Source: a virus | Taxonomy: Duplodnaviria; Heunggongvirae; Uroviricota; Caudoviricetes | Direction: 5' to 3' (one strand) | IMG/VR virus record: IMGVR_UViG_2617270990_000009 | Length of the DNA: 5,574 nucleotides | Part shown: one piece after another, positions 1 through 5,574 of the stretch | How the letters are laid out: every line of letters begins with the position of its first letter | How positions within the stretch are numbered: position 1 is the stretch's first letter | The notes under the pieces: generated by a model | What the model was told of the DNA's origin: nothing | What the model saw: only the letters and a program-made list of their open reading frames with translations | Database searches by the model: none | Program-made: the position numbers and the translations under genes

Positions 1-325
1 ATTTTTTCCAGAGGCGGTCGAACTCCGCCTTCGCAAAATAAGCGGAAGCCTGGCGAAGGATATCGTTACTGCGGCGCAGTTCACGATTTTCACGTTCCAG
101 CTCTTTCAGACGCTGACGTTCAGCGCTGGTGAGCCCACCATCACCGCCCCCGGTATCCCGCTCATGCTGGCGAACCCAGACACGCAGAGTCTCCGGCGTA
201 CAGCCAATCTTTGGGGCAATGGAACAAATTGCCGCCCACTGTGAGTCATATTCATCCTGACTTTCCAGAACCATACGAATCGCCCGCTGACGGACTTCGG
301 GGGAAAAACGAGTATTTTTAGTCAT
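1..325 (-). CDS. IS3-family transposase OrfA (HTH DNA-binding subunit), cut at window edge just at its stop codon
   Basis: ATG at 323..325 on the minus strand; translation identical to the 108-aa OrfA of the second copy ([22 protein letters not shown]...). RBS AGGTAAACAGG upstream. Confidence 0.85.
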
Positions 326-379
326 CCTGTTTACCTCTTTCTCAGGGAGTTTAGTCTCCAGGATTTCCGGGGCGGTTCA
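1..379 (-). mobile_element. IS3-family insertion sequence (IS629-like), partial copy A; left-end terminus at 379, remainder lies beyond window start
   Basis: Reverse complement of 1..379 is base-for-base identical to 4284..4662 of the second copy as far as I can read (position x pairs with 4663-x). Terminus reads TGAACCGCCCCGG, which I recall as the IS629/IS1203 end. Confidence 0.9.
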
Positions 380-791
380 CTCCGGCATCTTTTTTATTGG
401 TTTGGGGGAGTGGATTAATTACCCTCTCAAGGTGAGATTTATTGGTCCTGGAGTTTGGACTCGTGGATATAATCGTTCTTCGTGCGCACTCGGTATCATC
501 TTCGACATACTTGGTTGTTTCCTGATTGTTACAGGAGTCGTCAAGTTCTTCTGATGTAAAACCGCAAATGGGGCACGTAACGGGAATTTTGAAAAGCGTT
601 TCTCCGGGTTCCAGAACAAAATTTTCTGCGGTCTGATTTTGCTTCTCATATTTGTGCTCCGCGTCATTGTGAGAGCACATTCTTATTCTGAGTGCCTGTT
701 TAAACTCACTGAAGCTGAGAGCTTCTTCGCCTTCGGCAAGGCCTTCGAAGTATTCTTCGTAAGCCTTTTCCATGATTGTGTCGAAATCCAT
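351..791 (-). CDS. ydfB/ydfC-like protein of the dicB-operon region (Cys-rich, CPICG...C...C); 3' end chimeric, last ~9 codons and stop lie inside the IS terminus, so native C-terminus is probably lost
   Basis: Minus-strand ORF; likely start is [17 protein letters not shown] at 789..791, one base after the ydfA-like stop, with AGGTGA RBS. The six-frame ORF extends to 833 but that overlaps ydfA. The reading frame crosses the IS boundary at 379/380. From memory it resembles K-12 YdfB plus YdfC, which I cannot verify. Confidence 0.5.
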
Positions 792-792
792 A

Positions 793-948
793 TCACTCAC
801 CTGAGTTTCTTTCCAGCCAGCGACGGGCACCATTTTCGGTTTTAAACGTTTTGCTTTTGGTATACGTCATCGCGGTGAACGTGCCGTCCTGATTGGGGAA
901 CACGCCACATACCAGAGATTCGCTGTTGCCAAGATCGATAGTATCCAT
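793..948 (-). CDS. ydfA: YdfA-like small protein (51 aa, DUF1391-type), first gene of the dicB-type operon
   Basis: ATG at 946..948 (minus) preceded by GAGGT RBS; translation MDTIDLGNSESLVCGVFPNQDGTFTAMTYTKSKTFKTENGARRWLERNSGE. Sits downstream of dicA on the same strand, as in K-12 Qin. Confidence 0.6.
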   Translation of the reverse strand: MDTIDLGNSESLVCGVFPNQDGTFTAMTYTKSKTFKTENGARRWLERNSGE

Positions 949-1025
949 GCTGACCTCATTTCCCCTTAACGCCGGGGTGGCGGAACTGTTTGCTGAGAAC
1001 ACCGTGCGGTGTGTTGATGTAAACA

Positions 1026-1054
1026 AGATTAGTCATAACTAACATATTGGTCAA
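1026..1054 (-). promoter_or_regulatory. Putative sigma70 promoter for the ydfA operon (dicBp-like): -35 TTGACC, 17-bp spacer, -10 TAATCT (minus-strand reading)
   Basis: Reverse complement of 1049..1054 is TTGACC and of 1026..1031 is TAATCT, with a 17-nt spacer; an operator-like site overlaps the spacer and -10. Confidence 0.35.
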
Positions 1055-1080
1055 GTGATTTTGTATGTTATGGCTAACAT
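1029..1080. promoter_or_regulatory. Two operator-like imperfect palindromes with CTAACA half-sites (TTAGTCATAACTAACA at 1029..1044; TGTTATGGCTAACA at 1066..1079), candidate DicA/DicC binding sites
   Basis: They share the TGTTAG/CTAACA half-site with the palindrome in the dicA-dicC intergenic region. Confidence 0.4.
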
Positions 1081-1114
1081 AATTGATATAATAAAAGATA
1101 ACTCATTGATGATG

Positions 1115-1522
1115 TTATCTTTTATTTGTCCGCTGACGGGCTTTTAGTAATTCTTCAAAGAGTTTATTGAAATTTTTTACTCGAGCTCGCATTTCGGCGA
1201 GCTGGGTATCCTGTTCTGATTCTGGCAGTGCATTAAACAGCTCAAGGAGCTCTAGTTCTTTGGGGGCTAAGGCAACCGGCTTCTCAACAGGTGGTGTTGG
1301 TTGCTTGTCTTCATCGCCAAATAGAATCCATGTTGGTGAGCATTGCAATACTTTGCTGAGGGCAAAAAGGTTCTTCCCTGTAGGTTCACTATCATCCCGT
1401 TCCCATTGTGATACAGACACATGGGAGATTTTCAGGGCTTTAGCAAGAGACCTTTGGGTGTGTTTGAGGTTTTTCCGACGATACCTAATGCGTTCGCCGA
1501 TGGTTAAATTTTTTGTATCCAT
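1115..1522 (-). CDS. dicA: DicA, P22 C2-like HTH_XRE repressor of the cell-division-inhibition operon (prophage immunity repressor)
   Basis: 135-aa ORF MDTKNLTIGERIRYRRKNLKHTQRSLAKALKISHVSVSQWERDDSEPTGKNLFALSKVLQCSPTWILFGDE..., recognised as near-identical to E. coli K-12 DicA from memory. Divergent from a Cro-like gene. Confidence 0.9.
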   Translation of the reverse strand: MDTKNLTIGERIRYRRKNLKHTQRSLAKALKISHVSVSQWERDDSEPTGKNLFALSKVLQCSPTWILFGDEDKQPTPPVEKPVALAPKELELLELFNALPESEQDTQLAEMRARVKNFNKLFEELLKARQRTNKR

Positions 1523-1524
1523 AG

Positions 1525-1538
1525 TTAGCTAATGCTAA
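1525..1538. promoter_or_regulatory. Short inverted repeat TTAGC-TAAT-GCTAA next to the dicA start; possible operator half-site pair
   Basis: Seen directly in sequence; lies 3 bp upstream of the dicA ATG on the minus strand. Confidence 0.25.
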
Positions 1539-1544
1539 ATCGTA

Positions 1545-1573
1545 TTGACTATGTTTTTGTTAACATCTATTTT
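1545..1573 (+). promoter_or_regulatory. Putative dicC promoter: -35 TTGACT (1545..1550), 17-bp spacer, -10 TATTTT (1568..1573)
   Basis: Consensus-like hexamers at the correct spacing, about 30 nt upstream of the dicC ATG. Confidence 0.4.
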
Positions 1574-1590
1574 GTTAGCCATGACTAACA
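1573..1590. promoter_or_regulatory. 18-bp near-perfect palindrome TGTTAGCCATGACTAACA, candidate DicA/DicC operator overlapping the -10 and start region of the dicC promoter
   Basis: Reverse complement is TGTTAGTCATGGCTAACA, so 16 of 18 positions are symmetric. Related sites are at 1029..1044 and 1066..1079. Confidence 0.45.
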
Positions 1591-1605
1591 TCTAAGGTGT
1601 TTTAA

Positions 1606-1836
1606 ATGCTTAAAACTGACGCTCTTTTGTATTTCGGTTCAAAAACAAAACTTGCACAAGCAGCAGGTATTCGTTTGGCTTCGCTTTATAGCTGGAAAGG
1701 GGATTTAGTTCCCGAAGGTCGCGCGATGCGTCTACAGGAGGCATCTGGCGGGGAGCTTCAGTATGATCCCAAAGTTTATGACGAATATCGTAAGACGAAG
1801 CGGGCGGGGCGGTTGAACAATGAAAATCACTCCTGA
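1606..1836 (+). CDS. dicC: DicC, Cro-like small DNA-binding regulator
   Basis: 76-aa ORF MLKTDALLYFGSKTKLAQAAGIRLASLYSWKGDLVPEGRAMRLQEASGGELQYDPKVYDEYRKTKRAGRLNNENHS matching K-12 DicC from memory; AAGGTG RBS 6 nt upstream; divergent from dicA. Confidence 0.88.
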   Translation: MLKTDALLYFGSKTKLAQAAGIRLASLYSWKGDLVPEGRAMRLQEASGGELQYDPKVYDEYRKTKRAGRLNNENHS

Positions 1837-2341
1837 ACAGGCTCGTGAGGCTCTGGATGCCTGGATATGTCGACCAGGAATGACACAGGAGCAGGCGACG
1901 ATATTAATCACTGAAGCATTCTGGGCTTTGAAAGAGCGCCCGAACATCGATGTTCAGCGTGTCACATATGAAGGTGGCGCGGTTGATCAGCGAGCGCTTA
2001 GCGTTAATCGAGTGAAGATATTTGAACGCTGGAAGGCTATCGACACCAGGGATAAGCGTGAAAAGTTCACAGCGCTAGTGCCTGCAATTATGGAGGCTAT
2101 CCGGATTAGTGATTTCAGGTTGTATCGTGAAATTAGTGACGGAAAGAGCATTACGTACATGATCGCTGGGTTAAATAAAGAATATGGCGATGTGGTGGAG
2201 TCCGGACTGCTTTTTGCAGATCCTGCCGTTGTAGATCGTGAAACTGACGAACTTATAGAAAAAGCAATTGCTTTCAAGCTTGCGTATCGACAGCAATACC
2301 AACAAAAAGCTGGATGGAATTATGAGCCTTCTTTTTGCTGA
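1820..2341 (+). CDS. YdaT-like protein (proposed functional analogue of lambda CII in Rac/CP-933-type prophages)
   Basis: 173-aa ORF whose ATG overlaps the dicC stop by 17 nt. The internal motif KREKFTALVPAIMEAI resembles what I recall of Rac YdaT; position immediately after the cro-like gene fits. Family assignment is from memory. Confidence 0.55.
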   Translation: MKITPEQAREALDAWICRPGMTQEQATILITEAFWALKERPNIDVQRVTYEGGAVDQRALSVNRVKIFERWKAIDTRDKREKFTALVPAIMEAIRISDFRLYREISDGKSITYMIAGLNKEYGDVVESGLLFADPAVVDRETDELIEKAIAFKLAYRQQYQQKAGWNYEPSFC

Positions 2342-3287
2342 ACGCCCACTGGTTATAAACACACAGCTTGCGATGAAGATTGGCTTAAACGAAGCCATTG
2401 TGTTGCAGCAACTGCATTACTGGTTGAGAGATACCAATTCCGGCATGGAATGTGATGGTGTTCGCTGGATTTACAACACAACGGAACAATGGCTGGCGCA
2501 GTTCCCGTTCTGGTCAGAGTCAACGTTAAAGCGCGCGTTTGCAAGTCTGAAAACGCTGGGGCTTTTGCGTTGCGAAAAGCTCAATAAATCAAAGCGCGAC
2601 ATGACCAATTTCTACACGATCAACTATGGGAGCGATCTTTTAGATGGTGGCAAATTGAGCGAATCCATCAGTTCAAAATGCGTCGCTCCATCAGGTCAAA
2701 ATGACATGATGGAAGAGGTCAAAATGAAACGCTCCATTGGTTCAAAACGACCCAATGTCATCGGGTCAAAATGGCCCGATGATCCTACAGAGAATACAAC
2801 AGAGATTACTACAGAGAATAAAAACACTTTTCGTCCGGAAGCTTTGCAACCGGACCAGCAGACGGCTGAACAGGATTTTTTAATCCGGCACCCTGACGCA
2901 GTTGTGTTTAGTGCGAAAAAACGGCAGTGGGGTAGCAGGGAGGATTTGGCGTGTGCGCAGTGGATCTGGGGGCGGATCGTGGGTCTCTACGAACAGGCCG
3001 CCAGTGATGATGGCGAGATCATGCGACCAAAAGAGCCTAACTGGACTGCCTGGGCCAATGACGTGCGCACAATGCGGATGCTGGATGGCAGAAGCCACAG
3101 ACAAATTTGCGAAATGTTTGGTCGGGTACAGCGAGATCCATTCTGGGTCAAAAACATCATGAGTCCGTCAAAGCTTCGCGAAAAATGGGATGAGCTGGTT
3201 ATTCGCCTGGGGCGTTCGCCAATAAAGCGTTGTGTGAATCATATTTCTGAACCGGATACCGAAATTCCGCCTGGTTTCAGGGGATAA
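2322..3287 (+). CDS. Phage replication initiator, lambda O-like (N-terminal winged-helix iteron-binding domain, linker containing the origin repeats, C-terminal DnaT-like domain)
   Basis: Long ORF; preferred start ATG 2322 (MSLLFAERPLVINTQLAMKIGLNEAIVLQQLHYWL...) overlapping the upstream gene by 20 nt. The six-frame ORF begins at 2268. Iteron array lies inside the coding sequence, as in lambda O. Confidence 0.7.
   Translation: MSLLFAERPLVINTQLAMKIGLNEAIVLQQLHYWLRDTNSGMECDGVRWIYNTTEQWLAQFPFWSESTLKRAFASLKTLGLLRCEKLNKSKRDMTNFYTINYGSDLLDGGKLSESISSKCVAPSGQNDMMEEVKMKRSIGSKRPNVIGSKWPDDPTENTTEITTENKNTFRPEALQPDQQTAEQDFLIRHPDAVVFSAKKRQWGSREDLACAQWIWGRIVGLYEQAASDDGEIMRPKEPNWTAWANDVRTMRMLDGRSHRQICEMFGRVQRDPFWVKNIMSPSKLREKWDELVIRLGRSPIKRCVNHISEPDTEIPPGFRG
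2664..2780. repeat. Origin-like iteron array: five direct repeats with core G(G/T)TCAAAA(T/C)G at ~23-bp spacing
   Basis: TCAAAA cores at 2673, 2696, 2719, 2742 and 2767; units 1 and 2 also share the TCCATCAG prefix. Located in the linker-coding part of the O-like gene. Confidence 0.6.
2787..2822. repeat. Three in-frame 12-bp tandem repeats ACAGAGA(A/T)TA.. (AT-rich), encoding TENT-TEIT-TENK; candidate DNA-unwinding element next to the iterons
   Basis: ACAGAGAATACA / ACAGAGATTACT / ACAGAGAATAAA read directly from the sequence, immediately 3' of the iteron array. Confidence 0.7.
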
Positions 3288-3327
3288 GTGTTGATTTCAG
3301 GTCATGAGGTAATTTTAAGGGGGACTT

Positions 3328-3756
3328 GTGGCAAAAGTTTTTACACAAGAAGAGCGGGAAAAAATTAAAGGGCAGGTGGTGGAACTCGTGCGCCAGAGCG
3401 GTCGTGAGACGTTACGGCAACTGGAAGCCAAGACAGGTGCGACAAGATATCTGATGAGCGCTCTTGCCAGAGAGCTGGTTGCCAGTGGCGATGTATACAA
3501 CTCTGGTTACGGGTTATTCCCGTCTGAACAGGCCCGTAAGGACTGGCAAAACGCCCGCAAAAAACTCTCGAGGGCAAAGGTGAAGAAACCCGCTGCGGTT
3601 GATCCAGACCTTATCTGGTCATTAGCTGACGGAGAAATACGTCGTTACGACAGACATCATAATATAATTTGTAGTGAGTGCCGTAAAAGCGAAGTTATGC
3701 AGCGTATATTGTCTTTTTATCAGGGAAATGTTCGATATTTATTGAAGTATCAATAA
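3328..3756 (+). CDS. Hypothetical 142-aa protein (possible winged-helix N-terminus; HH..C..C cluster near C-terminus); function unknown
   Basis: GTG start at 3328 preceded by a strong SD (TAAGGGGGA); ORF uninterrupted. I do not recognise a family. Confidence 0.55.
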   Translation: MAKVFTQEEREKIKGQVVELVRQSGRETLRQLEAKTGATRYLMSALARELVASGDVYNSGYGLFPSEQARKDWQNARKKLSRAKVKKPAAVDPDLIWSLADGEIRRYDRHHNIICSECRKSEVMQRILSFYQGNVRYLLKYQ

Positions 3757-3851
3757 CCTATTTAAACATTCCTTAAACTCAGAGTAGACTGGGTTAACAA
3801 TCTGTTTCAATTGCAAATTGACAATCTATAGCCAGCGCGACGGGAGTGTTC

Positions 3852-4283
3852 ATGTTTAGTCAGGTTGACATCGGTAGTTTCGGTAGTTTTACGGACCTCA
3901 GTTGGAAAAATAGCCTTAAGGATGCAGGTAACAATGTCCAGAATTTCAAGAGGCTTAACATCCTCTACGGACGGAACTACTCTGGTAAAACTACACTCTC
4001 ACGAATTTTCCGCGCTTTGGAAACGGGGCGCATTCCACATAACTACGTGGACCCAAATTTTACTATTCGTGGTGACAAAGGTGATGTGACACAGGTAGGT
4101 CTTGCTGGTCATGGCTACGATGTTCGCGTCTACAACCGGGATTTTGTGAGCGATAACCTAAACTTCTTGGTCAATCAGACCGACGGCGAGATCAAGACGT
4201 TTGCTATCGTTGGTGAAAAGAATAAAGAAATCGAAGATGCCATTACCGCAATTCAAACTAGGTTAGGCAGTGTTGAATCGAAG
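3852..4283 (+). pseudogene. N-terminal fragment (144 codons) of a P-loop ATPase (Walker A GRNYSGKTT; resembles AAA_13 / RloC-PrrC-like or related defence ATPases), truncated by the IS insertion
   Basis: ATG 3852 with GGGAG RBS 5 nt upstream (GTG 3846 also in frame). Motifs NILYGRNYSGKTTLSRIF and VRVYNRDFVSDNLNFL. Reading frame terminates on TGA at 4284..4286, which is the first three bases of the IS terminus. Proteins of this type are normally several hundred aa. Confidence 0.65.
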
Positions 4284-4337
4284 TGAACCGCCCCGGAAAT
4301 CCTGGAGACTAAACTCCCTGAGAAAGAGGTAAACAGG

Positions 4338-4664
4338 ATGACTAAAAATACTCGTTTTTCCCCCGAAGTCCGTCAGCGGGCGATTCGTATGGTTCTGGAA
4401 AGTCAGGATGAATATGACTCACAGTGGGCGGCAATTTGTTCCATTGCCCCAAAGATTGGCTGTACGCCGGAGACTCTGCGTGTCTGGGTTCGCCAGCATG
4501 AGCGGGATACCGGGGGCGGTGATGGTGGGCTCACCAGCGCTGAACGTCAGCGTCTGAAAGAGCTGGAACGTGAAAATCGTGAACTGCGCCGCAGTAACGA
4601 TATCCTTCGCCAGGCTTCCGCTTATTTTGCGAAGGCGGAGTTCGACCGCCTCTGGAAAAAATGA
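4338..4664 (+). CDS. IS3-family transposase OrfA (HTH subunit)
   Basis: 108-aa [33 protein letters not shown]... with leucine-zipper-like C-terminus; GAGG RBS upstream. Confidence 0.9.
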
Positions 4665-5551
4665 TGCCACTGCTGGATAAGCTGCGTGAGCAGTACGGGG
4701 TCGGACCGGTATGCAGCGAACTGCATATTGCCCCGTCAACGTATTACCATTGTCAGCAACAGCGACATCATCCGGATAAACGCAGTGCCCGTGCGCAGCA
4801 CGACGACTGGCTGAAGAGAGAGATACAGCGCGTATACGATGAAAATCATCAGGTGTACGGTGTGCGTAAAGTCTGGCGTCAGTTGTTACGGGAAGGAATC
4901 AGGGTGGCCAGATGTACAGTGGCACGTCTCATGGCGGTTATGGGACTTGCCGGTGTTCTCCGGGGTAAAAAGGTCCGTACGACCATCAGCCGGAAAGCCG
5001 TTGCCGCAGGCGACCGCGTAAACCGTCAGTTCGTGGCAGAACGACCTGACCAGCTGTGGGTGGCTGATTTTACTTACGTCAGCACATGGCAGGGCTTCGT
5101 CTATGTGGCGTTTATCATTGATGTGTTTGCCGGATACATCGTGGGGTGGCGGGTCTCATCGTCTATGGAAACGACATTCGTGCTGGATGCGCTGGAGCAG
5201 GCGTTGTGGGCCCGTCGTCCGTCTGGCACCATCCATCACAGCGATAAAGGCTCTCAGTATGTGTCACTGGCCTATACGGAGCGACTAAAAGAAGCCGGAT
5301 TACTGGCATCAACAGGGAGTACAGGCGACTCGTATGACAACGCGATGGCTGAGAGCATCAATGGTCTTTACAAAGCGGAGGTAATACACCGTAAGAGCTG
5401 GAAAAACCGTGCAGAAGTGGAACTGGCCACACTAACGTGGGTGGACTGGTATAACAATCGACGATTGCTGGGAAGGCTGGGCCATACTCCTCCGGCAGAA
5501 GCAGAAAAAGCTTATTATGCTTCCATCGGAAACGATGATCTGGCAGCCTGA
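4661..5551 (+). CDS. IS3-family transposase OrfB (DDE catalytic domain), expressed as an OrfAB fusion by -1 frameshifting
   Basis: 296-aa ORF in -1 frame relative to orfA, overlapping it by 4 nt (ATGA); DDE-type motifs ([24 protein letters not shown]). Confidence 0.9.
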
Positions 5552-5574
5552 GTTCACAGATAAAACACTCTCCA

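Follow-up and report, generated by a model that had tools for sequence, protein, structure and literature searches.

Two IS629/IS1203 copies, probably independent insertions, bracket the immunity and replication region of a Qin-like prophage in Escherichia coli

The window, by which we mean the whole stretch of DNA analysed here, is the complete 5,574-bp contig JNSB01000129.1 of a short-read draft assembly of E. coli. It carries parts of two copies of one insertion sequence (IS), in inverted orientation, on either side of a 3.9-kb prophage segment. Comparison with sister contigs and with an IS-free genome makes it very probable that these copies are two independent simple insertions, which neither moved nor rearranged the segment between them. 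Each copy has its own target-site duplication (TSD) and the IS-free genome is colinear with the segment; thus, the arrangement is best read as two separate events and neither as a composite transposon nor as a duplicative inversion. The insertions are real but ordinary, since the peppering of a cryptic prophage with IS629/IS1203 is already documented for O157 (PMC3271280).

The element begins with TGAACCGCC, which fixes copy A at positions 1–379 on the minus strand and copy B at 4284–5574 on the plus strand. The reverse complement of 1–379 is exactly 4284–4662, and a perfect 379-nt inverted repeat is far beyond chance. The IRL ends point inward with 3,904 bp (380–4283) between the copies, in agreement with the sequence-only reading, which had described two identical inverted copies about 3.9 kb apart with their left ends facing each other. 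A repeat search returned slightly longer arms (1–384 and 4279–4662, 384 nt per arm with 3894 nt between); the extra five bases are flanking DNA and contain one mismatch (CGGAG versus CGAAG), so that the reported identity of “100%” is a rounding. Copy A covers element positions 379 to 1 (IRL at approximately 354–379, most of orfA at 1–325) and runs off the contig end. Copy B covers element positions 1–1291 of 1310, with the last 19 nt of the IRR absent, and contains the IRL (approximately 4284–4309), orfA (4338–4664), an A6 slippery run (4656–4661), an ALIL pseudoknot (4619–4735) and orfB (4661–5551).

On the basis of sequence, this element is a member of the IS3 family, IS629/IS1203, all five characters used for the assignment being present. 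orfA matches Pfam HTH_Tnp_1, and orfB, which overlaps orfA in the -1 frame, matches rve, HTH_21 and rve_3. The transposase scores 316 bits against NCBIfam transpos_IS3 (cut-off 160), and the ALIL frameshift pseudoknot scores 121.5 bits against Rfam RF01497 (gathering score 50). The A6 run precedes the orfA stop and constitutes a predicted -1 frameshift signal. Completed with the missing 19 nt, the element is 1310 bp long; copy A aligns to this completed IS at 100% identity by BLAST, and all 1310 positions are identical to a copy in NZ_CP104526 (locus L003) that PGAP names “IS3-like element IS1203 family transposase”. The latter copy has a GTT TSD and that at another locus (L002) a CTGG TSD, within the 3–4 bp reported for IS629 (PMC3271280). 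The termini, TGAACC...GGTTCA, have TG...CA ends, and the imperfect inverted repeats match at 22 of the first 26 positions (IRR taken from L003 and from the sister contigs L009 and L015, see below). IS629 and IS1203 are isoforms of one IS3-family element, known from E. coli O157:H7 and Shigella sonnei, with the same 1310-bp length, orfA/orfB organization, -1 frameshift, ALIL, TGAACCGCCCCGG... termini, 3-bp TSDs and preference for prophages, in which 62% of the IS629 copies of O157 reside (PMC3271280). The element described here does not differ from them; only its two insertion sites are new, neither of which occurs in the 5,426 complete E. coli genomes searched.

The missing outer IS ends come from JNSB01000142.1 (L015) and JNSB01000128.1 (L009), sister contigs in this assembly, and were compared with the corresponding locus (L001) of the IS-free genome NZ_CP128255. 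The unique part of L015 ends at L001 position 6003 (...GTCCTC) and is followed by the IRR of an inverted IS, and the window picks up after copy A at L001 position 6001 (CTC...), which places the inner TSD of copy A, CTC, at 380–382. For copy B, L009 reads ...GGCGGTTCA followed directly by AAGGCGGGTCTCC, that is, L001 position 9902 onward, and the window reads ...GAATCGAAG followed by TGAACC, so that the inner TSD, AAG, lies at 4281–4283. Each copy is therefore flanked by its own direct 3-bp TSD (CTC/CTC for A and AAG/AAG for B), and both junctions map to the exact base on the empty site. Of the checks proposed from the sequence, which were well chosen, inspection of the outer ends and comparison with an IS-free relative were informative: the ends and their TSDs are present on the sister contigs, and NZ_CP128255 is colinear with window positions 380–4283, differing at a single position in 3,904 bp (99.97% identity); beyond the segment, on either side, it carries the gene halves that the window lacks.

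Further evidence comes from the coding sequences created or displaced by the insertions. If copy A is a simple insertion with a TSD of 3 bp, a chimeric ORF of 62 aa should exist; this prediction was made beforehand, and the ORF was found in the assembly on JNSB01000142.1 only. The C-terminal part of the gene interrupted by copy B, which encodes an ATPase, is located on JNSB01000128.1 directly after the IRR and AAG; five of eight candidate C-terminal fragments of this ATPase, with assumed internal starts, are present in the protein collection, and the 572-aa fragment is on the sister contig. From the matching TSDs we infer that the outer and inner junctions are joined through each 1.3-kb IS body. 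By analogy with other members of the family, an OrfAB transposase would be made through a -1 frameshift on the A6 run, assisted by the ALIL pseudoknot, and a circular intermediate of the IS would form and then insert with duplication of 3 bp of target.

Four of the five bases flanking copies A and B agree, including an AG that immediately precedes TGAACC at both junctions. The sequence-only reading had noted this AG and considered it either chance or part of the element. The second possibility was rejected, as the AG bases are present in the uninterrupted allele; they are target DNA and fit a weak target bias of IS629 (C at -5, G at -3 and A at -2), a motif unreported in PMC3271280.

The bracketed segment is, by its gene content, the immunity and replication core of a defective Qin-like lambdoid prophage. 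Its left part carries ydfA (793–948, minus strand; DUF1391, Pfam PF07151, 2.8e-27), the first gene of the dicB operon, and the cI-type HTH repressor gene dicA (1115–1522, minus strand; Pfam HTH_3 and Phage_CI_repr), both annotated in L001. On the plus strand these are followed by dicC, encoding a Cro-like regulator (1606–1836; Pfam P22_Cro, 1.7e-11; annotated dicC in L001), a gene for a YdaT-family protein (1820–2341; Pfam PF06254 and RefSeq annotation), a gene for an O-like replication initiator (2322–3287; RefSeq “phage O protein family / phage replication protein O”) and a gene for a DUF977 protein (3328–3756; Pfam PF06163, 1.8e-29). The O-like gene contains five 23-bp iterons (2666–2781) and then 12-bp repeats (2785–2823). 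The divergent pair of cI-type dicA and cro-type dicC, with ydfA-dicF-dicB downstream of dicA, is the arrangement of a Qin-like immunity region, and, downstream of the copy A site, Rfam recognizes the DicF RNA (72.5 bits). No NCBIfam family scored above its cut-off for the ATPase, the 205-aa ORF described below, the O-like protein or the YdaT-like protein, and scans of 380–4283 for sigma-70 promoters and terminators gave no enrichment over shuffled sequences.

The prophage of the IS-free relative adjoins rspB, the same chromosomal neighbourhood as Qin (Kim) of K-12, and L001 is annotated with the shared genes dicA, dicC, ydfA, dicB, ydfD, hokD and rem and with the DicF RNA. It keeps an integrase, an excisionase, an exonuclease, the O-like gene with its iterons, the DUF977 gene and an RloC-like ATPase gene, whereas Qin of K-12 is not known to have any of these. 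It also has a hypothetical ORF of 205 aa in place of the ydfB/ydfC region.

Each IS copy interrupts one of these genes, as had been read from the window, and the full-length versions, the 205-aa ORF and a 798-aa ATPase, are present in the IS-free allele. Copy A (minus strand, TSD CTC) lies in the hypothetical ORF, which has a ydfB-like N-terminus and is reduced from 205 to 160 aa (351–833, minus strand). About 146 codons of this ORF precede the insertion, its last 14 residues and stop being encoded by the IS end, and an antisense ORF of 106 aa is cut at the same point. The 205-aa ORF has no family match in Pfam, NCBIfam or PADLOC, and the only RefSeq annotation at its site in L001 is a ydfB pseudogene. 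Both truncations are real, but the earlier description of two operons cut at their distal ends does not hold for copy A, which interrupts the ydfA-dicF-dicB operon after only ~0.6 kb. It stands between the operon promoter and dicF, dicB and ydfD, a position that uncouples the cell-division inhibitors DicF and DicB from their promoter and is expected to cause polar loss of dicF/dicB expression.

Copy B (plus strand, TSD AAG) lies at codon 144 of the ATPase gene, of which the N-terminal 144 codons remain (3852–4286, plus strand; Pfam AAA_13); the reading frame then stops at the TGA (4284–4286) with which the IS begins. The full-length protein in L001 matches PADLOC family PDC-S06 with an E-value of 0 over residues 1–794 and PrrC partially (4.6e-15). 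It has a CAFC motif in mid-protein, and one of its cluster mates is named “wobble nucleotide-excising tRNase”. These similarities suggest an RloC/PrrC-like candidate defence protein, PDC-S06 itself being a candidate family, and the insertion of copy B presumably abolished its function. Anticodon nucleases of the RloC/PrrC type are AAA_13 ATPases of some 800 aa in which a coiled-coil insertion bears a CxxC hook and the nuclease region is C-terminal.

Copies A and B are inverted and, as assembled, identical, and RecA-dependent recombination between such 1.3-kb inverted repeats could only invert the 3.9-kb segment. A crossover inside the IS bodies leaves all four junctions unchanged, such that the contig set fits either isomer equally well, and the isomer present cannot be told from short reads. 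Many IS629 copies are without a TSD (~30% of the complete copies sampled from IMG/VR and 26 of 47 in O157; PMC3271280), which shows that later rearrangement between copies is common. Nevertheless, we consider it unlikely that the segment is inverted in the sequenced strain or that both orientations are mixed: an inversion of 3.9 kb between 1.3-kb repeats is expected to be rare per generation, and no positive evidence points to one, the matched TSDs showing only the colinear ancestral state.

Deletion had been proposed alongside inversion as an outcome of recombination between the two copies. Inversion can indeed proceed through A and B, but deletion needs a direct repeat, which is provided by a third IS629, copy C, located 3 kb downstream in rem, outside the window, and oriented directly to A and inverted to B; recombination between A and C could delete the 3.9-kb segment. 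The sequence-only reading had also named, as grounds against it, outer ends that reveal two unrelated events with no potential for rearrangement. The outer ends do show two unrelated events, yet the potential remains. The IS-bounded inversions and deletions of IS-rich genomes (Shigella, O157) offer a parallel, with multiple identical IS copies of either orientation only a few kb apart at a prophage, although each of the four junctions described here is that of a simple insertion. Recent IS expansion was a further suggestion. IS activity in this lineage is plausible, given that three copies share a 7-kb stretch and that close relatives differ in their insertion sites, but the identity of the copies is no evidence for it. 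The IS parts are short-read contig ends, and their identity therefore says nothing about recency.

The same property bears on whether the contig is an artefact, i.e., a chimera or a collapsed repeat wrongly attached. At either end, this short-read contig stops within a multicopy repeat, and the IS sequence is the same at five contig ends of the assembly, an identity that a collapsed repeat consensus would also produce; the sequence there may average all copies in the genome. An artefact is nonetheless very unlikely, because the assembly also contains both complementary outer junctions, whose TSDs match exactly, because the junctions agree to the base with the empty site, and because the window contig and the sister contigs each recur in three samples, with junction B independently present in one Logan assembly and two metagenome contigs. 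As a caution, a short-read contig bounded by inverted IS ends is uninformative on the identity, linkage and orientation of the copies, and the true architecture of such contigs must come from sister contigs or long reads.

The same IS in inverted orientation around a DNA segment is also what a composite transposon would look like, and the window had been called composite-like. The likeness is one of appearance only, and it is highly improbable that the two copies mobilized the immunity and replication segment as a unit. Each IS has its own 3-bp TSD, where a composite would have one TSD around the whole, and in the empty, IS-free allele the inner flank of each copy runs directly into the outer one; on the TSD pattern this origin was rejected, as the unit never moved as a whole. 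It is found at no other location, as no single place in the 5,426 complete E. coli genomes matches 80% or more of the window. IS3-type elements (IS911, IS2) use an IRR-IRL circle junction, whereas both outer ends of the putative composite are IRR. Duplicative inversion, in which intramolecular replicative transposition of the kind known for IS26 or Tn3-type elements would have generated the second copy, classically yields inverted copies that bracket a segment, but it predicts an inverted segment and a single TSD split between the copies in inverted orientation, and was rejected as practically negligible on the direct TSD of each copy and because the IS3 family transposes by copy-out/paste-in via circles (bioRxiv 10.1101/2023.06.07.543989).

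With two independent insertions as the preferred reading, variation among relatives offers a view of IS629 turnover around site B. In related samples, site B is empty and has a 1-nt deletion (one A lost) inside the 3-bp AAG, probably the scar of an imprecise excision. Relatives carry IS629 elsewhere, either 40 bp upstream (IRR adjoining L001 position 9862) or 0.8 kb upstream (IRR adjoining L001 position 9121). Close relatives share a SNP at L001 position 11895, and two of them (L012 and L013) also share copy C. If the insertion of the L012 type is simple, its IRL-side junction is expected to read ...GATGCCATTA followed by TGAACC, with a TTA TSD. We tentatively suggest, with a confidence slightly short of even, that the prophage records a natural history in which IS629 entered a candidate anti-phage defence gene, was excised imprecisely and inserted again close by. 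The 1-nt deletion resembles IEE-dependent IS629 excision (Kusumoto et al. 2011, as reviewed in PMC9943667 and bioRxiv 10.1101/2023.06.07.543989), from which the present case differs in that excision is deduced by comparing natural samples. If true, these sites would provide field evidence that IEE-type excision scars, and local hopping of IS629, also occur outside the O157 lineage.

Probes of 101 nt for inner junctions A and B were covered to at least 80% by no record among the 5,426 complete E. coli genomes; partial extensions of the probes into the flanks reflect weak similarity to the flanks of other IS copies. Neither the exact copy C junction nor the alternative IS junction of L012 occurs in the complete E. 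coli genomes. A different IS3-family insertion in rem, ~55 bp away from the copy C site, is present in fifteen complete genomes.

The window is bounded by two copies of one insertion sequence in inverted orientation, copy A at 1–379 on the minus strand and copy B at 4284–5574 on the plus strand. Nucleotides 4284–4662 are the exact reverse complement of 1–379, and a repeat search of the window returned an inverted pair of 384 nt with 3894 nt between the arms. The five extra repeat bases are flanking DNA, agreeing at four of five positions (CGGAG vs CGAAG). The coordinates in the sequence-only reading, its orientation with left ends inward, its spacing of 3,904 bp (380–4283) and the identity of the copies over their shared part are all correct.

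Copy B encodes orfA (4338–4664, plus strand; HTH_Tnp_1) and orfB (4661–5551, plus strand; rve, HTH_21 and rve_3), which overlaps orfA in the −1 frame, with an ALIL frameshift pseudoknot (Rfam, 121.5 bits) at 4619–4735. NCBIfam transpos_IS3 matches this copy at 316 bits. The final 19 nt of the element are absent from the window; with them, it measures 1310 bp and shows 100% identity to an E. coli E8 copy, which PGAP names "IS3-like element IS1203 family transposase" and which has a target duplication of GTT. The termini are TGAACC...GGTTCA, and the two ends match at 22 of the first 26 positions. The element is IS629/IS1203, among the best-known insertion sequences of E. coli; both it and the phenomenon have been described before.

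The uninterrupted allele is found in E. coli T309.Ta3 (NZ_CP128255; locus L001), which extends past both sides of the segment between the copies and differs from its 3,904 bp by one mismatch, at window 1037. The L001 prophage adjoins rspB and contains, in order, integrase, excisionase, exonuclease, ydfD, dicB, DicF RNA (Rfam), an unannotated 205-aa ORF with a ydfB-like start, ydfA, dicA, dicC, a YdaT-family gene, an O-like replication gene, DUF977, a 798-aa AAA_13 ATPase, hokD/sok, rem, ydfU and ydfT. We identify this prophage, and that of the window, as Qin-like and lambdoid. Copy B follows codon 144 of the ATPase gene, with its first three bases providing a TGA stop. Copy A lies at L001 6000/6001, within the 205-aa ORF and transcriptionally upstream of dicF and dicB. 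Both the ATPase gene and the 205-aa ORF are thus interrupted, as had been proposed, but copy A falls in the promoter-proximal part of the ydfA–dicB operon rather than at its distal end.

For each copy, the sequences expected of a simple insertion that duplicates 3 bp were derived and then looked up. For copy B, translating what remains of the ATPase gene from its first in-frame start yields a 572-aa protein, which is present in the protein collection and is encoded on JNSB01000128.1 (L009), a contig of the window's own assembly. There, IS positions 6–1310, ending in GGCGGTTCA, are followed directly by AAGGCGGGTCTCC, corresponding to L001 9902 onward, with AAG as the target duplication. A chimeric 62-aa ORF is expected at copy A if 3 bp are duplicated, and it is found on exactly one contig, JNSB01000142.1 (L015), of the same assembly; the 4-bp alternatives of this ORF were looked up and were absent. 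L015 spans L001 3845 to 6003 and then enters an inverted IS starting from its right terminal repeat (IRR), giving a duplication of CTC. The outer ends and duplications that the sequence-only reading proposed to seek are therefore both located on sister contigs, and its suggested comparison with an IS-free relative is provided by L001, with which all four junctions (inner and outer, A and B) are colinear. As each copy has its own 3-bp duplication and colinear junctions, copies A and B are independent simple insertions. A duplicative inversion, which would show one duplication split between the copies in inverted orientation, is excluded, as is a composite transposon, which would show a single duplication around the whole unit; the composite-like arrangement is not composite in origin.

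Two junction-specific proteins, a 144-aa truncated ATPase and a 160-aa truncated left ORF, identify the window as the whole of contig JNSB01000129.1 in assembly GCA_000705005.1. Each end of this contig falls inside the element, the left one at IS position 379 and the right one at 1291; the sister contigs end at position 6 of the IS. Five contig ends of this assembly have identical IS sequence, and all of its IS-bearing contig ends agree. Such identity is expected from a collapsed repeat consensus, so the perfect match of A and B is no argument for recency. IS activity in this lineage, proposed as a recent expansion, is plausible, but copy identity in this assembly is uninformative about it.

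A third copy, copy C, ends JNSB01000128.1 (L009 4354–5658) and lies in rem on the minus strand, at about L001 12949–12951. Copy B lies 3 kb upstream of it in the opposite orientation, and copy A has the same orientation as copy C, so that 7 kb contains three copies in the order A(−), B(+), C(−). Between A and B, as between B and C, homologous recombination has inversion of the intervening DNA as its only possible outcome; of the inversion or deletion previously envisaged for A and B, inversion alone stands. Recombination between the direct repeats A and C would delete the whole immunity/replication segment together with copy B. Since recombination within the IS bodies keeps every junction sequence, short-read contigs are compatible with either inversion isomer. 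Neither inner junction is present in any of 5,426 complete E. coli genomes. Some complete genomes, e.g. NZ_CP148493 (2541348–2565543), contain a Qin-like prophage in which IS3-family copies have inserted into the exonuclease, DUF977 and rem genes; fragments of IS30 and IS600 are present there too, and the dicA/dicC region has been lost. Such IS3-laden prophages lacking dicA/dicC exemplify where these IS loads can lead.

Four independent assemblies from other samples (L011–L014) share with the window strain a SNP at L001 11895, and copy C is also common to L012 and L013. The insertion site of copy B is IS-free in all four, and a single A is missing from the AAG duplication (window 4281–4283, L001 9902–9904), which frameshifts the ATPase gene. 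The chance that a lone indel in about 3 kb hits the 3-bp duplication is very low, roughly 1 in 1,000. The deletion is best read as a probable scar of imprecise excision of copy B. Such a scar agrees with reports that excision of IS629 dependent on the IS-excision enhancer (IEE) comes with deletions that range upward from a few nucleotides (PMC9943667; bioRxiv 10.1101/2023.06.07.543989). IS629 occupies other sites nearby, 40 bp upstream in L012 and L013 (IRR adjoining L001 9862, window ~4243) and 0.8 kb upstream in L011 (IRR adjoining L001 9121, window ~3500), which suggests repeated local insertion in this prophage stretch.

The AG-containing flanks of both copies are present in the empty allele, so AG is target DNA. 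Among 111 distinct flanks of the left terminal repeat (IRL) of IS629/IS1203, from IMG/VR loci L016–L135, the upstream bias is weak but significant (C at −5 in 59, G at −3 in 46 and A at −2 in 49), and AG is one of the two commonest terminal dinucleotides (16/111 vs about 6% expected). As CGGAG and CGAAG both fit C at −5 and A at −2, we attribute the resemblance of the flanks to target preference plus chance; the earlier suggestion of chance is thus partly upheld, and that of element sequence is not. Rump et al. (2011) concluded that the IS629 target is not sequence-specific; of 47 sites, 21 had 3–4 bp duplications, and prophages contained 62% of the copies (PMC3271280). About 30% of complete IS629 copies in the IMG/VR set have no recognisable target duplication.

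The ATPase gene cut by copy B (window 3852–4286; full length L001 9473–11869) has a full-length match (E=0) to PDC-S06, a candidate defence family of PADLOC, and a partial one to PrrC. A CAFC motif lies in its central part, and the name "wobble nucleotide-excising tRNase", i.e. RloC, is given to one cluster mate. The gene is probably an RloC/PrrC-like one of abortive-infection type, presumably inactivated here. Pfam, NCBIfam and PADLOC contain no family that matches the 205-aa ORF. That ORF is overlapped by an antisense 106-aa ORF (window 402–554, plus strand; full L001 5855–6175), which some records term a putative membrane protein and which copy A interrupts at the same position. Within the O-like gene, five 23-bp iterons (window 2666–2781, core GGTCAAAATG) precede three 12-bp repeats (2785–2823), a lambda-type origin layout. 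Palindromic TGTTA(G)...(C)TAACA motifs flank dicA at window 1062–1096 and 1556–1590, one in the dicA–ydfA gap and the other in the dicA–dicC gap, and are likely DicA operator sites.

Follow-up and report, generated by a model that had tools for sequence, protein, structure and literature searches.

An insertion sequence within a cassette of two predicted overlapping antisense genes truncates a Qin-type dicB operon in a Qin-like prophage contig

In Escherichia coli K-12 the Qin-type dicB operon runs ydfA-ydfB-ydfC-dicF-dicB. Rac, P22 and lambda carry genes of another kind, the sieB-type exclusion genes, in reverse orientation within their early-left region. Antisense overlapping genes have been reported in E. 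coli O157:H7, for example ano (PMC5960689). The locus analysed here shares with the K-12 operon the dicA/dicC pair, the operator/promoter region, ydfA and the first 34 codons of ydfB. K-12 keeps the ydfB tail and ydfC (396 bp), whereas the lineage of the window has a 517-bp two-gene cassette in their place; K-12 also has dicF and dicB, whereas the operon in the window is severed by an insertion sequence (IS) and neither gene is in the window. The cassette is unmentioned in the searchable literature, where ydfA, ydfB and ydfC are handled as uncharacterised small proteins, and the 2023 paper on dicBF regulation holds neither Rho data nor ydfB or ydfC data. We consider it probable (roughly 0.6), from the sequence comparisons given below, that the window contains the IS-cut end of a Qin-type dicB operon carrying an alternative cassette with two overlapping genes, in which the antisense frame is kept as a translated bridge.

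The window, that is the whole stretch of DNA analysed, is a complete 5574-bp draft contig (JNSB01000129.1, GCA_000705005.1) with inverted copies of one IS at both edges. The reversed left end of the IS occupies positions 1-379, Qin-like prophage DNA 380-4283, and the second, inverted IS copy 4284-5574. Features were assigned as follows, with L001 denoting the uninterrupted E. coli relative NZ_CM128582.

1-379 (-), left end of an IS3-family element of the IS1203/IS629 type (IRL and start of orfA), running off the contig
1-44, truncated ALIL frameshift pseudoknot in the left IS copy
351-791 (-), chimeric ORF, 146 aa plus stop; the native form has 191 aa
380-690 (no strand assigned), mosaic cassette remnant, 311 bp kept of 517 bp (L001 7795-8311)
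381-554 (+), 3' remnant of the plus-strand membrane-protein gene, codons 50-106 plus stop; the intact gene has 106 aa (L001 7855-8175)
381-554 (-), overlap zone, in which residues 80-137 of the minus-strand ORF are codon-aligned antisense of the plus-strand gene
555-611 (-), CPxCG module, N-terminal in the minus-strand ORF, 19 residues, CPxCG knuckle at 558-587, ending directly before the overlap
690-791 (-), ydfB head, 34 codons, the only part in common with K-12 ydfB
793-948 (-), ydfA, first gene of the dicB operon (DUF1391)
1026-1054 (-), putative dicB-operon promoter hexamers TTGACC and TAATCT, 17 nt apart, facing ydfA and surrounded by repeats that resemble DicA operators
1115-1522 (-), dicA repressor gene (NF007257, E=2.6e-70)
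1606-1836 (+), dicC, Cro-like (NF007282, E=1.8e-47)
4284-5574 (+), second IS copy, inverted, with orfA at 4338-4664, pseudoknot at 4619-4735 and orfB at 4661-5551

Two inverted copies of the same IS bound the contig, and the draft assembly therefore breaks there, as is typical of repeat-caused breaks; since the contig terminates within the IS at both ends, no sequence past the IS is readable, including any dicF or dicB. The element has the terminal inverted repeat, orfA (HTH_Tnp_1), orfB (rve) and -1 frameshift pseudoknot of an IS3-family element of the IS1203/IS629 type. Over 1291 nt it does not differ from annotated IS1203-family copies (100% identity), shares orfA/orfB and the ALIL frameshift pseudoknot with them, and is in itself ordinary; here, two inverted copies enclose a 3.9-kb segment. 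The copies form a 384-nt inverted repeat, the arm at 1-379 pairing with 4279-4662. The IS boundary was placed at 379/380 in the original prediction, and this was confirmed: the terminal 40 nt of the left copy (TGAACCGCCCCGG...) are identical to the start of the inverted copy at 4284, and window 380-4283 is collinear with L001 at 1 mismatch in 3904 nt, which fixes the IS end exactly. The five bases outside the IRL, read towards the IS, are nearly alike at the two copies (CGGAG at 380-384, CGAAG at 4279-4283), a likeness due perhaps to target preference, perhaps to chance. After a simple insertion, the absent 5' portion of the plus-strand gene would end in ...TTTCTGGC followed by a 3-4 bp duplicate of CTC(C). 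The left IS junction had no exact match among complete E. coli genomes. The genome of ECCHD184 was considered as a carrier of the same junction, its right side looking similar, but was rejected because the insertions differ.

The prophage stretch carries ydfA, dicA, dicC, a YdaT/CII-like gene, an O-like replication gene with iterons, a DUF977/Ren-like gene and, truncated after 146 codons, a large ATPase gene. Five 23-bp direct repeats (CATCnGGTCAAAATG...) at 2666-2781 within the O-like replication gene are presumably the origin iterons. The ATPase gene (window 3846-4283 (+)) codes for a 798-aa AAA_13 ATPase and is interrupted after codon 146 by the second IS copy. The intact ATPase (L001 11473-13869) has a PrrC-like region and aligns over its entire length with PDC-S06, a candidate defence system in PADLOC (E=0); both IS copies thus struck accessory, possibly defence-type, prophage genes. 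In a prophage of the same type at the rspB site of ECCHD184 (NZ_CP033250.1, L109), the ATPase gene was hit by another IS3-family element and the ydfB cassette by one of the IS66 family, and the two loci seem to be repeated IS targets in this prophage type.

Operator-like inverted repeats of the DicA/DicC kind (TGTTAGCCATAACA-type) are located on either side of dicA, at 1062-1096 and 1556-1590. The hexamers at 1026-1054 are a sequence-based candidate promoter, and the dicB-operon promoter role for this site is taken from PMC10448788. By sequence and position, the operator-like repeats and the promoter-like site are the expected dicB-operon control region. A ydfA-like gene had been predicted at the start of the operon and was recovered at 793-948 (-): its product matches DUF1391 (PF07151) with 96.2 bits (gathering cutoff 27.3; E=9e-28) through residues 2-49 and the full 48-position profile, and is identical to K-12 YdfA at 49 of 51 residues. 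The dicA-ydfA-ydfB beginning of a Qin-type dicB operon was likewise borne out by DNA homology to K-12 of 96.8% over 867 bp, which ends at window 691/690 and picks up again only upstream of dicF.

Downstream of ydfA there is one long ORF of 146 codons plus stop (351-791 (-)), as had been noted. It is composed of the ydfB head, cassette residues 35-137 and nine IS-derived codons (VNRPGNPGD) followed by the stop: codons 1-137 are native, codon 138 straddles the IS junction, and codons 139-146 and the stop are IS sequence, in agreement with the earlier estimate of about nine IS-derived codons. The ydfB head starts 1 nt past the ydfA stop and has an AGGTGA Shine-Dalgarno; judged by this arrangement, its translation is coupled to that of ydfA. 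An ATG at 678-680 may serve as an internal start. The 34-residue acidic N-terminus matches phrog_2061 over residues 1-34 (E=2e-21). A full-length match to the 42-aa K-12 YdfB was not found, homology stopping after codon 34, and in uninterrupted relatives the frame runs 157 more codons past that point. Among PHROG families the chimeric ORF matched only phrog_2061 and phrog_35040, both of 'unknown function', the latter at profile positions 15-153 of 205, whereas the ORF of the relative matches it over its full length. The ORF had been taken for ydfB plus ydfC. This stands for codons 1-34, which are YdfB, and fails for the rest, which is unlike YdfC (BLASTP E=17) and gave no match to the YdfC family phrog_1744, matched by K-12 YdfC itself at 1.6e-39. 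Aligned with the ydfA-ydfB-ydfC-dicF-dicB region of K-12, ydfA and the ydfB head are collinear, and the ydfC part is replaced by other DNA.

The native ORF crosses position 380 and in relatives runs 161 nt (54 codons) past the insertion point. The reported absence of dicF and dicB from the window was confirmed, with no DicF match (RF00039 covariance model) at E<=1, controls from L001 and K-12 scoring 72-77 bits, and no dicB ORF. The proposal that the IS boundary coincides with the expected site of dicF and dicB did not hold, as in relatives dicF is 424 nt and dicB 650 nt past the insertion point. Uninterrupted relatives have dicF, dicB and ydfD downstream of the cassette ORF, and the lineage of L001 and L002, to which the window belongs, has no ydfC anywhere between the cassette and dicF. 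Through the IS the minus-strand ORF has lost 54 codons and gained nine, and the plus-strand gene has lost its putative promoter, its start and its first 49 codons. By this reading of the junction, both overlapping genes are put out of action by the IS, which also separates the DicA-controlled promoter from dicF, dicB and ydfD.

A search of 5426 complete E. coli genomes recovered the 517-bp cassette from 806 (~15%), nearly always at 99% identity or more. Strains E24377A and 600029 carry it intact, 600029 being 100% identical. Over it, PGAP mostly places a 34-codon 'ydfB pseudogene' alone and sometimes a 191-aa ORF; among the records inspected there was no PGAP annotation on the other strand of the cassette. 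RefSeq and phage annotation call the minus-strand ORF and omit the plus-strand one (WP_000344958.1, HannyBb CDS0038, mEp390 gp39); the loci are at 3456-3911 in mEp390 (L106, NC_019721) and 2983-3600 in HannyBb (L107). Gene gp33 of Bcep176 (L108) is annotated on the membrane-protein strand, so the mEp390 note 'similar to Bcep176 gp33' connects two gene annotations that lie on opposite strands of homologous DNA. In some Rac-like relatives (P0032, P0033 and P0035; L239 1716-2531), the minus-strand ORF has lost its stop and continues in frame into a ydfC homolog, giving 245-271 aa. This read-through is the nearest real counterpart of a ydfB/ydfC fusion, and the window has no such arrangement. L239 also carries a PaaA2/ParE toxin-antitoxin pair between the repressor and the cassette.

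The intact plus-strand gene, absent from the original prediction, codes for a 106-aa protein with three predicted helices of the inner-membrane type and the motifs DYWYKA and GLGEWxNHP. It has all the features of an unnamed DYWYK/GLGEW family (~100-111 aa, three hydrophobic helices, [ML]K[IV]DYWYKA and G[IL]GEW[IV]NHP); the fragment in the window, codons 50-106, retains GLGEWINYP and helix 3. Full-length homologs of 106-109 aa were found down to 40% identity, including in Yersinia, and profile search extended the family to 411 clusters at 50% identity, mostly of 100-115 aa, with members in Pseudomonas, Shewanella, Marinobacter, Herminiimonas, Desulfobacteraceae and others. In every pair compared the plus frame has a dN/dS of 0.09-0.20 (Nei-Gojobori), and nucleotide differences cluster at third codon positions (23/42, 34/53 and 36/58). 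By these findings the gene is real, under clear purifying selection and part of a large uncharacterised family. All lineages (L001 7805-7854; L004, L007, L009 and L010) have an extended -10-like site, TGgTATC[C/T]T, ~40 nt before the plus-strand ATG, and this site is deleted from the window. A simple scan for promoters and terminators performed no better on the sequences than on shuffles. A possible hairpin after this site, including the AAGGA Shine-Dalgarno of the gene, was set aside because its covariation support is weak, with a single compensatory pair and a positive covariation term. In Shigella flexneri (CP182557, L024 3001-3348) a copy of the gene is full of stops and frameshifts and is a pseudogene.

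The plus-strand gene is always reversed within the early operon, beside the immunity genes, in lambdoid prophages with quite different repressors, and in mEp390-like phages it is reversed between cro and cII; these statements on gene context rest on annotated or called genes, since the automated classification of flank orientation was noisy. This position resembles that of the sieB-type genes, which also code for a membrane protein beside the immunity region, lie against the early-left operon, are apparently self-promoted and likewise sit between the repressor side and kil/exo. We take it that in Rac the corresponding slot is held by sieB. SieB-type proteins have ~160-190 aa and no sequence relationship to the 106-aa protein, whose family also occurs outside phages; apart from noise, Pfam gave no match at E<=1, SieB included. 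Scans of both cassette proteins with Pfam, NCBIfam, PHROG and PADLOC returned no functional family (0 PADLOC families for five members of the plus-strand family and for the minus-strand ORF), and PDB sequence searches with both gave no match. A Foldseek search of the membrane-protein model against BFVD gave a best E=0.25, which was rejected. Position and orientation suggest that the protein may be of an exclusion or defence type expressed in the lysogen.

On the minus strand, a module of the CPxCG kind (...KPLYDKCPxCGCD) also precedes the overlap in 11 other phage lineages, and its conserved columns over the 12 lineages have 1/1/10 extra nucleotide states at codon positions 1/2/3 (P=5e-4). A second module type in mEp390-like phages (PGSV.ID.....V.L.GW) has 2/0/16 states (P=1.7e-6); combined P-values are approximate, since the lineages are not fully independent and deep pairs share ~52% of codons at identical residues. 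The concentration of variation at third positions indicates that both modules are translated. There is no stop codon between module and overlap, so that ribosomes translating the module must enter the overlap. At ~4331-4333 of L010, which is a close relative, a GGA to TGA change in the Gly codon of CPxCGF breaks the minus-strand ORF and leaves the plus-strand gene intact; by its sequence L010 is a natural knockout of the minus-strand ORF.

In its intact form the minus-strand ORF is antisense to the whole plus-strand gene and stops 18-39 nt beyond the start codon of the latter. The second codon positions of the two frames coincide, and in this codon-aligned register only the sense codons TTA, CTA and TCA yield antisense stops. 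Among the Leu and Ser codons of the plus-strand gene these three account for 0/81 in lambdoid lineages versus 91/273 in distant homologs (Fisher p=1e-12). General depletion of A at third positions was considered as the source of the missing antisense stops and rejected, four-fold A3 being 0.15-0.26 versus 0.17-0.28 in neighbouring genes. Both remaining antisense frames of the gene contain 1-16 stops. Of the ~22 phage-borne clusters (75% identity), 15 lack any stop in the codon-aligned antisense frame and 5 more have stops at plus codons 5-18 only; three clusters have internal antisense stops (L148, L153/155 and L156), and some of these look embedded. Chromosomal homologs are co-oriented and of similar GC, and 10 of their 11 clusters have 3-17 scattered antisense stops. 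L022, the sole open member of the chromosomal set, is reversed between opposite-strand genes of a mobile element.

Four other readings were weighed against this evidence. In the first, the ORF would represent an ancestral state of ydfB plus ydfC, intact or fused, and the IS would have taken the place of the dicF/dicB part of the operon. This agrees with the YdfB origin of the first 34 residues, the missing dicF and dicB, and some Rac-like relatives whose corresponding ORF runs on into a ydfC homolog, but it is very improbable: K-12 homology is over at codon 34 and nothing beyond resembles YdfC, the IS sits inside the ORF and 424 nt ahead of dicF, and the lineage of the window has no ydfC before dicF. 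More improbable still, to the point of being negligible, is a minus-strand ORF as the only real gene with the 106-aa plus-strand ORF an artefact. Existing RefSeq and phage annotations do call the minus-strand ORF alone; against this, the plus frame is under purifying selection (dN/dS 0.1-0.2), and distant bacteria at as little as 33% identity retain its length and motifs with a minus frame full of stops.

The remaining two concern the antisense tail. If only the plus-strand gene were real, the minus-strand ORF, wholly or beyond its short module, would be a shadow ORF that is long by chance or by gene-caller habit. The minus-frame tail does have a dN/dS of ~1.4 in close, unsaturated pairs, AlphaFold gave no confident fold for the ORF (pLDDT <50 for residues 53-205), PGAP mostly leaves it uncalled, and the codon-aligned antisense frame is the one likeliest to give long shadow ORFs. 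Chance openness is low, however: when 33 neighbouring phage genes were scanned in windows of 106 codons, this frame was open in 4.7% of the windows, or 0.2-6% under a codon-usage model, against 15-20 of the ~22 phage-borne clusters; openness fails in chromosomal homologs of similar GC, and the module directly upstream is coding with no stop before the overlap. We hold this explanation to be distinctly improbable. True dual coding, with the hydrophilic, basic antisense tail a functional and probably disordered part of the minus-strand protein, is unlikely, though better placed. It would account for a frame that is open nearly to the end of the plus-strand gene in most phage lineages, and disordered tails tolerate high substitution rates. 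When conservative changes in the tail were compared with random synonymous choices by a BLOSUM test, one pooled test was marginal (P=0.04) and the other two showed no constraint (P=0.65 and 0.62), and the plus-strand gene fully explains the conservation of the tail. Its length is not fixed either, the tail being 5-18 codons shorter in five clusters and running into ydfC in some relatives. The amino-acid sequence of the tail thus looks unconstrained by these tests.

The translated-bridge reading, which we prefer, would work as follows. In the intact prophage the membrane protein would be made from its own promoter in the lysogen, in the manner of a moron or superinfection-exclusion gene, and the repressed early operon would have to be transcribed through this reverse gene from the other side. 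Selection would remove stops from the antisense frame and thereby let ribosomes stay behind RNA polymerase throughout its passage of the reverse gene, and this would guard against Rho-dependent termination, head-on transcription interference or collision arrest, and antisense-RNA pairing. Being translated would then matter, rather than which peptide results. It is a tentative extension, at somewhat less than even odds, that temperate phages with the reverse-embedded gene in general keep such a bridge frame, with selection acting on the absence of stops and not on the peptide. Evidence against the bridge comes from the three phage clusters with internal stops and from the nonsense codon in the module of L010. 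In addition, the minus-strand ORF is followed by a ~490-nt untranslated stretch with dicF; untranslated RNA is thus tolerated in the operon, and a purely anti-Rho argument loses weight (PMC5069750).

The actual content of the locus is an IS-disrupted nested antisense gene pair, and the IS event itself is ordinary. As in ano-type pairs of E. coli O157:H7, a coding ORF is embedded antisense in another coding ORF. Unlike in those pairs, the embedded gene is the partner that is old and widely conserved, the overlap spans the whole embedded gene in codon alignment and recurs across many phage lineages with two host-ORF modules, and the evidence is comparative, not expression-based. The gene pair with its open-frame signature is new among otherwise known phenomena (morons, antisense overlapping genes), and the cassette is one of the better comparative cases of a nested antisense pair, a class usually argued from expression alone. 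For the window the result is mainly corrective: the ORF is chimeric, and the IS lies within the cassette rather than at dicF/dicB. For the species, about 15% of complete E. coli genomes carry by the dicA immunity region a conserved small membrane-protein gene that is mostly unannotated, annotated on the wrong strand or covered by a 'ydfB pseudogene'. The contrast between an open antisense frame in phage-embedded copies and a closed one in chromosomal copies gives a testable idea: in operons running on to dicF and dicB, two genes with effects on cell division and phage resistance, transcription through a reverse-oriented gene may depend on coupling to translation. If the bridge is true and general, it would provide a genomic signature of how operons tolerate reverse-embedded morons, and would define a group of long 'hypothetical proteins' in which the actual sequence does not matter.

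What the first reader, a model, noticed from the sequence alone, without database searches (positions are those of the whole stretch)
949..1605. DicA-type operator palindromes at both the dicC promoter and the downstream ydfA-operon promoter
Related imperfect palindromes with CTAACA half-sites occur at 1573..1590 (overlapping the putative dicC -10 region) and at 1029..1044 and 1066..1079 (overlapping or flanking the putative ydfA-operon promoter downstream of dicA). This fits one repressor controlling both the Cro-like gene and the cell-division-inhibitor operon. It gives a testable operator consensus of roughly TTAG(C/T)CAT(G/A)ACTAACA.
Basis: partly seen in the sequence, partly recalled or inferred. 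Interest (0 to 1): 0.4.

Follow-up and report, generated by a model that had tools for sequence, protein, structure and literature searches.

The report
Known DicA/DicC prophage operator sites
These short palindromes are the repressor-binding sites of the Qin-type prophage switch in E. coli, sitting on the two promoters either side of the repressor gene dicA; they are real and conserved, but this arrangement has been described since 1988.

Summary
The window is a Qin-type E. coli prophage immunity region: ydfA <- dicBp <- dicA | dicC ->, bracketed by two IS3-family insertion sequences. All three reported sites exist and are far from chance. TGTTAGYYATRR occurs 4 times against 0.01 expected, and every CTAACA in the 5.6 kb lies in these sites.

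The 1573-1590 site is the published DicA operator Oc, annotated at -8..+12 of dicCp. A CTAACA->CTCACA change abolishes DicA binding in vivo. The two other sites flank the -35 of the promoter downstream of dicA (dicBp). The proximal one, 1027-1044, supplies the -10.

The third site is better read as an 18-mer at 1062-1079.

In 57 close haplotypes the half-sites are invariant. In about 40 repressor clusters the half-sites change together at both promoters (TGTTAG, CCTTAG and TTGAG classes, among others). A better consensus is TGTTAG-YYAT-RR-CTAACA.

Base-pair mapping of DicA at dicBp does not appear in the literature I could read.

Side observations:
- The four central operator positions are hypervariable, by transitions only.
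- The dicB-operon leader carries conserved, apparently covarying hairpins.

The parts
1573..1590 (.). Oc: the primary DicA operator on the dicC promoter. Sequence TGTTAG CCATGA CTAACA. The published 20-mer register is 1572-1591, which is -8..+12 of dicCp.
   Evidence: not chance. (Yun 2012: the K-12 Oc 20-mer binds DicA in vivo, and an A->C change in CTAACA abolishes binding). (annotated at -8..+12). (half-sites invariant in 57 haplotypes).
1545..1573 (+). dicC promoter: -35 TTGACT (1545-1550), 17-bp spacer, -10 TATTTT (1568-1573). The inferred transcription start is about 1580.
   Evidence: the only promoter-like site found in 850-1700. The start follows from the -8..+12 annotation of Oc. The hexamers are conserved in distant relatives.
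1551..1566 (.). Om-like palindrome ATGTTTTTGTTAACAT inside the dicCp spacer. The TGTT/AACA arms are 2 bp closer together than in Oc.
   Evidence: family D1. Invariant in 57 haplotypes. Yun 2012 reports that Om did not bind DicA in vivo, data not shown. Assigning this sequence to 'Om' is my inference.
1523..1540 (.). Oa-like site abutting the dicA start codon. Plus strand AGTTAG CTAATG CTAAAT; minus strand ATTTAG CATTAG CTAACT.
   Evidence: 3 mismatches to the half-site pattern. Invariant apart from one position. An equivalent (A/T)TTAG-N6-CTAA(C/T) site abuts the repressor ATG in distant relatives of both the TGTTAG and CCTTAG classes. Yun 2012: no DicA binding in vivo. Its TTAG..CTAA core fits the DicC ChIP motif.
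1027..1044 (-). dicBp proximal operator ('OL1'). Minus strand TGTTAG TTATGA CTAATC, lying between the -35 and the -10. Its right half-site CTAAT overlaps the -10.
   Evidence: The plus-strand 16-mer 1029-1044 is identical to the core of the validated K-12 Oc. TGTTAG and CTAAT are invariant in 57 haplotypes. The same geometry occurs in other specificity classes.
1026..1054 (-). Inferred dicB-operon promoter (dicBp): -35 TTGACC (1049-1054), 17-bp spacer, -10 TAATCT (1026-1031).
   Evidence: Read directly from the sequence. TTGACC is invariant and TAATCT nearly so. TTGNCN-17/18-TAANNT recurs at the same place in about 40 repressor clusters. The consensus scan did not call it because the -10 matches only 3 of 6. 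The literature places dicBp between dicA and ydfA. No transcription start data were found.
1062..1079 (-). dicBp distal operator ('OL2'), 7 bp upstream of the -35. Minus strand TGTTAG CCATAA CATACA.
   Evidence: (3 mismatches to Oc, 0.00 expected). TGTTAG and the terminal ACA are conserved; the right half is CA(T/A)ACA in all close relatives.
1090..1126 (-). dicA terminator-like hairpin. It has a 13-bp A/U-rich stem followed by UUUUAUUAU, overlaps the dicA stop codon, and separates dicA from dicBp.
   Evidence: I5, 13 nt, 100% complementary. (-13.8 kcal/mol, z = -5.8, 0 of 200 shuffles as stable). The 99_0849-type variant keeps the stem with changed bases.
1115..1522 (-). dicA: a 135-aa repressor with an HTH_3 domain and no S24 peptidase domain.
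1606..1836 (+). dicC: a 76-aa Cro-like regulator (P22_Cro).
793..948 (-). ydfA (DUF1391), the first gene of the dicB operon.
949..1025 (-). dicB-operon leader with two small hairpins (999-1012 and 962-977). It is conserved across phages whose repressors have different specificities.
   Evidence: No Rfam match.

Best explanation
These are the operators of a lambdoid-type bistable immunity switch.

The binding site. A DicA dimer recognises 18-bp pseudo-palindromes, TGTTAG-YYATRR-CTAACA. DicA has an HTH_3 domain and its N-terminal half is 59% identical to that of P22 C2.

At the dicC promoter. The best site, Oc, spans about -8 to +12, so bound DicA blocks RNA polymerase. According to Yun 2012 it also activates dicA.

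At the dicB-operon promoter, downstream of dicA. Two sites bracket the -35. The proximal site fills the spacer, and its right half-site CTAAT doubles as the -10 (TAATCT). Occupancy therefore excludes polymerase and keeps ydfA-dicF-dicB silent.

The second protein. The Cro-like DicC recognises the same TTAG/CTAA cores on both sides of dicA and shuts off dicA when DicA is lost.

Shown in the literature (in K-12, not in this strain):
- DicA binds Oc.
- dicBp is repressed in a DicA-dependent way.
- DicC ChIP signal lies on both sides of dicA.

Shown here:
- The sites exist, are non-random and are conserved.
- Their specificity co-varies at the two promoters.

Inferred:
- DicA contacts the two dicBp sites directly.
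- The -35/-10 assignment for dicBp.
- Steric exclusion as the mechanism of repression.
For: Non-randomness.

Identity with the published Oc, and mutational evidence for CTAACA. Oc annotated at -8..+12. Plasmid titration of DicA by this site.

dicBp regulation: deleting dicA raises an ectopic dicBp-lacZ fusion 22-fold, whereas deleting dicC has no effect. The same paper states that both regions carry lambda-like operators. DicC ChIP-seq gives one site on either side of dicA and a TT(A/C/T)G..C(G/A/T)AA motif.

Phylogenetic footprint in 57 haplotypes: positions 1-6 of all three sites and most of positions 13-18 show 0 changes, against a background mean of 0.65-0.9 changes per column.

Co-variation across about 40 repressor clusters. 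Each class carries the same half-sites at both promoters:
- TGTTAG..CTAACA
- CCTTAG..CTAAGG
- TTGAG-N4-CTCAA (mEp460)
- CTAAC-N4-GTTAG
- CTTAC-N6-GCAAG
Each locus's own upstream and downstream operator zones match better than permuted pairings in 10000 of 10000 permutations.

Protein correlate: helix-2 'TQR' goes with the TG outer bases and 'SQA/SQS' with CC, while helix 3 is unchanged.

Protein families. P22 C2 N-terminal similarity of 58.7%.
Against: No footprint or EMSA of DicA on the dicBp sites exists in the literature I could read. RegulonDB, as quoted, lists the DicA site for dicB as low-evidence with unknown location.

Both dicBp sites have a degenerate right half-site (CTAATC, CATACA).

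The related sites Om and Oa reportedly failed to bind DicA in vivo, so resemblance alone does not guarantee binding.

The dicBp -10 matches the consensus at only 3 of 6 positions and was not called by the promoter scan. No transcription start data were found.

The experiments were done in K-12. This window's Oc differs from the K-12 Oc at 3 of 20 positions: two central and one flanking.

The co-variation test uses related sequences, so the permutation count is not a strict probability.
Confidence: 0.85

Rival explanations
1. The two dicBp sites are mainly targets of the Cro-like DicC, or of another factor such as YjdC. DicA would then repress dicBp indirectly or through some other sequence.
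For: DicC ChIP-seq shows binding on both sides of dicA, and its motif is the TTAG/CTAA core. Om and Oa resemble the operator yet did not bind DicA in vivo. Each dicBp site has only one perfect half-site. YjdC binds the dic locus.
Against: Deleting dicA derepresses an ectopic dicBp-lacZ fusion 22-fold, while deleting dicC has no effect. In a dicA deletion dicC is itself derepressed, yet dicBp goes up. The window's 1029-1044 16-mer is identical to the core of the K-12 Oc that is sufficient for DicA-dependent repression. The outer TG of TGTTAG, which tracks the DicA helix-2 residue, is conserved at both dicBp sites.
Confidence: 0.07
2. Only the proximal site is a conventional operator. The distal site, and possibly Oc about 500 bp away, would serve mainly for DicA oligomerisation and DNA looping, as in lambda OL-OR looping, rather than for simple independent occlusion.
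For: Two sites always accompany the promoter in every specificity class. DicA has a conserved C-terminal domain of unknown role. Oc and the dicBp sites lie only about 500 bp apart.
Against: The OL1-OL2 centre-to-centre distance is 34-36 bp in different relatives. That is neither constant nor an integral number of helical turns. No data bear on DicA oligomerisation. This variant is compatible with the main explanation rather than exclusive of it.
Confidence: 0.06
3. The palindromes are chance or relic repeats in AT-rich intergenic DNA and have no regulatory function.
For: CTAACA alone is only mildly enriched: 4 hits against 2.1 expected, and 33 of 200 shuffles reach 4. TGTTAG-N6-CTAACA with up to 3 mismatches has 1.8 expected hits.
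Against: The 12-mer TGTTAGYYATRR gives 4 hits against 0.01 expected. The 18-mer gives 0.00 expected. Half-sites stay invariant amid hypervariable neighbours in 57 haplotypes. Specificity co-varies across classes. Oc has direct genetic evidence.
Confidence: 0.02

Closest known systems
Qin cryptic prophage dicA-dicC-dicBp immunity region of E. coli K-12 (Bejar et al. 1986/1988; Yun et al. 2012; Ragunathan et al. 2023)
   Same: Gene order and orientation are the same. The region is 96% identical in DNA. Oc sits at the same place with identical half-sites. The dicBp -35 is identical, the -10 is the same, and both flanking sites are present.
   Different: The central operator bases differ: Oc is CCATGA here on the plus strand against TTATGA in K-12. 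DicA differs at about 3 residues. Here the operon is cut by an IS3-family element at 379-380, so dicF and dicB are not in the window.
Phage P22 immC region (C2 repressor / Cro, with OR and OL operators)
   Same: Divergent repressor and cro genes. A second operator set sits on the leftward promoter. The DicA N-terminal domain is 58.7% identical to that of C2, and DicC hits the Pfam P22_Cro family. The operators are 18 bp, with a 7+4+7 layout and non-contacted central bases (the P22 operator layout is from my own knowledge).
   Different: Half-site sequence differs: TGTTAG here against ATTTAAG in P22 (the latter from my own knowledge). DicA lacks the C-terminal S24 autocleavage domain. It is controlled by the Rem antirepressor, by temperature and by urea rather than by RecA. 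Only two clear sites are present at the leftward promoter.
Phage lambda OR/OL with CI and Cro
   Same: A bistable switch in which repressor and Cro share operators at two promoters. The repressor bound next to its own promoter activates it.
   Different: There is no sequence relationship between the operators. The tripartite, cooperatively bound operator sets have not been demonstrated here. There is no RecA-mediated cleavage.
Active lambdoid phages with DicA/DicC-type immunity (PhiR42_1, mEp460, PPompW, Cronobacter phiES15)
   Same: The module is identical: cro-like gene, operator, 135-aa repressor, terminator, two operators around the -35, a conserved leader, then ydfA-like genes.
   Different: Each carries its own half-site specificity. 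PhiR42_1 is the exception: it has the same immunity as Qin.

Membership tests
Qin-type DicA/DicC immunity region | DicA orthologue (135 aa, HTH_3) transcribed divergently from a Cro-like DicC | tested here: met
   The region 900-1650 is 96.1% identical in DNA to K-12 derivatives that are annotated dicA, dicC and ydfA.
Qin-type DicA/DicC immunity region | Operator Oc: a 20-nt inverted repeat TTGTTAG..CTAACAA overlapping the dicC transcription start (-8..+12) | tested here: met
   1572-1591 matches the published K-12 Oc at 17 of 20 positions, and both half-sites are identical.
Qin-type DicA/DicC immunity region | Related operator sequences at the promoter between dicA and ydfA (dicBp) | tested here: met
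   Sites at 1027-1044 and 1062-1079 flank the -35 TTGACC. They are conserved in 57 haplotypes. The literature mentions operators at this promoter.
Qin-type DicA/DicC immunity region | Physical binding of DicA to each site | not testable with these tools
   Published only for Oc in K-12, by an in vivo rpsL assay and a crude-extract EMSA. No base-pair mapping at dicBp was found.
Qin-type DicA/DicC immunity region | Downstream operon encoding the division inhibitors dicF and dicB | tested here: inconclusive
   ydfA is present, but an IS3-family element interrupts the operon at about 379-380, so dicF and dicB lie outside the window. Strain 600029, which matches 900-1650 at 100%, has dicB downstream.
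Canonical lambdoid CI/Cro switch (lambda, P22) | Three operators at each of the two promoters | tested here: inconclusive
   On the dicC side there are Oc plus the Om-like and Oa-like sequences, which reportedly do not bind DicA in vivo. On the dicBp side I find only two convincing sites, although the literature speaks of three.
Canonical lambdoid CI/Cro switch (lambda, P22) | Repressor with a C-terminal S24/LexA-type autocleavage domain, induced through RecA | tested here: not met
   Pfam finds only HTH families in the 135-aa protein. The literature reports no Ala-Gly cleavage site, no induction by mitomycin C, and control by the Rem antirepressor.
Canonical lambdoid CI/Cro switch (lambda, P22) | Repressor and Cro share the same operators | not testable with these tools
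   Supported indirectly. DicA binds Oc. DicC ChIP peaks lie on both sides of dicA and its motif is the same TTAG/CTAA core.

The most novel reading that the evidence does not exclude
The four central positions of every DicA operator (7, 8, 11 and 12; YYATRR) may be an evolutionary tuning knob. These are probably non-contacted positions.

Among 57 near-identical Qin-type prophages all 12 such positions are polymorphic, and by transitions only. They show about 6 inferred changes per site, against 0.4-1.1 at third codon positions of dicA and dicC. Prophages with identical DicA proteins carry 5-7 different centre combinations. The half-sites and the central AT never change.

This could reflect recurrent selection on operator affinity through indirect readout, setting how easily each prophage's division-inhibitor or lytic operon is derepressed, rather than neutral drift.
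Probability: 0.3. Interest if true: 0.45.

Novelty: already known. Interest (0 to 1): 0.15.

Why it matters
[quoted passage not shown] It confirms textbook-style lambdoid logic and does not change it.

Its practical value is modest:
- It gives base-pair coordinates and an 18-bp consensus for the dicBp operators. Databases still list these as unmapped.
- It shows that the proximal operator doubles as the -10.
- It provides a comparative set of at least five co-varying operator/repressor specificity classes, which could guide footprinting or engineering of orthogonal repressors.

The hypervariable operator centres and the conserved leader hairpins are the only parts that might lead somewhere new.

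Tried and rejected
- The original Bejar 1986 and Cam 1988 NAR papers are not held. I did not try to fetch Bejar 1988 (MGG), which carries no PMC id in the reference list. I could not compare my dicBp sites with their drawn operators, so 'Om' and 'Oa' are assigned here by inference.
- The sigma-70 scan did not call dicBp, because its -10 TAATCT matches only 3 of 6. The promoter is assigned from conservation and literature position only.
- The genome-contig scan gave only 6 loci. Four viral-contig scans, each with a differently ordered alignment, were needed to reach divergent relatives.
- Rfam found nothing in 700-1900 at E <= 1.
- RNAalifold on a MAFFT alignment of 23 leaders predicted no pairs, because the hairpins were misaligned. 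Single-sequence folds were used instead, which is descriptive only.
- The whole leader is not unusually stable (z = +0.99).
- I looked for a third dicBp operator and found only weak candidates (about 7 of 12 half-site matches), so I do not claim one.
- I considered Dcm/Vsr very-short-patch repair as the cause of the transition hot spots and rejected it: the centre CCATGG is not CCWGG.
- I considered gene conversion among the three operators and judged it unlikely, since only 6 bp of flanking identity are available.
- A search for a nutL annotation under the leader in phage records found none.

Full report
**What the window is**

The 5574-bp window is a Qin-type lambdoid prophage immunity region of E. 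coli. The stretch 900-1650 is 100% identical to strain 600029 and 96% identical to K-12 derivatives, where it is annotated ydfA, dicA and dicC.

The genes are:
- ydfA, 793-948 minus strand, DUF1391.
- dicA, 1115-1522 minus strand, 135 aa, HTH_3.
- dicC, 1606-1836 plus strand, P22_Cro.
- A YdaT-family gene, a phage O-like gene and a DUF977 gene follow.

Two inverted copies of an IS3-family element bracket the region, at 1-379 and from 4284 to the end of the window. I recognise the element as IS629-like from memory.

**The observation**

- Every CTAACA in the window lies in them.
- The Oc 18-mer with up to 3 mismatches recovers 1062-1079, with 0.00 matches expected by chance.
- The half-site pattern TGTTAG-N6-CTAACA with up to 3 mismatches recovers 1027-1044, 1062-1079, 1523-1540 and 1573-1590.
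- TGTTAGYYATRR occurs four times against 0.01 expected.

The short palindrome drawn at 1066-1079 is an accident of this window's central bases. The conserved unit is the 18-mer 1062-1079.

**Anatomy, read in the direction of dicA (minus strand)**

1. dicC start.
2. Oc, 1573-1590: TGTTAG-N6-CTAACA.
3. dicCp -10 (1568-1573), touching Oc.
4. An Om-like palindrome in the promoter spacer (1551-1566).
5. dicCp -35 (1545-1550).
6. An Oa-like site abutting the dicA ATG (1523-1540).
7. dicA.
8. A strong A/U-rich hairpin with a U-tract across the dicA stop codon (1090-1126; z = -5.8).
9. The distal operator, 1062-1079: TGTTAG CCATAA CATACA.
10. -35 TTGACC (1049-1054).
11. The proximal operator, 1027-1044: TGTTAG TTATGA CTAATC. 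Its right half provides the -10, TAATCT (1026-1031).
12. A 77-nt leader.
13. ydfA.

The dicBp hexamers are my inference. The consensus scan missed them because the -10 matches only 3 of 6, and I found no published start site.

**What is already published**

- Yun et al. 2012 (PMC3441716). The 20-nt K-12 Oc, TTGTTAGTCATAACTAACAA, is sufficient for DicA-dependent repression in vivo. An A->C change in CTAACA abolishes it. The site titrates DicA when present on multicopy plasmids. Om and Oa did not bind DicA (data not shown in that paper).
- A 2026 Reg-Seq preprint annotates the DicA site at -8..+12 of dicCp and again sees titration. That places the start near 1580 here and fits the -10 I assigned.
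- Ragunathan et al. 2023 (PMC10448788). The paper says both the dicA-dicC and the dicA-dicBp regions contain three lambda-like operators, citing Bejar 1988. A dicA deletion raises an ectopic dicBp-lacZ fusion 22-fold, while a dicC deletion does not. DicA is relieved by the Rem antirepressor, by urea and by heat, not by RecA.
- A 2024 preprint (PMC11430063) reports DicC ChIP-seq with one site on either side of dicA and a TT(A/C/T)G...C(G/A/T)AA motif.
- Against this, the 2020 Reg-Seq paper notes that the DicA site for dicB is low-evidence with unknown location.

Base-pair mapping at dicBp appears to be missing from what I could read. The Bejar 1986 and Cam 1988 NAR papers are not held, and I did not try to fetch Bejar 1988 (MGG).

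**Comparative test: close relatives**

I collected about 320 loci encoding DicA relatives from IMG/VR, GenBank phages and GTDB genomes.

Among 57 distinct haplotypes with DicA at 85% identity or more:
- TGTTAG is invariant in Oc and in the proximal dicBp site, and has a single change (position 6) in the distal site.
- CTAACA, CTAAT and the terminal ACA of the distal site are essentially invariant.
- The flanking bases and the operator centres vary freely.

This is a clear phylogenetic footprint.

**Comparative test: distant relatives**

Across about 40 repressor clusters (45-80% identity to DicA) the architecture is constant, including the two sites bracketing a TTGNCN -35 and a TAANNT -10 formed by the proximal site. 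The half-sites change in step at both promoters:
- TGTTAG..CTAACA
- CCTTAG..CTAAGG (PPompW type)
- TTGAG-N4-CTCAA (mEp460)
- CTAAC-N4-GTTAG (phiES15 type)
- CTTAC-N6-GCAAG, an identical 16-mer at both promoters in L184

Each locus's own upstream and downstream operator zones match better than shuffled pairings in 10000 of 10000 permutations. The sequences are related, so this count is not a strict probability.

The TG-versus-CC outer bases track a helix-2 residue: TQR against SQA/SQS. Helix 3 is unchanged.

**Mechanism**

The best-supported reading (confidence 0.85) is a lambdoid bistable switch.
- DicA dimers at Oc occlude dicCp and, per Yun 2012, activate dicA.
- DicA at the two dicBp sites occludes the -35/-10 and silences ydfA-dicF-dicB.
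- DicC uses the same TTAG/CTAA cores to shut off dicA.

Direct DicA contact at dicBp, the promoter hexamers and steric exclusion are inferred, not shown.

Rivals are a DicC-only role for the dicBp sites, a looping or oligomerisation role for the distal site, and chance. They are scored low for the reasons given in their entries.

**Membership**

The locus meets every testable feature of the Qin DicA/DicC region.

It works like the lambda and P22 switches but fails one defining feature of the canonical CI family: there is no S24 autocleavage domain. The three-operator feature is unproven here.

**Novelty and interest**

Already known; interest is low (0.15).

**Side observations**

(a) Hypervariable operator centres. 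All 12 central positions (7, 8, 11 and 12 of the three operators) are polymorphic, and by transitions only.
- They show a mean of 6.1 parsimony changes per site on a neighbour-joining tree.
- The comparison values are 0.43 for third codon positions of dicA and 1.08 for dicC (Mann-Whitney p = 2e-10).
- There are 35 distinct centre combinations among 53 haplotypes.
- Prophages with identical DicA proteins carry 5-7 different combinations.
- Recombination inflates parsimony counts. Even so, 8-9 of the 16 possible YY..RR combinations at each 6-bp centre cannot arise from recombination alone.
- This may reflect tuning of affinity through non-contacted bases, as is known for the 434 and P22 operators (my own knowledge).

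(b) Conserved leader. The dicB-operon leader is shared by phages with different immunities.
- It carries two hairpins at fixed positions.
- Their stems differ by apparently compensatory changes: CCCC/GGGG, GCCC/GGGC, GUCU/AGAC, AUCU/AGAU, GCCG/CGGC.
- Some relatives have GAAAG-type loops that recall boxB.
- It has no Rfam family.

(c) The Oa-like site abutting the repressor start codon keeps a TTAG..CTAA core even in the CCTTAG class. That fits a DicC/Cro site.

Noticed in passing
window 1033-1038, 1068-1073, 1579-1584 (operator centres); loci L014-L093 and others: Positions 7, 8, 11 and 12 of all three operators (YYATRR) are hypervariable among near-identical Qin-type prophages. Changes are transitions only, about 6 inferred changes per site against 0.4-1.1 at third codon positions. 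The half-sites and the central AT are invariant. Identical DicA proteins occur with 5-7 different centre combinations.
   Followed up: partly
window 949-1025 minus strand (hairpins 999-1012 and 962-977); leaders of L005-L330: The leader between dicBp and ydfA is conserved across phages whose repressors have different operator specificities. It has the form CATCAAC-hairpin-...GTTCYG..-hairpin. The second hairpin sits at a fixed position with at least 8 different, mutually complementary stem sequences, and some relatives have GAAAG-type loops. There is no Rfam match. It may be a nut/put-like antitermination element or a translational element.
   Followed up: partly
window 1090-1126 minus strand: A perfect 13-bp A/U-rich hairpin followed by UUUUAUUAU overlaps the dicA stop codon (z = -5.8). 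It is probably the dicA terminator, insulating dicBp from read-through. A variant with changed stem bases keeps the pairing in 99_0849-type prophages.
   Followed up: partly
window 1523-1540 (Oa-like) and 1551-1566 (Om-like): Both sequences are essentially invariant in 57 haplotypes, although DicA reportedly does not bind them in vivo. An Oa-like (A/T)TTAG-N6-CTAA(C/T) site abuts the repressor ATG even in the CCTTAG specificity class. It may be a DicC/Cro site or part of the unmapped dicA promoter. dicA has no obvious Shine-Dalgarno sequence, so its mRNA may be leaderless.
   Followed up: partly
DicA residues 22-24 (TQR); window about 1451-1459 minus strand; clusters: Helix-2 'TQR' co-occurs with TGTTAG..CTAACA operators in 13 clusters. 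'SQA/SQS' co-occurs with CCTTAG..CTAAGG in 11 clusters. The recognition helix (S/A)HV(S/T)(V/I)SQWE is unchanged, which suggests that Arg24 reads the outer TG.
   Followed up: partly
window 1-379 (minus) and 4284-5574 (plus): Two inverted copies of an IS3-family element (OrfA 4338-4664, OrfB 4661-5551; IS629-like from memory) bracket the region. The left copy truncates the second gene of the dicB operon, so ORF 351-833 is a chimera. The right copy appears to truncate the AAA-ATPase gene that starts at 3846. In this genome the operators may therefore control an operon cut off from dicF and dicB.
   Followed up: no
L334 (phage mEp460) 1900-2500; L004 (PhiR42_1): Active, plaque-forming lambdoid phages carry the same DicA/DicC module with no N-like gene between the repressor and the ydfA/dicB genes. 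PhiR42_1 has the same immunity as Qin, with identical Oc and dicBp sites. Qin-carrying E. coli should therefore be immune to it.
   Followed up: no

Follow-up and report, generated by a model that had tools for sequence, protein, structure and literature searches.

The question raised by this locus is whether a set of short repeats inside a phage-type replication initiator gene is that gene's own origin of replication or an origin in appearance only. The window, i.e. the whole stretch of DNA analysed, is 5,574 nucleotides long; the first-pass annotation had described within it an origin laid out like that of phage lambda, with iterons followed by 12-bp repeats. Judged from its sequence, the stretch from 2643 to 2831 is very probably the cognate origin of the prophage, placed in the linker-coding DNA of its own initiator gene. 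It comprises five good iterons and one degenerate iteron, followed by an A-rich block of three ACAGAGAnTAnn units, and in all likelihood represents a replication origin in a lambda-like, defective prophage remnant of the DicA/DicC type in E. coli.

A repeat search placed five 23-nt units on the + strand, starting at 2666, 2689, 2712, 2735 and 2759 (spacing of 23, 23, 23 and 24 bp, approximately 2.2 helical turns): iteron 1 (CATCAGTTCAAAATGCGTCGCTC, 2666–2688), iteron 2 (CATCAGGTCAAAATGACATGATG, 2689–2711), iteron 3 (GAAGAGGTCAAAATGAAACGCTC, 2712–2734), iteron 4 (CATTGGTTCAAAACGACCCAATG, 2735–2757) and iteron 5 (CATCGGGTCAAAATGGCCCGATG, 2759–2781). The window contains exactly five copies of their core pattern, GKTCAAAAYG, all on the + strand (2671, 2694, 2717, 2740 and 2764); shuffled sequences gave an expectation of 0.12 copies and reached five in 0 of 200 cases, so the five iterons at ~23-bp intervals reported earlier stand. 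The 23-bp iterons are dyad-symmetric and converge on an A-tract, the symmetry being strong in units 2, 4 and 5 (self-complementary at 18, 16 and 18 of 23 positions, respectively). A degenerate iteron 0 (GATGGTGGCAAATTGAGCGAATC, core TGGCAAATTG; 2643–2665, + strand) precedes iteron 1 by 23 bp, in register with it, at a position where relatives carry a good core, GGTCAAAGTG. The array had also been presented as a variant of the lambda arrangement, on two grounds that do not hold. The contrast between 18–19 bp in lambda and 23 bp here mixed iteron length with spacing, lambda's spacing being 20, 24 and 23 bp; and five iterons are not unusual, five or six being ordinary, with six in the origins of the Stx phages 933W and P27 (PMC7466680).

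The three 12-bp units that follow (ACAGAGAATACA, ACAGAGATTACT and ACAGAGAATAAA; 2787–2822, + strand) were recovered by TRF (2787–2820, period 12, 2.8 copies, 86 % matches) and by pattern search (ACAGAGAWTA at 2787, 2799 and 2811, against 0.02 copies expected), in agreement with the three tandem repeats first annotated. The first unit begins exactly 23 bp past the last iteron core, that is, one iteron period. The description of this block as AT-rich needs qualification: the 12-mer stretch is the least stable 30–50-mer of the gene (97–98th percentile of the whole window), and its least stable 40-mer is 2791–2831, which has a strong A-over-T strand asymmetry, but the block is only moderately AT-rich (2785–2826: 31 % GC, A:T = 23:6; 69 % AT vs ~77 % in lambda) and stability is lower still in several intergenic parts of the window. 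We consider it a candidate unwinding or helicase-entry element. Just beyond it, a candidate short inverted repeat, GTCCGG-N11-CCGGAC, was read from the sequence at 2833–2855 (+ strand). It coincides with the junction between N-domain-plus-origin modules and a shared C-terminal part (..SRPDASQPD..), and this stretch is kept in relatives that have a different N-domain and different iterons.

The surroundings of the element raise the possibility that it is an origin in form only. Prophage DNA is limited to the 3.9 kb between 380 and 4283, with inverted IS3-family copies on both sides, and the adjoining AAA_13 gene is interrupted by the IS. (An Rfam gathering scan of the whole window returned a single match, the IS3 frameshift pseudoknot at 4619–4735.) Gene order within the prophage is repressor, Cro-like, YdaT-like, initiator and then DUF977/YdaW-like; the initiator is followed not by a gene of P, DnaC or DnaB type but by one that is DUF977/Ren-like. 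Related copies show decay as well: a Shigella flexneri copy of the gene is frameshifted, and one related allele has lost four iterons via an exact 93-bp deletion. The repeats could thus be an inert relic in a repressed, IS-flanked remnant, or be kept only because the gene is young, an alternative that we regard as unlikely but serious. Against it, the initiator ORF is intact and the entire 3.9 kb occurs as 100 % identical copies in several E. coli chromosomes. The gene and its repeats are also present, with no other initiator, in viable isolated phages, namely HannyBb (95.5 % identity) and mEp460 derivatives, so that the repeats are not absent from homologous initiator genes, and in HannyBb the initiator is likewise not followed by a loader gene. 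A Phage_lambda_P gene is present in one relative, whose initiator has a lambda-O-like C-terminus. Furthermore, defective prophages can retain active origins, as exemplified by oriJ of Rac (PMC3945230). Decay therefore bears on the activity of this copy and not on the identity of the element: because it sits in an IS-bounded 3.9-kb remnant lacking a helicase-loader gene, this particular copy may never fire.

It is considerably less probable that the iterons act mainly as a device for titration, exclusion or autoregulation, soaking up the initiator of an incoming related phage or blocking transcription of their own gene, and not as a working origin. Lambda iterons carried on a plasmid, together with oop, do stop replication of an incoming rep-lambda phage (PMC3349717), and the array is kept in many defective prophages. 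However, the Rfam scan detected no structured RNA or known cis-element in the origin, and neither Rfam nor a consensus scan for promoters gives any evidence of an oop-like RNA, no such RNA being found in this region and no promoter-like site near the origin. The sole promoter-like site on the + strand is a consensus match (TTGACT-17-TATTTT, 1545–1573) upstream of dicC, a candidate analogue of pR, and promoter-consensus matches are in total fewer than shuffles would lead one to expect; a transcript from this site would cross the ydaT-like gene, the initiator gene and the origin. Moreover, a 12-mer block at a fixed 23 bp and a low-stability stretch are needed by an origin and not by a titration site, and the same layout is found in virulent as well as temperate phages.

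The origin reading is bound up with the nature of the initiator itself (321 aa; 2322–3287, + strand). The ORF matches PHROG 391 ('replication initiation O-like', E value 5e-91), and in RefSeq an identical copy is annotated as 'phage O protein family', with a CDS start at the ATG corresponding to 2322; Pfam returned no match to the protein even at E ≤ 10, while lambda O was recovered at 5.7e-36 in the same scan. The label of an O-like gene holds for the C-terminal domain (residues ~183–295; 2868–3206, + strand), which is homologous to that of lambda O (BLASTP: residues 147–294 vs 135–270, 34 % identity over 148 residues, E value 1e-27) and helical in the AF2 model, but not for the N-terminal winged-helix domain (residues 1–108; 2322–2645, + strand), presumed to bind the iterons, which belongs to another family. 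At E ≤ 10, the N-domain has no Pfam match to the lambda O domain Phage_rep_O (PF04492) or to RepA_N (PF06970); hhalign to the lambda O N-terminus gave a probability of 0.06, and a profile search of PDB sequences yielded no RepA and no sequence homologue. These searches thus revealed no relationship in sequence between the N-domain and lambda O, RepA_N or a solved structure; its assignment to the RepA_N/DnaD-NTD winged-helix fold is a link from fold comparison only. Residues 109–174 (DNA 2646–2843) have a pLDDT below 50 in the full-length model and are predicted to be a disordered linker, confirming that the repeats lie in linker-coding DNA: the iterons (2643–2781) fall between the two domain-coding parts and the 12-mers read TENT-TEIT-TENK.

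The C-terminal 20 residues of the initiator (KRCVNHISEPDTEIPPGFRG; 3225–3284, + strand) are near-identical to the C-terminus of E. coli DnaT, with phmmer against the PDB returning the DnaT entries 2ru8 and 9zbt. The NCBIfam DnaT model (NF002770) matches the last 21 residues only (DnaT positions 159–179; 16.9 bits vs a 201-bit cut-off), and the label 'Primosomal protein I' in some phage records therefore reflects a tail-only match. As to what the C-terminal tail of DnaT contacts, a 2026 paper on the preprimosome makes no mention of these residues. The initiator is, then, a chimera, its N-domain being RepA_N/DnaD-NTD-like, its C-domain lambda-O-like and its tail DnaT-like, and the tail could allow a lambda-O-like initiator to plug into the host primosome without a phage-encoded loader.

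Both repeat classes are constrained as DNA. The iteron cores, in codon phases 3, 2, 1, 3, 2 and 2, use all three phases and translate as SKC, QND, VKM, SKR and SKW. Among 10 homologues, third codon positions are invariant at 25/39 sites in the iteron block and 10/12 in the 12-mers vs 13/104 in the N-domain (Fisher P 3e-9 and 7e-7, respectively); overall, third-codon invariance is 64–100 % in the repeats (12-mers 83–100 %) vs 12–25 % in the folded domains. Conservation within the repeats has no codon periodicity, and amino-acid changes are concentrated in the spacers, with the iteron cores fixed. Codon choice across the family follows the same line: GAG outnumbers GAA by 27 to 0 in the 12-mer arrays, vs 91 to 107 elsewhere (P 6e-9), and ACA/ACT accounts for 58 of 61 codons of its kind in the 12-mers of divergent phages. 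The 12-mer motifs of Bacillus and Lactobacillus phages follow one another at 11 bp and are translated in different frames. That the repeats are nothing but a repetitive protein linker, as a 12-bp period divisible by three and yielding TENT/TEIT/TENK might suggest, is highly improbable in view of the phases of the cores, a conservation that shows no codon periodicity and synonymous codons that do not vary, and it is already contradicted for the iterons. Since 85 of the 99 copies of the 12-mer motif in the family share one codon phase, the TExT repeat may nevertheless have a role in the protein beside that in the DNA.

Comparison with relatives links the iterons to the N-domain. IMG/VR relatives collected by N-domain alignment (80 loci kept, all 96–100 % identical) were used for copy-number variation only, and diverse relatives were obtained with four distant N-domains as queries. 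Relatives whose N-domains are at least 70 % identical have common GGTCAAAATGAC iterons, and more distant ones have other dyads at the same 22–24 bp spacing (GGGCAAATTGCCC, GGACAAAATGGCC, AGCCCAAAATGAGC, TTGCAAAATTGCAA and CCGCAAAC..TGCGG), while a relative with the same C-domain but an unrelated N-domain has 15-bp iterons and no 12-mers. On this sequence evidence, the iteron co-varies with the N-domain and the layout and the 12-mer are constant across the family. Together with the DNA-level constraint and the start of the lambda O homology at the 12-mers, this co-variation upholds the ori-lambda-like layout proposed at first.

In a survey of 59 family representatives (< 85 % N-domain identity), the best repeat lag was 21–24 bp in 48, and paired CAGAKA motifs were found in 34 (4 matches in 274 kb elsewhere; simulation mean 0.43). 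The 12-mer, ACAGAGAnTACn, is conserved as DNA across phages of Proteobacteria, Firmicutes and Bacteroidota; its sequence, strand and distance are kept from E. coli to Staphylococcus, Bacillus, Listeria, Lactobacillus, Burkholderia and Flavobacterium phages, a range over which iterons, C-terminal domains and helicase partners all vary. The initiator family itself is large (~10,000 representatives at 50 % clustering), falls outside Pfam coverage and is variously labelled 'O-like', 'DnaD-like helicase loader', 'primosomal protein I' or 'hypothetical'. We tentatively suggest, while thinking the opposite somewhat likelier, that the 12-mer is a sequence-specific opening or helicase-entry element of this unnamed family of phage initiators with RepA_N-like N-domains, and not a mere AT-rich spacer. 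The N-domain would in that case recognise two elements, the iterons as duplex and the 12-mers perhaps as a single strand, because it is the only constant partner of the 12-mer; DnaA, with its boxes and DnaA-trios, offers an analogue of such dual recognition. In the literature searched, neither an origin of this type nor its 12-mer is described, although an earlier description may exist.

With lambda O/ori-lambda and pSK41 RepA as models, the following sequence of events may be envisaged. Relief of DicA repression would allow rightward transcription, by which the initiator would be made and the origin activated. Dimers of the N-terminal winged-helix domain would occupy the iterons, introduce bends at the A-tracts and oligomerise, and the resulting stress would open the adjoining 12-mer block, which the conserved part of the initiator may hold as single-stranded DNA. 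The lambda-O-like C-domain and the DnaT-like tail would then recruit the host helicase machinery, and theta replication would start last.

With the repeats explained as an ordinary prophage origin, there is no call to follow up the locus as a curiosity; its layout is textbook, and the one less familiar feature is a 12-base repeat that phages share over very large distances. A single initiator family unites variously labelled proteins that Pfam does not cover, and its signature, 22–24-bp dyad iterons and then CAGAKA 12-mers directly after the N-domain, offers a possible means of predicting the origins and replication (incompatibility) types of phages and prophages directly from sequence. Should the 12-mer indeed act specifically in unwinding or loading, it would provide a simple and widely conserved model of DNA opening by non-AAA+ winged-helix initiators.

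Among known systems, the closest parallels are ori-lambda and the origins of Stx phages 933W and P27, where the iterons also lie inside the initiator gene between the portions encoding DNA-binding and partner-binding domains. In lambda (TCCCTCAAAACGAGGGA) as here (GGTCAAAATGACC), the iteron is imperfectly dyad-symmetric about an A-tract, start-to-start spacing is about two turns, and an easily melted, A-rich and strand-asymmetric block lies downstream (23 % GC and the same purine bias in lambda). Because homology to lambda O begins at the 12-mer block, the repeats occupy the place of lambda's iterons and AT-rich region. Unlike in lambda, the N-domain is not PF04492, the predicted melting block is a conserved 12-bp repeat instead of a plain AT run, no P gene lies downstream, and the DnaT-like tail replaces lambda O's own end. 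The RepA_N replicons (pSK41, pTZ2162; family described in PMC5703833 and PMC7145576) and RepA of the V. cholerae PLE provide a second comparison; how RepA_N-type proteins open DNA is still unknown (PMC7145576). The present initiator has no PF06970 sequence match but resembles the pSK41 type in the RepA_N/DnaD-NTD winged-helix fold of its N-domain and in an origin placed centrally in rep, in linker-coding DNA, with semi-palindromic iterons converging on a poly-A tract; it differs from those of RepA_N plasmids in belonging to a phage or prophage and in a C-domain that is lambda-O-like and not DnaG-binding. Another origin retained by a defective lambdoid prophage is oriJ of Rac in E. coli K-12, where the genes stand in the same order. 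The Rac initiator candidate, YdaU, belongs to another family. Finally, short phased repeats beside an initiator array, at a fixed distance from its last site, are also represented by the 13-mers of oriC, by the DnaA-trios and by the RK2 and F 13-mers, which TrfA and RepE bind in single-stranded form; the repeats described here differ from all of these in their motif (ACAGAGAnTACn), their 12-bp period and their location inside a coding sequence.

The window carries a 3.9-kb piece (380–4283) of a DicA/DicC-type (Qin-like) lambdoid E. coli prophage, flanked by inverted copies of an IS3-family (IS1203-like) element at 1–379 and 4284–5574 (the reverse complement of 4403–4534 corresponds to 129–260); an IS3 frameshift pseudoknot (ALIL, Rfam) lies at 4619–4735. 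The piece comprises dicA (1115–1522, minus strand), dicC (1606–1836), a YdaT/cII-like gene (1820–2341), the gene for a 321-aa initiator (2322–3287), a DUF977/Ren-like gene (3328–3756) and an AAA_13 ATPase gene, which measures 2.4 kb in intact copies and is cut here at 4286 by the right IS copy. Near the start of the cut gene is a perfect 9-bp tandem repeat, TCGGTAGTT (3871–3889, 2.1 copies). Among the complete E. coli genomes of the collection, none covered over 78 % of the window at a single site. An identical initiator gene is labelled 'phage O protein family' in RefSeq, and the initiator falls in PHROGs family 391 ('replication initiation O-like', E value 5e-91).

Pattern counts against chance bear out the repeats described in the first-pass annotation, which had proposed a lambda-like origin of five iterons followed by three 12-bp repeats within this gene. 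The iteron core GKTCAAAAYG occurs five times, at 2671, 2694, 2717, 2740 and 2764 (0.12 expected from shuffling), within a full unit of 23 nt and at spacings of 23, 23, 23 and 24 bp; units 2, 4 and 5 are near-perfect dyads centred on AAA. A degenerate sixth unit is present at 2643–2665, where relatives carry a good core, and '5+1 iterons' describes the array better. Three ACAGAGAWTA units (12-mers) follow downstream at 2787, 2799 and 2811 (0.02 expected), the first lying exactly 23 bp from the last iteron core, as it also does in Klebsiella, Erwinia and Bacillus phage relatives. The 12-mer block (GC 31 %, A:T 23:6) is the least stable 30–50-mer of the gene and ranks at the 97–98th percentile within the window. 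The proposed placement in the linker-coding part also holds: in the full-length AlphaFold model, pLDDT falls below 50 at residues 109–174, encoded by 2646–2843, which is exactly the repeat region.

Constraint on these repeats lies in the DNA rather than in the protein. A period of 23 bp is not divisible by three, so the iteron cores occupy codon phases 3, 2, 1, 3, 2 and 2, and are translated as SKC, QND, VKM, SKR and SKW. In a codon alignment of ten homologues, 13/104 third positions are invariant in the N-terminal domain (second positions, 84/104), compared with 25/39 in the iteron block, about the same as at positions 1 and 2 (Fisher, P = 3e-9), and 10/12 in the 12-mer block (P = 7e-7). Amino-acid replacements cluster in the spacers between iteron cores.

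The repeats were present in relatives known as isolated phages, namely HannyBb (95.5 % identity) and mEp460 derivatives (79–95 %), and so were not missing from replicating homologues, the observation that would have counted against the first-pass annotation. The full pattern (five cores at 23/23/23/24, three 12-mers and the 23-bp gap) was found in 56 of 80 IMG/VR relatives. Iterons of the GGTCAAAATGAC type are kept where the N-domain is ≥70 % identical, as in Klebsiella phage ST147-VIM1phi7.2 and Citrobacter and Salmonella prophages, while more distant N-domains are accompanied by other dyads at unchanged spacing: GAGGGCAAATTGCCCTC in Erwinia Stean, GGGGCAAAATGCCCC in Klebsiella SopranoGao, GGACAAAATGGCCC in Staphylococcus 42E, TGGTCAAAATGACCA in Bacillus, AGCCCAAAATGAGCC in Listeria, TTGCAAAATTGCAA in Flavobacterium and Bacteroides, CATTCGCCGAATTCGGCGAATG in Burkholderia BcepMigl and CCGCAAACnAGAnTGCGG in a Citrobacter prophage. 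A Shigella prophage gene shares the C-domain and has an unrelated N-domain, 15-bp-spaced iterons and no 12-mers. Since the iteron type changes along with the N-domain, the two are passed on together as a single specificity module, which is coupled at ..SRPDASQPD.. to C-domains that can be exchanged; an initiator and the origin it recognises should behave in this way.

At the module junction, the SRPDASQPD peptide is accompanied by a GTCCGG-N11-CCGGAC inverted repeat (window 2833–2855; ~2967–2990 and ~2790–2815 in the related loci L001 and L010). Different N-domain-plus-origin modules, including an unrelated HTH-family module with 15-bp iterons, reach this site before the common C-terminal part, and it resembles a joint left by recombination of modules. 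Two matched N-domain stretches occur in many 450–880-aa proteins of the representative library (P0243, P0245, P0251, P0269 and others), which may be tandem-duplicated 'pseudo-dimer' initiators. The N-domain is also found on 91 plasmid records, mostly of non-mobilizable plasmids of 40–55 kb from Bacillus, Clostridium and lactobacilli. They resemble phage-plasmids, and the module may also serve as a plasmid-prophage replicon.

Less expectedly, iterons vary across the family while the 12-mer sequence (consensus ACAGAGAnTACn) holds across phyla. Among 59 representatives (N-domain identity <85 %), the best autocorrelation lag past the N-domain was 21–24 bp in 48, and 34 carried coding-strand paired CAGAKA motifs 11–13 bp apart, a pattern with 4 hits in 274 kb elsewhere and a mean of 0.43 (maximum 4) in first-order Markov simulations. 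The 12-mer copies share one codon phase in 85/99 cases, reading Thr-Glu; in Staphylococcus-, Bacillus- and Lactobacillus-type phages, 11-bp spacings place adjacent copies in different frames. Arrays located solely by the protein pattern T[ED]xT encoded Glu 27 times with GAG and never with GAA, the corresponding counts in the rest of those ORFs being 91 and 107 (P 6e-9); Thr was encoded by ACA/ACT in 58/61 cases versus 70/180 elsewhere (P 4e-16). The fixed codon choice, paired motifs and frame changes indicate that selection acts on the 12-mer block as DNA, for its sequence as well as its AT content. The N-domain is the constant element among these phages, which vary in C-domain and in helicase partner (DnaB-like, primase-helicase, DnaC-like, lambda P or none), and is thus the simplest candidate for recognising the 12-mers.

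Natural variants affect the same region. The gene for the 290-aa initiator P0019 (locus L024, 1380–2252) has lost exactly 93 bp in frame (23+23+23+24) by recombination between iterons 1 and 5, which took out four iterons and left a single hybrid in which iteron 1 is fused to iteron 5. The deletion is reminiscent of the in-frame ori-minus deletions classically known from lambda, and L024 could be a natural ori-minus prophage. In Shigella flexneri SFBU0723 (L009, 2490–3453), the initiator gene is frameshifted and split into several ORFs, and four iterons and all three 12-mers are retained. Some copies have four 12-mer units and one extra TENT (L007, 2966–3013; protein P0111).

The last 20 residues of the initiator, KRCVNHISEPDTEIPPGFRG (3225–3284), show near-identity to the extreme C-terminus of E. 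coli DnaT (PDB 2ru8, 9zbt). The rest of the protein shows no resemblance to DnaT, and this tail-only match explains why some phage records are labelled 'Primosomal protein I'. The 2026 preprimosome paper makes no statement on the contacts of the DnaT C-terminal residues. The tail type appears to go with the following loader gene, the cases being too few for statistics: a ..DGWEDVL tail precedes a Phage_lambda_P gene in relative L026 (2501–4197; the lambda O tail is ..DWIYGVDL), and PPGFRG an IstB/DnaC-like gene in relative L027 (2501–4219), while no loader follows PPGFRG in the window (3287–3756) and HannyBb, PAGFRG in mEp460_4F5 or PxGFRG in Citrobacter prophages. The loci compared include L002 (2555–3983).

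The architecture, DNA-level constraint, co-variation, low stability, fold and homology are observed; beyond them, we propose that DicA derepression would allow rightward transcription from a promoter-like site at 1545–1573; initiator dimers would bind and bend the iterons and then oligomerise, the 12-mer block one period away would open, and the C-domain and tail would recruit the host helicase machinery.

What is worth keeping is a single origin signature common to an initiator family that is very large (9,997 representatives at E≤1e-3) and has no Pfam entry, together with the sequence-specific 12-mer and the DnaT-like tail, for neither of which was a published description found in the literature searched, key reviews lying outside it.

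Initiator residues 147–294 align with lambda O 135–270 (BLASTP: 34 % identity, E value 1e-27), starting at the 12-mer block, which faces lambda's AT-rich stretch (GC 23 %, with the same purine bias). The lambda and window iterons have the centre TCAAAAYG in common. In lambda the annotated iteron starts (39034, 39054, 39078 and 39101) lie 20, 24 and 23 bp apart, so the 23-bp spacing, earlier thought unusual, is normal; nor is an array of five noteworthy, as Stx phages have six (PMC7466680). The N-terminal domain is not of the lambda-O type: the initiator had no Pfam match at E≤10 in a scan in which lambda O matched PF04492 (6e-36), hhalign of the N-domain against the lambda O N-terminus gave a probability of 0.06, and a profile search of PDB sequences with the N-domain found nothing. 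The top Foldseek ranks, at marginal E-values, were 4pql, 4ro3 and 5kbj, of the RepA_N/DnaD-NTD winged-helix family. This likeness fits the RepA_N origin layout, in which pSK41 carries four Rep boxes centrally in rep, in DNA coding for a dispensable linker (PMC5703833), and iterons take the form of semi-palindromes that converge on a poly-A tract (PMC7145576). Given these separate likenesses, the initiator is a three-part chimera: an N-domain resembling RepA_N together with its origin, a C-domain like that of lambda O, and the 20-residue tail. Iteron origins placed within the initiator gene are textbook knowledge in the case of lambda and well established in that of pSK41, and the origin in the window is, on its sequence, a well-supported further example of this in-gene type rather than a new kind.

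Follow-up and report, generated by a model that had tools for sequence, protein, structure and literature searches.

What raises the question at this locus is a pair of genes behind the replication initiator of a prophage, one encoding a small protein of 142 amino acids and the other the beginning of an ATPase. The original prediction for the 5,574-base stretch of DNA analysed here (the window) was that these two genes are a candidate for an undescribed accessory system, acquired laterally as a moron and located where a helicase loader would be expected, in which the small protein could regulate or assist the ATPase. Our analysis leads to a different explanation, which we consider very probable: the region combines two independent and already described elements, namely a Ren-like backbone gene and a cassette of the RloC family that has been broken by an insertion sequence (IS). 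Both genes belong to families that are already known, and the region is not a new system. What had been taken for a new gene pair would be a backbone gene beside a defence gene that is already known and is broken here.

The window covers the part of a Qin/Kim-type lambdoid prophage that is responsible for immunity and replication. Positions 380-4283 match Escherichia coli T309.Ta3 with 99.97% identity, and the same genes are annotated there in RefSeq. The open reading frame (ORF) list and these RefSeq genes agree that an ORF of 142 codons is followed by an ATPase fragment, as originally described. For the O-like gene, the mechanically called ORF begins at position 2268, and we use the RefSeq-equivalent start at 2322, which corresponds to the coding sequence at 7035-8000 in the related E. 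coli locus L001. The features of the window, from left to right, are as follows.

1-379, minus strand: left IS1203/IS629-like copy (IS3 family), cut by the start of the window
Before the dicA-like repressor: DUF1391 (ydfA-like) gene
1115-1522, minus strand: dicA-like repressor
1606-1836: dicC/cro-like gene
1820-2341: YdaT/cII-like gene
2322-3287, plus strand: O-like replication initiator (PHROG 391, 'replication initiation O-like', E 5e-91)
3328-3756, plus strand: orf142, 142 amino acids, DUF977 / LygF / Ren-like
3748-3851, plus strand: left edge and 104-nucleotide leader of the cassette, placed by homology breakpoints
3852-4283, plus strand: ATPase fragment, codons 1-144 of a 798-residue gene
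4284-5574, plus strand: right IS1203/IS629-like copy, continuing to the end of the window
4338-4664: orfA of the right IS
4661-5551: orfB of the right IS
4619-4735: ALIL pseudoknot (Rfam RF01497, 121.5 bits) at the orfA/orfB overlap

The small protein had been regarded as unrecognised. However, it is a full-length match to the Pfam family DUF977 (PF06163; E 1.8e-29, with 102.9 bits where the cut-off is 22.1) and, likewise at full length, to PHROG 142, which is named 'Ren-like exclusion protein' (E 1.5e-45). Lambda Ren also matches PHROG 142 over its full length (E 1.6e-41), and the two proteins have a C-terminal motif in common, which can be written as ECRxSxxMQR(I/V)L or as ECRxSxxMxRVL (the aligned pair is NIICSECRKSEVMQRILSFY versus NLVFKECRQSAAMKRVLAVY). 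The AF2 model of the orf142 product is confident for approximately residues 10-80, with pLDDT values above 90 at residues 11-70, and this part is predicted to be a winged helix. Foldseek places it among wHTH folds of the MarR, GntR and IclR types, and a PDB sequence search with orf142 returned nothing usable. A winged-helix N-domain is predicted for lambda Ren as well, and both genes are positioned directly after replication genes. The two proteins differ in length (96 amino acids for Ren and 142 for orf142), in the presence of a low-confidence linker of about 45 residues in orf142, and in their relationship to the Pfam DUF977 threshold, with Ren falling below it and orf142 above.

The family is widespread. 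It is encoded by sequenced phages, where it is called LygF, DUF977 or Ren-like, and DUF977 is present in the viable phages mEp460, Tritos, Rac-SA53 and the Stx phages. Of 5426 complete E. coli genomes, 4034 contain DUF977 DNA, and only 16-17 of these also carry the ATPase. In the window, in L001, in the prophage of strain C012 (locus L004), in Tritos, mEp460, Rac-SA53 and the Stx phages, and in lambda itself, the replication module ends with the DUF977 or ren gene. On the basis of its profile matches and genomic context, we assign orf142 as a Ren-like (DUF977/LygF) prophage backbone gene rather than cargo. The gene ren is named for protection of the phage against Rex exclusion. A preprint describes two-hybrid interactions of the Rex proteins with O and Ren. 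Our literature searches on DUF977 and LygF found no functional account of this family.

The original prediction was correct in that the O-like gene and orf142 are not separated by any gene resembling P or DnaC, as judged by the ORF list, Pfam and PHROGs. The further suggestion that the two genes occupy the position of an expected loader does not hold, as mEp460 and Tritos, like the window, have an O-like gene followed directly by DUF977. In Rac-SA53 and the Stx phages, the corresponding order is YdaU, YdaV (DnaC-like), YdaW and then LygF, and in lambda it is O, P and then ren. These gene orders demonstrate that DUF977 and Ren coexist with helicase loaders. It could be proposed that orf142 itself replaces the missing loader, given that it sits right behind the initiator in a module without P or DnaC. 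However, neither orf142 nor the ATPase gives a match to a loader family in Pfam, PHROGs or NCBIfam, and orf142 is a member of the Ren family whose confidently modelled part is a small winged helix. This proposal was rejected because members of the family are found together with DnaC or P in other phages, and we regard it as highly improbable. From the layouts of the modules across phage types, we conclude that the absent P/DnaC gene is normal for an mEp460-type replication module, that the insertion described below is not its cause, and that orf142 is not a stand-in for a loader.

Two other features of the O-like gene were observed. Positions 2666-2781 carry five direct repeats of 23 nucleotides with a spacing of 23-24 nucleotides and the core GGTCAAAATG, and these are followed at 2785-2823 by three overlapping A-rich repeats of 15 nucleotides. 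This putative arrangement looks like an iteron-type origin within the initiator gene, as in lambda. In addition, the C-terminal tail of the O-like protein (…ISEPDTEIPPGFRG), which is encoded by the last 21 codons (3225-3287), matches the extreme C-terminus of DnaT, covering positions 159-179 of the 179 in NCBIfam NF002770 (primosomal protein DnaT) with an E value of 0.004. The same tail resembles the C-termini in several phage replication PHROGs, and the O-like protein is named 'Primosomal protein I' in phage records. The DnaT-like tail may offer a loader-less module a route to recruit the helicase-loading machinery of the host.

The ATPase gene has a different history from orf142, as can be seen from the homology breakpoints between them. 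Matches to the prophage backbone (L004, Tritos and mEp460, all of which lack the ATPase) stop at positions 3740-3748 and resume approximately 2.65 kb later. Matches to the ATPase gene from an E. coli tRNA-Phe island and from Enterobacter, Yersinia and Pluralibacter begin at positions 3747-3748 and end 100-165 nucleotides past the stop codon. The cassette defined in this way is about 2.6 kb long and contains a single gene. Its left edge lies 8 nucleotides inside the end of orf142, so that the final two codons of orf142 and its stop codon come from the cassette. In L001, the intact cassette with its leader spans positions 8461-11,125. The switch in homology on the right-hand side falls at approximately 11,062-11,125 in L001. 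At the right edge of the cassette, which is outside the window, a hairpin-forming sequence, GTCCGCTTCTCGCTAAATAAAAGCGGAC, is located at approximately 11,112-11,139 of L001 where backbone homology resumes. Tritos and mEp460 have a related sequence at this position, as do Pluralibacter and Erwinia downstream of the gene. The hairpin may act as a terminator or mark a joint at which recombination recurs.

The ATPase gene is present in 19 of the 5426 complete E. coli genomes. In 17 of these it follows DUF977 in a prophage of the type seen in the window, and in the other two it resides in a tRNA-Phe island whose copies have 89% nucleotide identity and no DUF977. At the nucleotide level, the cassette shares 87-94% identity with its counterparts in Enterobacter, Yersinia, Pluralibacter and Erwinia. 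Another 46 loci were collected from other species of Gamma-, Beta- and Deltaproteobacteria and from an acidobacterial metagenome-assembled genome, mostly with 62-95% protein identity. In none of these 46 loci does a DUF977 gene lie 4 kb or less from the ATPase, and no neighbouring gene family recurs in more than five of them. These sequence comparisons indicate that the ATPase gene is accessory and was acquired laterally as a single-gene cassette.

A two-gene accessory system, in which the small protein regulates or assists the ATPase, would be consistent with the fact that both genes are on the same strand with a separation of 95 nucleotides and that they are neighbours in 17 E. coli genomes. 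Moreover, nothing resembling a strong promoter or terminator was identified between them; a scan of positions 3200-4300 for promoters and terminators yielded no plus-strand site, and the counts were no higher than those from shuffled sequences. However, DUF977 occurs without the ATPase in approximately 4000 genomes, the ATPase occurs without DUF977 in the E. coli island and in all 46 loci from other species, and unrelated cargo is found behind DUF977 in other prophages. The breakpoint at 3748 also separates the two genes. We give the two-gene system very little chance of being correct. Given the cassette boundaries and the independent distributions of the two genes, their adjacency is a product of cargo insertion behind a backbone gene.

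The proposal of an acquired moron therefore survives for the ATPase, on the strength of its rarity in E. coli and the sharp edges of its cassette, and fails with regard to the GC content that had been offered as evidence for it. The estimate of about 40% GC for the start of the ATPase gene was accurate (the first 100 nucleotides are exactly 40.0%), but the contrast with the O-like gene is small and not distinctive. The ATPase fragment has 44.4% GC and the intact gene 43.2%, compared to 48.7% for the O-like gene, 46.6% for orf142, 43.9% for the dicA-like repressor and 45.5% for the whole related locus. Likewise, the GC3 of the ATPase is 0.47-0.48, within the range of its neighbours (0.39-0.53). 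Because these values overlap with those of backbone genes, GC content and codon bias were rejected as signs of acquisition. The informative signals are instead the presence/absence polymorphism and the cassette boundaries. Taken together, orf142 is conserved without the ATPase, the GC content resembles that of the flanks, and the pair is not co-conserved; all three are outcomes that the original prediction had itself named as refuting it.

The ATPase ORF can begin with GTG at 3846 or ATG at 3852 and ends at 4286; the RefSeq start in T309.Ta3 is the ATG that matches 3852. The encoded fragment matches Pfam AAA_13 (E 9e-29) and the PADLOC entry PDC-S06 (E 5e-60). It keeps only the N-lobe with the Walker A motif, and the zinc hook, signature motif, Walker B motif and nuclease domain are gone. 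The last base of prophage DNA is 4283, and the IS begins with TGA at 4284-4286. The truncated ORF ends after 144 codons because its stop codon is supplied by this terminal TGA of the IS. The disruption noted in the original prediction is real, and the ATPase gene in the window is a pseudogene that retains 144 of 798 amino acids.

The nature of the gene becomes apparent from its intact allele. The 798-residue protein matches Pfam AAA_13 along its entire length (E 3e-152) and the PADLOC PDC-S06 model PDLC04887 over residues 1-794 of 798 (E = 0). It carries a Walker A motif (GRNYSGKT, residues 40-47, G40 to T47), a zinc-hook motif (C293-A-F-C296), a signature motif (LSEGE, 542-546), a Walker B motif (IIYIDD, 570-575) followed by the D-loop SSLD, and a switch histidine, H619, within STHN (617-620). 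Near the C-terminus there is a triad of the form R700-x3-E704-x43-S747-H748, which overlaps a HEPN motif, R741-x6-H748. All of these motifs are invariant in 38 homologues with 75-100% identity. The AF2 model of the protein has a mean pLDDT of 64.6, and the ATPase head and the all-helical C-domain are poorly modelled. The model includes long helices at residues 147-186, 302-339, 350-386, 401-447 and 450-491, which flank the CxxC loop and have block-mean pLDDT values mostly from the high 80s to the mid 90s. The model thus predicts a coiled coil of approximately 350 residues that includes the CxxC motif. The best PDB fold matches from Foldseek are weak and are to Rad50 and SMC heads with coiled coils. 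The AF2 C-domain gave no Foldseek match, and PDB sequence searches with the intact ATPase, both as a single sequence and as a 38-sequence profile, returned no usable relative.

This architecture corresponds to that of RloC, which is represented by proteins of Geobacillus kaustophilus and Acinetobacter baylyi (COG4694; AAA_13). RloC is defined by PrrC-like ABC motifs with an insert consisting of a Rad50-like coiled coil and a CX2C zinc hook (PMC2610378), together with a C-terminal Arg-X3-Glu-X36-52-His triad in which a Ser often precedes the His (PMC2610378, PMC3710099). In a survey of HEPN domains, the nuclease domain of RloC was placed in the HEPN superfamily (Rx4-6H), and prophage-borne relatives were found to exist (PMC3710099). 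The key residues of the G. kaustophilus protein (GkaRloC) are K44, C291, D572, R692, E696 and H737, and mutation of each triad residue causes the loss of its nuclease activity (PMC2610378). The intact allele is in the same length class as RloC and resembles it in its Rad50-like ABC ATPase motifs, in a coiled-coil insert bearing a CX2C zinc hook, and in the Arg-X3-Glu-X43-(Ser)His triad with its HEPN Rx6H motif. Moreover, its residues are collinear with those of GkaRloC with offsets of 2-11, and like RloC its gene stands alone with no obligatory linkage to restriction-modification (R-M) genes. It differs in being located in a slot of a lambdoid prophage and, for the copy in the window, in consisting only of codons 1-144. 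In RefSeq, the intact protein (WP_032280029.1) is labelled only as 'AAA family ATPase', and JGI names homologues with 76-82% identity 'wobble nucleotide-excising tRNase'. The proposed orthology rests on the motif definition, the residue positions and the JGI name. From this comparison of motifs and positions, we conclude that the intact ATPase is probably an ABC-HEPN protein of the RloC family.

The fit to RloC and to PDC-S06 argues against an undescribed system. PDC-S06 is a computational candidate label in PADLOC whose 'S' indicates a single-gene system, as is the intact ATPase, and we found no reports of it being tested in the literature searched. The fact that PADLOC lists the protein only as a candidate, and that its C-domain is poorly modelled, leaves some room for a defence protein of the AAA_13/PDC-S06 type that is not an anticodon nuclease, such as a Rad50/SbcC-like DNA sensor with another effector or target. 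Similarly, the PADLOC model for PrrC matches the intact protein only at residues 498-629, the C-lobe of the ATPase (E 4.6e-15). However, homologues show no variation in either the R-x3-E-x43-SH triad or the Rx6H HEPN motif, the triad lies at the positions at which each mutation in GkaRloC abolishes nuclease activity, and close homologues bear the JGI name of an RloC tRNase. A non-nuclease protein is therefore unlikely.

PrrC, the tRNA-Lys anticodon nuclease of E. coli, is also similar in having an ABC ATPase N-domain and a C-terminal HEPN anticodon-nuclease triad. PrrC is without the coiled-coil/zinc-hook insert, and it is always encoded within a type I R-M locus (PMC2610378). In contrast, the intact ATPase has a coiled coil of about 350 residues with a CxxC motif, and its loci are without R-M neighbours: no hsd genes were found near the ATPase in the prophage or island contexts, and no neighbour of any kind recurs among 48 loci. 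The lack of R-M linkage and the presence of the coiled coil led us to reject membership in the PrrC family. Recognising the RloC type behind the labels 'AAA family ATPase' and 'PDC-S06' provides a testable mechanism.

In this explanation, orf142 closes the replication operon, and a slot for cargo begins right behind it, which received the single-gene RloC-family cassette. By analogy with GkaRloC and the A. baylyi protein (AbaRloC), the HEPN anticodon nuclease of the intact protein would be kept inactive by its zinc-hooked coiled coil together with its DNA-dependent, Rad50-like ATPase. DNA ends and ATP hydrolysis, arising from phage attack or DNA breakage, would then release the nuclease, which would excise the wobble nucleotide of a tRNA. 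We infer this wobble-nucleotide-excising activity from the two characterised proteins. Cleavage of tRNA would stop translation and might thereby cause abortive infection that acts against superinfecting phages. In the window, insertion of the IS1203/IS629-like element after codon 144 has left the gene dead, with a stub that contains the Walker A motif.

The IS that interrupts the ATPase gene is one of two copies that bracket the segment. The right copy has matches to the Pfam families HTH_Tnp_1, rve and HTH_21, and for both copies the matching E. coli DNA is annotated as an IS1203-family IS3-like element. The ALIL pseudoknot at the overlap of orfA and orfB is an expected programmed-frameshift element in IS3-family transposases. 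Window positions 1-381 are the reverse complement of 4282-4662 with 100% identity over 381 nucleotides. The two copies are thus inverted relative to each other, with their orfA-proximal ends facing inward and the 3.9-kb immunity-replication segment between them. This arrangement could be due either to two insertions or to an IS-mediated inversion or deletion; the outer ends of both copies fall beyond the window. The exact junctions between the ATPase gene and the IS, and between the IS and the prophage, are absent from the 5426 complete E. coli genomes. At the other end of the segment, an ORF of 160 codons on the minus strand (351-833) matches positions 1-153 of the 205-position profile of PHROG 35040 and enters the left IS. 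Because its last residues are encoded by the IS, the left copy truncates a second prophage gene.

The slot that received the cassette is variable and extends from directly after orf142 as far as hokD/rem. In mEp460, it holds the defence gene PD-T7-1 (4337-5686 of locus L054; E 4e-157), and in Tritos it holds the FRG-domain candidate PDC-S15 (5661-6995 of locus L006; E 1e-98). Among approximately 18 prophage copies of the RloC-like gene, at least four independent knock-outs are found, including the one in the window. One tentative reading is that the ren-like gene and hokD flank a defined defence hotspot in Qin/mEp460-type prophages, and that the RloC cassette is an active but costly abortive-infection gene that is knocked out repeatedly. 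We lean slightly away from this reading, though it is plausible and would be a modest extension of existing knowledge. If it is true, the intact allele from E. coli would allow the exclusion of phages by RloC to be shown directly, for the first time, and in a native host. The ren-like/hokD boundary is a helpful landmark when Qin/mEp460-type prophages are searched for defence cargo.

The other disrupted copies of the RloC-like gene carry different lesions. In ECCHD184 (1501-5210 of locus L057), the gene is interrupted by an IS3-family insertion after approximately codon 328, and in STEC1589/1590 (1501-3500 of locus L058) it has an internal deletion of about 400 bp. The A23 copy (3001-4691 of locus L059) has an IS1-linked deletion involving the first 706 nucleotides of the gene. 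The slot in strain C012 (6622-10429 of L004) contains four unannotated genes, one of which is weakly HepT-like, as well as a feature annotated as 'tRNA-OTHER'. In Tritos, a pair of RmrT/RmrA-like genes is located just past hokD (8119-9875 of L006).

What the first reader, a model, noticed from the sequence alone, without database searches (positions are those of the whole stretch)
3852..4286. Defence-type P-loop ATPase gene cut by an IS, with the IS terminus supplying the stop codon
The ATPase ORF runs for 144 codons and terminates exactly on the TGA that begins the IS inverted repeat at 4284. This is a clean insertional truncation. The N-terminal motifs (FGSF...W, NILYGRNYSGKTTLSRIF, VRVYNRDFV) look like the ABC/SMC-like ATPases of anticodon-nuclease or abortive-infection systems (AAA_13 / RloC-PrrC-like), though I cannot assign the family with certainty. 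The IS has probably inactivated a prophage-borne defence or toxin gene.
Basis: partly seen in the sequence, partly recalled or inferred. Interest (0 to 1): 0.6.

Follow-up and report, generated by a model that had tools for sequence, protein, structure and literature searches.

The report
IS-truncated RloC-like anticodon nuclease gene
A common E. coli insertion sequence (IS1203/IS629) has cut a 798-codon RloC-type phage-defence gene in a Qin-like cryptic prophage after codon 144, leaving a dead stub; this is an ordinary pseudogene, not a new system.

Summary
An ORF runs from ATG 3852 for 144 codons and ends on TGA 4284-4286, the first three bases of the left inverted repeat of an IS1203/IS629 element. 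An IS-free allele in E. coli T309.Ta3 is collinear up to base 4283 and continues to 798 codons.

The family guess is also right and can be sharpened. The intact protein matches Pfam AAA_13 end to end (E 3e-152) and the PADLOC candidate PDC-S06. It carries every published hallmark of RloC, the Rad50-like, zinc-hook, wobble-nucleotide-excising anticodon nuclease:
- Walker A K46
- C293-x2-C296
- LSEGE signature
- Walker B D574
- H619
- R700-x3-E704...H748

All of these are invariant across 81 homologues of 32-72% identity.

The host element is a Qin-like cryptic prophage. The gene sits where K-12 Qin carries flxA-ydfV-relBE.

The in-frame TGA is a one-in-three coincidence; the other two frames stop 26 and 46 nt into the IS.

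The window is a whole draft contig that ends inside identical, inverted IS copies on both sides. I therefore could not show whether the 3' part of the gene survives. At least three other independent lesions hit this gene in other strains.

Verdict: ordinary, low interest.

The parts
1..379 (-). Partial second copy of the same IS1203/IS629 element in inverted orientation. Its left inverted repeat ends at 379, and the contig starts inside it.
   Evidence: The reverse complement of 1-379 is identical (0 mismatches in 379) to 4284-4662. It contains the orfA HTH_Tnp_1 gene.
380..4283 (.). Qin-like cryptic-prophage segment. It holds a ydfB/C-region ORF, ydfA (DUF1391), a dicA-like repressor, a dicC/Cro-like gene, a YdaT-like gene, an O-like replication protein, a DUF977 gene and the 5' part of the ATPase gene.
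   Evidence: 99.97% identical to E. coli T309.Ta3 over L001 5081-8984. Annotation; Pfam hits.
3842..3846 (+). Shine-Dalgarno-like GGGAG, 5 nt upstream of the ATG at 3852.
   Evidence: Read directly from the sequence.
3852..4283 (+). Codons 1-144 of an RloC-family (AAA_13) gene. This covers the N-terminal lobe of the ABC head and the first turns of the coiled coil.
   Evidence: Identical to residues 1-144 of the 798-aa protein P0002/WP_032280029.1. Pfam AAA_13 E 8.6e-29. PADLOC PDC-S06 positions 1-144 of 790.
3969..3995 (+). Walker A P-loop GRNYSGKTT (residues 40-48). It is the only catalytic motif left in the stub.
   Evidence: Motif scan. G40, N42, G45 and K46 are invariant in 81 homologues.
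4284..4286 (+). TGA stop codon, which is also the first three bases of the IS left inverted repeat.
4284..5574 (+). IS1203/IS629 (IS3 family), 1291 bp. By my recollection of the published 1310-bp IS629 sequence, about the last 19 bp lie beyond the contig end.
   Evidence: 100% identical to annotated IS1203 copies. orfA 4338-4664 is HTH_Tnp_1; orfB 4661-5551 is HTH_21 plus rve.
4619..4735 (+). ALIL pseudoknot, the frameshift-stimulating RNA element at the orfA/orfB overlap of the IS.
   Evidence: Rfam RF01497, 121.5 bits, E 3.9e-32.

Best explanation
The ORF at 3852-4286 is the 5' remnant of a 798-codon RloC-family gene carried by a Qin-like cryptic prophage of E. coli. An IS1203/IS629 element now abuts nucleotide 432 of the gene, and its terminal TGA happens to be in frame.

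By inference from the characterised Geobacillus RloC, the intact protein is a single-gene abortive-infection device. It has a Rad50-like ABC ATPase head split by a long coiled coil that is tipped with a CxxC zinc hook. That head responds to DNA ends or damage and, through ATP hydrolysis, switches on a C-terminal HEPN-type anticodon nuclease. The nuclease cuts tRNA anticodon loops and stops translation.

The 144-residue stub keeps only the Walker A lobe. It lacks the zinc hook, ABC signature, Walker B, switch histidine and nuclease, so this allele is null.

Shown here: the junction, the IS identity, the length of the intact allele, the motif set and the Rad50-like fold. Inferred: tRNase activity, a defence role, and loss of function.
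For: **Junction and intact allele.**

**IS identity.**

**Family assignment.**
- AAA_13 matches residues 23-773, covering profile positions 6-712 of 713, at E 3.3e-152.
- PADLOC PDC-S06 covers residues 1-794 of a 790-position profile.
- JGI names homologues of 76-82% identity 'wobble nucleotide-excising tRNase'.

**Motifs.** In 81 homologues of 32-72% identity the invariant residues are K46, C293, C296, S543, G545, E546, D574, D575, H619, R700, E704 and H748; R741 is nearly invariant. The published functional residues of GkaRloC are K44, C291, D572, R692, E696 and H737 (PMC2610378, PMC3458546). Bacillaceae family members have K44, C288-290, D570-572, R693-695, E697-699 and H738.

**Gene context.** There is no conserved partner gene. 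Neighbourhoods are mobile or defence-island-like.

**Loss of function.** GkaRloC mutants K44N and D572N lose in vivo nuclease activity (PMC3458546). Neither the stub nor a Walker-A-less remnant should therefore be active.
Against: - No enzyme assay or phage test exists for this protein.
- PADLOC lists the family only as an unvalidated candidate (PDC-S06).
- I could not align it directly to the GkaRloC sequence, which I could not retrieve. The link rests on motif order and positions and on an automated COG-type name.
- The PADLOC PrrC model matches only the ATPase core (residues 498-629).
- No solved structure matches by sequence.
- The structural searches were dominated by the ATPase head, so the HEPN fold of the C-terminal domain was not tested separately.
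- The other side of the IS is outside the contig, so a simple insertion is not proven.
Confidence: 0.85

Rival explanations
1. This is not a simple insertion. The two identical, inverted IS copies at 1-379 and 4284-5574 mark an IS-mediated rearrangement, such as a deletion, an inversion or a composite-transposon-like unit. In that case the 3' 654 codons are deleted or lie elsewhere in the genome.
For: - Both ends of the 3.9-kb prophage segment abut the same IS end.
- IS-associated deletion of this same gene exists in strain A23, through IS1.
- The predicted downstream junction (IS right end + 3-4 bp duplication + GCGGGTCTCC...) was absent from the viral and JGI metagenome collections.
Against: - C-terminal remnants of 567-572 aa, identical to the intact allele, are annotated on contigs of about 5.5-5.7 kb in draft E. 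coli genomes 3-105-05_S1_C1/C3 and 3-475-03_S4_C2. This is what a simple insertion would leave.
- The ECCHD184 allele is a simple IS629-type insertion with a 4-bp duplication.
- The collections I scanned probably do not hold this strain.
Confidence: 0.3
2. The intact protein is an SMC/Rad50-like AAA_13 ATPase that acts on DNA, or has some other non-defence role, and is not an anticodon nuclease.
For: - The structural hits are all DNA-handling ABC ATPases such as Rad50, SMC, RecF and LmuB.
- NCBI names it only 'AAA family ATPase'.
- No NCBIfam model reached its cut-off.
Against: - The C-terminal R700-x3-E704 and R741-x6-H748 residues are invariant or nearly so across 81 diverse homologues. They sit where the GkaRloC nuclease triad sits (PMC2610378).
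- Rx4-6H is the HEPN RNase signature that has been assigned to RloC and PrrC (PMC3710099).
Confidence: 0.12
3. The IS-gene junction is a draft-assembly chimera produced by repeat collapse.
For: The window is an entire 5574-bp draft contig whose two ends lie in a multicopy repeat.
Against: - The identical 50-nt junction occurs in four independent assemblies from different sources.
- The 144-aa product is a RefSeq protein, WP_032246507.1.
Confidence: 0.02
4. The 144-aa stub is kept because it is useful, for example as a dominant-negative or antitoxin-like fragment that neutralises RloC-type proteins.
For: The same truncated allele recurs in several samples.
Against: - Recurrence fits clonal spread.
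- The stub lacks the zinc hook and the second half of the ATPase head. By analogy with Rad50, these parts mediate dimerisation.
- Other lesions in the gene are of unrelated types and positions, as expected for plain decay.
Confidence: 0.03

Closest known systems
RloC (Geobacillus kaustophilus GkaRloC; Davidov & Kaufmann 2008, PMC2610378; Klaiman et al. 2012, PMC3458546)
   Same: - About 800 aa, encoded by a stand-alone gene.
- ABC ATPase motifs.
- A coiled-coil insert carrying a CxxC zinc hook.
- A C-terminal Arg-x3-Glu...His nuclease triad.
- Motif positions nearly superimposable: K46, C293, D574, R700, E704 and H748 here, against K44, C291, D572, R692, E696 and H737 in GkaRloC.
   Different: - No biochemical data exist for the E. 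coli protein.
- It is carried by a Qin-like cryptic prophage.
- The copy in the window is cut after codon 144 and keeps only Walker A.
PrrC anticodon nuclease (E. coli prr locus)
   Same: An ABC-type ATPase fused to a C-terminal HEPN-type anticodon nuclease with an R/E/H triad. The PADLOC PrrC model matches residues 498-629.
   Different: By the published description, PrrC lacks the coiled-coil/zinc-hook insert and always lies inside a type Ic restriction-modification locus. Here there are no R-M neighbours.
PADLOC candidate PDC-S06
   Same: The best model, PDLC04887, matches over the full length at 1067 bits.
   Different: PDC-S06 is a computational candidate with no assigned mechanism (10.1101/2025.01.08.631966). 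The motif evidence here suggests that this subfamily corresponds to RloC.
APECO1_4465-type ABC-HEPN proteins of E. coli prophages (Anantharaman et al. 2013, PMC3710099)
   Same: An ABC ATPase fused to a HEPN RNase, reported in prophages.
   Different: I did not compare the sequences, so the relationship beyond shared architecture is unknown.
IS629/IS1203 insertional inactivation in E. coli (PMC3271280)
   Same: The same element (100% identity), known to disrupt genes and prophage regions and to make 3-4 bp target duplications.
   Different: Nothing unusual. The target duplication cannot be checked here because the right end of the IS is off the contig.

Membership tests
RloC (intact allele, WP_032280029.1) | ABC ATPase motifs: Walker A, signature, Walker B/D-loop and switch His. 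| tested here: met
   GRNYSGKTT at 40-48, LSEGE at 542, IIYIDDPISSLD at 570 and STHN at 617. The key residues are invariant in 81 homologues.
RloC (intact allele) | A coiled-coil insert with a CxxC zinc hook between Walker A and the signature motif, giving a Rad50-like head. | tested here: met
   C293 and C296 are invariant. The model has long helices over 146-510 with the CxxC in a break between them. The top fold matches are Rad50 and SMC.
RloC (intact allele) | C-terminal anticodon-nuclease triad Arg-x3-Glu...His (HEPN Rx4-6H). | tested here: met
   R700, E704 and H748 are invariant, and R741-x6-H748 is nearly so. The equivalent GkaRloC residues are R692, E696 and H737 (PMC2610378).
RloC (intact allele) | Direct sequence homology to an experimentally characterised RloC. 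| tested here: inconclusive
   The GkaRloC sequence was not retrievable. The evidence is indirect. Bacillaceae family members carry motifs at GkaRloC's published positions, and JGI names homologues 'wobble nucleotide-excising tRNase'.
RloC (intact allele) | Wobble-nucleotide-excising tRNase activity that is DNA- and ATP-dependent. | not testable with these tools
   This needs biochemistry.
RloC (the ORF actually in the window, 3852-4286) | Possession of the zinc hook, signature motif, Walker B and nuclease domain. | tested here: not met
   Only residues 1-144 are encoded. The window holds a pseudogene remnant, not a functional member.
PrrC | Embedded in a type Ic R-M (hsd) locus, with no coiled-coil insert. 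| tested here: not met
   The neighbours are prophage genes. The protein is 798 aa with a coiled-coil insert. The PrrC model matches only residues 498-629.
Pfam AAA_13 (PF13166) | Score above the gathering threshold of 36 bits. | tested here: met
   The fragment scores 101.2 bits and the intact protein 509.2 bits.
IS629/IS1203 (IS3 family) | A terminal TG...CA inverted repeat, orfA (HTH) and orfB (DDE rve) with a frameshift signal, and near-identity to reference copies. | tested here: met
   The left end reads TGAACCGCCCC.
IS629/IS1203 (IS3 family) | A 3-4 bp target-site duplication flanking this copy. | not testable with these tools
   The right end of the IS and its flank lie beyond the contig. 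The related insertion in ECCHD184 shows a 4-bp CTGG duplication.
Qin-type cryptic prophage | Synteny ydfA-dicA-dicC...hokD-rem-ydfU-ydfT, next to rspAB/intQ. | tested here: met
   The window is collinear with L001. The chromosomal position appears in L002 and L013. K-12 Qin is shown.

The most novel reading that the evidence does not exclude
The orphan PADLOC candidate family PDC-S06 is the RloC anticodon-nuclease family under another name. Its Qin-borne E. coli member is costly enough to be knocked out repeatedly. I found at least four independent lesions among about 20 near-identical alleles: IS1203 at nt 432, an IS629-like element at nt 955-958, a 397-bp deletion, and an IS1-linked 5' deletion. 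This would give a testable case of self-toxicity shaping the loss of an abortive-infection gene.
Probability: 0.4. Interest if true: 0.3.

Novelty: already known. Interest (0 to 1): 0.12.

Why it matters
It matters little as a discovery. IS629/IS1203 disrupting prophage genes is routine in E. coli, and RloC-type ABC-HEPN nucleases have been described since 2008.

There are three practical points:
- The 144-aa RefSeq protein WP_032246507.1 ('AAA family ATPase') is a pseudogene product and should not be counted as a defence gene.
- PADLOC's PDC-S06 hit here can be read as RloC-like, which supplies a mechanism for an otherwise unnamed candidate.
- The slot between DUF977 and hokD in Qin-type prophages is a variable cargo site. 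It holds relBE in K-12 and this nuclease here.

Tried and rejected
- **Source genome in the complete E. coli collection.** No record spans either IS junction. The window turned out to be draft contig JNSB01000129.1 of GCA_000705005.1.
- **Contigs carrying C-terminal remnants.** I tried to fetch them for P0125 and P0134 to see the other IS junction.
- **Predicted downstream junction and observed junction.** I scanned the viral contigs for both and the JGI metagenomes for the predicted downstream junction only. There were 0 hits.
- **First structure prediction.** It used a shallow alignment of 75-100% identity and was poor (pLDDT 60), so I discarded it. The second, from an alignment of 81 diverse sequences, was good.
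- **PDB sequence searches.** They gave only spurious coiled-coil matches.
- **afdb50 fold library.** It was unavailable.
- **Sequenced phages.** None carry a close homologue. The only hits are about 24% identical, including Streptococcus prophage genes annotated 'translation-disabling ACNase'.
- **Short upstream extension of IS matches in O157:H7.** IS matches there begin at query base 137, about 14 nt before the IS boundary. At that locus the IS sits among tail-fibre genes and no ATPase gene is annotated.
- **Meaning of the in-frame TGA.** I considered that it might be significant and rejected the idea. It is a 1-in-3 frame coincidence.

Full report
**What the window is.** The 5574-bp window is identical to a whole draft contig, JNSB01000129.1 of assembly GCA_000705005.1.
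- Bases 380-4283 match a Qin-like cryptic prophage of E. coli T309.Ta3 with one mismatch in 3904 bp (L001 5081-8984).
- The gene order is a ydfB/C-region ORF, ydfA (DUF1391), a dicA-like repressor, a dicC/Cro-like gene, a YdaT-like gene, an O-like protein and a DUF977 gene, followed by the ATPase gene.
- Both contig ends lie inside the same insertion sequence. Bases 4284-5574 are 100% identical to copies annotated 'IS3-like element IS1203 family'.
- That IS has orfA (HTH_Tnp_1), orfB (HTH_21 plus rve) and an ALIL frameshift pseudoknot at 4619-4735.
- Bases 1-379 are the reverse complement of the first 379 bp of that IS, with no mismatch.

**Check of the observation.** The ORF from ATG 3852 encodes 144 residues and ends at TGA 4284-4286.
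- A GGGAG sits 5 nt upstream of the ATG.
- Homology with the IS-free allele stops exactly at 4283, and the next base starts the IS left end TGAACCGCCCC.
- The same 50-nt junction occurs in a Logan assembly of SRR1186650 and in two ENA metagenome assemblies. The junction is real, and the allele circulates.
- The coincidence of stop codon and IS end has no special meaning. It depends only on frame, and the other two frames stop 26 and 46 nt into the IS.
- In strain ECCHD184 a related IS sits in another frame of the same gene, and the annotated ORF runs 29 nt into it.

**What the gene is.** In T309.Ta3 and 12 other complete genomes the gene is 2397 bp, encoding 798 aa.
- The window's 144 residues are identical to the N-terminus of that protein, P0002/WP_032280029.1.
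- The intact protein matches Pfam AAA_13 over the whole profile (E 3.3e-152) and PADLOC PDC-S06 over its whole length. The PADLOC PrrC model matches only residues 498-629.
- An exhaustive search found 3901 clusters at 50% identity with E <= 1e-3, of which 1067 have E <= 1e-30. Nearly all of the best 150 are 770-830 aa and align end to end.
- JGI names homologues of 76-82% identity 'wobble nucleotide-excising tRNase', which is the RloC name.

**Membership in the RloC family.** In an alignment of 81 members sharing 32-72% identity with the query, the invariant residues form four groups:
- Walker A: G40, N42, G45, K46.
- Zinc hook: C293 and C296.
- ATPase core: signature S543, G545, E546; Walker B D574, D575; D-loop S579, L580, D581; switch H619.
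- C-terminal nuclease: R700, E704, S747, H748, with R741 nearly invariant.

The residues shown by mutagenesis to matter in Geobacillus kaustophilus RloC are K44, C291, D572, R692, E696 and H737 (PMC2610378, PMC3458546). Members of the present family from Bacillaceae carry the same motifs at K44, C288-290, D570-572, R693-695, E697-699 and H738. R741-x6-H748 fits the HEPN Rx4-6H RNase signature that has been assigned to RloC and PrrC (PMC3710099).

I could not align the protein directly to GkaRloC or test the enzyme. Membership is therefore strongly supported but not formally closed.

**How it most likely works.** This part is inferred from the published RloC work.
- The ATPase head with its zinc-hook coiled coil responds to DNA ends or damage.
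- ATP hydrolysis then activates the C-terminal nuclease, which cuts tRNA anticodon loops and stops translation. The result is an abortive-infection response (PMC2610378, PMC3458546, PMC3874168).
- The stub in the window ends just as the coiled coil begins and keeps only Walker A.
- GkaRloC mutants K44N and D572N lose in vivo nuclease activity (PMC3458546). Neither the stub nor any Walker-A-less downstream remnant should therefore be active. The allele is null.

**Context and distribution.**
- In K-12 Qin the slot between the dicC side and hokD holds ydfX/W, flxA, ydfV and relBE. Here it holds YdaT, O, DUF977 and the nuclease gene, followed by sok/hokD.
- The gene is rare: 19 of 5426 complete E. 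coli genomes carry it.
- An allele of 89% identity lies in an integrase-bearing island next to a DEAD/DEAH helicase gene.
- Homologues of 78% identity in Ralstonia lie beside genes encoding HNH_5 and SMEK_N domain proteins. A Proteus homologue of 87% identity lies beside phage lysis genes and IS elements. No partner gene is conserved, which fits a single-gene system.
- The family spans Proteobacteria, Bacteroidota, Firmicutes, Spirochaetes and some archaea.
- No sequenced phage among 50,697 records carries a close homologue.

**Recurrent decay.** Among the 17 near-identical alleles in complete genomes, 13 are intact. The lesions in the rest are:
- ECCHD184: an IS629-like insertion with a 4-bp CTGG duplication at nt 955-958.
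- STEC1589 and STEC1590: a shared 397-bp deletion.
- A23: an IS1-linked deletion of the first 706 nt.

In addition, 13 draft contigs all start at codon 176 of the gene. That suggests a repeat boundary there, but I did not resolve it. Such decay is unremarkable for a cryptic-prophage gene. It could also reflect a cost of carrying a self-toxic nuclease.

**What remains open.** The contig ends inside the IS, so the window cannot show what lies beyond it.
- Two inverted IS copies bracket the 3.9-kb segment. This allows a simple pair of insertions, an IS-mediated deletion or inversion, or a composite-transposon-like unit.
- C-terminal remnants of 567-572 aa, identical to the intact allele, are annotated in draft genomes E. 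coli 3-105-05_S1_C1/C3 and 3-475-03_S4_C2. That is what a simple insertion would leave. I could not tie them to this assembly.
- Scans for the predicted downstream junction found nothing.

**Verdict.** The finding is an ordinary IS-generated pseudogene of a known kind of defence gene. Interest is low.

Noticed in passing
window 1-379 and 351-833 (- strand); L001 4917-5534: A second, inverted copy of the same IS abuts base 380. It truncates an unannotated 205-codon ORF (the ydfB/ydfC region downstream of ydfA) after codon 151, and the IS supplies 9 codons plus a stop. Both ends of the 3.9-kb prophage segment therefore face the same IS end, which is a composite-transposon-like geometry.
   Followed up: partly
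window 379/380 = L001 5080/5081; DicF at L001 4605-4656: The left IS separates the dicA-ydfA side from the DicF sRNA and dicB, which lie beyond the junction in the IS-free allele. No DicF was found in the window. If this is a simple insertion, it could uncouple the toxic cell-division inhibitors DicF and DicB from their upstream promoter region.
   Followed up: partly
L002 (ECCHD184) 9510-10819; L009 (STEC1590) 6553-8552; L013 (A23) 4288-6691: The same nuclease gene carries independent lesions in other strains. ECCHD184 has an IS629-like insertion with a 4-bp CTGG duplication. STEC1590 has a 397-bp internal deletion. A23 has an IS1-linked deletion that also removes the left half of the prophage.
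   Followed up: yes
L007 and L008, position 1 (= codon 176 of the gene): Thirteen draft contigs from different assemblies all begin at the same base inside the gene. This suggests another repeat or IS boundary in a further lineage. The cause was not determined.
   Followed up: no
L001 8553-10949 versus K-12 L010 5347-6738: The slot upstream of hokD/sok in Qin-type prophages is variable cargo. K-12 has flxA-ydfV-relBE there, and this lineage has the RloC-like gene.
   Followed up: partly
family-wide: The protein is unusually conserved across distant taxa, with 77-78% identity between E. coli and Burkholderia, Ralstonia, Caballeronia and Geomesophilobacter. This points to recent horizontal spread under strong constraint. 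A 45%-identical copy occurs in a Methanophagales archaeon MAG.
   Followed up: no
window 1037: The single difference from the T309.Ta3 prophage across 3904 bp (A here, G there) lies in the intergenic region between ydfA and the dicA-like repressor gene.
   Followed up: no
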